A stretch of 36,030 bases of DNA from Candidatus Stahliibacteriota bacterium (GTDB taxonomy: Bacteria > Hydrothermota > Tepidihabitantia > B3-TA06): the NCBI GenBank assembly GCA_030670165.1, contig DAOVCF010000001.1, forward strand, positions 1 through 36,030, written 5' to 3'. The notes beneath the pieces are model-generated. The model did no database searches. It had not been told where the DNA came from and saw only the letters and a program-made list of their open reading frames with translations. Of this stretch, positions 1 through 36,030 are shown one piece after another (within the stretch, counting starts at the first letter, position 1; every line of letters starts with the position of its first letter). The translations under genes were made by a program, and so were the position numbers.

Positions 1-1245
1 CCTTTTTTCGACATAGAACTCCTCTTGAGCCTCGGCAATCAAATCCTCAAGCCACTCATCCTGCTTTAACGCAGCAAGGTAGTTACGAATTTCCACCTGC
101 ATCTCATCAAAGGAAAGCACGCTCTCCTCGTGCTTATCAGCAGCATACAAAAGATGAACGCCCATATCCGAGACGAAGGGTTTGCTTACCTCGCCTGAAT
201 CAACGGTCGCGGCAACCGAATCAAAAGGAGGGGTAAGGGCGGCCAGCGGAACCTCACCAATAAAGCCGCCCTGTTCGCTTGTGGTAAAGTCCTCGGAGTA
301 GGTTCGTGCCGCCTCGGCAAAGGTCAGCTCGCCTGAAACTATCTCCTCCCTTATCTTATCCGCAAGTTCGAGAACCCGAAGGGTATCTTGCCTGGTTACG
401 TGCTGCTTGAAGAGAATGTGTCGTACATAGACCTTATCCCCTGAACGGGCTTCAACTAGAAAAAGGTGGTAACCCTCGCGGGAGGGAACCGGAGGCGAAA
501 CACGACCTGCAGGCAGTGAGAAGATAACCGAATCTATCTCGGACAAAAGATCCCCACGCTTTACCCAACCAAGCGAGCCACCTCGCGATCGGGTGCGGGG
601 ATCCTCTGAGAACGATTCCGCCAGGACATCGAAATCGCCGCCACGGGAAAGGATATCCATAACCTCCAGAATCTTCCTTTCTATGCGGGCCTGTTCTGCC
701 GCCGAAGGTCTTATGCTGAAGGCGATGTGAGCCATACTGATGTAGCCTGGAACCACCGCTATGGAATCCTTGTGCCGCTCGTAGTATTCCCTGACCTCGT
801 TAGGCGAGACGTAGGGTTGTATCTTACCCCGGGCAGCAAACATCTGCTGGATAATAGCCTGAAACCGCCCCTGATTCATAAGCAACTGGCGCAGGCGATC
901 ACGAGTCAACCCGGCCTCTTGTAACTCGGCTCGAGTCTCGGGGAATGAATCAAGCTGTGCGTAAAAGGCTTGCAATTGACGCTCGACGCCTTTAGCTATC
1001 TCCTCGCGGTCAATCTCTATCGTCGAGTCAAGTGCGGCCTTCTTAAAGATGAGCTTCTGAGCGATAAGACGGTCCAGCAATACCAGTCTTAGCGAATCTT
1101 CGCTGGCCTCCAGGAACGGGGCCTCAAGTCTGCCAAGGGTCAACATCGCCTCAACCTCGCTTGAAAGGATAGGGTCAACATCTACCACGCCCACCACCCG
1201 GTCAGCACTCCCCGCTACCAGCGCCAAGGCCAATAAAACCGTCAC
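1..1245 (-). CDS. SurA-like periplasmic chaperone / peptidyl-prolyl isomerase with two parvulin domains; C-terminus runs off the window
   Basis: Absent from the ORF track because it is truncated. My manual reverse-strand translation is open from GTG at 1245 to base 1 (415 codons). The in-frame TAG of the upstream gene lies immediately 5'. The N-terminus is hydrophobic ('VTVLLALALVAGSA'). Two parvulin-type blocks follow: 'GGDFDVLAESFSEDPRTRSRGGSLGWV..GYHLFLVE' and 'FAEAARTYSEDFTTSEQGGFIGEV..MGVHLLY'. Confidence 0.8.
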   Translation of the reverse strand, partial: MTVLLALALVAGSADRVVGVVDVDPILSSEVEAMLTLGRLEAPFLEASEDSLRLVLLDRLIAQKLIFKKAALDSTIEIDREEIAKGVERQLQAFYAQLDSFPETRAELQEAGLTRDRLRQLLMNQGRFQAIIQQMFAARGKIQPYVSPNEVREYYERHKDSIAVVPGYISMAHIAFSIRPSAAEQARIERKILEVMDILSRGGDFDVLAESFSEDPRTRSRGGSLGWVKRGDLLSEIDSVIFSLPAGRVSPPVPSREGYHLFLVEARSGDKVYVRHILFKQHVTRQDTLRVLELADKIREEIVSGELTFAEAARTYSEDFTTSEQGGFIGEVPLAALTPPFDSVAATVDSGEVSKPFVSDMGVHLLYAADKHEESVLSFDEMQVEIRNYLAALKQDEWLEDLIAEAQEEFYVEKR

Positions 1246-1251
1246 AGTACC

Positions 1252-2220
1252 CTAGTAAAAAAGATTCTCTACACGGATCTCGATCTCCGACTGAGCTGCG
1301 TTCCTAAGGGAATCAACCTTTTGTGCAATAACCCGCTCAGCCCGTTCGTTGGAAAGCATAGCCTGAAGGTAGGAGGCTACCTCCTCAAACGCTATATCCT
1401 TACGAACCTTTCGCTTGTCTATGAGTTTAAAGATCATGCTAAGTCCCTGAGGGGTCATGAGTGGTTTGGTGAACTCCCCGGGTCCAAGCACAAAAACAGC
1501 ATCCTCCATCGCCAACGTGAGAAGCCCCGATCCCCTGGGGATGTAGGAACTAGGCTCGCCTTTGAGCGGATCAAGCGTATGCTGCTCGGCCAGCTTTCGA
1601 AAGTCGGCCCCCCCCTTAAGCTGCTGGTGAATCTGAGAGGCAACTATAGGATCGGCGACCACAATCTGAGAGACCTTAACCTCGTATAGAAACTCCTCCT
1701 TGTGGGCATTAAAATAACCCCTGAGTTCATTCTGAGAGACCGTTATATTCTTGCTTGCCTCAGCCAGCCATGCCTGAGTTAAAAGCTGTTTGCGATTCAT
1801 CCCGTATGCAAATTTGAGCTGATCAAGGGCTACACGAACAGTATCCTTCTTCTCAAGCCCCATCCGTTTAGCTTCCCGGTACACTATCTCCTGCTCTATC
1901 CAGGCGTTTATGATCTCCATTGGATCAACCTGGTTACGGCTCTCCTGCGGAACGTAAAGGGTAACAAGGGTCTGGTAATCCTTAAGGGTAAGCTTGGATG
2001 AACCGACACTGGCAACAATCTTTGTATCGGTCCCGTCACCGCCTGCGGATCCGCCGACTACGCTCTGAACAAAGGGTGGGGACCATATAAGAAGCACAAC
2101 AACAACCACCACAACCGCGCCTATAACGATGGCCCACGGCACCCATTTCTTTTTATTCGCCGGTTCCTTCTTTACTGACTCGTTCTTCACCGGTTTTTTC
2201 TTCGCCGATTCCTTCCTCAT
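1252..2220 (-). CDS. Membrane-anchored parvulin-type peptidyl-prolyl isomerase (PpiD/PrsA-like)
   Basis: Lys-rich N-terminus followed by one TM segment ('WAIVIGAVVVVVVVLLIW'). Parvulin block 'VKVSQIVVADP..GGADFRKLAEQHTLDP'. GAGGAG RBS 8 nt upstream of the ATG. Confidence 0.75.
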   Translation of the reverse strand: MRKESAKKKPVKNESVKKEPANKKKWVPWAIVIGAVVVVVVVLLIWSPPFVQSVVGGSAGGDGTDTKIVASVGSSKLTLKDYQTLVTLYVPQESRNQVDPMEIINAWIEQEIVYREAKRMGLEKKDTVRVALDQLKFAYGMNRKQLLTQAWLAEASKNITVSQNELRGYFNAHKEEFLYEVKVSQIVVADPIVASQIHQQLKGGADFRKLAEQHTLDPLKGEPSSYIPRGSGLLTLAMEDAVFVLGPGEFTKPLMTPQGLSMIFKLIDKRKVRKDIAFEEVASYLQAMLSNERAERVIAQKVDSLRNAAQSEIEIRVENLFY

Positions 2221-2274
2221 GAATTCTACTCCTCTATCCAGAAGACTCTGATTGGTTTATTTCCTCGAAAGTTC

Positions 2275-3906
2275 TTAACTCGACTCGCCCTCCGGCTCTT
2301 CCACCCTGCCTATAAGCAGAAGCAATCCCTCGTCAATCTCCACCTTGATCTTTTTGCGCAGCTCTTCGATAAACGCTGCCTTAACTTCCTTTTCCTTATC
2401 TACTCGCAGTCTGCGTTCGATACGACGCTCTTCGCTCTCGAACTCCTTGGTATAGGCCGGTTGAACGTCATCCACCTTGACAATCCCGAAGCCATTGTGG
2501 ACTTCAAAGGATCTTGAGTACTGACCTTTTGCAAGTTTGAACCCTTGTTCCACGAAAGGTTTGAAGGAAACGTCGTCCGCTTTCCTGAAGCCTATCGAGC
2601 CTCCACGTTTGGCAGACTGATGGTCCGAAAAGCGACGGGCGACCTCTTCGAAGGGCTGGCCTTGACGCAGAAGGGAGGAAGCCTGCTGGATATCGCTGTA
2701 GGAGGACGTTCGGATGATTGAAAGTTTGCGTCTTTCAGGAACAAAGAACTCGTCAGGATGTTCATCGTAGTAAACGCGTACCTCTTCCGGGCTGACCTTG
2801 ATCTTTGCGGCTACCTCTTCAGCGTATATCCTATTCCGTAGCTGAGAAGCTATGAAGCCATCGATCGCTTCCTTGACGGCCGGATCGCGATCCAGCTTGC
2901 GTTTGAGAGCAACACTGACAAGCGCCGGCCTCTGAGCTACGTATTCGGCAAAAGCCTGAAGCTGTTGAGGTGGAACGCCTTCCGGGAACCGGTTGTATAC
3001 CTCAAGCATAGAACCAACGCTGTCTGTAACCTTTCCGTCAATCTTAATGGTCCAGACTGCAAGCTCGGCCTCACTCAAAGCATAACTGGGCTTGGAAAGC
3101 AGCGCAAGACCGGCGTTATTGTACTCGATCTTCGCTTCTTCAAGCAGCCTCTCCAGACTCTCGTAACTCAGCTTGCCCTGACGCATCCGCTCGATCTGCT
3201 TGATGATGGAGGCTTCCATCTCTTTGAAGGGCGGCTGATCCTCCTTCTCGCTGCGCTCGGCAAGGTAGTATATGTCGTAGCCGCCGGATTCATTCTCCAT
3301 CGGTAAGGTGGTGTGTCCCTCTTTAAGACTGGAAAGCTCCCTGAACGCCGGGTCCTCGAAGAAAATGGATAACGGAATGGTACCTGCCTTGCCGCCGCTG
3401 CGAGCAGTGGGATGGCTTGAGTAACGTACCGCCAGGGTATCGAACGGCACACCAGCTGAGAACTCCTCCAGGATCAAGTAGCCCAACGTGTCCGAGTCGA
3501 TATGAATGATACTCAGCGTAAGAAGGATCTTATCCGCCTCGTAGAAACGTTTCGCATCCAAACGCGAAGCCTTACCCTTCTCAACGACCTCTTTCATGTA
3601 AAGGGTGTTGATTAAGGCTCTGTCAACAACGTCCTGGAGACCTTCCTTGATGGTCGGATCCTCCTCGTATCCGCGACTTCTGGCTTCGGCTACCAGGAGT
3701 TTCTCTTCTATCAGTTTGTCCAGAGCCTTTTTCTTTGCCTCAAGCTCGGCTTCCTCGCTGGGGTAAGACTGTGGTAGGTAGACCGCAAGAAAGTCCTTCA
3801 CCTTGACCGTCTCGTCTCCCACACGCACCAGGATGCGTTCTTCCTGCGTCCCGCATGCCAGAACGCTTACCAAGATAAAAAGGATCGGAAATGTCATTTT
3901 TCTCAT
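2275..3906 (-). CDS. SurA-like lipoprotein chaperone/PPIase with two parvulin-like domains
   Basis: Lipoprotein signal 'ILFILVSVLAC'. Parvulin blocks 'GVPFDTLAVRYSSHPTARSGGKAG' and 'GQPFEEVARRFSDHQSAKRGGSIGF..GFGIVKV'. First gene of a three-gene same-strand array. Confidence 0.75.
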   Translation of the reverse strand: MRKMTFPILFILVSVLACGTQEERILVRVGDETVKVKDFLAVYLPQSYPSEEAELEAKKKALDKLIEEKLLVAEARSRGYEEDPTIKEGLQDVVDRALINTLYMKEVVEKGKASRLDAKRFYEADKILLTLSIIHIDSDTLGYLILEEFSAGVPFDTLAVRYSSHPTARSGGKAGTIPLSIFFEDPAFRELSSLKEGHTTLPMENESGGYDIYYLAERSEKEDQPPFKEMEASIIKQIERMRQGKLSYESLERLLEEAKIEYNNAGLALLSKPSYALSEAELAVWTIKIDGKVTDSVGSMLEVYNRFPEGVPPQQLQAFAEYVAQRPALVSVALKRKLDRDPAVKEAIDGFIASQLRNRIYAEEVAAKIKVSPEEVRVYYDEHPDEFFVPERRKLSIIRTSSYSDIQQASSLLRQGQPFEEVARRFSDHQSAKRGGSIGFRKADDVSFKPFVEQGFKLAKGQYSRSFEVHNGFGIVKVDDVQPAYTKEFESEERRIERRLRVDKEKEVKAAFIEELRKKIKVEIDEGLLLLIGRVEEPEGESS

Positions 3907-3913
3907 AACCTGA

Positions 3914-3941
3914 AGTATAGCCTGAGCTCAGCCTTTGTCAA
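3914..3941 (-). promoter_or_regulatory. sigma70-type promoter for the SurA-like operon; apparently leaderless
   Basis: On the minus strand: TTGACA (3941-3936), 16 nt spacer, TATACT (3919-3914), then 7 nt to the ATG at 3906. No SD is possible in that gap. Confidence 0.45.
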
Positions 3942-4181
3942 GTAAAAGTTTCACAAAAAGTCAATTTTCTTTGTCCATCATAAATGACAGGCCTAAAATC
4001 ACCTGCTTACCAGACCCAACCGAGTACCGGTCTTAAAAAAAATCGAGAGCGGACAAAAAGACACTCATGTATCCCCATACGTAGATACCGCATTCAACGG
4101 ACCACACTTCCTCAAAGTACCTGCGGCTAAAAGCATCCCTATAAGGTTTAATATCAACGTAAACAAGTGGCTTCAATTTAC

Positions 4182-4209
4182 TTGACATGGATAACTTTTT
4201 TCTTATTGT
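4182..4209 (+). promoter_or_regulatory. Candidate sigma70-type promoter of tldD-pmbA
   Basis: TTGACA 4182-4187, 16 nt spacer, TATTGT 4204-4209. GAGG RBS at 4237-4240 before the ATG at 4245. Confidence 0.35.
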
Positions 4210-4244
4210 TACAGAATAATTGAACACCACGAAAGCGAGGTAAT

Positions 4245-5627
4245 ATGCTTGAAAAACTAGAGGCGGCTTTAGGTTCCTCAAAGGTCGACTACACCGACGT
4301 TCGCTACGAGGATAACCGACGTGTCAACATCTCCTACGAGAACCGTGAGCTGCGCAGGCTTTCGGCAACTACCAGCAGGGGCGGTCACGTGCGGTGCTAC
4401 ACGAAAGGCGGAAAGGCTATACATTCGTTCTCTCGATTGGAAGATCTTGAGAAAGGAATAAAGCAGTGTGCGGCTGACTCACAGATTGCAGGCTCGCACC
4501 GAAAAGCCAAGCTCTCATTAGCCCCTACTGAACCTTTGCGAGGCCAGTTCATGGTTTCGCCGAAAAAGGATCCACGCGATTGGCCGCTTGAGGAGAAGCA
4601 CGAGTTACTCAAGCACTATCGGAACCTCTTGATGGATGTCCCCAAGGTGGTTGTAGTCAACGGATCATACTCCGAGTGGTACTCGCATCGCTGGTTCGTC
4701 TCATCGGAAGGCACCGCTATCGAGTACGATCTTCTGATTTCAAACATCGGGTTTCAGATCACCGCCAAGGACGGCGACGTGGTGCAGTGGACTAGTCTCT
4801 CGGTGGGCGGCTCCGACGACTACGGCAAACTTCTGGGTAGAGAGGAAGATTTCCTGGAGCGCGGCAGGATAGCGGCCGAGCTTACCACCGCAGATCAACT
4901 GCCTGCAGGCAACTTCCCGGTGATCCTTGATTCTGATGAGGCCGCGGTCTTCATCCACGAGGCGTTCGGGCATCTTTCAGAGGCGGACGGTCTTCAGGAT
5001 AACCCCGCGTTTTTGGCCAAGCTTCAGATCGGCGCAAAGTTAGGCTCCGAGATTCTAAACGTAACAGACGACGGCACGATACTTAACGTGCCGGGTGGAC
5101 ATCTGGTTGACGATGAAGGAGTGCGGACCCGTCGAACCGAGCTTATCAAGAACGGAGTCCTTGCTGGCAGGATGCACTCCCGGGAGACCGCGGCGGAGTT
5201 CGGTGAGCCGCTTTCAGGCAACATGAGGGCGGTCGGACCCCGGTTTACGCCAATCGTGCGCATGTCAAACATCTTTATCGAGAGTGGAACTTCCACTTTT
5301 GAGGAGATGGTCTCTTCCATAGATCACGGCTACTACCTTGTTGGAGCCAAGGGTGGGCAGACCTCAGGTGATGCCTTTACCTTCGGCGCACAGTACGGGT
5401 ACGAAATAAAGAACGGTAAGCTCGGCGAGCTGGTTCGCGATGCTAACATGTCCGGCGAGTTGTTTGAGACTTTGCAAAACATCTCCATGATCGGCGACGA
5501 TTTAAGATTTTCAGAGCGCGGGGGCTGCGGCAAGGGCGGAGGAGGCCCTATGCAGCTCAATGCAAAATCAGGCAAAGGTGCTCCCCACATCAAGATCAAC
5601 AAGGTTACCCTCGGAGGTGCAAGATGA
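4245..5627 (+). CDS. tldD: TldD metalloprotease
   Basis: TldD/PmbA-family length. Zinc motif 'HEAFGH' in 'VFIHEAFGHLSEADG'. C-terminal 'GGCGKGGGGP'. Followed by a pmbA partner with an ATGA overlap. Confidence 0.9.
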   Translation: MLEKLEAALGSSKVDYTDVRYEDNRRVNISYENRELRRLSATTSRGGHVRCYTKGGKAIHSFSRLEDLEKGIKQCAADSQIAGSHRKAKLSLAPTEPLRGQFMVSPKKDPRDWPLEEKHELLKHYRNLLMDVPKVVVVNGSYSEWYSHRWFVSSEGTAIEYDLLISNIGFQITAKDGDVVQWTSLSVGGSDDYGKLLGREEDFLERGRIAAELTTADQLPAGNFPVILDSDEAAVFIHEAFGHLSEADGLQDNPAFLAKLQIGAKLGSEILNVTDDGTILNVPGGHLVDDEGVRTRRTELIKNGVLAGRMHSRETAAEFGEPLSGNMRAVGPRFTPIVRMSNIFIESGTSTFEEMVSSIDHGYYLVGAKGGQTSGDAFTFGAQYGYEIKNGKLGELVRDANMSGELFETLQNISMIGDDLRFSERGGCGKGGGGPMQLNAKSGKGAPHIKINKVTLGGAR

Positions 5628-6928
5628 TAGAGAAACTGCTCAACGCATCCCTTGAGCTCTTTGACGACTCGGAGATATACTATAAAGAAGAGGTGAATAC
5701 CAGCGTTCGCTACGGGAACGGGGATTTAAGGAATATCTCCTCCAACCGGATCTCAGGCGTGATGATGCGGGTAAAGAGGGGTGGCAGGCTGGGCATCGCA
5801 TCGGCCACCACCCTTGATGATCCTCTGAGCCTTTTAGAGCAGGCGGCGGAATCGGCAAAACACGGCGAGGAGATACCTTATTCCTTCTCCGTCGCTGCCG
5901 AGTTCCCCGAGGTTAAACCCTACTCTCAAGAGACTTCCGACTACCCCACGGAAAAGATGATCGAGATGTGCGAGCAGGCCAAAGCCGACGTCCTCAAGGA
6001 GCTTCCCGACATCTCCGTCAACATCACGGTAGAAAAGGAAGAGGAGAATATCCAGATCGCCACCTCGGGCGGCACCCGGGCCCAACAGATGGAAACCGGC
6101 CTGAGTTTCGTGGTCTCCGCACCCATAAGAGAAGCGGGCATGTCGGTCTACCGCTTCAAGACTGAGATAGCGCCGTTCGAGTATCCCGAAGAAGTAGTGC
6201 GTGAGTTCATACGCCGCTACCGGTGGACCGAGAACACCAAGACTCCCCAGACGAAACGTATGCCTGTGATCTGGGCTCCTCAGGCTCTTTACATGTTCAC
6301 CTTGGCCCTTTGCGCTGGAATCTCAGGCGAGGAGCTGGTCAAGAAAACCTCTCCACTCATGGACAAACACGATCAAAAGATACTTTCGGATAAGATCACC
6401 TTGATTGACGATCCCCATTCGCCTCGCGTGGGTGCCAGGGGTTTCGACGACGAAGGCATACCTACCGAGAAGCGAGCGCTGGTCCAGAAAGGGGTGCTCA
6501 AGAGTTTTCTTCTCGATCTTCGGACAGGAGCGAAACTGGGCGCACGCTCCTCGGGCAACGGGTTCAAGAGGGCGCTGTTCGGCGGAGGCACGAGTTCGAT
6601 GCCCAACCCCTGGCCCGCAAACCTGTGGCTCGAACCAGCTGATTCATCCCTCGACGAGATGATCGCCTCGTTGGATGAGGGCATTCTTCTCACCGGCGGA
6701 ATGGGTTTCCACTCCTCCAACTACTCCCAGGGGCACATCGCGGTGCAGGCGATAGGGTTCATGATCGAAAAAGGCCAGGTTACAGGCCGCCTTGAAGGAA
6801 CCATGCTATCAGGGAACATCTACGAGGAGTTCAAGCATGTACGCGCTATCTCCAAGGAGATCGAGCAAGGCCACGCCGGCTTCTATCCGTACGTGCTAGT
6901 GGATTCAATGCAGGTTGTTGGAAAATAA
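5624..6928 (+). CDS. pmbA: PmbA/TldE, the non-catalytic TldD partner
   Basis: TldD/PmbA-family paralog without HExxxH. Its start overlaps the tldD stop by 4 nt (ATGA), implying translational coupling. Confidence 0.85.
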   Translation: MIEKLLNASLELFDDSEIYYKEEVNTSVRYGNGDLRNISSNRISGVMMRVKRGGRLGIASATTLDDPLSLLEQAAESAKHGEEIPYSFSVAAEFPEVKPYSQETSDYPTEKMIEMCEQAKADVLKELPDISVNITVEKEEENIQIATSGGTRAQQMETGLSFVVSAPIREAGMSVYRFKTEIAPFEYPEEVVREFIRRYRWTENTKTPQTKRMPVIWAPQALYMFTLALCAGISGEELVKKTSPLMDKHDQKILSDKITLIDDPHSPRVGARGFDDEGIPTEKRALVQKGVLKSFLLDLRTGAKLGARSSGNGFKRALFGGGTSSMPNPWPANLWLEPADSSLDEMIASLDEGILLTGGMGFHSSNYSQGHIAVQAIGFMIEKGQVTGRLEGTMLSGNIYEEFKHVRAISKEIEQGHAGFYPYVLVDSMQVVGK

Positions 6929-6974
6929 TTTCACCCCGCACCGTTACTTCGCAACTTCGTTGGGTGGAAAAGGT

Positions 6975-6999
6975 AAGGGCACGGCACAGCGTGCCCCTT
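6975..6999. terminator. GC-rich hairpin between convergent pmbA and rubrerythrin-like genes
   Basis: GGGCACG (6977-6983) / CGTGCCC (6990-6996) with a 6-nt loop. There is no clean U-tract, so function is uncertain. Confidence 0.3.
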
Positions 7000-7040
7000 G
7001 AGCGGCTCATACGCTCATAGGGTATGCCTTGCCCCTACAT

Positions 7041-7071
7041 CATCTTTTCGCCAAAGGCAAAAAGGAGCATT
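7041..7071 (-). repeat. Degenerate copy of the AATGCTCCTTTT..AAAAGGAGCAT hairpin family
   Basis: The reverse complement reads 'AAATGCTCCTTTTTGCCTTTGGCGAAAAGATGATGTAGGGG'. The stem 7044-7052/7056-7064 pairs 8 of 9 positions. It lies 3' of the rubrerythrin-like gene. Confidence 0.35.
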
Positions 7072-7084
7072 TCTTTTGGGGTGT

Positions 7085-7570
7085 CTAAATGCCGCGCTCC
7101 TTGCGTTTCTGGGTAAGATCGGCGATGTGCTTGCGTTCCTCCTCTGCAATCGCCTCGATAAGGGGATGATCTTGTTTATTCACGAACCGCATCATCTCGT
7201 GGTAGAAGAGAAGCGAATCCTTTTCAAGACCGATGGCGGCGTCGAATGCCATGGCCTCGTCAGGTGCTTCTTTGGCTAACCGTGCTCCCATGTTCTCATC
7301 TGCAAAGACCTCTTTGGAGACCAGTGCCGAAAGGTAGTCACGCGCCTCGTCCCAGTCGTAAGGAGCAACGTAGCCCTCTTTGGACAGCCTATCTCGCAGC
7401 TGTTTGAAACGCTCTATGTGCTCTTCTTCTTGACCTGCCAGGTACTTGAAAAACGTCTTCATATCAGCCTCGTTGGATTTTCTGGCAAGCTCTTCGTAGA
7501 ACGCCTTGCCGTTGCGCTCGATCTGGATCGCCATCTCGCCTATCTCGTATCCTGAGAATTTGATGCCCAC
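7085..7570 (-). CDS. Rubrerythrin/ferritin-like diiron protein
   Basis: Two ExxH diiron-type motifs ('EEEH', 'EERKH') in a predicted four-helix-type sequence. GTG start at 7570 with an AGGAGG RBS 4 nt upstream. Confidence 0.7.
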   Translation of the reverse strand: MGIKFSGYEIGEMAIQIERNGKAFYEELARKSNEADMKTFFKYLAGQEEEHIERFKQLRDRLSKEGYVAPYDWDEARDYLSALVSKEVFADENMGARLAKEAPDEAMAFDAAIGLEKDSLLFYHEMMRFVNKQDHPLIEAIAEEERKHIADLTQKRKERGI

Positions 7571-7650
7571 TTTACCTCCTTTAATTTACTCGACTATTTC
7601 CTGCAAGTTCAGTCCCGTTTTGCGACATCCAACCGTTTAGGATGAGTGTG

Positions 7651-7773
7651 TTACGGGCCTTCTTTGGGCTCCATATCCTGGCCGCAGCAGACGAGCGTCC
7701 CGGCTCCCGCCTTGGTAACCTTCACCTCCTGTCCGCAGATGTTGCAGACGTAGGTCTTTCCTTCTTCGGCCAT
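7651..7773 (-). CDS. Desulforedoxin (40 aa, rubredoxin-like FeCys4 protein)
   Basis: Too short for the ORF track. My translation is 'MAEEGKTYVCNICGQEVKVTKAGAGTLVCCGQDMEPKEGP'. It carries the CxxC..CC signature and closely resembles Desulfovibrio gigas desulforedoxin. AAGGAGG RBS sits 5 nt upstream of the ATG at 7773. Confidence 0.85.
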   Translation of the reverse strand: MAEEGKTYVCNICGQEVKVTKAGAGTLVCCGQDMEPKEGP

Positions 7774-7888
7774 TGGATCCTCCTTGTCTTTAATTCTAAG
7801 TTACCTCGATTCTTATCTTACCTGTTCCCAGCCGGTTGGCGTAAGCTAAACGACTGTCCGGCGGAGATCGTGTGCTCTCCTACAATTT

Positions 7889-7916
7889 ACTCTAAACAAA
7901 AACCGGCTCTTGTCAA
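7889..7916 (-). promoter_or_regulatory. Candidate sigma70-type promoter of the desulforedoxin/rubrerythrin-like operon
   Basis: On the minus strand: TTGACA (7916-7911), 16 nt spacer, TAGAGT (7894-7889). The -35 lies inside the 13-nt palindrome 7907-7919. Confidence 0.4.
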
Positions 7917-7960
7917 GAGAGAATCTGCTGTGATCCGGCAAGCTTTTGGGGACAAAGCAC

Positions 7961-7988
7961 TTGACTACGCCCGTTTTTTGAATAGGAT
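7961..7988 (+). promoter_or_regulatory. Candidate promoter of the methyltransferase gene; apparently leaderless
   Basis: TTGACT 7961-7966, 16 nt spacer, TAGGAT 7983-7988, then 5 nt to the ATG at 7994. Confidence 0.4.
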
Positions 7989-7993
7989 GCCTC

Positions 7994-8650
7994 ATGAGTG
8001 ATACGGCAAGCAGAATGGATTCCGACCCTCAAGCTGGCAGGCAAAAAAGAGCCATCCCTGATCTCTTCCTGCTGCAGTATCTTCCCATCATTCCCCGCGG
8101 GGTAGCGCTCGACCTGGGCGCGGGCAACGGTCGCAACAGCCTCTTCCTCGCCGAGCACGGCTTTGAGGTGGATGCGTTTGACCGCGGCACCGAATCAGTA
8201 GCAGAACTTATGAGGGCAGCCCAGGAGCGGAATCTGTCTGTCAGGGCGATAAGGAACGAACTCACCACCCTGACTATTCTCCCCAAACGCTACTCGCTCG
8301 CCGTAATCGCCTGGGTGCTGATGTTTTTAAGACACGGCGAACGCGATGGATTGGTTAAGATGGCCGTTCGAGGGCTTCTTCCCGGCGGATTCATTTACCT
8401 CGGGGTGTTTTCTACGACCGATCCCGGATACGCTCTGTGTAAGGAAAAATTCGACGAGATCGAAGAACGCACCTTCTTCGTACCCAAACGCAAGATGACC
8501 ATGCACTACTTCCTCCCGGAAGAGACCAAGGCGCTTCTAGGGGGCCTTGAGTTGATCGCTTTCAAAGAAGGCTACGAGATGGACATAGGCCACGGTGAGC
8601 CGCACTACCACGGCCGCATAGAGGTAGTCGCCCGTCTGCCCAAAGAATAA
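7994..8650 (+). CDS. Class I SAM-dependent methyltransferase (TehB-like)
   Basis: SAM motif I 'ALDLGAGNGRNSLFLAEHGFEVDAFD'. About 218 aa, typical for small TehB-like methyltransferases. Confidence 0.75.
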   Translation: MSDTASRMDSDPQAGRQKRAIPDLFLLQYLPIIPRGVALDLGAGNGRNSLFLAEHGFEVDAFDRGTESVAELMRAAQERNLSVRAIRNELTTLTILPKRYSLAVIAWVLMFLRHGERDGLVKMAVRGLLPGGFIYLGVFSTTDPGYALCKEKFDEIEERTFFVPKRKMTMHYFLPEETKALLGGLELIAFKEGYEMDIGHGEPHYHGRIEVVARLPKE

Positions 8651-8680
8651 AACCTTTGCGTCTTTCAAAATCCCTATACC

Positions 8681-8708
8681 TTGACTCCATCCGAATAAAA
8701 TCTATAAT
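8681..8708 (+). promoter_or_regulatory. sigma70-type promoter of the FmdB-family gene; apparently leaderless
   Basis: TTGACT 8681-8686, 16 nt spacer, consensus TATAAT 8703-8708, then 7 nt to the ATG at 8716. Confidence 0.5.
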
Positions 8709-8715
8709 CTAGAAT

Positions 8716-8937
8716 ATGCCTGTAAGAGAGTTTCGATGCCGCGACTGCGGCAACACCTTCGAGTTTCTGATCCTGAAGGAATCGGATGAGGCAAGTTGTC
8801 CGAAATGCAAGTCTCGCAATCTTGAGAGGTTATTGTCGGTATTCGGGATAGCAGGCGCGGTCGAGAAAGCCCGGACTTCCTCCGGGGGAAGTGGGTGTTC
8901 TACCTGTTCATCAAGCAACTGCTCCACCTGTAGATAA
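8716..8937 (+). CDS. FmdB-family zinc-ribbon protein (putative regulatory protein)
   Basis: 'MPVREFRCRDCGNTFEFL..CPKCKS' (CxxC..CxxC). Cys/Ser-rich tail 'GCSTCSSSNCSTC'. Confidence 0.75.
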   Translation: MPVREFRCRDCGNTFEFLILKESDEASCPKCKSRNLERLLSVFGIAGAVEKARTSSGGSGCSTCSSSNCSTCR

Positions 8938-8970
8938 TGCTCCTTTTGCTCAAAGCGCAAATGGAGCATT
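8936..8970 (+). repeat. Hairpin-family copy abutting the stop codon (possible terminator)
   Basis: AATGCTCCTTTTGC (8936-8949) pairs with GCAAATGGAGCATT (8957-8970) with one mismatch. It starts inside the TAA stop (8935-8937) and is followed by AAGGGG. Confidence 0.5.
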
Positions 8971-9010
8971 AAGGGGTTCCTAAAATGGAACGGAGTATTC
9001 TTCTGGGGTG

Positions 9011-10492
9011 CTAGTCGTTGCGCAACCAGTATCTCTCCTGAGAGACCTCCTCCAGATCGGCGGGCTCCAGCCCGAGATGGGACAGGGCGTTTTCCGGAAT
9101 CTCAATAGGTAAAGGCTTGGGCCCGGTGCACTTGCCCTCAAGGAAGTTTACTGCGGCGGCAAAACCAGATATAAGTGATTCATCTATGGTACAATAGTAG
9201 AATCTCCCGTTGCGGCCTATAAGTGAAAGGTTTTTGAACCGATCTAAATAATCAAGGATTAGCTCGAGCGGCTCACGATAGCCAACGCTCCATACAGGAT
9301 AAGCGTGCGGCACAAACACCTTTTCGGCCTTACCTATCTCAGAGCCCTCCAGCAGCCCCAACCGGCGTCCTGTATTGAGGGTGATATCCAAAAGGTCCTC
9401 AACCGGCGCGTTCCAGAACCGATCGCCCTCGTTGGCGAAGAATTCAACCACCAGTGATGAGTACCTTCCGTCAGGAACCATCTGTGGACTCCAGTTGCGT
9501 GGTTCGTGCCAGCGACTAAACGGAACCATCTCATCAGGGAAGTATATCCATGAATCATCGGTAACGTTGGACGCGTTGATGCGGATGAACAGTATCACTA
9601 GGTCGCGGTATCGAAGCCTGGAGGCCGCTGTAAGGACTTCAGGTGGAGGCAAGGGGTCAAGTGCGGCGACCAGAAGGTCAAGGTCTATTGATGAGGCAAC
9701 CCATTCGGGTCCGATGGATTTTCTCCTGCCTTTTGGGTCTCGGCTGATGATTCTCGTGATGCGCTTGCCGTCGTGGGCGATCTTAACTACCTCATGCCCA
9801 AGATGAACCACTCCTCTACGCTTTTTTACCTCCCTTTCCAGATAACGAGCGATCTGTCCGATCCCGTGTCTTGGATAGAGGAAGCGGTCAACCAGGGTGG
9901 CGATATCGCCTCTGCGCGAGAAGAACTCACGAACCACCTTGCCCAGGGAGAGTCCCTTGATTCTGAGTGCTGCCCAGTCAGCTGAAAGTTCGGAAGGCTC
10001 AATCCCCCACACCTTCCGGGTGTAGTTTTCGAAGTTGAACTCGTATAGTGCGCGGCCGAACCGGTGGGTAACCCAATCCTCGAAGGAATCCTCTTTCCTG
10101 TCTCTGATACCTCGCACCTTTTCGATCAGGTAATCGGTAAGCATCTTAGCCGAATGTGTTAAGGGCAGCTTGCGGGCAACGTCTGACAACCGAACCGGAT
10201 AATCGAAGAACTTCCTGTCGAGGTAGAAGCGGCTCTTGCGCTGGGTCATGATCAATTCATCGCCCAGAAGCTTCTTTAGGAACACGGCAAGATAGCGCGA
10301 GGGGCTGTAGTAGCGGTGCCCGCCAAGGTCGTGGTAGTATCCGTCGTCGGTGCGGCGGGTAAGGGCGAGTCCGCCGGGGATATTACGCCTTTCAAGAACT
10401 TGTGCAGATACACCCGCTTTGGCCGCGAGGTAAGCCGCACCCAGCCCGGCGGTGCCCGCACCAAGCACGCAGAGGCAACATTCCCTACTCAT
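9011..10492 (-). CDS. FAD/NAD(P)-binding flavoprotein, UDP-galactopyranose-mutase-like
   Basis: Rossmann motif 'VLGAGTAGLGAAYLAAKAG..LERRNIPGG'. Blocks resembling E. coli Glf: 'YTRKVWGIEPSELSA' and C-terminal 'GRNGRFYYCTIDESLISG'. Its start overlaps the upstream GT-C stop by ATGA. Confidence 0.65.
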   Translation of the reverse strand: MSRECCLCVLGAGTAGLGAAYLAAKAGVSAQVLERRNIPGGLALTRRTDDGYYHDLGGHRYYSPSRYLAVFLKKLLGDELIMTQRKSRFYLDRKFFDYPVRLSDVARKLPLTHSAKMLTDYLIEKVRGIRDRKEDSFEDWVTHRFGRALYEFNFENYTRKVWGIEPSELSADWAALRIKGLSLGKVVREFFSRRGDIATLVDRFLYPRHGIGQIARYLEREVKKRRGVVHLGHEVVKIAHDGKRITRIISRDPKGRRKSIGPEWVASSIDLDLLVAALDPLPPPEVLTAASRLRYRDLVILFIRINASNVTDDSWIYFPDEMVPFSRWHEPRNWSPQMVPDGRYSSLVVEFFANEGDRFWNAPVEDLLDITLNTGRRLGLLEGSEIGKAEKVFVPHAYPVWSVGYREPLELILDYLDRFKNLSLIGRNGRFYYCTIDESLISGFAAAVNFLEGKCTGPKPLPIEIPENALSHLGLEPADLEEVSQERYWLRND

Positions 10493-11883
10493 AGCCGACG
10501 TAGCGTGTTTGTCTTCTTAAGATTGCCGGATGCCAATCCGTGTGCGGCCAGAAGCGCGGCAAGCGGCAACAAGGGCAGGAAGTGACGAGGCTGTCCTGCC
10601 GGACCGGTAACACCCATAAAGTAAATCGCTACCATGAATGCCAAAAGATTGAAGGGTGATCGAAAACCCTTGATTAAGAATCCCCTGAGTGCCAAACCGA
10701 TGATAAAAAGTTTGAAAAGAAACGCAGCCACGTACAAGAAAAAGATACCCCCTGTAGACACAACACGCTCTTCCCATATCAACCGAAGGGCTTCACCAAA
10801 ACGCAAAAGAAGAATCTCTGTGTGAATTAAGGCACCGATGGATCTAAATTCCAATTGAGGATTTGTATAAAATCTAGGAAATTCAATCAATCCAAGAGGC
10901 AAAAAAGTCTTAAGAATCCCTGCAAAGTAAATCCCTGCGTAACGAACCGGATGCTTGATCACATAACGTATAGCTTCCCGGCTGGCGATGAAAAAGCTAT
11001 CCGCATGGCTAATTGGCCGCCCATGTCTTTCGAATGCCCTCTCCTTTATATCAAATTCCGCCTCCAGCGGGGTTTTCTCTTCAATCACGGTTTTCACAGG
11101 AGCGGCGTGCCGTTCCACAAGATTTACCCACTGGACACTGGATAAGAAGAACCGGCCGAAAACCAACCGATTGCGAACAAACCAGGGTGAGACGATAAGA
11201 ATATAGGATAATAGGAGCACACCGTATCCCATAAGACGCGCTCGTGTAGGTTTTTTAGTCAGAAAAAGAAAGGGAACGAGAAGGGGAAAATACAATCCTA
11301 CTGGACGGATGAGGGTAGCTATCCCCAGTAACACACCTGCCCCCAAGCCTGATCTTATGGACGCCTTCTCTTCGAAGAGCCGTAACACAAACCATAAACT
11401 CGGGATGAGAAATGCAAGGAACAGCACATCCGGCATCAGCTGAACCGAGGAGAAAGCAAGACCCATATCGAACAGAAGAAAGATCCCAGTGATGATCCCT
11501 ATCTTTATCGAAAACCTCTCACTCCCCCAACGTATCATCAGCGCTACTAGAGCAAGAACCAACAAAATCTGGATGACAACCATCACATAGAATACACGGC
11601 CACAGATTGCGTAAATTCCTGCCAAAAGTAAAGGATAAATCGGGACGAAAGCAGAATCTGCAGTATAGGATAGAGCAGTGGCCAGTGAATATCCGTTACC
11701 ACTCAGGAGATTCTTAGCTAAGAGTTCATAACGCATCGCATCAGGCGTTACAAAAACACGCAATGGATCAACCAGTCCAGGTATAAGCAACAGAAAATAC
11801 ACCGCCAACGAGACACCAAGCAATACGATTAACCATCTATGTCTCACTGAGGTAGAGCGGAGATCAAATCGGCAATTCTTCAT
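10489..11883 (-). CDS. GT-C fold membrane glycosyltransferase-like protein (PMT/ArnT, GT39/83-like), paralog A
   Basis: Polytopic hydrophobic protein. First-loop region 'PDAMRYELLAKNLLSGNGYS' is typical of COG1807-type enzymes. It is a paralog of 11922..13334. Confidence 0.6.
   Translation of the reverse strand: MKNCRFDLRSTSVRHRWLIVLLGVSLAVYFLLLIPGLVDPLRVFVTPDAMRYELLAKNLLSGNGYSLATALSYTADSAFVPIYPLLLAGIYAICGRVFYVMVVIQILLVLALVALMIRWGSERFSIKIGIITGIFLLFDMGLAFSSVQLMPDVLFLAFLIPSLWFVLRLFEEKASIRSGLGAGVLLGIATLIRPVGLYFPLLVPFLFLTKKPTRARLMGYGVLLLSYILIVSPWFVRNRLVFGRFFLSSVQWVNLVERHAAPVKTVIEEKTPLEAEFDIKERAFERHGRPISHADSFFIASREAIRYVIKHPVRYAGIYFAGILKTFLPLGLIEFPRFYTNPQLEFRSIGALIHTEILLLRFGEALRLIWEERVVSTGGIFFLYVAAFLFKLFIIGLALRGFLIKGFRSPFNLLAFMVAIYFMGVTGPAGQPRHFLPLLPLAALLAAHGLASGNLKKTNTLRRL
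10559..10671. repeat. 113-nt near-identical tract shared with 12001..12113
   Basis: Manual alignment gives 7 mismatches in 113 nt, including a 41-nt perfect block (10625-10665 = 12067-12107). Confidence 0.85.
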
Positions 11884-11921
11884 TGGTCTTGCTCTCCTTC
11901 AAAGGAAGGCCCTTATTCATA

Positions 11922-13334
11922 TCAGGAGGGGGTGTCATGAGGCGGACTCTTAGCTTCTGAAGGTATACCGATGGCTAATCCATGTGCTGCAAGAAGCACT
12001 GCAAGCGGCAACAAGGGCAGGAAGTGGCGAGGCTGTCCTGCCGGGCCGACAACACCTATAAAGTAGATCGCTACCATGAATGCCAAAAGATTGAAGGGTG
12101 ATCGAAATCCCTTCTTAACGAATCCCTTTATCGCCAGTACGATAATGAAGATATTGAACAGCAACCCCAGCACGTAGACAACAAACACCCAGCCGGTGGG
12201 TGCTATACGTTCCTGCCAGATCACCCTTAGCGCCTCTCCCACATCACCCTTCAGAATAGCCTTTTGGACGGGGGGAGTAAGGTTTCTGATCCCTTGCTCA
12301 GGGGAAGCGTAAAAAAGCAGGAATTCGGCAAACCCCAAGGGGAGCAGGGTTTTGACCACACCTGCGGCATAGAGCACTGTGTATCGACCTGGATGCTTCA
12401 GGATGTAGCGCACGGCTTCCCGCCCGGTAAAGATGAACCCCTCCGCTTCATTGCGCGGTTCGCCGTATCTTGCAAAGGCGGCCCGCTCCAGATCGGCTTC
12501 CGCTTCGTTGATACTCTTGCCCTCGATGCTGGCCTTTATGGGTGCGGCATGAATATGCGATAGGTTAAAGGACTGAACGGTAGAGAAGAAGAGGTGCCCG
12601 AATACTACCCGATTTCGAATAAACCAGGGAGAGACAACCGCGATGCAGACCAGAAGCAGCGCTCCGTAGCCGAACAAACGAGATCGGCCAGGCTTACCGA
12701 AGGGTTTGATGAAGAAAAGAAGGGCGAGGATAAGGGGGAAGTAGAGTCCAATCGGGCGTGTTAAAGCGCCCAGCCCCAGAAGCAGACCCGCACCAAGACC
12801 GGAACATACGGGACTATATCCTTGAAAAAGGCGAAGCACCAACCATAAACCAGGGAGAAGAAATACAAGGAAAAGGATATCAGTCATGATCTGGGTAGAA
12901 TAAAAGGCAAGGCACAGATTAAGTAGAAGCAGGATGCCTGCAATGATACCCGCCTCCTTGGAGAACTGCCGAATTCCACACCACGTCAGCCCTGCGATAA
13001 GCGCAAGGCTCAAGATAACCTGGATTATCACAACAGCATAGGGCGATTGTCCGAATACTGCATAGATACCGGCTATAAACAGTGGATAGCCGGGTACCAT
13101 GGTCGAGTTCGGATTGTAGGGAGGCAAGGCAGCCAAGGAGTAGCCATTGCCGGAAAGCATGTTTAAAGCCAGGCTTTCGTAGCACGATGAATCAGCCCAT
13201 ACAAATAGCCTTGAGGAATCTTTGAGCGCAGGGATAAGTAGAAGGAAGTGGATCGCCAGCGAGAGAGCCAGAAGCAGAAATAGCCACCGATTGCTCCTTA
13301 AGGTCTCCCCAAGATTCAATCGGCAGCCGTGCAT
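11922..13334 (-). CDS. GT-C fold membrane glycosyltransferase-like protein (PMT/ArnT-like), paralog B
   Basis: Same architecture as paralog A and roughly half the residues are identical by eye. The C-terminal 'KGFRSPFNLLAFMVAIYF.GV.GPAGQPRHFLPLLPLA.LLAAHGLA' is almost identical. Confidence 0.6.
   Translation of the reverse strand: MHGCRLNLGETLRSNRWLFLLLALSLAIHFLLLIPALKDSSRLFVWADSSCYESLALNMLSGNGYSLAALPPYNPNSTMVPGYPLFIAGIYAVFGQSPYAVVIIQVILSLALIAGLTWCGIRQFSKEAGIIAGILLLLNLCLAFYSTQIMTDILFLVFLLPGLWLVLRLFQGYSPVCSGLGAGLLLGLGALTRPIGLYFPLILALLFFIKPFGKPGRSRLFGYGALLLVCIAVVSPWFIRNRVVFGHLFFSTVQSFNLSHIHAAPIKASIEGKSINEAEADLERAAFARYGEPRNEAEGFIFTGREAVRYILKHPGRYTVLYAAGVVKTLLPLGFAEFLLFYASPEQGIRNLTPPVQKAILKGDVGEALRVIWQERIAPTGWVFVVYVLGLLFNIFIIVLAIKGFVKKGFRSPFNLLAFMVAIYFIGVVGPAGQPRHFLPLLPLAVLLAAHGLAIGIPSEAKSPPHDTPS
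12001..12113. repeat. Partner of the 10559..10671 near-identical tract
   Basis: See 10559..10671. Confidence 0.85.
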
Positions 13335-13342
13335 TTAATAAA

Positions 13343-14410
13343 CTATTCCAGGGATTCTTCAGCCTCGGCGCGCAGGTTCTTGAGATAGGTGCGGGCCGCG
13401 GAGGAAAAGGAACCAGAAGGGTCTATCTCAAGTACCGCTTCGAAGTCGCTGCGTGCGGCATCACTCTGGCCTTGCTCAAGACGCGTCTTACCGCGCTCAA
13501 GATAGGCCTCGGCGATCCTGGAGCGGACAAGTTCGTTTCCGGGATCCCTCTTCAGGGCTTTTTTATAGTCGTTAAGCGCGGCGCTATATTCGGCCTGGTC
13601 AAGGTATACCCTTCCCCGATTCAGATAGGCGCGGGTAAGTCCTGGATCGAGGAGCAACGCCTTGGTGTAGTCGGCCTCTGCTCTGATTAGATTACCCATC
13701 CTGTAGTAGGCGGTGCCGCGATTGTTGTAAGCCAGGGCGTAGTCCGGTCTCAGCTCAATCGCATGTGTATAGTCGGCTACGGCTTCCTCGAGACGATCTG
13801 TATCCGCATACAGGGCACCTCTGTTGTTGTAGGCCAGGGCCGAGTTGGAATCAAGCTCTAAGGCCTGATCGTAGAACCCCAAGGCCTCCTCAGTTGCCTC
13901 TTCATAGTCCGCACATAAGGCAAGGTTGAGGCATATCTCCGGGTTCAGGGAATCTAACTCACGAGCCTTCTCGTATATCAAACGAGCCTGGTTGTAGTTC
14001 TCCTTCTTGAAGTAGACGTTGCCCAGGTTGTTGTAGTAGTCGGCCCTTGTCGAATCGAGCCTTATAGCCTGCTCGAAGTCCAGCCTTGCCTGATCTAATG
14101 CCCCCATGTGCATATAGGTGGTAGCGCGATTGTGGTAGTAGACCGCGTCCTTTGGGCTAAGCCCTATCGCCTTACTGAAGGCGGCGGCTGCGGCCTCGTA
14201 GTCGGCGAGCGCGTCGTAGGCCAACCCCATACGGTTGAAGGGCTCGGGCTTCTGGGGCTTCTTCTCCGCATATCCCTTGTACAGCTCGGCGGCTTTGGCA
14301 TAATCACCCTGTTCGAGAGCCGTATCTGCATCGCGGATCAACCGCGGGGTGCAACCGAGTAACGTAAGGAGAACGGCTAAAAGACACGCCATATAAAGAA
14401 ACTTCTTCAC
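13343..14410 (-). CDS. TPR-repeat lipoprotein
   Basis: Lipobox 'LLTLLGC'. At least 7 consecutive 34-aa TPR units ('YNNRG.AY..MG....A..DY..AL.LDP'). I prefer GTG at 14410, with GGAGG 6 nt upstream. The track start, TTG at 14416, abuts the RBS. Confidence 0.85.
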   Translation of the reverse strand: MKKFLYMACLLAVLLTLLGCTPRLIRDADTALEQGDYAKAAELYKGYAEKKPQKPEPFNRMGLAYDALADYEAAAAAFSKAIGLSPKDAVYYHNRATTYMHMGALDQARLDFEQAIRLDSTRADYYNNLGNVYFKKENYNQARLIYEKARELDSLNPEICLNLALCADYEEATEEALGFYDQALELDSNSALAYNNRGALYADTDRLEEAVADYTHAIELRPDYALAYNNRGTAYYRMGNLIRAEADYTKALLLDPGLTRAYLNRGRVYLDQAEYSAALNDYKKALKRDPGNELVRSRIAEAYLERGKTRLEQGQSDAARSDFEAVLEIDPSGSFSSAARTYLKNLRAEAEESLE

Positions 14411-14440
14411 GATCAACCTCCGGGTTTTCTTGTTTGCTAA

Positions 14441-14468
14441 ATCATACCGAGAGTTTGAGAGGTGTCAA
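14441..14468 (-). promoter_or_regulatory. sigma70-type promoter of the TPR/GT-C/flavoprotein operon
   Basis: On the minus strand: TTGACA (14468-14463), 16 nt spacer, TATGAT (14446-14441). Confidence 0.45.
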
Positions 14469-14501
14469 CTTTTAAAATCATACCGCAACTGAACCAACCA
14501 C

Positions 14502-14530
14502 TTGACAAGGCTCCAAAAACTGGATAGCAT
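14502..14530 (+). promoter_or_regulatory. Candidate promoter of the PPC-domain lipoprotein gene
   Basis: TTGACA 14502-14507, 17 nt spacer, TAGCAT 14525-14530. The track's ORF 'start' at 14502 is the TTG of this -35 box. Confidence 0.4.
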
Positions 14531-14606
14531 TGATATAACGAGTCGGATGTTTCTTCTGAAGATTGAGAAGCAGCCGCACTCATTGCAAATCAACCAAGGA
14601 GGAGTA

Positions 14607-15737
14607 ATGGGACCATCCAAAAAGCTGCCGCTAGTGGTGGCATCTATATTTCTTGTAGTTGGACTATTCCTCTCTCTAAGCTGCGCCAGCAACAATCTAC
14701 CCTTGATCCCGTCAGACCCACACCCGAGCGACGGTGCTATGGGTCAGCCGAGGAGCCTGACGCTTTACTGGAGCGGAGGGGACCCGGACCCGGAGCTCTG
14801 CTACTACGACCTCTACTTTGGAAACACAAACCCCCCGCCCCTTAAAGAGGTCAACCTGCTGGAAAGACACTGCGAGATCGCCGACCTCGACACCAACACC
14901 ACCTATTACTGGATGATAATGGCCCAGGACGAGCAGGGCGATACCGCTGCCGGGCCGATATGGTCGTTTAGCACCGCAAGGGATGACTCATACGAACCTA
15001 ACGACTGCTTTAACTCCGCTTACGGCCATCTGGTGTTCGGAGCCGTCTACGAATCATGGATCTGGGACTGGGAGGATTATTATGACTTCTACTACTTTAT
15101 TCCGGATACCAGTGGTATCGTTAAAATCGATCTCTACAACCTGCCCGCAGACTACAACCTGGTCCTTTTTAATGAGAGGCAGGAAGGAATCGGTTACTCC
15201 ATGAGATACGGAAACATCCCTGAATCAATCTCCTACCACGTTAACGAGTCGGATATCTACTACGTAGGAGTCTTTCAATACGGTCCTGCAGACTCTACGG
15301 ACTCCTATCTCCTGAAGGTAGACTACGTCCAGGGCCACGACTCTTACGAACCAAACGACTTCTTCGATGAGGCATACGGTCCACTGGATTTTGATATGAC
15401 CTACCAATCATGGATATCCACCCCGTACGATGTAGACATCTACTACTTCGTCCCCCCCATTGAAGACCGAATAGTGATCGATCTCTACACCCTGCCTGCA
15501 AATTACGATCTCGCCCTGCACGATTCCTCCTACAATCGAATAGCCGCATCCGAGAATGAAGACACTGTGAGTGAGCGGATAGAATTCGACGCCTCGGCCT
15601 CCGAGACGTACTATGTGGCTGTATATTCTTACGAAGGGTACGATGCTTTTGATTCCTATTACCTGGCGGTTCATTATTCCGAAGCCATCCATTCATGGGG
15701 ACTTATGCTTGGGGAGAAAAAACTGAGAATCGATTGA
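14607..15737 (+). CDS. Secreted lipoprotein with an FN3-like domain and two pre-peptidase C-terminal (PPC) domains
   Basis: ATG at 14607 is preceded by AAGGAGGAG. Signal/lipobox 'VVGLFLSLSC'. Two about 115-aa repeats each open with 'DSYEPND.F..AYG' and end 'DSY.L.V.Y' (about 14983-15333 and 15334-15690). Confidence 0.7.
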   Translation: MGPSKKLPLVVASIFLVVGLFLSLSCASNNLPLIPSDPHPSDGAMGQPRSLTLYWSGGDPDPELCYYDLYFGNTNPPPLKEVNLLERHCEIADLDTNTTYYWMIMAQDEQGDTAAGPIWSFSTARDDSYEPNDCFNSAYGHLVFGAVYESWIWDWEDYYDFYYFIPDTSGIVKIDLYNLPADYNLVLFNERQEGIGYSMRYGNIPESISYHVNESDIYYVGVFQYGPADSTDSYLLKVDYVQGHDSYEPNDFFDEAYGPLDFDMTYQSWISTPYDVDIYYFVPPIEDRIVIDLYTLPANYDLALHDSSYNRIAASENEDTVSERIEFDASASETYYVAVYSYEGYDAFDSYYLAVHYSEAIHSWGLMLGEKKLRID

Positions 15738-15759
15738 AAAGCATTAAGTCAATAGCCTT

Positions 15760-15794
15760 CCCCCTATTTCCTTGAGGGAGATAGGGGGCTTTTT
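15760..15794 (+). terminator. Rho-independent terminator
   Basis: CCCCCTAT (15760-15767) pairs with ATAGGGGG (15781-15788). The stem extends inward with GU pairs and is followed by CTTTTT. Confidence 0.7.
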
Positions 15795-15888
15795 AAATAT
15801 CTCCGGGATGATCTGCCCGACAACATTTTCCAACTACCTGTAGGCAGCAAATAAATCACTCAAAGGATAGGGAAGCAACGTCGCCCCC

Positions 15889-15916
15889 TTGACTTGTTCG
15901 AAATCCGCACTATACT
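15889..15916 (+). promoter_or_regulatory. Candidate promoter upstream of the GTPase-like gene
   Basis: TTGACT 15889-15894, 16 nt spacer, TATACT 15911-15916. This implies a leader of about 145 nt. Confidence 0.35.
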
Positions 15917-16066
15917 TCCAGAAAGAGGATAGCATCGGCGATCTACTATCGGAGGACGGCAAAGCCTGAATTAAAATCGACGTCGAGTGAATTAGCCGGT
16001 GTTTGACATTCTTGCTTTCGTATACTGGAGACGTTGAGAGAATCTAAACTTAGTGGAGGAGGTTCT

Positions 16067-16558
16067 ATGGCAAACGCCAGGGCGCGGTTGCGAACGAAGA
16101 GGATTTTCAACCTTATGATCATAGGCGCCGACCGCAGGACGCGCAACGCGTTCATTCAGTCACTCCTGGGCGAAAATAATATGGAGGAAGAAAATGGGCT
16201 CCCGCTGTTGAACTTCGGCAAGGTTAAGTCTGGATCTTACAGTGTCAACTTGTATGGGATTCCGTCGGACCCTCGCTTTGCTAAGATATGGCAGGCATTT
16301 GCCCCCAAGGTAGAAGGGATGATCCTTCTGGGCGGCGCCGGTTCCGAAAAAGATATAAGTAACCTGAACTACGCGCTTTCCCTCCTGCGCGAGGATGTAA
16401 AGGGCCCGGCAATACTGGTCAACACCGACCCTGTCCATTACGAAATCCCACTTGAAGAGAATATGCCGGACGTGAAGACGTTTACCTGTTTTCCTTCCGA
16501 CCGCATCAGGGCAGCGGGGATACTGAAGGATCTTCTTGCCGAACTTAACTGCCGTTAG
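16067..16558 (+). CDS. Small Ras-like/COG2229-type GTPase homolog with degenerate nucleotide-binding motifs (pseudo-GTPase candidate)
   Basis: ATG at 16067 is preceded by GGAGGAGG. The layout matches CvnD/MglA-like proteins ('LNFGKV..VNLYGIPSDPRFAKIW..VEGMILL..ILVNTD'). The P-loop position reads 'GADRRTRN' instead of GxxxxGK[ST]. Confidence 0.6.
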   Translation: MANARARLRTKRIFNLMIIGADRRTRNAFIQSLLGENNMEEENGLPLLNFGKVKSGSYSVNLYGIPSDPRFAKIWQAFAPKVEGMILLGGAGSEKDISNLNYALSLLREDVKGPAILVNTDPVHYEIPLEENMPDVKTFTCFPSDRIRAAGILKDLLAELNCR

Positions 16559-16592
16559 CCATCGATATCAAGACACCAATCAGATCGAGGAT

Positions 16593-16758
16593 TCTCCCGT
16601 GGTTGGAGTAGGTTTCCTTTCCCTCGGCAATCGAAATTGCCCACTCCCCTCAGTTCCCTCCAACCAGGTGAGAGGAATTAGTTAAGCGGCGTTGCACAGC
16701 AACGACGTAGGGTGGTAATCCCCCTTTAGTTCCCACTTAGTAAGAGGAATTCAGTGGG
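16593..16758. other. Structured, repeat-containing intergenic element (unassigned)
   Basis: Long-range helix 16593-16608/16658-16673 (14 of 16 pairs) encloses a perfect hairpin GGCAATcgaaATTGCC (16626-16641). Further hairpins are CGTTGCacaGCAACG (16690-16704) and CCCACT..AGTGGG (16732-16758). Direct repeats occur at 16646-16682 and 16720-16755. Confidence 0.3.
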
Positions 16759-16865
16759 ATCAAAGAAATCAAGAAATAGCAGCTTAGGCCTTAATATCCT
16801 CAATCCTAAAAGCCTGACTGTTCCACCATGTAGGTGTACTCGATCAACGAGCAAGTCCCTCTCGC

Positions 16866-16893
16866 TTGACAAACCTACCTGGAGTGGTATATT
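16866..16893 (+). promoter_or_regulatory. sigma70-type promoter of the small lipoprotein gene
   Basis: TTGACA 16866-16871, 16 nt spacer, TATATT 16888-16893. Confidence 0.45.
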
Positions 16894-16915
16894 GTTTCAA
16901 ATACTGGAGGGAGAC

Positions 16916-17257
16916 ATGAAAAGGTTCCTGCGGCTCTGTGCCGCGATCGTAGTGGTTTTCATCGCAGCAGGTTGCATGACAACCACGAAAACCCAACAGC
17001 CAGACCAGAATGACGTTCAAACGGGCTATCCTGGCAAGTGGGAACAGGCCACCCTTACAGAGGACGAGTTCGGATTCAAACTTATCGTCGTCCGGCAAAA
17101 CGACGAAAAGTGGGTTCTTGAATCAAAAACCACATGCTTCTGGACAAGGCAGCTGGTAGGCAGGACGGTATGGCTCAGATGGGGACCTGTGGAGTCGTTC
17201 CTTATGAACGATCAAGGTCAGATCTGCGAGTTCTGGACTGGGGAACGTATGGAGTAA
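16916..17257 (+). CDS. Small lipoprotein, function unknown
   Basis: ATG at 16916 follows GGAGGGAG. Signal/lipobox 'AAIVVVFIAAGC'. The longer track ORF (from 16754) would span the promoter. Confidence 0.6.
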   Translation: MKRFLRLCAAIVVVFIAAGCMTTTKTQQPDQNDVQTGYPGKWEQATLTEDEFGFKLIVVRQNDEKWVLESKTTCFWTRQLVGRTVWLRWGPVESFLMNDQGQICEFWTGERME

Positions 17258-17278
17258 GAAGACCCTCGTGTTTTGGCG

Positions 17279-17306
17279 TTGACAAGCCGAAGCAGCTCTA
17301 TATACT
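17279..17306 (+). promoter_or_regulatory. sigma70-type promoter upstream of the ACT-domain gene
   Basis: TTGACA 17279-17284, 16 nt spacer, TATACT 17301-17306. Confidence 0.45.
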
Positions 17307-17321
17307 TGCATGGAGGAAGAT

Positions 17322-17792
17322 ATGACCGGACCGGTTGAGTTGATTGAAACCAAACGCCGCGTGGCAATGGTTATTGTCAAATCCGTCCCGGACAAACCCG
17401 GTATCGCGGGCGAACTCTTCTCGCAACTGGGTAAAGCAGGCTTCAACATAGAGATGATATCCGAAAGCAGTGTATCAGGTGGATCGGCTGAGGTTTCTTT
17501 CGCATTAAACGAATCGCAGGTAAAAGAGGCGGTGGCGCACCTCGAGAGCCTTGATGTTCTAAAGAGAAGCGAGTTCGTGATAGAAAAAGGAAGGGGTATC
17601 TTGACGGTTTACGGAAAGAATCTTGCGCACGAGCCGGGGATCGCTGGCAAGATATTCTCTATACTGGCCCAGGAAGCCATAAACATCGATATGATCAGCA
17701 CCTCATTTACCGCTATAAGCGTGCTCATAAAGGATTCTTACCTCACACCGGCCAGGAACCTTCTAAGCCGGGAGCTTGGATTGGATGCTTGA
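17322..17792 (+). CDS. Stand-alone tandem ACT-domain protein (aspartokinase regulatory-domain-like)
   Basis: Two ACT units: 'VAMVIVKSVPDKPGIAGELFSQLGKAGFNIEMIS' and 'ILTVYGKNLAHEPGIAGKIFSILAQEAINIDMIS'. GGAGGAAG precedes the ATG at 17322. The ATG at 17310 is an alternative start but lies 3 nt from the -10 box. Confidence 0.75.
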   Translation: MTGPVELIETKRRVAMVIVKSVPDKPGIAGELFSQLGKAGFNIEMISESSVSGGSAEVSFALNESQVKEAVAHLESLDVLKRSEFVIEKGRGILTVYGKNLAHEPGIAGKIFSILAQEAINIDMISTSFTAISVLIKDSYLTPARNLLSRELGLDA

Positions 17793-18768
17793 AGGCAAGA
17801 TAGAGCGACAAGGATTCCTGGATATAATCCAGCTTTTGACCATGAGCCGCAAAACAGGTCGGCTAGAGATCACGGGAGCCGCCGAAGGCTCGCTTTTCTT
17901 TTCTAAAGGGGAGTTGCTCGACTGCCGGATGGGCAAGCTAACAGGAGACGAAGCGTTTATAGAACTCTTCATCCTCGTCGCCGGCAACTTCGAGTTCCAC
18001 GAGGAAAAGATCCCGGTTGAGCAACGCATCAACAAGTCCTTAACCGACCTTCTCATGGCGGCCTCGAAGCAGGCGACACAGTGGGATGCCGCATGCAAAG
18101 AGCTGCCCTTCGAGGATGCGGCGCTGGTTCTTGCACCGGTGGACCCTAACTCCGAGAAGGAATTCAACTTCAATGCCCTGGAATGGGCCATAGCCTCCCA
18201 TATCAATGGACGCCGCTCATTTGCCGAGATCGCACGTCTGCTTGCACAATCCAAGACCAAGGTAGCCATAACCATAGCTGCACTGAAAAGCCAGGGGCTT
18301 ATCACAACCGAAGACGAAGGCTCTGCAATACTACGGACCGTCTTTCGTAAAACCGCTGAAGTGCTCTATCACCTGATAGATACTCGCCTCAAGTCTCGTG
18401 TAAAGGATCGCGTCTTGATCGAGTTCAACAAGTGGACGTTCTCCAAGGGATTTGATATACGACTGCTTGACGGCGCCGGGGTAATCAACAACATCCCTTA
18501 CGACATGCCGCTTGACGACAAGATTATAGCCTATAGGCAAGCGTTGGAACAGCTGTACGAAGCGGTCCAGGCCGGACTCAACCGTAATGAGCTGCAGGAT
18601 CATATGGCTGAACTCTACGAATACCTCAACGAAAACGAACGCAAGTGTGTGTCCGATTATGAGCTTAATAAGTTTATCCCAACCCGGGGAAAAAGAAGAA
18701 AGGAGGAGGCTAATTTTTGGGAAACCCCACCCGACTCCATGGGTCCAGATGGGATCATCACGAGATAA
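17785..18768 (+). CDS. PATAN/DUF4388-domain protein with a possible winged-helix segment
   Basis: N-terminal 'GFLDIIQLLTMSRKTGRLEI..GSLFFSKGELLDC..GDEAFIELF..GNFEF' matches the DUF4388 signature. The mid region 'INGRRSFAEIARLLAQSKTKVAITIAALKSQGLI' looks like a wHTH. The ATG at 17785 overlaps the ACT gene stop; the track start is TTG at 17776. Confidence 0.65.
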   Translation: MLEGKIERQGFLDIIQLLTMSRKTGRLEITGAAEGSLFFSKGELLDCRMGKLTGDEAFIELFILVAGNFEFHEEKIPVEQRINKSLTDLLMAASKQATQWDAACKELPFEDAALVLAPVDPNSEKEFNFNALEWAIASHINGRRSFAEIARLLAQSKTKVAITIAALKSQGLITTEDEGSAILRTVFRKTAEVLYHLIDTRLKSRVKDRVLIEFNKWTFSKGFDIRLLDGAGVINNIPYDMPLDDKIIAYRQALEQLYEAVQAGLNRNELQDHMAELYEYLNENERKCVSDYELNKFIPTRGKRRKEEANFWETPPDSMGPDGIITR

Positions 18769-18927
18769 TAACTAGAATTTAACCCCGGGCATAGATCGTA
18801 GATCTTAAAAATCAATCGCTTAGAAGCGTAGATCAGGAATTGAATCCATCCCCCATATGACTCCCCGCATGATGCACGCAACCCGCCAGTGCTGCATCGC
18901 AAGGCTGCACAAAACGCAGGCAGACCT

Positions 18928-19302
18928 CTACGCCTCAGGCAGCGCCGCTTTCAGCTTTTCCGCGTAGATCTTGCTTACGTAACGGGCAGCGCCAAGGTTC
19001 GAACCGCGAGGCACGCCTATCGCCAAAAACGCCTTGCCCTCATCATCAAGCTGTTTGGTGAGAAAGTGAGCATCCACCGTGGATAGAAGGTTGTCCACCA
19101 GCCTCCCTTTCTTTACCTCGTCAACGATCCTTGAGATACTGCGCATGACATCGGTTAGCACCGCGCTCGTGAGCTCAACGTTCTCGCCGCCCTCTCGGGT
19201 CTTGCAGGCAAGCACCAACCCATCATCGCCGACAACGCATATCGAAAACGCCTCCCCGAGCCACTCGGCTATCTCCTCAAGATACTTCTGCAACTCACGC
19301 AT
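18928..19302 (-). CDS. Roadblock/LC7 (MglB-like) domain protein
   Basis: 124 aa. 'AFSICVVGDDGLVLA..ELTSAVLTDVMRS..KAFLAIGVPRGSNLGAARY' fits the Roadblock/LC7 pattern. AAGGAGG RBS. Confidence 0.75.
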   Translation of the reverse strand: MRELQKYLEEIAEWLGEAFSICVVGDDGLVLACKTREGGENVELTSAVLTDVMRSISRIVDEVKKGRLVDNLLSTVDAHFLTKQLDDEGKAFLAIGVPRGSNLGAARYVSKIYAEKLKAALPEA

Positions 19303-19332
19303 CAGGTGCCTCCTTAATCTCTTTTAGACTCA

Positions 19333-19360
19333 ATCCTAATGATGGATTTGGCAATGTCAA
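19333..19360 (-). promoter_or_regulatory. sigma70-type promoter of the Roadblock gene
   Basis: On the minus strand: TTGACA (19360-19355), 16 nt spacer, TAGGAT (19338-19333). Confidence 0.45.
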
Positions 19361-19374
19361 GAAATCCGAAATAC

Positions 19375-19403
19375 TTGACAGATTCCCTTTCTGCGGTTAA
19401 AGT
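19375..19403 (+). promoter_or_regulatory. Candidate promoter of the CRTAC1-family gene, divergent from the Roadblock promoter
   Basis: TTGACA 19375-19380, 17 nt spacer, TAAAGT 19398-19403. AAGGAGG RBS before the ATG at 19446. Confidence 0.4.
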
Positions 19404-19445
19404 TTGTGAATTAACACGTCAATTCTCGATTGATAAGGAGGAACC

Positions 19446-21263
19446 ATGAGAGGTCTGATTATTCTGGGCGTTTTAGCCTTGAGTGTTCCGGCTGCGGCCG
19501 AGATTCACTTCACCGAGGTGGATGTTGCTACCTTAGGCATAGACGAGATTGCCGGCTCGCCGAGCTTTGTTGATTACAACTCCGACGGCATCCTGGACTT
19601 CTGGGCCGGATACGCCTACATCAACGACGGCTCCGGAAACTTCAGCAAGCTGTCTGAAAGCCGCTGGGGCGGCGGTCGTGTGGTCTGTTTCGGCGACTAC
19701 GACAACGACGGCTACCCGGATATACTGACCACACGACGTATCTCCGTAAGTGACTCACTGGATACGTGTTTTATCCTCCTGTACCGCAACCAGGGGCCGC
19801 CGGATTACGGTGTTGAGGACGTAAGCATTGCTGCAGGACTCACAGACACGATCCTGAACCGCGATCTGGTGGACGTTGCCTGGCTTGACTACGACTCGGA
19901 CGGCTGGCTGGACTTCTACGTCTCAAGCTACGAATTCCCGGTCAACTCCGCCGTTGGACACCCGGATTACCTTTATCACAACCAAGGCGACGGAACGTTC
20001 AGTGACGTTTCCGTGCAAGCTGGAGTGACCATCCGGACTCTATGTTCAAGGGGAATAAGCGTTGGAGACTTCGACAACGACGGTAAGGTGGATATCTTCG
20101 TATCCGTGTATCGGCTTCAGCGAAACCTTCTTTGGCAGAACCAAGGCGACGGAACGTTCACTGACGTGGCCGATGAGAAAGGCGTAATCGGTGAGGGTTC
20201 TCTCATCTACAAGGGGCACAACATCGGTGCGTGCTGGGGCGACTACAACAACGACGGGTATCTGGATCTATTTACCCCGATCACCCACCACCCCGGCTAC
20301 CCTGGCGATTCAACCAACCATCTGTGGGCCAACGACGGCCCGCCCGGCTGGACGTTCACCGACTACATCTGGGAAAGCGGTATCATCAACGCGGAGATTG
20401 GTTCGGCCCCTTCCTGGGCAGACTACGACTCGGATGGCGATCTTGACCTTTACTGGGTGAATCTCTATGGAACCCCGGGCCAGCAGGGCTGGCTTTACCG
20501 CAACGACGGTGACAACCAGTTCACCGACGTATCGGTGGCTACAGTTATTAAGACGTGGGGTGGCACGAGTTACTCATTGTGGGGTGACATCAACGGCGAC
20601 GGATTCCTTGACGTATACCTGTCTTACTCAGACCATAACAGCATCTACATCTCCGATGCCTCAAACGGCAACCACCGGCTCGTGTTGAATCTTAAAGGGA
20701 TAAAATCCCCCCAGAGATTAGACGACACCACGAGCAACGTCTCCGCGATAGGTGCCCGGATTACCGTATGGGCGGGCGATCTCATGGTAATGCGCGAGCT
20801 GGCGCCTTCGGCAGGCAACGGATACGGCTCGCCGTTCAATCACTTCCTTCACTTCGGGCTGGGCGCACATGAGGAGATAGACTCCGTTGTAATCCGCTGG
20901 CCTTCAGGACTTGTTGAACGCTACAACTCTATTCCTGTAGATACCACCCTTACAATTACCGAGTATAGCGGCGTGGAAATTGGGGAATCCGGCAAACAGA
21001 GCCCCTCGATAACGGCATTTACCACCGACGTCATCTTCTTCCGCGATCAAGTGAGGTTCAGCGCCACGATTCCCGAAGGTGAAAACGCACGGATCGGCAT
21101 CTTTGACGCCACAGGCCGCATGGTCGCGGTGCTTAAACCTGAAATCAAGGATGATATCTGTGAAGCTGCATGGCGGCCGGGAGAGCTGGTTCCGGCAGGC
21201 GTCTACTTAGCCCGGCTCCTGGGAACCAATGCCGAATCTGTAAAGATCATCTATGTCAGGTGA
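19446..21263 (+). CDS. CRTAC1/ASPIC-UnbV family FG-GAP (VCBS) repeat protein with a T9SS-like C-terminal sorting domain
   Basis: Signal peptide 'LALSVPAAA'. Seven 'D.D.DG..D' FG-GAP calcium-loop repeats. UnbV/ASPIC-like block 'AIGARITVWAG..RELAPSAGNGYGS..HFGLG....DSVVIRWPSG'. C-terminal 'RIGIFDATGRMVAVL..GVYLARL..VKIIYVR'. Confidence 0.8.
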   Translation: MRGLIILGVLALSVPAAAEIHFTEVDVATLGIDEIAGSPSFVDYNSDGILDFWAGYAYINDGSGNFSKLSESRWGGGRVVCFGDYDNDGYPDILTTRRISVSDSLDTCFILLYRNQGPPDYGVEDVSIAAGLTDTILNRDLVDVAWLDYDSDGWLDFYVSSYEFPVNSAVGHPDYLYHNQGDGTFSDVSVQAGVTIRTLCSRGISVGDFDNDGKVDIFVSVYRLQRNLLWQNQGDGTFTDVADEKGVIGEGSLIYKGHNIGACWGDYNNDGYLDLFTPITHHPGYPGDSTNHLWANDGPPGWTFTDYIWESGIINAEIGSAPSWADYDSDGDLDLYWVNLYGTPGQQGWLYRNDGDNQFTDVSVATVIKTWGGTSYSLWGDINGDGFLDVYLSYSDHNSIYISDASNGNHRLVLNLKGIKSPQRLDDTTSNVSAIGARITVWAGDLMVMRELAPSAGNGYGSPFNHFLHFGLGAHEEIDSVVIRWPSGLVERYNSIPVDTTLTITEYSGVEIGESGKQSPSITAFTTDVIFFRDQVRFSATIPEGENARIGIFDATGRMVAVLKPEIKDDICEAAWRPGELVPAGVYLARLLGTNAESVKIIYVR

Positions 21264-21285
21264 TCCTTAAAGGGATTCAACCCCC

Positions 21286-21307
21286 GGGGAGATCGAACGA
21301 TCTCCCC
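21286..21307. terminator. Bidirectional intrinsic terminator between convergent genes
   Basis: Perfect 9-bp stem GGGGAGATC/GATCTCCCC with a GAAC loop. T-rich 'CTTCTGTTT' follows on the plus strand. Confidence 0.65.
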
Positions 21308-21338
21308 CTTCTGTTTATCTCAGAATCCAAAGCGGACT

Positions 21339-23684
21339 CTAACGTATAGGCACCTCGATCTGGTAGGGCATGAGGTAGAGAAGGTTCTCGGAGAGCCATG
21401 AAGGGAGCATCTTAAGATTAAGAATCGAGGTTTCGCCCAAGACCTCCTCAATGTCGATCATGGGTTCGGGCTTGGGATAGATGACCACCTGCACATCCTC
21501 TGGGAGATCGGCCATCTTGCGCGCTTCTTCTAAAGCGTCCATGAGACCGCCAACCTCGTCTGCAAGACCGACTTTAACGCCATCAGGGCCTGACCAGATT
21601 CGTCCGCGTGCCACCGAATCTACCTCATCGAAGGTCATGTCCCGGCCTTCGGCAACGCGGCCCACGAACTCGGCATAGCCTTCGTTCATCATCTGTTGCA
21701 TGAGGCGGGCTTCGGCTTCGTCAAACGGACGGTCGGGACTGAACATGTCGGCGTGAGGGTAGAGTTTTATGGTTTCACGGTTGATGCCCAGCTTCTCGTT
21801 CAAACCCTTGGTCACGAACTTGCCGCCCAGGATGCCTATGGAGCCGGTAACCGTTGTCGCGTCGGCAAAGATCTTATCAGCCGGAGCGGCGATGTAGTAG
21901 CCGCCTGAGCCAACCACGCCGGCCATGGACACTATGACCGGCTTTTCCGCGGCAAGATCGGCAAGGGCTCGGTTAATGATCTCGGACGCCAACGCCGAAC
22001 CGCCGCCAGAGTTGATGCGGAACACCACCGCCTTGATTTGCTTATCGTCCTTCACCTTCTCGAGAACCTCAGACATCGTGGTTGATCCCATGTACTTGCC
22101 GCCTATCAACGGGATAGGTATTGGACTGTCTGAACTCTTACCGGTGACGATGCTGCCCTCGGCAACTACGATGGCCACCTTGCCCCGCTTGAGGAGATCA
22201 ATCTGCTCTTCCTCCCCGATCCACGAACGAGGCACCTCATTCGGCTTCTTGTTGAGCTTTGCCAGCTTGATGCGTTCAGCCTTTTCACCAAACTCTTCCT
22301 TGATGATGCTATCGAGATTCAAAGCAAGGCCTAAATCATCCACCAGACCGAGCATCTTGGCGGTGTCTCCAGAGACCATGATACGCTCGTTCATGAACTT
22401 CTCGAACTCGACGCGAGAGATATCCCTGTCGCGTTCGATCGCACCCAGCATCTCATCGTACAGTGAAGCAAGGTAGGCCTCAAGCTGTTCCTTATCCTCA
22501 TCCGAGGGCTGGGAAAACTCAAATAGCTCATAGGCAGATTTGTACTCACCTACCCGGTAGAAATCGGGTTCTATACCCAGCTTGTCCAGAGTTCCCTTGA
22601 CGTGCAGGGTTCGTGCGTACATGCCGACAAATGATACCTCTCCGGTAGGAACCATCCATATCTTATCTGCCACAGATGCGAGATAGTATGAACCGATGCC
22701 GTAGCCTTCTGCAAAGGCCACGATCTTGAGCCCGTCCTCTCTCAGTTGAGCCAGTTCTGCTCGGATCTCCTCTGCCTGATAGATGGAGAAGCTGGCGCCG
22801 CGAAAGTCGAGAAGGATGCCCTTTACGTCCTTGCGCTCGCCCAGATCACGTAGCTCGCGCAGCAAGTCGTAGAAGGTCTTGGATTTCCGCATAGAGAAGG
22901 AGATGAAGGCGAATTTGATACCTGAGGGCGAAGGTTCCTCAGGCCGACCCTTGGGCACCCAGGCCACGACCTTGGGTCCGGGCTTCTTTAATCGGATGCC
23001 GGGATAGCGGGGGAAGGAAAATCCGAGGTTGATGCCCAAAGCGCCATCCGAGTTGTAGGTTGCTCCAAGCTTGACGTAAGTAAGACCGAACTCGGCACCA
23101 GCCATCCAGGAAAGCCCTTCTTCGCCGTTAAGCGGTTGTGTAACAGTGCCGGAGAGAAGAATACCCGAAATCGGTTCGACCCCTAATCCCACCTTCAGAT
23201 CATCGAAACCACCACGGTAGGAGAGGTCGCTGAATAGGGTAACCCGATCGGTGAAGGGGCGAACGCCCAGGCCGATCGTCGTACCCAAAGTATCACCTGT
23301 TCGGAGCATCCCACCTAATGCAAGCCAGTTCAAAGGGTTAGACTGAGCGCCGAAGTTCCAGAACTTCTGTTCTCCCCAGTTGTAAGCTCCGCCCAGACGA
23401 AAGCGTTTTCCTAAAGGCAATGCCAGGCCAGCCGACCACACACCCGTAACACCGGTGGAATCGCCCCTACGGTAGCCAAATCCTGCGGCACCAGCACTGA
23501 GACCAAATCGAAGGTTCGGGTTATCCACGAATAGACTGAATCCGCTCTGAAGCTCTACACCCTCTGAGTGCAGCCCAAGACCTGCAGGATTCGTCCAGAT
23601 AGCGTCCGAGCGCTCGACGAAGCTAACCGATGAGGAACTGAAGAATCCCAACCCTGCTGCTAAAAGAATTAACGCCTGTGACAT
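21339..23684 (-). CDS. sppA: Signal peptide peptidase SppA, 67K type (tandem S49 domains) with an N-terminal beta-barrel-like extension
   Basis: Two S49 halves: 'AFAEGYGIGSYYLASVADKIWM' and 'MAGVVGSGGYYIAAPADKIFA' with the Ser site. They are preceded by about 225 aa of Gly/aromatic alternating beta-type sequence with 'WTNPAGLG', ending 'GINLGFSF'. Confidence 0.85.
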   Translation of the reverse strand: MSQALILLAAGLGFFSSSSVSFVERSDAIWTNPAGLGLHSEGVELQSGFSLFVDNPNLRFGLSAGAAGFGYRRGDSTGVTGVWSAGLALPLGKRFRLGGAYNWGEQKFWNFGAQSNPLNWLALGGMLRTGDTLGTTIGLGVRPFTDRVTLFSDLSYRGGFDDLKVGLGVEPISGILLSGTVTQPLNGEEGLSWMAGAEFGLTYVKLGATYNSDGALGINLGFSFPRYPGIRLKKPGPKVVAWVPKGRPEEPSPSGIKFAFISFSMRKSKTFYDLLRELRDLGERKDVKGILLDFRGASFSIYQAEEIRAELAQLREDGLKIVAFAEGYGIGSYYLASVADKIWMVPTGEVSFVGMYARTLHVKGTLDKLGIEPDFYRVGEYKSAYELFEFSQPSDEDKEQLEAYLASLYDEMLGAIERDRDISRVEFEKFMNERIMVSGDTAKMLGLVDDLGLALNLDSIIKEEFGEKAERIKLAKLNKKPNEVPRSWIGEEEQIDLLKRGKVAIVVAEGSIVTGKSSDSPIPIPLIGGKYMGSTTMSEVLEKVKDDKQIKAVVFRINSGGGSALASEIINRALADLAAEKPVIVSMAGVVGSGGYYIAAPADKIFADATTVTGSIGILGGKFVTKGLNEKLGINRETIKLYPHADMFSPDRPFDEAEARLMQQMMNEGYAEFVGRVAEGRDMTFDEVDSVARGRIWSGPDGVKVGLADEVGGLMDALEEARKMADLPEDVQVVIYPKPEPMIDIEEVLGETSILNLKMLPSWLSENLLYLMPYQIEVPIR

Positions 23685-23807
23685 AGATCCTCCGAATCTT
23701 TGGTTGTTCGTTTCCCTACTCTAGAAGACGAACCGCACGGGGCGATGTTTCATAATCTAGATGCAAAGGTGGGGTTAGCAGACTCCGGGAACGACACATT
23801 TAACCCC

Positions 23808-23835
23808 TTGACAAACGCACATTTTTACCTATGAT
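23808..23835 (+). promoter_or_regulatory. sigma70-type promoter of a lipoprotein gene
   Basis: TTGACA 23808-23813, 16 nt spacer, TATGAT 23830-23835. Confidence 0.45.
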
Positions 23836-23856
23836 TAAGTTATGAAGGAGGATGAT

Positions 23857-24417
23857 ATGGTGATTAAAAAAATCTGGAGTGTTGGTGTAGTCGCGTTTGT
23901 AATCCTCCTGGGATGCTCAGTAAACGAGTTCGGGATAGAGAAACCCGATTACTTCCCGCTCGATGACGGCAACACCTGGGTTTATGAAGTGCAAACGGAT
24001 GGGGCGGCCTATACCCTTGTCTGCGAGATGATCGAACTCGAAGCAGGGATATTCGGATACCACAGCTACATACAAACTGATCAACCCTCTATTATGGCAG
24101 CAGATGGCCCCGAGTCCACCGAACCATTTGGCGACTCTGCAAAGGTAATTATAGATTCCGCATTAAACGTACCCCAGTGGGGATGGGCAATACCGGTAAA
24201 CCCGGTGGAACTTGTTGAGCAAGCGAGCTACACTGTCAAGACACCTGCGGGAACCTTCGAGGATTGCATCTTTATCGAAGGCAAAAAAGATGTTGATGGA
24301 ACCCGTTTCGATGCCTGGCTGGCTCCCGAGGTCGGACCTGTCTATATAACCAAGTGGTCCTGCGGTGAAACGCTCATCAAGGAACTTCGCCTGCTACGTT
24401 TCCGCCCTGCTCCTTAA
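23857..24417 (+). CDS. Lipoprotein, function unknown
   Basis: ATG at 23857 follows AAGGAGGATGAT. Signal/lipobox 'VAFVILLGC'. I recognise no family. Confidence 0.6.
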   Translation: MVIKKIWSVGVVAFVILLGCSVNEFGIEKPDYFPLDDGNTWVYEVQTDGAAYTLVCEMIELEAGIFGYHSYIQTDQPSIMAADGPESTEPFGDSAKVIIDSALNVPQWGWAIPVNPVELVEQASYTVKTPAGTFEDCIFIEGKKDVDGTRFDAWLAPEVGPVYITKWSCGETLIKELRLLRFRPAP

Positions 24418-24559
24418 TCGAAAGCCGTCCACAGATACCCATAAATCTCGCAAGGACCAAGGTCTCTAATAAGACTGTTCCATCTAATACAAAAGATAGA
24501 TTTCAGCGACCTTTCCAAATAGTCGTACGCCCCCATCAAACAACACATGCTCCAAGGAC

Positions 24560-24587
24560 TTGACGTTCAGGCGTTTATTCTTATATT
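24560..24587 (+). promoter_or_regulatory. sigma70-type promoter of the cNMP-binding protein gene
   Basis: TTGACG 24560-24565, 16 nt spacer, TATATT 24582-24587. AGGAGG RBS before the ATG at 24623. Confidence 0.45.
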
Positions 24588-24622
24588 CATGTCAAGTCAA
24601 GTAAAGCATCCTAGGAGGAGAT

Positions 24623-25084
24623 ATGTCGTACTGGGAGTTTCTAAAGGAAAGCGAGGTCTTCAACCTGCTTGAGAAAGCGGAATGCAAGGCCATAGCCGAG
24701 TTGGCCGAGGAACGCAAGGTCAGTCGGGGCTCAATCATCGGCAAAGAGGGAGACAAAGGTGAGGAGTTCTATCTTGTTGTCGAGGGGCAACTTGAGATCA
24801 GTATCAACGCTGCGCTTGCCGAGTCGATCCCTGTAACGATTGCCACCGTGGGGCAGGGGCAGATCTCAGGATGGTCCTCGATGTATAAGGACGGCAAGCT
24901 GACCGCCACAATCAAGGCGGCCAAGAACTCCAAGGTACTGGTATGGAACGCACAAAAGCTGCACGAGTTTCTGCTGCGCAACTGCGGGATGGGCTACCGC
25001 ATCCTGCAGCAGCTCTTGGCCGTGGTTGCCCGCCGCCTGGTCAACACCCGCGTTGCGCTCATGGGTTGCGTAATGGAGCGTTAA
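24623..25084 (+). CDS. Stand-alone cyclic-nucleotide-binding (CAP effector-type) domain protein
   Basis: 'GSIIGKEGDKGEEFYLVVEGQLEISI' and 'GQISGWSS..ATIKAAKNSKVLVW', followed by a C-helix. No HTH or other output domain. Confidence 0.7.
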   Translation: MSYWEFLKESEVFNLLEKAECKAIAELAEERKVSRGSIIGKEGDKGEEFYLVVEGQLEISINAALAESIPVTIATVGQGQISGWSSMYKDGKLTATIKAAKNSKVLVWNAQKLHEFLLRNCGMGYRILQQLLAVVARRLVNTRVALMGCVMER

Positions 25085-25117
25085 TGCTCCTTTTCTCCTT
25101 CGGAGAAAAGGAGCATG
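25084..25117 (+). repeat. Hairpin-family copy abutting the stop codon (possible terminator)
   Basis: ATGCTCCTTTTCTCC / GGAGAAAAGGAGCAT form a 15-bp perfect stem with a TTCG loop. It starts within the TAA stop (25082-25084) and is followed by GTGGGG. Confidence 0.55.
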
Positions 25118-25130
25118 TGGGGTTTGTGGT

Positions 25131-25159
25131 TTGACAAATCGAACCGAAGCGAGTAGACT
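25131..25159 (+). promoter_or_regulatory. Candidate promoter of asnS; apparently leaderless
   Basis: TTGACA 25131-25136, 17 nt spacer, TAGACT 25154-25159, then 5 nt to the ATG at 25165. No SD. Confidence 0.45.
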
Positions 25160-25164
25160 TCCCC

Positions 25165-26472
25165 ATGGTCTGGATAGAAGAACTCAAAGAACATGTGGGG
25201 AAAGAAGTAACCCTTAAGGGATGGGTCTACAACAAAAGGGACTCAGGAAAAGTTCGCTTCGTTCTGCTCAGAGACGGAACAGGAATCCTGCAGTGCGTGT
25301 TCGTAGGCACCGAGATTGACAAAGAGACTTACGATCTTGCCGACTCCTTGAACCAGGAGGCGGTGGTGGAGGTGTCGGGGCTAGCGAGAGAGGATACCAG
25401 GGCACCAGGCGGGGTGGAGCTTACCGCCAGATCCTTGAAGCTTATTGCCGATTCCGCAGACTATCCGATCACACCAAAAGAGCACGGGATAGACTTCCTC
25501 TTGTCGCGACGGCACCTGTGGCTACGCTCAAGCCGCCAGCACGCACTCCTGAGATGCCGGGACACCATGATCCGCACATTCCACGAGTTCTTCGGAGATA
25601 GGAGCTTTATACTTGTTGATCCTCCCATGATCACCCCGACCTCGTGCGAAGGTGCAACAACGTTGTTCGAGATCAAGTATTTCGACGATGTAGCCTATCT
25701 TTCACAGTCGGGCCAGCTGTACATGGAACCTGCAGCCGCCGCGTTCGGAAAGGTCTACTGCCTCGCCCCCTCTTTCCGGGCGGAGAAGTCCAAGACCCGC
25801 CGCCACCTTACCGAGTTCTGGCACCTAGAACCCGAGGTGGCGTTCCTTGATCTCGCGGGCGACATGGAGCTTGCCGAGGATATGCTCCTATTCGTGGTCA
25901 AAAGACTCCTGGAGCGCAGGCCGGACGAGCTGAAGCTTTTTGGTAAGAAGGTGGAAGGATCCGAAGAGCACCTCAAGCTTTTAGAAAGTCTGGACAAGTC
26001 CTTCTACCGCCTCTCCTACACCGACGCGGTCAAGATGCTTAACGATAATGGGATTAAGATGCAGTGGGGCGAAAAGTTCGGGGCGGATGAGGAGGCGGTA
26101 ATCTCTCGTGAGTTTGATAGACCGGTGTTCGTCCATCGTTACCCGAAGGCCTCCGCCCCCTTCTATATGAAGGAGGACCCCGCCGATCCGGATGTTGTCT
26201 TAAACTTCGATCTTCTGGCCCCTGAAGGCTACGGCGAGATCATCGGCGGCTCGCAGCGCGAGGACGATCTTGCCAAATTGGAGGCGGCGATCCAAAGACA
26301 AAAATTGCCGCGAGAGCCCTTGGAGTGGTATCTTGATCTCAGGCGCTACGGGACATTCGAACACTCCGGCTTCGGGATAGGAATGGAACGGACCCTGGCG
26401 TGGATCACCGGCGTCCACCATATCCGGGAGACGATCCCCTACCCACGTTTGATCGACAGAATCTACCCCTGA
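25165..26472 (+). CDS. asnS: Asparaginyl-tRNA synthetase
   Basis: Class IIb aaRS with an N-terminal OB fold. Motif 2 'FRAEKSKTRRHLTEFWHLEPE' is AsnRS-type. Motif 3 'GFGIGMERTLAWITG'. Confidence 0.9.
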   Translation: MVWIEELKEHVGKEVTLKGWVYNKRDSGKVRFVLLRDGTGILQCVFVGTEIDKETYDLADSLNQEAVVEVSGLAREDTRAPGGVELTARSLKLIADSADYPITPKEHGIDFLLSRRHLWLRSSRQHALLRCRDTMIRTFHEFFGDRSFILVDPPMITPTSCEGATTLFEIKYFDDVAYLSQSGQLYMEPAAAAFGKVYCLAPSFRAEKSKTRRHLTEFWHLEPEVAFLDLAGDMELAEDMLLFVVKRLLERRPDELKLFGKKVEGSEEHLKLLESLDKSFYRLSYTDAVKMLNDNGIKMQWGEKFGADEEAVISREFDRPVFVHRYPKASAPFYMKEDPADPDVVLNFDLLAPEGYGEIIGGSQREDDLAKLEAAIQRQKLPREPLEWYLDLRRYGTFEHSGFGIGMERTLAWITGVHHIRETIPYPRLIDRIYP

Positions 26473-26640
26473 AGGTATAGCCCTGTACCTCAAGGATCAA
26501 CCCTGACGTATTCTCCACGAGCAAGCGTTGCCTCGTAGGCGCGGGTGGATGCGATTTTGACCGGCGAAAATTTATTTATTGGACTTAAAAGTAAATCTAG
26601 CGAACAATTTATTAAATCAACTGATGCGCCCTATAAGCTC

Positions 26641-26668
26641 TTGACAAGGCTCGCTGGGAGCATACAAT
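26641..26668 (+). promoter_or_regulatory. sigma70-type promoter of cysH
   Basis: TTGACA 26641-26646, 16 nt spacer, TACAAT 26663-26668. An AT-rich tract lies upstream (26570-26630). Confidence 0.45.
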
Positions 26669-26772
26669 TCTGGGTATGGGCGGTTTCAACTCGCTAAGGA
26701 GGGACCAAAGACCATACGCAAACGATGAGAGTGGCGGAGTTAAATCGAGAGAAATTCAAAAAAGGAGGCTGG

Positions 26773-27489
26773 ATGAGTCTGCTTGACAACGACGATGACG
26801 TGAAGGGATTGGTCGAGAAACTCAACTTCAAGGAGAAGGTTGATCGGTCAATGCGCCTGATCGAAGAGGCTTACGAGCGTTACGGCCAAAGAATGGTAGT
26901 GGCCAACAGTCTGGGCAAGGATTCGATGGCCGTGTGGGATCTGGCAAAGCAAGTAGTCCCCAAGGTACGTGGGTTCATCGTAACGACCCGGTACAAGCCT
27001 CAAGCGACCAAGGAGTTCATGCGTAAGGTAGTGGAGCGATACCCTGAGATCAAGATTTATGCAAACGATGCCAAGATCCCCGACAGACTTTACGAGACCG
27101 ATCCTGATGAGTGCTGCCGGATCCTGAAGGTTGAGCCGGTTCGTTGGGCCATTGATGAGATGGGTGTTGACTGCTGGGTAACCGGCCTGCGCTGTACCGA
27201 AGGCCGCACCCGTACCGACTACAAGGAAATGGAGGAGCGCGACAAGGGTCTTATAAAGCTCAACCCACTCCTTTTGTGGAAAGAACGCGAGGTCTGGCAA
27301 TATCTTGCTCTCTACAACGTTTCGGTCAACCCTTTATATAAAGAGGGCTACCGCTCGTTGGGGTGCGAACCATGCACCCGCATCACCAACGAGGAGTCTG
27401 AACGCGCAGGACGCTGGCTGAACACCTCGAAGTGCGGCGGCGAGTGCGGCATACATACCCGTCCCCTGCGAGTAGGCGTGGCTGACTGA
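26773..27489 (+). CDS. cysH: Assimilatory adenylyl-/phosphoadenylyl-sulfate reductase (Fe-S type CysH)
   Basis: PP-loop-like 'SLGKDSMAVWD'. Fe-S cysteines 'ECCRILKVEP' and 'GCEPCT'. C-terminal catalytic 'ECGIH'. ATG at 26773 follows AAAGGAGG. The track start at 26725 has no suitably spaced RBS. Confidence 0.85.
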   Translation: MSLLDNDDDVKGLVEKLNFKEKVDRSMRLIEEAYERYGQRMVVANSLGKDSMAVWDLAKQVVPKVRGFIVTTRYKPQATKEFMRKVVERYPEIKIYANDAKIPDRLYETDPDECCRILKVEPVRWAIDEMGVDCWVTGLRCTEGRTRTDYKEMEERDKGLIKLNPLLLWKEREVWQYLALYNVSVNPLYKEGYRSLGCEPCTRITNEESERAGRWLNTSKCGGECGIHTRPLRVGVAD

Positions 27490-27551
27490 ACGCAGCCTTA
27501 TGAGCTGCTTCCTGTCCGTAGATTAAAGGGCAGGGAGTGCTTTAGCAGGAT

Positions 27552-28391
27552 ATGATGGCCATGTCGCTAGGATTGTTCCTTTTGATCATCTTGCTCGCCT
27601 TTGCATGCGAGTTTATCGATGCTTCTGTGGGGATGGGCTACGGAACGATCCTTTCTCCTTTGCTTATAGGAATGGGATTTGATCCTTTGTTCGTTATCCC
27701 TGCACTTCTTCTATCCCAGGCAGTGGGAGGACTTACGGCTTCCCTTTCCCACGCCAGGCTGCGCAACGTCAGCTTCAGTCCACGCTCGAAGGATCTTAAG
27801 ATCTTCCTGATAATCACCGGAGCAGGCATCCTGGTCACCATATTTGCCGCTATCGTAGCCTTAAAGATTCCCAAAGTGGTGCTTTCTACCTATATCGGTG
27901 CACTCGTCCTGGCTATGGGAATCATCATACTCATCAACCTGCGGTTCAGCTTCTCCATTAAGAAAATGGTTGGGGTCGGTATCATAAGCGCCTTTAATAA
28001 GGGGCTGTCAGGCGGCGGTTTCGGGCCGATCGTTACCTCCGGTCAGATCATCTCCGGGCACAAGGCTAAACGTGCCGTGGGTGTAACCACACTCTCCGAG
28101 GCCCCTATCTGCATCACCGGTTTCTTGACATTCCTTATAGGCAAACTGATAATACAGAGTGAAGGATCTTTGCTTTCCCGGCCCGTAGGCGAGATCGCAC
28201 GCACCGTCTTCTTATCCCAGTCCATCCTGCGTTGGGACCTTATGATCGCACTCCTGATAGGTGTCGCCCTTGTCGCTCCCATCGCTCCCCTCTTGACCAA
28301 AAAGATCCACCGCAAACTCTGGAACTACATACTAGGCCCTCTGATTATCCTGCTCGGAGCGTGGGTGCTTATAAAGACCCACCTCCTCTAG
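27552..28391 (+). CDS. TSUP/TauE-SafE family anion (sulfite-type) permease, full length
   Basis: About 8 predicted TM segments. 'ACEFIDASVGMGYGTILSPLLI' fits the TauE/DUF81 N-terminal motif. The start is somewhat uncertain (ATG 27552, 27555 or 27561). Confidence 0.7.
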   Translation: MMAMSLGLFLLIILLAFACEFIDASVGMGYGTILSPLLIGMGFDPLFVIPALLLSQAVGGLTASLSHARLRNVSFSPRSKDLKIFLIITGAGILVTIFAAIVALKIPKVVLSTYIGALVLAMGIIILINLRFSFSIKKMVGVGIISAFNKGLSGGGFGPIVTSGQIISGHKAKRAVGVTTLSEAPICITGFLTFLIGKLIIQSEGSLLSRPVGEIARTVFLSQSILRWDLMIALLIGVALVAPIAPLLTKKIHRKLWNYILGPLIILLGAWVLIKTHLL

Positions 28392-28719
28392 CAGGGTTGC
28401 TAAGCGCCCCAAGATAAACCGCCAAAGGAAGAAGATTGATCTTCGGACCGTCAAGAACTCTCCACTCATTATCTTAACTTCGCGTTGTGTCCCATATGAG
28501 ATTGCTCCCTGCGTTCGCCCTCCGGAGCTCCGTCGCTTCGTTCATCGCAACAACTCACACAACATGCGGTGCGAGTCTTTAGACTCGCTGGTTAACTTTT
28601 TCCTGCGAAGATTGCTTAAAAAACATACGACCTCTTCGTCTAGGAGGGTTGCCAAGCTCTTCGGATCGGATATAGTTGTAATAGAAAACTCTGGTAACCT
28701 CATCAAACCTGGGAGTATC

Positions 28720-29097
28720 ATGAACGTTTGGCAATATCTTTTCGTGGCCGTAGTGGGGGTTGCTTCAGGAATGCTTTCCGGCCTTTTCGGTATAGGGGGC
28801 GGGACGCTGATCATACCGGCTCTGGTTTTCATTCTCGGCTTCACCCAGCACAATGCCCAGGGAACCTCGCTTGTCGCCCTGCTCTTGCCTGTGGGAATCC
28901 TTGGGGTGCTCCGTTACTGGAAAGCAGGTGACGTGAACTGGATAGCCGGCCTGATCATGGCAGGTGGGCTTCTCGTTGGGGCCTACTTCGGCGCAGGCTG
29001 GGCAGGAAAACTGAATGAGGTCTGGCTGAAGCGTGCGTTCGGTATCTTCTTTATCCTTTTGGGAATCAGGTACATACTTACCAGGTCAGCGCCTTAA
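28720..29097 (+). CDS. Half-size (about 4 TM) TSUP/TauE-family membrane protein
   Basis: ATG at 28720 follows GGGAG. 'VASGMLSGLFGIGGGTLIIPALVF..AQGTSL' is the classic TSUP motif, but the protein is only about 125 aa. The longer track ORF (from 28564) adds a non-hydrophobic, RBS-less extension. Confidence 0.7.
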   Translation: MNVWQYLFVAVVGVASGMLSGLFGIGGGTLIIPALVFILGFTQHNAQGTSLVALLLPVGILGVLRYWKAGDVNWIAGLIMAGGLLVGAYFGAGWAGKLNEVWLKRAFGIFFILLGIRYILTRSAP

Positions 29098-29251
29098 ACA
29101 GGACCTCCTTACAGCATCAATCGCCCATCTCTCAGGTAGGGTCAGATTCATCCTCGGAGATTTTCTTTATTCTCTTGATGCGCCAAGACCCTACCGGGTT
29201 TCAGCGCAATCTTCATTGACCACATCCATGAGAGTAGGAACGAGCGATACC

Positions 29252-30772
29252 CTATTGAGCGTAACCGAGGAGCTCTGCGGTACTCTCCGTTTCTGAAAGC
29301 AGCTCCAGCGCCTTCTTTACTACCGGATCTTCCGCAAGTATGGCCTGATAACGACCCTCCTCGCCCCATTTCTGGCTGGCGATCTCCAAACGCAAGTAAT
29401 ATCGAAGCTGCTTTTTGGTCTCTTCGAACTCTGCATCGGTGAACTCAACCTCACGCTTTCTGGCTTCACGAACAAGACCCGCAAGCATCTCGTCGGTTAC
29501 AGAGAAGTCAGGGGCAATCTCAGGATTGGCGGAAAGATAATCAACCGCATACGCAAAGAAGGTTCGCTTAATCCAGAATCTCCACGCAAGCTCGCTCAAC
29601 TTTTCAATCTCAACGTAGATATCCGGGGCAATGGCTCCACCCGCGTAAAGAGGGCGCTTACGTTTACCAAGTGTATGAAGCGTAGGGGTTTCGTTCTCCT
29701 TGCCCTCGATCTCGGCGCGGTGTCTATCTATGCAGCGGCCAGAAGGCGTGTACCAGTGGGCGGTGGTAAGCTTAAGGCGTCCTGAGTCGGCAAGCGGATA
29801 AAGCGTCTGTACCGAGCCTTTACCGAACGTTGTGTCGCCTACTATCAGGGCACGTTCCCAATCCTGCAAGGCTCCGGTGAGTATCTCGGCAGCAGAAGCC
29901 GATCCCCTGTCAGCAAGGACGACCAAGGGATAATCACCAAAGAGCGGGGCTTCGTGCGCACGGTAGGTGCGGAAACTCTGGGGTATGCGGCCCCTGGTCT
30001 GTACTATCTCAAGATCACGCTCAAGGAAGAGATCGGAAACATCCACCCCCTCGCCAAGGTAACCACCCGAATTCATGCGGACATCCAGAATGAGTTTTTT
30101 CACGCCTTCGACGCGGAGAAGTGAATCCATGGCTTCCTCCATCTCTTCGCGAGCGGTCCGGCTGAACTTGGAGAACTTGATGTAACCGATTTCAGGGGTT
30201 AGTTTGGTAACGTAGTTCACAGCGTTGAGCTTGATGATTGCACGGGTGATAGTAAGCTCAATCGGCTCGTCCCAACCGTTTCTCCAAATCGATATCGTAA
30301 CATCCGTACCTGGCTTGCCTCGAAGCTTGGAAACCGCCTCGTCGGCGGTTATCCCCTCGGTTGATTCGCCTTCTATTTCGACTATTCTGTCGCCTGCCTG
30401 CAGGCCTGCAGCCGCAGCAGGTGTACCATCCAGTGGCGAGATGACCGTGAGCCAGTCGTCGGCGATAGCTATGGTGATGCCCAACCCTCCGAACTCGCCC
30501 TGCATCGAAATATTCAGGCTCTCGAAATCCTTGGGACTCATATACATGCTGTAGGGATCAAGCTCACGCAGCATCCCGTTCATAGCGTCGCGGACCATTG
30601 AATCCAAATCAACCTCACGCACATAGGTGTCGCGGGTTATCTGGAGCACCCGCTGGAAGGTCTCAAGCGAGGTGTAGATGTTTGTCTTACCAGCCCACAG
30701 ACGGGAACCCACCCATGTAGCCATAAGCAGTGAGATAGCAAGCAGGCCCAGTGTAAGTTTACGTTTGTTCAT
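29252..30772 (-). CDS. ctpA: Carboxy-terminal processing protease (S41, PDZ-containing)
   Basis: N-terminal anchor. PDZ 'GGLGITIA..GTPAAAAGLQAGDRIVEIEG'. Catalytic 'DRGSASAAEILTGALQD' and 'TFGKGSVQ'. ATGA overlap with the tmk stop. Confidence 0.9.
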   Translation of the reverse strand: MNKRKLTLGLLAISLLMATWVGSRLWAGKTNIYTSLETFQRVLQITRDTYVREVDLDSMVRDAMNGMLRELDPYSMYMSPKDFESLNISMQGEFGGLGITIAIADDWLTVISPLDGTPAAAAGLQAGDRIVEIEGESTEGITADEAVSKLRGKPGTDVTISIWRNGWDEPIELTITRAIIKLNAVNYVTKLTPEIGYIKFSKFSRTAREEMEEAMDSLLRVEGVKKLILDVRMNSGGYLGEGVDVSDLFLERDLEIVQTRGRIPQSFRTYRAHEAPLFGDYPLVVLADRGSASAAEILTGALQDWERALIVGDTTFGKGSVQTLYPLADSGRLKLTTAHWYTPSGRCIDRHRAEIEGKENETPTLHTLGKRKRPLYAGGAIAPDIYVEIEKLSELAWRFWIKRTFFAYAVDYLSANPEIAPDFSVTDEMLAGLVREARKREVEFTDAEFEETKKQLRYYLRLEIASQKWGEEGRYQAILAEDPVVKKALELLSETESTAELLGYAQ

Positions 30773-31404
30773 AATATCCCCTTACTTCTCAAAAGGTCTA
30801 AGACAACCTGTTTAATCTCTTCATGAAGCATCATCTTCTCCTTTGCGCCGTCAAAGACGCGGATCCTTTTCGGTGCGCGGCGTGCAAAGTAAAGGTAAGC
30901 CTCGCGCACCTTCTCGTGAAACTCCTTGCCGGCCTGCTCCAGACGATCATAGGGCCGGTTAAGTCGTGCAAAAGCTCCATCCACATCCAGATCGACCAGA
31001 ACCGTCAGATCAGGCTCAAGACCGCCTGAAGCAAACTTGCAGAGCCTGGAGACGGTCTTTGAATCGAGCTCTCGTCCGCCCGCCTGATAGGCAAGGGTGG
31101 AGAGGGTGAAGCGGTCCGAGATCACAACCGCCTTATCTACAAACAGCTTGCGGCGTATGCGCTTTGCAACGTGTTCAGCGCGCGCCGCAAGGTAAAGCAA
31201 AAGCTCGGTCCGCGGGTGCATATCCTCAAGTTCCGAATCCAAAAGCACGTCGCGTATGCGCTCCCCTGCCTGGGTTCCACCGGGCTCACGGGTAAGATCC
31301 ACCTTTATATTGTTCCGACGCAAAGCCTCGGCCAGAAGCTCGGCCTGAGTGGACTTGCCTGAACCCTCAATTCCTTCAAATACTATGAACACACCCCTCT
31401 TCAT
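30769..31404 (-). CDS. tmk: Thymidylate kinase
   Basis: P-loop 'FIVFEGIEGSGKSTQ', 'DRFTLSTLAYQ', typical 211 aa. GGAGGG RBS. Confidence 0.9.
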   Translation of the reverse strand: MKRGVFIVFEGIEGSGKSTQAELLAEALRRNNIKVDLTREPGGTQAGERIRDVLLDSELEDMHPRTELLLYLAARAEHVAKRIRRKLFVDKAVVISDRFTLSTLAYQAGGRELDSKTVSRLCKFASGGLEPDLTVLVDLDVDGAFARLNRPYDRLEQAGKEFHEKVREAYLYFARRAPKRIRVFDGAKEKMMLHEEIKQVVLDLLRSKGIL

Positions 31405-31437
31405 GATATCGATCCCTCCAGACCGGTGAGTGCACCT

Positions 31438-31465
31438 ATTATAAACCTCATTGCGTTCACGTCAA
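31438..31465 (-). promoter_or_regulatory. sigma70-type promoter of tmk-ctpA
   Basis: On the minus strand: TTGACG (31465-31460), 16 nt spacer, TATAAT (31443-31438). Confidence 0.45.
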
Positions 31466-31490
31466 GGTTAACGCAATAAAGAGCGTGGCA

Positions 31491-32585
31491 CTACCCTTTC
31501 TTTCCAGGCTTGCGAGAGTACCTACGAATATAGGCCTCGGTCTTGTGGCGGGCCACGTAGTCCGGGTACTGGATAGGCGGCGACTTGAAGAAGTAGCTTG
31601 ACGGAGCGGTAATAGCACCCTTTAGGCCGTGATTTAAAGCCAGCTTGGCGCACCGGATCGCATCTATCATCACCCCGGCAGAGTTGGGTGAGTCCCAAAC
31701 CTCCAGCTTGAGTTCGAGATTTAAGGGCACGTCACCAAAGGTCTGGCCTTCCATGCGTATGTGACACCACTTTCTGTCTTTGAGCCAGGGCACGTAATCC
31801 GATGGCCCCACGTGAACGTTCTCAGCCCCAATGTCGTAAGGCAGCATTGAGGTCACGGCACGGGTCTTTGAGATCTTTTTGGACTCAAGGCGTTCACGTT
31901 CGAGCATATTGAGAAAATCGGTGTTGCCGCCCACGTTGAGCTGGCTGGTACGTAAAAGTTTTACCCCTCGCTCGTGAAACAGGGTGGTAAGGACACGGTG
32001 AACGATTGTGGCACCCACCTGTGACTTGACATCGTCGCCAAGGACTGGCAGACCCTTTGAGCGGAACCTTCTGGGCCAATAGCCGCCCGAGGCGATAAAA
32101 ACAGGAATCCCGTTCACGAATGCACAGCCTGCATCAAGCGCCTGCTCAACGTACCACTTGGTTGCCTCCTCTGATCCTACGGGAAGGAAGTTGACTACCA
32201 CATCGGTCCTGGTCTCTTTTAAGAGTCGGGGGATGTCCACAGTGTTGCCAGGCGCCTTGGTGATAATCTGTGAAAGATACTTCCCCAGACCATCGTGGAC
32301 CATACCTCTCACTACCCTGACACCCGACTTGGGAACCTTGCAAAACACCTGGGTATTGTTCGGATAGGTATATATCGCCTGCGATAAATCCTTGCCGACC
32401 TTGCGCTTGTCTATGTCTATAGCAAGTGAAAATTCAATGTCCGAAACATGGTAGCCCCCCAGGTTCACGTGCATGAGGCCCGGGATTATCTCACCTTCCT
32501 TCGCGTTGCGGTAGTAATGAACCCCCTGCACCAGTGAACTCGCACAGTTGCCCACCCCGATGATCGCAACCCGAATCTTACTCAT
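31491..32585 (-). CDS. ino1: myo-Inositol-1-phosphate synthase (inositol-3-phosphate synthase, prokaryotic type)
   Basis: '[25 protein letters not shown]' Rossmann start and '[19 protein letters not shown]'. About 364 aa. ATG at 32585 follows AAAGGAG. The track's TTG at 32600 is inside the RBS region. Confidence 0.85.
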
Positions 32586-32618
32586 TGCCACTCCTTTCAA
32601 TTATGACTAGAGAATGTA

Positions 32619-32646
32619 AGTTTATAAATTAGCGCGCCTATGTCAA
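32619..32646 (-). promoter_or_regulatory. Candidate promoter of the inositol-phosphate synthase gene
   Basis: On the minus strand: TTGACA (32646-32641), 16 nt spacer, TAAACT (32624-32619). Confidence 0.4.
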
Positions 32647-32703
32647 GGCCAGCTGGAGTACTCCAGAGAGAACACCAGCAATCAGTTATCCAAGCCTGAA
32701 GCA

Positions 32704-34086
32704 TCACCTTCTCCTGCCACGAACGAGAATCCAAAACACCGCCAGATGTGAGATTAACCCTACACCCAGCATCGCAAAGAAGGGCTGACCAACAACGGCC
32801 CCGAGGAAGATGACAAAGAGTCGGAGGTCCCTCTTGGCAAGCCTTGGCAGAAACCGGCTAGGGGATGGTTTCTGAAACCGAAGCTGGTACTCCTTCTTAG
32901 AATAGCTTGCCAATAGGAAGCCGGATAGTGCGCCGATCCCGGCCAACCATACCCAGAACTCGGGATGAGTAAGCCAGAATCCATAGGTGACGCCTGCTGC
33001 AATGGAAAGATCGGCATACCGGTCGAGGATCGTATCAAAAAAAGCCCCGAAGCGGCTACCGAGAGCTTTAAGTCGAGCGATCTCACCGTCGCAGCCGTCG
33101 ATTATCGAGGAGACCTGAATCAAGACCCCGGCAAATAGCACCGGAAGATAACCTTGGCGCGTAAAGAGCCAGGCTCCCAGGAGGGCGATAGCGAAGGAGA
33201 CGACGGTAATGGTGTTTGGGGTAACCGGGGTGTGAGCGAGTAACCGCGAGAGGCGGATTGAAAGAGGGCGGTTGAGATAGCGGGCGATGAAGCCGTCCTC
33301 ACTTGGTTTGTCAACTTGCTCCGCAAGGCGACGTTTCGCCTCCCTTAAACTCCGGGGGGTATCAACGTCGAGCCAAAAGCGCTTGCCGATATCATACGTC
33401 CTCATGCGCCCCTCGGCGGCCAGCTCGGCGATCCCGTCGGAGAGTTCATACCTGCCCTTGGCTTGGACCCTGGCCAGCGGCGCAAAGATCGCAGGGGTAA
33501 GAAGAAAGATACCCGTATCTATCCCGTCGTATCTTGTTAAGTCCTTTCCTATAGCCCTGATGCGGCCCGATTGAGTGGAAACCTTGGTCGCACCTCGAAG
33601 ATCGAAGACCCGCTCGGTCCGCCTGTCTATCGCCAGAAAGCAGGAATCGTCCTCGGACCCCACACGCAAGAGTCCTGCAAGCAGCCCCGGCTCAAACAGA
33701 TGGTCGCCCATCACGAGCACAAACGGCTCGGTGAGTTTGCCGCGACAGGCAAGCAGTGAGGTTCCGTTTCCCTTTTCCCAGTCCGGGTTTTCGACCACCT
33801 CAATCCGAACCGATCTCTTTCTCGCCAGCCGCGTCAGAAAGGACCGCATCGGCTTGGGTTTGTAGCCGGTTACCACGATGAAGTCGGAGAGTCCTGCCAC
33901 CTTGCATGACAGGACTACGCGTTCCAGTAGCGGCAACCCGAGGACCCTGCGCATCGGTTTCAACTCATTCTTTCTCTCTCGTAGCCGACTTCCCCTACCG
34001 GCAGCGAGGATGACTACCTTCCTGACCGTAAGCCTTTGCCGGCTACCCCTGTTCTTGCCGCTTTCTATCACATCCGCAACCCACAT
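32704..34086 (-). CDS. Fused CTP:inositol-1-phosphate cytidylyltransferase / CDP-alcohol phosphatidyltransferase (IPCT/DIPPS-like)
   Basis: N-terminal nucleotidyltransferase 'VVILAAGRGSRL'. The C-terminal membrane domain has an intact CDP-alcohol motif 'DGCDGEIARLKALGSRFGAFFDTILD' (DxxDGxxAR-x8-G-x3-D-x3-D). Confidence 0.8.
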   Translation of the reverse strand: MWVADVIESGKNRGSRQRLTVRKVVILAAGRGSRLRERKNELKPMRRVLGLPLLERVVLSCKVAGLSDFIVVTGYKPKPMRSFLTRLARKRSVRIEVVENPDWEKGNGTSLLACRGKLTEPFVLVMGDHLFEPGLLAGLLRVGSEDDSCFLAIDRRTERVFDLRGATKVSTQSGRIRAIGKDLTRYDGIDTGIFLLTPAIFAPLARVQAKGRYELSDGIAELAAEGRMRTYDIGKRFWLDVDTPRSLREAKRRLAEQVDKPSEDGFIARYLNRPLSIRLSRLLAHTPVTPNTITVVSFAIALLGAWLFTRQGYLPVLFAGVLIQVSSIIDGCDGEIARLKALGSRFGAFFDTILDRYADLSIAAGVTYGFWLTHPEFWVWLAGIGALSGFLLASYSKKEYQLRFQKPSPSRFLPRLAKRDLRLFVIFLGAVVGQPFFAMLGVGLISHLAVFWILVRGRRR

Positions 34087-34181
34087 CTCGTGATTACAAA
34101 GGGAATCTTACCCATCGCAACTTCCTTTCGTTGAGATCGAGATCTCTATAAAAAGGGGATCTGCCTGATGCTATCTAAAGC

Positions 34182-34209
34182 ATTCTATGCCACTGAGGGG
34201 GAATGTCAA
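34182..34209 (-). promoter_or_regulatory. sigma70-type promoter of the IPCT/DIPPS-like gene
   Basis: On the minus strand: TTGACA (34209-34204), 16 nt spacer, TAGAAT (34187-34182). Confidence 0.45.
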
Positions 34210-34356
34210 GGGCGAAGGTAAGTCCAAGAGGACCGTTCAATGCAAATTTACTCCGCAGGCGTCGTCCTCCGGTCAAATATCAAAATGCAAAATGGATGAG
34301 AGCAGGAGGACCGCGACAATGAATTTTGATTTTTGCAATGAACCCGTCTCCGGGTC

Positions 34357-34383
34357 TTGACAAACCTTAGACATGGGTATACT
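34357..34383 (+). promoter_or_regulatory. Candidate promoter of the tandem beta-rich protein genes
   Basis: TTGACA 34357-34362, 15 nt spacer, TATACT 34378-34383. The track ORF 'start' at 34357 is the TTG of this box. Confidence 0.35.
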
Positions 34384-34404
34384 TTCTTGTGGAAAGGAGG
34401 ATTG

Positions 34405-35076
34405 ATGAAGCTGAATAAACGAATCGCGTCAATTCTTAGAATAAGTGCGTGTGTTACGGGTATTATATGTGTTGCGGGTGTTACGGGTGTTGTGTGTGTT
34501 ACGGGTACGGGCTGCGTGGCTCCGTTCTACGGCACGGCAAGGATAGAGCCGGGGTTTCATGTCAATGCCGGTGTTGGCGTAGGGCAGTTCATAGGTGGCT
34601 CTTACGAGGCAACGAGTCGTTATATCGGTCCCCGTGCTGATGTTGAGGTAGGATATGCATTCAGCCACTTTTTTAAGACCCACCTAAGGGCAGGTGGAGG
34701 CTGGGGATGGAGATCGGAAGAATACGTGGAAGGCGAAAGCCCTTCTCGTCCAGAGGCGACTCTTCTGGACGGAGCCATAGGAATCCAGGTCTCCTCCCCC
34801 CATCATTACCCCACTCCTGCCCTGCGCCTGGAGGTAGGACTGGGAGGAGTGAGCACGGATCTGATGTTCGGGATAGGGGAACCCGAATGGCTCACCCTGG
34901 GCACTCGCGTATACTTCTTCAAGGAAGAGCTGGCACAATTTTACCTGCCGGTTGCTCCGTTTATAGGGATACATCCTTTACCCCACCTTTCGATTTTTGC
35001 TTCGCCGGGGACGTTTGCCTTTTACGAAGACTACAAGCCGCTCTTCTCTGTAGGCGTAGGCTACAAACTTAAGTAG
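34405..35076 (+). CDS. Uncharacterised secreted/outer-membrane beta-rich protein, paralog 1, with a Cys/Val/Thr/Gly-repeat N-terminus
   Basis: ATG at 34405 follows AAAGGAGG. The N-terminus is 'ISACVTGIICVAGVTGVVCVTGTGC'. The body is Gly/aromatic alternating, and the C-terminus 'HPLPHLSIFASPGT..FSVGVGYKLK' is shared with the next gene. Confidence 0.55.
   Translation: MKLNKRIASILRISACVTGIICVAGVTGVVCVTGTGCVAPFYGTARIEPGFHVNAGVGVGQFIGGSYEATSRYIGPRADVEVGYAFSHFFKTHLRAGGGWGWRSEEYVEGESPSRPEATLLDGAIGIQVSSPHHYPTPALRLEVGLGGVSTDLMFGIGEPEWLTLGTRVYFFKEELAQFYLPVAPFIGIHPLPHLSIFASPGTFAFYEDYKPLFSVGVGYKLK
34451..34512 (+). repeat. In-frame tandem repeat GTGTT(A/G)CGGGT (4 copies) plus a (TG)n run
   Basis: Copies start at 34451, 34469, 34478 and 34496, with spacings of 18, 9 and 18 nt. 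A TGTGTGTG run lies at about 34491-34498. Confidence 0.85.
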
Positions 35077-35090
35077 AAAAGGAAGATAAA

Positions 35091-35720
35091 ATGAAGGTAG
35101 TTAATTGGATCGTTATACTTCTGCTTCCTACAGGACTCATAGCCTTCCTGCCACAGACCTTTCAAACCGCGGAGGTTGAAGGCGGCTCGACCTCGTTGAC
35201 CGCGAGCACTATGGGCGAATATTTCAACTACGGGTTTATGGGTTGGTACGTTGAGGGAACGGGGGTAAGATCACAAATATCGTGTCATTATACGTTCGGT
35301 AAGGCAGCTCCTCTAATTGTGTTCGGGTATGCCGGTATGTTAGTCAATCAAAGTGACTTAGGGTTGTTTGATTGGGGCGATGATCCAAAAATCTCATTCT
35401 GGCCTTCAGGCGGAATCGGAGTACAGGCGGAGTTAGTGGAAAAACCCTCCCTAGCGCTTCAGTTTTCAACCGAGTTCCCCACCTTGCTTTCTTTAACGTT
35501 TCTTGCCGGGATCAACTCACGCCAGATCAACCGCGAGATAGTAACCATCGGCATCAAGACCACTCCGGGCCCAGTAGATTTTCTGCCTATTATCCCTTCC
35601 TCGGTCTTTATAACAGTACACCCCACGCCAAGACTTCACATTCTTGCAGGGGGAACAACCCTTTGGATGGTAGGCGGAGAGGTGCACGCCGGAGTGGGTT
35701 ACACAATCTTAAATAAATGA
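35091..35720 (+). CDS. Uncharacterised secreted/outer-membrane beta-rich protein, paralog 2
   Basis: AAGGAAG RBS. N-terminal hydrophobic 'WIVILLLPTGLIAFL'. C-terminal 'HPTPRLHILAGGTT..HAGVGYTILNK' aligns with paralog 1. Confidence 0.55.
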   Translation: MKVVNWIVILLLPTGLIAFLPQTFQTAEVEGGSTSLTASTMGEYFNYGFMGWYVEGTGVRSQISCHYTFGKAAPLIVFGYAGMLVNQSDLGLFDWGDDPKISFWPSGGIGVQAELVEKPSLALQFSTEFPTLLSLTFLAGINSRQINREIVTIGIKTTPGPVDFLPIIPSSVFITVHPTPRLHILAGGTTLWMVGGEVHAGVGYTILNK

Positions 35721-35765
35721 TGGGGGACAGGATTGATTCTTGCTTCTATCCATGTAAGCTTATTT

Positions 35766-36030
35766 GATGGATAAACGCTCCCTCGGTCAAAAGGGTGAAG
35801 AGATAACCCAGCGATTCCTAAAAAAGCAAGGCTACCGCATCCTAGCCCGCAACTTCCACACCCGGTGGGGAGAGCTGGATATCGTGGCCCAGGACGGGGC
35901 AGAGGTTGTCTTTGTGGAGGTTAAAACCCGCACATCAAGCGACTTCGTACGGCCTGAAGAAGCGGTCAATTTCAAGAAACAAGATCATTTAAGAAAAGCG
36001 GCTGAAATCTGGCTTGCAAAGAACTACTCA
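35766..36030 (+). CDS. yraN: YraN-family (UPF0102) endonuclease-like protein; 3' end runs off the window
   Basis: Absent from the track because it is truncated. My translation is 'MDKRSLGQKGEEITQRFLKKQGYRILARNFHTRWGELDIVAQDGAEVVFVEVKTR', which carries the YraN 'GE.D.IA..G..LVFVEVK.R' signature. Confidence 0.8.

Follow-up and report, generated by a model that had tools for sequence, protein, structure and literature searches.

A putative ligand-responsive PATAN/Roadblock module with a coupled ACT–ACT protein in uncultured WOR-3/Stahlbacteria

The locus described here lies in a 36-kb window (the whole stretch of DNA that was analysed) from a lineage of the uncultured candidate division WOR-3/Stahlbacteria. 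A sequence-only reading had proposed that five adjacent genes form a metabolite-gated small-GTPase switch. Profile searches, structural models and inspection of open reading frames confirmed that the five genes are where it had placed them and have the folds it had assigned. The features, from left to right, are as follows.

16067..16558, + strand: free-standing predicted Ras-fold pseudo-GTPase, 163 aa (fold, motifs, family, synteny)
16559..16787, no strand: intergenic stretch without conservation, from the pseudo-GTPase gene to the conserved region preceding the lipoprotein gene (repeat search, comparison with locus L118)
16788..16915, + strand: nearly invariant lipoprotein upstream region, ~130 nt (alignment of relatives)
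16916..17257, + strand: small lipoprotein, 113 aa, lipobox ...IAAGC (signal peptide)
17279..17306, + strand: promoter-like site TTGACA-16-TATACT, immediately 5' of the ACT gene (alignment)
17322..17792, + strand: ACT-ACT protein encoded on its own, 156 aa, a homologue of the regulatory region and beta subunit of aspartokinase
17785..18102, + strand: PATAN domain (DUF4388/PatA_N) and long helix, residues 1–106 of a 327-aa protein (Pfam, model)
18157..18312, + strand: winged-helix segment of the same protein, residues about 125–176 (weak profile matches, model)
18316..18768, + strand: helical C-terminal domain peculiar to the family, which includes a beta-hairpin (domain residues 178–291), and disordered tail (303–327)
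18928..19302, - strand: Roadblock/LC7 protein of one domain, 124 aa, encoded convergently to PATAN (profiles)
19333..19360, - strand: promoter-like site TTGACA-16-TAGGAT, 5' of the Roadblock gene (alignment)

The ACT gene was taken to start not at 17310 but at the ATG at 17322, which has a GGAGGA site before it. Its product matches Pfam ACT_9 in two stretches (3.4e-27) and aligns with aspartokinase regulatory regions (PDB aspartokinase 3l76 at 7.7e-32), in keeping with its earlier description as a free-standing aspartokinase-type ACT-ACT protein. It shares with the aspartokinase ACT pair and beta subunits (3l76, 2dtj, 2re1) two ACT domains, equal length, PG-x-A loops and the MISTS motif; the gene, however, stands free, and its coupling is to PATAN, not to a kinase domain. 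Orthologues keep both beta1-alpha1 loops (PGIAG), and we propose that the protein is a ligand-binding input. As had been noticed before, the ATG of the PATAN gene (17785) precedes the ACT stop codon (17790–17792); the resulting 8-nt overlap, ATGCTTGA, is found in most lineages, in which the two genes are predicted to be translationally coupled. The -35 and -10 boxes of the promoter-like site upstream of ACT are kept in 8/8 aligned lineages.

The PATAN gene (17785–18768, + strand) encodes a protein with a DUF4388 match above the Pfam cut-off (2.2e-16), followed, as the sequence-only reading had it, by a segment resembling a winged helix-turn-helix (HTH). Profile hits to such domains are weak and span residues about 133–185, those of the Lrp/AsnC and MarR types coming closest. 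For the helical C-terminal domain no known relative was found in sequence and structure searches, and when the PATAN model was run through Foldseek, its matches to Nprl2/Nprl3-type chains were non-significant (E 0.06–0.3). This architecture raises the possibility of a split amino-acid-responsive transcription factor, in which the PATAN-winged-helix protein would bind DNA, the separate ACT-ACT protein would take the part that the RAM/ACT effector domain has in Lrp/AsnC regulators, and the Roadblock protein and pseudo-GTPase would be peripheral or unrelated. By sequence, residues about 125–185 match nothing but winged HTH domains of the MarR, AsnC and ArsR types (E 0.007–0.07) and Lrp/AsnC-type PDB chains (E 0.017–0.03), the model contains a compact unit of three helices and a strand (residues 131–175), ACT is coupled to PATAN, and one PATAN orthologue is labelled 'DNA-binding Lrp family transcriptional regulator' by JGI. 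However, every HTH score falls under the curated cut-off, and neither a repeat search nor promoter alignment revealed an operator-like repeat common to the promoters of the module. Experiments on cyanobacterial PatA-type proteins also speak against DNA binding, favouring instead protein partners such as PilB1 (bioRxiv 10.1101/2021.06.11.447907). This explanation also leaves unaccounted for the strict conservation of Roadblock and the PATAN-pseudo-GTPase fusions described below; we consider it unlikely.

The convergent gene at 18928..19302 does encode a Roadblock/LC7 protein, as had been claimed. The window copy matches Robl_LC7 below the Pfam cut-off (0.0028), but its orthologues match the same profile in 9/9 cases (best 2.6e-5), and in profile searches against the PDB the top hits were CvnB5 and MglC, both aligned over the full length. 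One member of the Roadblock cluster is labelled Roadblock/LC7/MglB family by JGI. No other member of the module is as well conserved (72–100% identity across loci). The gene is driven from a separate promoter, which was counted against the module reading; its -35 box is exact in 7/8 aligned lineages and degenerate in L009, where the upstream sequence runs into N.

In each of the related loci identified (PATAN identity 59–98%), genes for ACT, PATAN and Roadblock occur together, with differing flanks. The arrangement of ACT-PATAN and convergent Roadblock was seen in L001–L007, L009–L013 and L117–L124, wherever the contig extends that far (that of L122 stops short of the Roadblock position), and in at least five different flanking contexts. 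Two observations were counted against a module: a 1.8-kb insertion separates Roadblock and PATAN in L119–L121, and a PATAN orthologue with 39% identity (L008) is adjoined by neither ACT nor Roadblock. The clade is narrow, comprising eight species genomes in which PATAN identity does not fall below 59%, and part of the synteny could reflect inheritance rather than selection. What is conserved is a bicistronic ACT-PATAN operon, read from a promoter of its own, together with Roadblock and, in most cases, the lipoprotein. The co-localisation proposed earlier stands for ACT, PATAN and Roadblock but not for the pseudo-GTPase gene, which adjoins the module in the closest relatives only (PATAN identity 92% or more), lies outside the synteny breakpoint and is missing from the locus once PATAN identity drops to 90% or below (L118, L012, L005, L006 and L009).

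The gene at 16067..16558, which carries a GGAGG ribosome-binding site, yielded no match in Pfam or NCBIfam. As a single sequence its product hit Arl8 in the PDB at 5e-4; a profile of the 10-sequence family matched Arl8 at 1.6e-7 and 93 other chains, nearly all of the Arf/Arl family. An AlphaFold2 model (pLDDT 85.6, pTM 0.82) gave 1273 Foldseek matches in the PDB at E<=1e-3, and 50/50 of the matches listed were small GTPases. These results confirm the Ras-like fold. They do not bear out the assignment to COG2229/MglA: the profile prefers Arf/Arl, and MglA aligns across 57 columns only. Moreover, the P-loop Lys/Ser, Walker-B Asp, catalytic Gln and NKxD are all missing. Across the family, G-x-[DN]-R-x-x-R-N stands in place of G1, G-x-P-[GS]-x in place of G3 and N-T-[DN]-P in place of G4; in the window copy these read G20-A-D-R23-R-T-R26-N27, G64-I-P-S-D and N-T-D-P. 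At the GK[ST] position R23 and R26 are invariant and N27 nearly so, and the Walker-B Asp is replaced by the invariant G64. The protein is thus predicted to be a pseudo-GTPase, a recognised class (PMC12490416), rather than a GTP-hydrolysing switch; with the nucleotide motifs missing, a GTPase-type switch and a GTP cycle are unlikely, although the conserved arginines might still let it bind nucleotide or another anion. The invariance of the replacement residues (R23, R26, G64, F71, A72 and W75) points to selection, not decay.

This family is tiny (~10 clusters among 1.84 billion representatives). Elsewhere in the same genomes it forms the C-terminal domain of REC-PATAN-winged-helix response regulators: proteins of the type REC-DUF4388-linker-pseudo-GTPase are encoded in 8/8 species genomes carrying the module, within histidine kinase-REC-fusion-EF-G operons. 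Because the free-standing gene adjoins the module in the closest relatives only, the link between PATAN and the Ras fold is supported by domain fusion, not synteny. Given these fusions, the window protein is best read as a nucleotide-independent, PATAN-associated adaptor, probably a free-standing paralogue set beside the module by a recent rearrangement, and as a lineage-specific accessory to it.

One might instead suppose that the genes share no common function, the ACT-ACT protein being a separate aspartokinase beta-type subunit, PATAN and Roadblock an ordinary orphan pair, and the pseudo-GTPase a decaying paralogue. The best ACT matches are indeed aspartokinase regulatory regions and beta subunits of equal size, JGI labels members of the ACT cluster 'aspartate kinase', and the pseudo-GTPase gene has moved with respect to the locus. 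Yet the start/stop overlap and shared conserved promoter bind ACT to PATAN and to no kinase gene, ACT-PATAN-Roadblock persists while both flanks vary, and the invariant replacement residues indicate selection on the pseudo-GTPase. In known alpha2beta2 aspartokinases, furthermore, the beta subunit arises from an internal start within the same gene. We regard this explanation as improbable, the least so favoured of those weighed here.

A true small-GTPase polarity or motility switch could also be assembled in trans, which amounts to the earlier proposal with its GTPase supplied from another place in the genome. That canonical MglA-type GTPase would have Roadblock as its GAP or partner, in the manner of MglB; PATAN would tie the GTPase cycle to some machine, for instance the type IV pilus motor, and metabolic input would come from ACT. 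PATAN genes neighbour mglA/mglB homologues (PMC4316618, section 18; bioRxiv 10.1101/2021.06.11.447907), the Roadblock protein aligns full-length with CvnB and with MglC of Myxococcus xanthus (7ct3), and switch II of the pseudo-GTPase family (LYG-[ILV]-PG) resembles LYTVPGQ of MglA. In contrast to MglA, however, the P-loop and catalytic Gln are missing, the linkage between the GTPase-like and Roadblock genes is not stable, RomR/RomX were not found and no motility context is visible. No canonical GTPase is encoded within the 36-kb window, nor in ~370 kb of further sequence, some of it redundant and most of it belonging to the related clade, which represents a small part of these genomes; the sole Ras-fold partner visibly tied to PATAN in the clade is the motif-less one. 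As 328 orphan MglB homologues without a coupled GTPase are known (PMC4316618), a Roadblock gene alone does not imply a GTPase. We find such a switch distinctly unlikely.

The metabolite-gated GTPase switch is therefore supported in part only, and we tentatively favour, at somewhat short of even confidence, a complex of PATAN and Roadblock that serves as adaptor or regulator and responds to a ligand by way of ACT. The folds and domains, the motif loss, the operon layout, the synteny and the fusion are observed; ligand binding, every physical contact and the output are inferred. In this cytoplasmic signalling module the ACT-ACT protein shares an operon with the PATAN-winged-helix protein and its helical C-terminal domain; it would dimerise and, judging by homology, bind an amino acid or related small metabolite. 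As a stoichiometric partner it would alter how PATAN engages its own partners. These would be a dimer of the Roadblock protein, whose gene is transcribed convergently, and a downstream target, either DNA or a protein machine, contacted by the winged helix and C-terminal domain.

PATAN genes next to MglB/Roadblock and MglA homologues have been described (Makarova et al. 2006, as cited in PMC4316618; Wuichet & Sogaard-Andersen 2014), so that this part of the neighbourhood is not new; the new element is the coupling of ACT to PATAN, which is not reported in the PATAN papers cited here. Common to those neighbourhoods and the window are DUF4388/PATAN followed by a winged-helix-like segment, an adjacent Roadblock gene and a nearby Ras-fold gene, whereas here the Ras-fold partner is without G1, G3 and G4 and the PATAN protein lacks REC and ends in a helical C-terminal domain peculiar to its family. 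The module is best read as a variant of the known PATAN/MglB-type association restricted to a narrow uncultured WOR-3/Stahlbacteria clade. Actinobacterial conservons (CvnA-D; Mfp) similarly combine Roadblock (CvnB5), winged-helix-type and Ras-fold proteins with a sensor input, but the locus contains no CvnA-type kinase and no DUF742 match, its genes form separate transcription units in another phylum, and the GTPase motifs are lost, while CvnD9 is an active GTPase (PMC4316618). The eukaryotic Rag-Ragulator-GATOR1-CASTOR1 system is alike by logic only, pairing Ras and Roadblock folds with an aspartokinase-like ACT sensor; the homology seen extends no further than the folds, the heterodimeric Rag architecture has no counterpart here, and the likeness is an analogy.

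At the 5' side of the module, the small lipoprotein recognised earlier has a signal peptide ending in ...IAAGC; it is kept upstream of ACT in most lineages and absent in L009/L123, and its role in the module is uncertain. Its upstream region contains a promoter-like TTGACA-16-TATATT at 16866–16893. Similarity to L118 begins only at about 16788, placing the synteny breakpoint at the 3' end of 16559..16787, a stretch that holds a 16-nt inverted repeat (16593–16608 / 16658–16673) and a 21-nt direct repeat (16659 / 16731).

The five adjacent genes that the sequence-only reading had recognised between 16067 and 19302 are all real; the remaining genes of the window are housekeeping and envelope genes unrelated to them. 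The five genes encode the following proteins:

16067-16558, forward strand: Ras-fold protein, 163 aa; a GGAGG site precedes the start
16916-17257, forward strand: lipoprotein, 113 aa; the signal peptide ends in IAAGC
17322-17792, forward strand: ACT-ACT protein, 156 aa; ATG 17322 lies behind GGAGGA and was preferred over ATG 17310
17785-18768, forward strand: PATAN protein, 327 aa; DUF4388 match, with the ATG overlapping the ACT stop codon
18928-19302, reverse strand: Roadblock protein, 124 aa; convergent with the PATAN gene

The overlap between the PATAN start and the ACT stop codon, already seen in the sequence, amounts to 8 nt (ATGCTTGA). The PATAN protein served as query for related loci, and every locus that it retrieved was compared; one of them, L001, has 98% protein-level identity. 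ACT and PATAN genes are adjacent at every locus found, down to 59% PATAN identity, the convergent Roadblock gene follows PATAN wherever the contig reaches, and the lipoprotein gene lies upstream in all lineages but L009/L123. The flanks differ from locus to locus, and include genes for glutamate dehydrogenase, an Rrf2/CutA-like protein (both by sequence appearance), a secreted protein or an FGE-sulfatase upstream, and FG-GAP, esterase-like (by sequence appearance) or hexapeptide-transferase genes downstream; the ACT-PATAN-Roadblock trio has therefore been kept together through rearrangements. Across loci, identity is highest for Roadblock (72-100%), followed by PATAN (59-98%), ACT (54-99%) and the lipoprotein (44-99%). 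Most lineages retain the 8-nt ACT/PATAN overlap, with a spacer of 35-55 nt in its place in L006, L007 and L122. Sigma-70-like boxes are found 5' of ACT in 8/8 lineages (GTTGACA-N16/17-TATACT) and 5' of Roadblock in most (CTTGACAT-N17-TTAGGAT or TTATGAT, the -35 box being degenerate in L009). From these conserved boxes, the Ras-fold gene, the lipoprotein gene, the ACT-PATAN pair and the Roadblock gene are assigned to four transcription units. No operator shared among the lipoprotein, ACT and Roadblock promoters was found, the promoter boxes alone being in common.

The contig belongs to candidate division WOR-3/'Stahlbacteria', and the module is confined to a narrow clade: a Roadblock scan of genomes and a PATAN scan of metagenomes recovered the same eight species and a few JGI contigs only. 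Another lineage (L008, identical to L126) carries a 39%-identical orthologue with the same PATAN, winged-helix and C-terminal domains, next to neither an ACT nor a Roadblock gene. This sole distant orthologue (L008:6001-8655) has cysS on one side; on the other, and on its own strand, come the ribosome hibernation factor gene hpf, then hprK and a gene for PTS EIIA-Man. A lineage with 90% identity carries an insertion of two genes that separates PATAN from Roadblock (L119:3860-5621, also L120 and L121), one radical-SAM/spore-photoproduct-lyase-like and the other encoding a 298-aa protein without a Pfam match; the insert resembles a small cassette of the mobile or defence type.

The Ras-fold gene behaves differently from the trio. 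Its adjacency to the module is limited to the window and to L001, L002, L117 and L124, all with PATAN identity of at least 92%. Co-localisation of the genes, as presumed in the sequence-only reading, is thus borne out by conserved linkage for ACT, PATAN and Roadblock but not for the Ras-fold gene, which is missing upstream in L118 (90%), L012, L005, L006 and L009. When the window is compared with L118 at nucleotide level, similarity sets in only at about 16788, ∼130 nt 5' of the lipoprotein ATG; from there on it is near-perfect, and everything 5' of that point is unrelated. Given this distribution and the breakpoint, the adjacency of the Ras-fold gene must be recent and outside the conserved locus.

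Two stretches near the breakpoint deserve mention. Positions 16788-16915 are almost identical in the window and L118, above the conservation of the lipoprotein coding sequence (87% amino-acid identity), and include TTGACA-16-TATATT; such conservation points to a regulatory element in addition to the promoter. Within the spacer that follows the Ras-fold gene (16559-16787) are two repeats, one inverted (16 nt, 16593-16608 / 16658-16673) and one direct (21 nt, 16659 / 16731). The 3' end of the spacer coincides with the synteny breakpoint, and the spacer may therefore be what the rearrangement left behind. Rfam gave no match across the window.

The ACT-ACT protein is a free-standing tandem ACT pair of the aspartokinase type, as had been read from the sequence. 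Pfam ACT_9 matches two stretches (3.4e-27), the protein aligns with the aspartokinase regulatory region (positions 257-409 of PRK07431), and in the PDB it matches 3l76 (7.7e-32) as well as the aspartokinase beta subunits 2re1 and 2dtj. With only 156 aa it has no amino-acid kinase catalytic domain, and its NCBIfam aspartokinase scores are ≤98.6 bits against cut-offs of 208-832 bits; an aspartokinase enzyme is ruled out by the missing kinase domain. Both PG-x-A-G loops, which generally line the ligand site in ACT domains, are kept. The matches to 2re1 and 2dtj are what would be expected if the ACT protein were an aspartokinase beta-type subunit and the neighbouring genes had no common function. 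No kinase gene adjoins the ACT gene, however, and its partner in every lineage is the PATAN gene, so that we regard this explanation as distinctly improbable.

Defined in 2006 and present in thousands of proteins, PATAN domains are, to our knowledge, still without a molecular mechanism. In the window protein, the PATAN domain (DUF4388, PF14332) is matched at residues 6-103 (2.2e-16, 60.4 bits against the 25-bit Pfam cut-off), and it is present in 22/22 aligned relatives. The structural model (pLDDT 87.2) shows three units:

residues 1-106: PATAN domain (beta-alpha-beta-beta-beta-alpha-beta) and a long helix
residues 131-175: winged-helix unit of three helices and a strand
residues 178-291: helical C-terminal domain with a beta-hairpin, followed by a disordered tail

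MarR/AsnC/ArsR-type winged-HTH profiles match residues about 133-185 below threshold, and the best PDB matches of the PATAN-protein profile are Lrp/AsnC-type winged HTH domains (E 0.017, not significant). Together with the adjoining ACT pair, such matches would suit a split Lrp/AsnC-like amino-acid-responsive transcription factor. No operator common to the promoters of the locus was found, and in cyanobacteria the target of PATAN response regulators is the pilus motor PilB1, not DNA (bioRxiv 10.1101/2021.06.11.447907); a transcription factor of this kind seems to us rather unlikely. Profile-profile comparison revealed no relationship of the PATAN family to the Ras-fold family or to Roadblock, and because of the former result a cryptic GTPase in the C-terminal domain is ruled out. 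Foldseek with the PATAN-protein model found nothing in the PDB at E≤1e-3. The weak top matches were Nprl2/Nprl3-type chains of GATOR1/SEACIT (E 0.06-0.3, for the most part with a local alignment of 68 residues); being non-significant, this likeness was rejected as evidence and is kept as a lead only. In Nprl2/Nprl3-type subunits a longin domain is joined to winged-helix domains, and PATAN itself has its secondary-structure elements in a longin-like order, a lead for domain-level fold comparison.

Assignment of 18928-19302 to Roadblock/LC7 is supported at the level of the family. Robl_LC7 matches 9/9 orthologues (best 2.6e-5), three of which also match MAPKK1_Int; the window copy itself scores 0.0028 and 17.8 bits, below the 23-bit cut-off. 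The orthologue profile has CvnB5 (3leq) and MglC (7ct3) as its top PDB matches, full-length, at E 0.026-0.044, and JGI names one cluster member 'Roadblock/LC7/MglB family'. Such relatives could point to a true MglA-type switch with its GTPase gene elsewhere in the genome. No cognate active GTPase lies beside the Roadblock gene, the sole Ras-fold neighbour being motif-less and missing from the locus in most relatives. A tblastn search with an approximate MglA sequence found no canonical MglA in the DNA of the clade and fusion-gene loci, which says little, as this DNA is a small part of the genomes. We consider such a partner encoded elsewhere improbable.

The 163-aa Ras-fold protein has no match in Pfam or NCBIfam. 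Its AlphaFold2 model (pLDDT 85.6, pTM 0.82) has the Ras-like order of elements, beta1-alpha1-beta2-beta3-alpha2-beta4-alpha3-beta5-beta6-alpha. Foldseek with this model matched 1273 chains in the PDB (E≤1e-3); the 50 of these that were listed are small GTPases without exception (TM 0.57-0.70). A 10-sequence family profile matched Arl8 (1.6e-7) and, besides it, 93 PDB chains, almost all of them from the Arf/Arl family. Profile, confident model and Foldseek therefore all place 16067-16558 in the Ras-like fold. The proposed MglA/COG2229-like homology is sustained as to the fold; the assignment to MglA/COG2229 itself is not established, the profile preferring Arf/Arl. With an approximate MglA sequence as query, the family aligned across beta2 to beta4 only; in this alignment its LYG-x-PG resembles LYTVPGQ of MglA.

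All three nucleotide motifs are replaced. At G1, G-L-Q-Y-S-G-K-T of Arl8 is aligned with G20-A-D-R-R-T-R26-N27, and the canonical GxxxxGK[ST] corresponds to G20-x-[DN]-R23-x-x-R26-N27 in the family: Lys has become an invariant Arg, Ser/Thr has become Asn and the second Gly is gone. At G3, the canonical DxxGQ (TxxGQ in MglA) is replaced by G64-[ILV]-P-[GS]-[AD] (consensus G-x-P-G-A; G64-I-P-S-D in the window copy), with Asp/Thr changed to an invariant Gly and the catalytic Gln to Ala or Asp. G4, placed by its position after beta5 in the model, reads N-T-[DN]-P in closer members, as opposed to canonical [NT]KxD; distant members have K-L-R-T or S-L-G-P. Judged by its motifs for GTP binding and hydrolysis, the product of 16067-16558 is a putative Ras-fold pseudo-GTPase without G1, G3 and G4, and the family with R-x-x-R-N in their place would be a prokaryotic pseudo-GTPase. 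R23, R26, G64, F71, A72 and W75 are invariant, which argues for selection for a probable new function rather than for decay.

The family is small. Word-indexed homologue searches with the Ras-fold protein retrieved only its own cluster, and with the family alignment added just one unrelated true GTPase; exhaustive HMMER against 1.84 billion representatives recovered 11 proteins at E≤1e-3. One relative, P0031, is another free-standing member in an unrelated gene context, and the window protein is at about equal distance (41-51%) to P0031 and to the clade's fused domains. REC-DUF4388(PATAN)-linker-pseudo-GTPase is the domain order of six relatives (P0032, P0034, P0036-P0039), whose linker is winged-helix-like by eye. 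A locus scan with a 5-sequence alignment of the family located this fusion on another contig in all eight species-level genomes with the window's module (JAGMDF01, JAYELY01, SOJW01, JAUVJT01, CBFGKC01, JAFGSK01, WJJO01 and CAZUXE01), of which JAGMDF01 (L096) is the window's close relative. Because the two are fused in one protein, the Ras-fold domain is expected, on Rosetta-stone evidence, to work with the PATAN-winged-helix unit; by predicted domain content, the pair fused elsewhere is the same pair that is encoded by separate genes in the window. The covalent fusion also argues for direct contact between the PATAN and Ras-like domains.

In L096, the fusion operon comprises a hybrid histidine kinase, a single REC, the fusion and an EF-G paralogue, and is conserved; in a hydrothermal-vent lineage the order is REC, GAF-histidine kinase, fusion and EF-G, with stop/start overlap, and the P0038 operon consists of REC, GAF/PAS-histidine kinase and fusion. 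No Roadblock or ACT gene occurs near the fusion operons. Histidine kinase-REC-fusion-EF-G operons are seen at L094:5066-10524, L096, L097, L098 and L100 (also L112-L114), where the EF-G paralogue starts 0-8 nt past the stop of the fusion. The operon tightly couples a motif-less Ras-fold domain to a translational GTPase paralogue.

PATAN domains had been taken to co-occur with Roadblock/MglA-type modules, and this general association is already known: PATAN genes near mglB/mglA homologues are documented (PMC4316618, section 18, citing Makarova 2006; bioRxiv 10.1101/2021.06.11.447907). Hundreds of orphan MglB/Roadblock genes are uncharacterised (PMC4316618), and the recognised class of pseudo-GTPases is said to range 'from bacteria to human' (PMC12490416). 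In the literature consulted on PATAN/MglB and pseudo-GTPases, the coupling of ACT-ACT to PATAN, the R-x-x-R-N Ras-fold family and its fusion with REC-PATAN beside an EF-G paralogue are unreported. The actinobacterial conservon (CvnABCD) is a four-gene operon of the CvnA kinase, the CvnB Roadblock, the DUF742 protein CvnC and the active GTPase CvnD. In contrast, the locus under study contains no kinase, no DUF742 match and a Ras-fold protein without G motifs, and has separate promoters and one convergent gene, so that conservon membership is ruled out. Lacking the defining features of both conservons and active small GTPases, the module is grouped with the PATAN/Roadblock kind. PADLOC matched no component to a defence system; the PATAN protein had a weak Csa3 HTH match (0.0034).

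Of the ligand-sensing GTPase/Roadblock switch put forward from the sequence, the ACT-PATAN-Roadblock linkage survives as real and conserved, whereas the small-GTPase element falls, the Ras-fold gene being catalytically motif-less and only recently adjacent to the module. Our tentative preference, which we hold as possible, is for an ACT-gated PATAN/Roadblock module with a nucleotide-independent Ras-fold adaptor. The ACT-ACT protein, probably dimeric, would bind an amino acid or related metabolite and be made stoichiometrically with the PATAN protein; depending on its state, the PATAN-winged-helix protein would interact differently with the Roadblock dimer and an output target. The pseudo-GTPase would serve PATAN as an adaptor, within the same chain in the response-regulator paralogue and as a separate protein in the window. 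As a free-standing sensor co-translated with PATAN, the ACT protein is a candidate small-molecule input. A bolder version, very improbable in our estimate and drawn by analogy, would be a nutrient-sensing device with the logic of Rag-Ragulator-GATOR/CASTOR, in which the ACT sensor controls a PATAN-winged-helix scaffold, the Roadblock dimer and a nucleotide-free Ras-fold domain, PATAN docks Ras-fold proteins and the paralogous operon couples a phosphorelay to a translational GTPase. Were the docking true, the PATAN domain would at last gain a molecular function, and the same interaction in the histidine kinase-REC-PATAN-pseudo-GTPase-EF-G operon would tie phosphorelay signalling to a translational GTPase. 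The organisms are uncultured; all four proteins are small and soluble and therefore testable in vitro. If the interactions of the ACT-gated module hold, the wiring and gating of PATAN/Roadblock modules would be revealed; if they fail, this is merely a lineage-specific gene cluster.

Elsewhere in the window, a free-standing 153-aa cyclic-nucleotide-binding-domain protein without an output domain is encoded at 24623-25084 (forward strand); a class II tRNA synthetase gene of the Asp/Asn/Lys type lies downstream. Two neighbouring TauE/SafE-type ORFs occupy 27552-29097 (forward strand); the second (177 aa) may be a truncated duplicate, since it matches the C-terminal half of the profile only. At 31491-34086 (reverse strand), myo-inositol-1-phosphate synthase adjoins a bifunctional NTP-transferase/CDP-alcohol phosphatidyltransferase, the gene pair to be expected where di-myo-inositol phosphate is made, which serves (hyper)thermophiles as a compatible solute. 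The pair agrees with the origin of related contigs from hydrothermal or subsurface sites.

Follow-up and report, generated by a model that had tools for sequence, protein, structure and literature searches.

A fused IPCT/DIPPS-type enzyme encoded beside myo-inositol-1-phosphate synthase in a WOR-3 genome probably serves a CDP-inositol-dependent solute pathway

The window analysed here is a 36,030-nucleotide stretch from the metagenome-assembled genome of an uncultured WOR-3 bacterium ('Ca. Stahlbacteria'), which is 93.7% complete. Translation of its open reading frames placed two adjacent genes on the minus strand, at 32704..34086 and 31491..32600, where the first-pass annotation had put them. 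The former, starting from an ATG at 34086, encodes a 460-residue protein in which an IPCT-type cytidylyltransferase is fused to a DIPPS-type CDP-alcohol phosphotransferase, as assigned from Pfam, NCBIfam, PDB, AF2 and Foldseek comparisons. An identical protein is also encoded on one contig from run SRR26080963. The latter encodes a myo-inositol-1-phosphate (inositol-3-phosphate) synthase, MIPS. A gap of 118 nt separates the fusion stop from the likely MIPS ATG, and this gene order is conserved in congeners. Two sigma-70-like promoters, both consensus matches only, lie on the minus strand upstream of the fusion gene (TTGACA-16-TAGAAT, 34182..34209) and within the intergenic gap (TTGACA-16-TAAACT, 32619..32646).

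The MIPS reading frame yields 369 residues if counted from the TTG at 32600. The likelier start, judging by the GGAG ahead of it, is the ATG at 32585, which gives a 364-residue protein (31491..32585, minus strand). It matches PF01658 in Pfam with 128.7 bits and TIGR03450 with 515.8 bits, the latter below the cut-off of 638 of this narrow model; the prokaryotic MIPS proposed beside the fusion, on the same strand, is thus confirmed. MIPS was found in all 26 related genomes at 69–98% identity over full-length matches, and its dN/dS against congeners is 0.06–0.07.

The fusion has a much patchier distribution. Within this WOR-3 class it occurs in 11 of 26 genomes, and one congener does not carry it; MIPS and a PIP-synthase-like gene are present in 26 of 26. 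In sister genera, the order PAPS reductase-TauE-S41-tmk-MIPS is kept without the fusion, and in one of them (L224) a yraN-like gene directly adjoins MIPS. Given this order and the distribution of the fusion, a genus-only block of about 3.1 kb (32704..35720) was delimited, flanked by the ancestral MIPS on one side and the yraN-like gene on the other. It comprises the fusion and two hypothetical genes on the plus strand (34357-35076 and 35091-35720). The fusion thus appears from gene order to be an accessory gene inserted in this genus beside a class-wide core MIPS, which otherwise most likely feeds the PIP-synthase-like lipid enzyme. Since the fusion is an add-on to universal MIPS and PIPS-like genes, the solute branch (or another branch from CDP-inositol) would be all that sets sister genera apart, and the class offers a clean natural comparison. 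In at least four species of the genus, the reading frame of the fusion is uninterrupted and evolves under purifying selection; its dN/dS against congeners is 0.21–0.28.

Pfam assigned NTP_transf_3 to residues 24-158 of the fusion and CDP-OH_P_transf to residues 289-395. The IPCT-like domain spans residues ~23-258 (33313..34020, minus strand), with the loop ILAAGRGSRL at residues 26-35 (33982-34011, minus strand). By sequence it matches the IPCT structures 2xme (92.9 bits) and 4jd0 (64.5 bits), and Foldseek superimposed it on both with TMt values of 0.83–0.88. A sugar-1-phosphate nucleotidyltransferase was considered for this domain and rejected, as MurU, RmlA and GlmU all give much lower scores than the IPCT structures.

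The membrane CDP-alcohol phosphotransferase domain occupies residues 262-460 (32707..33303, minus strand), as defined by PDB matches, secondary structure of the AF2 model and conserved residues. Its catalytic motif, D330xxD333G334xxA337R338-x8-G347xxxD351xxxD355 (33022..33099, minus strand), is fully intact, as first read from the sequence, and the motif positions are invariant in alignments of 54 and 144 sequences. In the AF2 model of the fusion (pLDDT 88.8), six long helices and a juxtamembrane one make up this domain, without any additional helix at the C-terminus, an architecture that has been ascribed to family members with soluble acceptors (PMC4634129). The model NF041135 matches the fusion from end to end with 285 bits, below the cut-off of 580 of this Thermococcales-specific model. 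Among PDB entries, 4MND is the top match both by sequence (E 2.4e-54, 188 bits) and by Foldseek (TM 0.74/0.83 over 444 columns). The identification of the fusion as an IPCT/DIPPS architecture is therefore borne out: the N-terminal domain groups with the solved IPCTs, and the C-terminal domain groups with DIPPS and AF2299, neither with PIP synthases nor with a BEPIS-like lipid transferase.

Homologues came from two scans of the GTDB representative genomes, each guided by a profile, and all counts refer to the loci listed. In the resulting tree, the fusion falls in a large clade, S, which is sister to clade T with the characterised enzymes. The characterised anchors in this tree are the Archaeoglobus and Aquifex lineages only, with partial A. 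fulgidus sequences taken from PDB alignments; the enzymes of Thermotoga, Rubrobacter and Thermococcales lie outside it, probably because the DGCDGE pattern of the scans and their limit of 80 loci worked in favour of other lineages. The subclade of the window protein within S is strongly supported (100/99), whereas the S/T split has moderate support (UFBoot 65, SH-aLRT 86). Clade S comes mostly from sediment and other non-thermophile-type lineages, including Thaumarchaeota, Zixibacteria, Planctomycetota, Desulfobacterales and Latescibacterota. Given its placement in clade S and its score below the NF041135 cut-off, the fusion is not a same-clade orthologue of a biochemically characterised member. 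A single position in the whole protein separates the two clades. MIPS is adjacent in 43 of the 94 clade S loci and in 26 of the 49 clade T loci.

Of the positions conserved at ≥92% in clade T (the clade with AF0263 and Aquifex-lineage homologues), the fusion retains 60 of 64, namely 28/28 in the transferase domain and 32/36 in the IPCT domain. The four changes are A24V, L45M, L61C and E165G. An acidic residue (Glu or Asp) occupies position 165 in 140 of 144 homologues, as part of the motif '[DE]ATK'; the variant 'RGATK' was found in the window protein (Gly165 codon at 33592..33594, minus strand) and in one sister species. As read from this alignment, Gly165 could weaken or alter substrate binding by the IPCT domain. 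The two species sharing it differ at synonymous sites with a dS of 0.31.

The classical pathway ends with a phosphatase. In about 40 of the 94 clade S loci listed, a phosphatase either neighbours the fusion or is joined to it: a DUF4202/HD gene directly downstream in 29, an adjacent IMPase gene in nine and a fused HAD domain in two. One example of a DUF4202/HD neighbour in a relative is L059:7323-7994. Five of the IMPase-adjacent cases (L003, L004, L046, L056 and L087) belong to the window protein's own well-supported subclade, and its closest relatives possess MIPS-IMPase-fusion sets resembling the classical DIP gene set. Such partners imply that the acceptor carries a phosphate, in agreement with a product that is itself phosphorylated, for example DIPP. 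A Pfam search of the larger open reading frames confirmed the early observation that the window has no phosphatase gene. The first-pass annotation had further suggested that an IMPase-family phosphatase be sought elsewhere in the genome; however, PF00459 found none in the host genome or in five other genomes of the genus, while detecting the family in 14 of 14 control genomes, and a custom IMPase HMM had no match in the host genome. Queries of the DUF4202/HD type and of the fused HAD type (L076) likewise retrieved no homologue from the host genome. The generic phosphatase candidates there are a single PgpA-family gene (G000:C85:6527-6943) and a single HAD_2 gene (G000:C189:7945-8433). With a whole genus lacking a detectable IMPase, the final step of the pathway appears to be filled differently by lineage, by IMPase, DUF4202/HD, a fused HAD domain or another enzyme.

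These data enable us to propose a putative pathway. Initially, MIPS would convert glucose-6-phosphate to L-myo-inositol-1-phosphate, which the cytosolic N-terminal domain of the fusion would couple with CTP to yield CDP-inositol. CDP-inositol would then act as donor for the six-helix membrane domain, which would pass its inositol phosphate on; the accepting hydroxyl would belong to a soluble alcohol that already carries a phosphate, most probably another inositol-1-phosphate, and the product would be di-myo-inositol-phosphate phosphate (DIPP). Finally, a non-IMPase phosphatase, perhaps the PgpA-family or the HAD_2 protein, would convert DIPP to the compatible solute DIP. The physiological role would be osmo- or stress protection rather than protection specifically from heat. 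We assign a probability of roughly 60% to the reading that the gene pair is an IPCT/DIPPS-type CDP-inositol pathway that most likely leads to DIPP/DIP or a close phosphodiester solute. It is favoured because NF041135 matches over the full length, 4MND is best by both sequence and fold, nearly all clade T residues are kept, including every one in the transferase domain, the six helices without a C-terminal extension are the soluble-acceptor architecture, MIPS linkage recurs across clades S and T, and the gene is under purifying selection. Counted against it are the moderate support of the S/T split, a C-terminal domain nearer to AF2299 (45% identity) than to AF0263 (34%), the host genome without a match to IMPase, DUF4202/HD or the L076-type HAD, and Gly165 at a near-universally acidic position before 'ATK'. 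In addition, we know of no clade S member that has been characterised biochemically, which also weighs against this reading.

A somewhat unlikely alternative is that the clade S enzymes, including that of the window, make another inositol phosphodiester and not DIP, either of glycerophosphoinositol type or with an unphosphorylated acceptor. In the IMPase-free genus, a non-canonical phosphatase (PgpA/HAD) would then serve, or none would be needed, and the Gly165/Arg164 swap could mark an altered substrate. A related version, in which CDP-inositol is made and the inositol phosphate is passed to another soluble acceptor such as glycerol phosphate to yield a glycero-phospho-inositol-type or mixed phosphodiester solute, seems unlikely. 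The proximity to AF2299 extends from this C-terminal domain to the whole of clade S, and the donor pocket of AF2299 accommodated the glycerol moiety of CDP-glycerol (PMC4634129). Moreover, the host genome has a second, split pair of cytidylyltransferase and CDP-alcohol transferase genes beside a glycerol-1-phosphate-dehydrogenase-like gene, so that glycerol-phosphate chemistry is plausibly at hand, and the phosphatase partners of the relatives fit any phosphorylated acceptor. However, the complete set of DIPPS-clade transferase residues, the single position separating the clades and the classical-looking gene sets of the closest relatives all count against this version, as does the different N-terminal domain of AF2299 (PF21682).

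The first-pass annotation had left the use of CDP-inositol divided between DIP and an inositol-containing lipid or glycan; of these, a DIP-type solute is favoured. That CDP-inositol would supply the head group of a membrane lipid or of a glycan of the envelope, in a Kennedy-like manner as with Rhodothermus marinus BEPIS and the proposed Bacteroides vulgatus cluster, is decidedly unlikely. Some bacteria are known to make lipids in a CDP-inositol-dependent way (Jorge et al. 2015, summarised in PMC4587543), and this has been proposed in a further case (PMC9246714). Also in line with it, the fusion genes of the Latescibacterota sister subclade lie among LPG-synthase-like, MlaC and OEP genes, and an unphosphorylated acceptor would readily account for a genus free of any pathway phosphatase. 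Yet the host genome encodes a separate PIPS/AIPS-like protein (G000:C111:4611-5228), and the same kind of gene is present in 26 of 26 relatives, so the fusion is not needed for inositol lipids. A PIP or archaetidylinositol-phosphate synthase, typically a stand-alone protein of about 200 residues, does not itself fit the fusion, which scores 88 bits against NF040950 and 58 bits against NF045883, compared with 285 against NF041135, and 39.9 bits against the PIP synthase 5d92, compared with 188 against 4MND. BEPIS-type similarity was equally lacking: the window's C-terminal domain, with its six helices only, shares 32% identity over 88 residues, at a tree path distance above 6, with a stand-alone 311-residue transferase with a C-terminal extension, used as proxy for genuine R. 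marinus BEPIS and taken from a CAPT-MIPS-IPCT cluster in the 3.4-Mb, 64%-GC genome of a Rhodothermus-like Bacteroidota. Least probable is that the fusion arrived by horizontal transfer as an accessory gene and, with its IPCT half impaired in this species by the lost acidic residue, contributes little or nothing, as its patchy spread and a dN/dS 3–4 times that of MIPS might suggest, given that the intact frame is under purifying selection, the Gly variant has persisted across two diverged species and all catalytic residues are present.

DIP has been used as a chemical marker of high-temperature life. The first-pass annotation had held DIP to be almost confined to (hyper)thermophiles and had read DIP synthesis by this gene pair as a sign of thermophilic or hydrothermal life. 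Neither claim held: the former is outdated at the gene level, and against the latter stand the spread of clade S over non-thermophile-type lineages, the host rRNA and tRNA composition, and the transcription of published homologues at temperatures near 2 °C (PMC7265257). In the host, the 16S rRNA (56.5% GC) and tRNAs (60% GC) look mesophile-like, which led us to reject a hyperthermophilic host. The IVYWREL index of a crude ORF set disagrees with these values and points to about 62 °C; moderate thermophily is possible. As the pair is widespread in non-thermophiles, finding these genes is no evidence of thermophily, and WOR-3 joins a long list of apparently non-hyperthermophilic carriers.

Compared with known systems, the fusion resembles A. 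fulgidus AF0263 (4MND; IPCT domain 2XME; NF041135) in domain order, fold, nucleotide loop, CDP-alcohol motif and link to MIPS. It differs in sharing only about 30–34% identity, in belonging to the sister clade, and in two residues, Trp103 and Gly165, which are Pro and Glu in the thermophile clade. Of the DIP gene set (MIPS, IPCT/DIPPS and IMPase), the host has the linked MIPS, whereas no IMPase was found in its genome. The closest solved membrane domain is that of A. fulgidus AF2299 (4O6M/4O6N/4Q7C), a six-helix, dimer-type CDP-alcohol phosphotransferase sharing 148 bits over 188 residues, which does not process lipids (PMC4634129). AF2299 has another, shorter N-terminal domain (as assigned in the A. 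veneficus orthologue), whereas in the window protein the IPCT domain is complete and MIPS is encoded next to it. The MIPS-IPCT-BEPIS operon of R. marinus and the 'alternative inositol lipid cluster' of B. vulgatus/Prevotella (PMC4587543, PMC9246714) also combine MIPS and an IPCT-type enzyme to give CDP-inositol, followed by a CDP-alcohol-family transferase; but those systems use separate genes and a longer, very distant transferase that acts on a lipid, while that of the window is fused and DIPPS-like.

The same fused architecture occurs in the cold deep sea, in hadal MGI Thaumarchaeota (PMC7265257) and hydrate-sediment Atribacteria (bioRxiv 10.1101/536078), with DIP as the proposed product, serving as osmolyte or piezolyte. 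The MGI Thaumarchaeota loci L058, L065 and L089 fall in clade S together with the window protein; they belong to another phylum, and the thaumarchaeal island has an extra IMPase, whereas none was found in the WOR-3 genus. To our knowledge, none of these cold deep-sea homologues has been tested biochemically. The fusion of the window is thus an ordinary further member of the known IPCT/DIPPS family, from a large non-thermophile clade in which the assay of one member would annotate hundreds of species.

[quoted passage not shown] Since GGAG precedes the ATG at 32585, MIPS more likely starts there, with 364 residues; it scores 128.7 bits against PF01658 and 515.8 bits against TIGR03450. Fusion residues 23-256 match the Pfam families NTP_transf_3/NTP_transferase and include the loop ILAAGRGSRL (residues 26-35); residues 289-395 match CDP-OH_P_transf, and the motif D330xxD333G334xxA337R338-x8-G347xxxD351xxxD355 is complete. 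Several public gene calls of this protein cluster have 410 or 416 residues, fitting a start at Met45 that would remove the conserved NTP-binding loop (window 33955-34086). The 460-residue fusion from the ATG at 34086, behind a promoter-like site, is the consistent reading. A sigma-70-like promoter match (consensus match only) precedes each of fusion, MIPS and tmk, no terminator-like site was found in the gaps between them, and co-transcription of the three genes is possible.

Sequence and fold comparisons revealed that the fusion is built like the A. fulgidus IPCT/DIPPS (AF0263), as the first-pass annotation had proposed. The full-length structure of that enzyme, 4MND, is the best match among solved structures (E 2.4e-54) and ranked first in a search with the AlphaFold2 model of the fusion (pLDDT 88.8, pTM 0.82, 54 homologues as input), with TM 0.74/0.83 over 444 columns, followed by the A. 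fulgidus CDP-alcohol phosphotransferase AF2299 and two IPCT structures. The NCBIfam model of the Thermococcales bifunctional IPCT/DIPPS is matched end to end (residues 23-455 against model positions 2-414 of 419) with 285 bits, below the 580-bit cut-off of this narrow model. In the N-terminal domain, the IPCT structures of A. fulgidus (2xme, 92.9 bits) and T. maritima (4jd0, 64.5 bits) outscore every sugar-1-phosphate nucleotidyltransferase, the best of which reaches 42.7 bits, which speaks against this domain being one of the latter enzymes. The membrane domain is likewise matched far better by DIPPS and AF2299 than by PIP synthases (39.9 bits at most). A juxtamembrane helix and six long ones make up this domain, which extends to residue 460; in this family, the six-helix form has been ascribed to enzymes that use soluble acceptors, and additional helices at the C-terminus to enzymes that act on lipids (PMC4634129).

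The family proved to be very large: two profile-guided scans of one-genome-per-species collections yielded more than 540 confirmed relatives of the fusion, those among the matches listed including Archaeoglobus, Aquificota, Thermoplasmatota, MGI Thaumarchaeota, ANME, Zixibacteria, Latescibacterota, Planctomycetota, Desulfobacterales, Nitrospirota, Acidobacteriota, Chloroflexota and others. In a tree of 144 distinct fusions, two clades were seen. Clade T (50 rows) holds Archaeoglobus including AF0263, the Aquifex lineage including one sequence labelled A. aeolicus, Hydrothermarchaeota, Thermoplasmatota and other Aquificota; clade S (94 rows), to which the window belongs, consists largely of lineages known to live in sediments or in other settings that are moderate or cold. 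The trees were built without the Thermotoga, Rubrobacter and Thermococcales enzymes and genuine BEPIS, the CDP-inositol-using lipid transferase of Rhodothermus marinus. A more careful analysis, of 83 rows, gives strong support to the window's subclade (11 rows, 100/99; 13 rows, 99/96) and only moderate support to the T/S split (UFBoot 65, SH-aLRT 86), with one branch appearing in 63% of bootstrap trees. Loci of 89% identity that keep the order fusion-MIPS-tmk-S41 protease occur in MAGs labelled candidate division WOR-3 or Candidatus Stahlbacteria; the nearest relatives outside WOR-3 among the matches listed, at about 50% identity, are from Caldilineae, Acidobacteriota, Planctomycetota, Thermoanaerobaculales and Hadesarchaea. 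Across WOR-3 genomes there are at least three unrelated versions of the fusion, namely the window type, one grouping with the Aquifex lineage in clade T (locus L136) and one elsewhere in clade S (L085), a distribution that points to repeated horizontal acquisition.

Of the 64 alignment positions with conservation of 92% or more in clade T, the fusion keeps 60, and none of the 28 that lie in the transferase domain is changed. Over the whole protein, residue 103 is the sole position conserved differently between the clades (Trp in S, Pro in T). Just before 'ATK', clade T has Glu and clade S has Asp, and 140 of 144 sequences have an acidic residue there. RmlA-type enzymes make an E-K contact to the sugar phosphate, and by analogy this residue probably contacts the inositol phosphate. 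At this site the window and one sister species carry Gly165 ('DLRGATKV'), and two other species of the genus read 'DLGDATKV'. Despite Gly165, the fusion is under purifying selection, with dN/dS of 0.21-0.28 (MIPS, 0.06-0.07).

It is chiefly gene neighbourhoods, counted over deduplicated loci, that argue for DIPPS-like chemistry in clade S, and they do so indirectly. In clade S, a bacterial-type MIPS is adjacent in 43 of 94 loci, the fusion is immediately followed by a DUF4202/HD-domain gene (about 190 residues; e.g. L059:7323-7994) in 29, and an IMPase is adjacent in nine. Five of these IMPase cases fall in the window's own subclade (L003, L004, L046, L056 and L087), with MIPS also inside the cluster in L056 and L087. 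Two further loci encode IPCT-DIPPS-HAD triple fusions with a C-terminal HAD phosphatase, of 686 residues in Ca. Scalindua sediminis (L057:2786-4846) and 781 residues in a Latescibacterota MAG (L076:5914-8259). The 49 clade-T loci include 26 with adjacent MIPS, and none has the DUF4202/HD gene downstream of the fusion or any adjacent phosphatase. Thus some phosphatase, from one of three unrelated families, is present in about 40 of the 94 clade-S loci. This would be expected if the transferase product carries a removable phosphate, as in di-myo-inositol-phosphate phosphate (DIPP), and not if inositol phosphate goes onto an unphosphorylated lipid alcohol. The DUF4202/HD protein is a candidate non-IMPase DIPP phosphatase.

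In the window, a Pfam scan of the larger ORFs found no phosphatase gene, in agreement with the first-pass annotation. The genome-wide IMPase search that it had suggested was also negative: the window's own genome (1.80 Mb, 203 contigs, 93.7% complete) yielded no homologue of IMPase (PF00459), DUF4202 or the partner phosphatases, the only generic phosphatase candidates found being one PgpA-family and one HAD_2 gene. IMPase is missing from all six genomes of the genus and was found in 14 of 14 control genomes.

All 26 genomes of the class carry both MIPS, as full-length matches of 69-98% identity, and a protein resembling PIP/archaetidylinositol-phosphate synthases, here of 205 residues (G000:C111:4611-5228; NF040950, 122 bits, below cut-off; BT1523-type, 106 bits), which together suggest inositol phospholipids as a class-wide trait of these WOR-3 bacteria. 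The fusion occurs in 11 of the 26 and, within its family, only in this genus. In sister genera, where the fusion is lacking, the order is PAPS reductase-TauE-S41-tmk-MIPS, and in one relative (L224) MIPS directly adjoins a yraN-like gene. The gene order therefore marks a segment of about 3.1 kb, comprising the fusion and two hypothetical genes, as an insertion between MIPS and the yraN-like gene. MIPS would be a core gene feeding the phospholipid route across the class, and the fusion an accessory branch using the same inositol phosphate. The co-inserted hypothetical genes (34357-35076 and 35091-35720) are ORFs without Pfam match, with signal-peptide-like N-termini and weak mutual likeness; congeners hold diverged copies. 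Adjoining the full-length TauE gene (27552-28391), a TauE/SafE ORF of 177 residues (28564-29097) covers profile positions 126-236, the C-terminal half only; the ORF is a truncated paralogue or, alternatively, its start is mis-set.

A second, split cytidylyltransferase and CDP-alcohol transferase system is encoded in this genome (G000:C88:9554-13342; locus L096 covers the transferase), in the order GT4 glycosyltransferase, 224-residue CDP-alcohol transferase, 264-residue NTP transferase, Fe-ADH_2 and archaeal-type FBP aldolase/phosphatase. Its transferase has the variant motif DxxDGxxAK and is kept in congeners at 224-225 residues; the Fe-ADH_2 protein is glycerol-1-phosphate-dehydrogenase-like. 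The system may represent a CDP-glycerol-type pathway.

For the fusion itself, a less likely alternative is a soluble acceptor other than inositol phosphate, such as glycerol phosphate. The transferase domain of the fusion is 45% identical to AF2299 against 34% to AF0263, a trend seen across clade S. Domain trees, with weak support, place AF2299 and its A. veneficus orthologue inside clade S or close to it. Lipids are not processed by AF2299, whose donor pocket held the glycerol moiety of CDP-glycerol (PMC4634129). CDP-inositol-dependent lipid synthesis, known from the MIPS-IPCT-BEPIS route of Rhodothermus marinus (PMC4587543) and proposed for Bacteroides/Prevotella (PMC9246714), is disfavoured, because the 311-residue Bacteroidota transferase is very distant from the window's domain in the tree and 32% identical over 88 residues. 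IPCT-like genes occur in 38 of 301 Bacteroidota genomes, mostly stand-alone behind a eukaryote-type MIPS; two of 12 extended loci (L210, L213) hold the transferase upstream of MIPS and IPCT, one in a 3.4-Mb genome with 64% GC at the locus. Nine others (L211, L212, L214-L219, L221) have a MIPS of about 440 residues and then an IPCT of about 245, with no CDP-alcohol transferase within 8 kb and conserved neighbours of about 350 and 390 residues instead. In a long-branched Latescibacterota subclade (L061, L070, L077, L081, L086), drawn towards the BEPIS-like outgroup in the domain tree, fusions of 488-532 residues neighbour LPG-synthase-like, MlaC and outer-membrane efflux (OEP) genes; this sister group may have moved towards a function in lipids or the envelope.

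As one of two readings of the gene pair, the first-pass annotation had offered DIP synthesis and with it a thermophilic or hydrothermal lifestyle; that lifestyle is not borne out. The 16S rRNA gene (56.5% GC) and 41 tRNAs (60% GC on average) are mesophile-like; IVYWREL, a crude proteome index, disagrees (0.423, predicting about 62 °C). The host is not a hyperthermophile, and moderate thermophily is possible. Fused IPCT/DIPPS genes have been reported from Atribacteria of hydrate sediments (bioRxiv 10.1101/536078). Others have been described in hadal MGI Thaumarchaeota, with transcription at about 2 °C (PMC7265257). The latter sequences fall in clade S together with the window, and therefore the genes say nothing on temperature.

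In summary, the points of modest interest are the genus-wide absence of IMPase, the insertion beside a MIPS gene that is core to the class, the variant residue Gly165 and, to our knowledge, the absence of any assayed enzyme from clade S. A limited search of the WOR-3 literature found no mention of inositol. The fusion-MIPS pair adds a member to an already known enzyme family.
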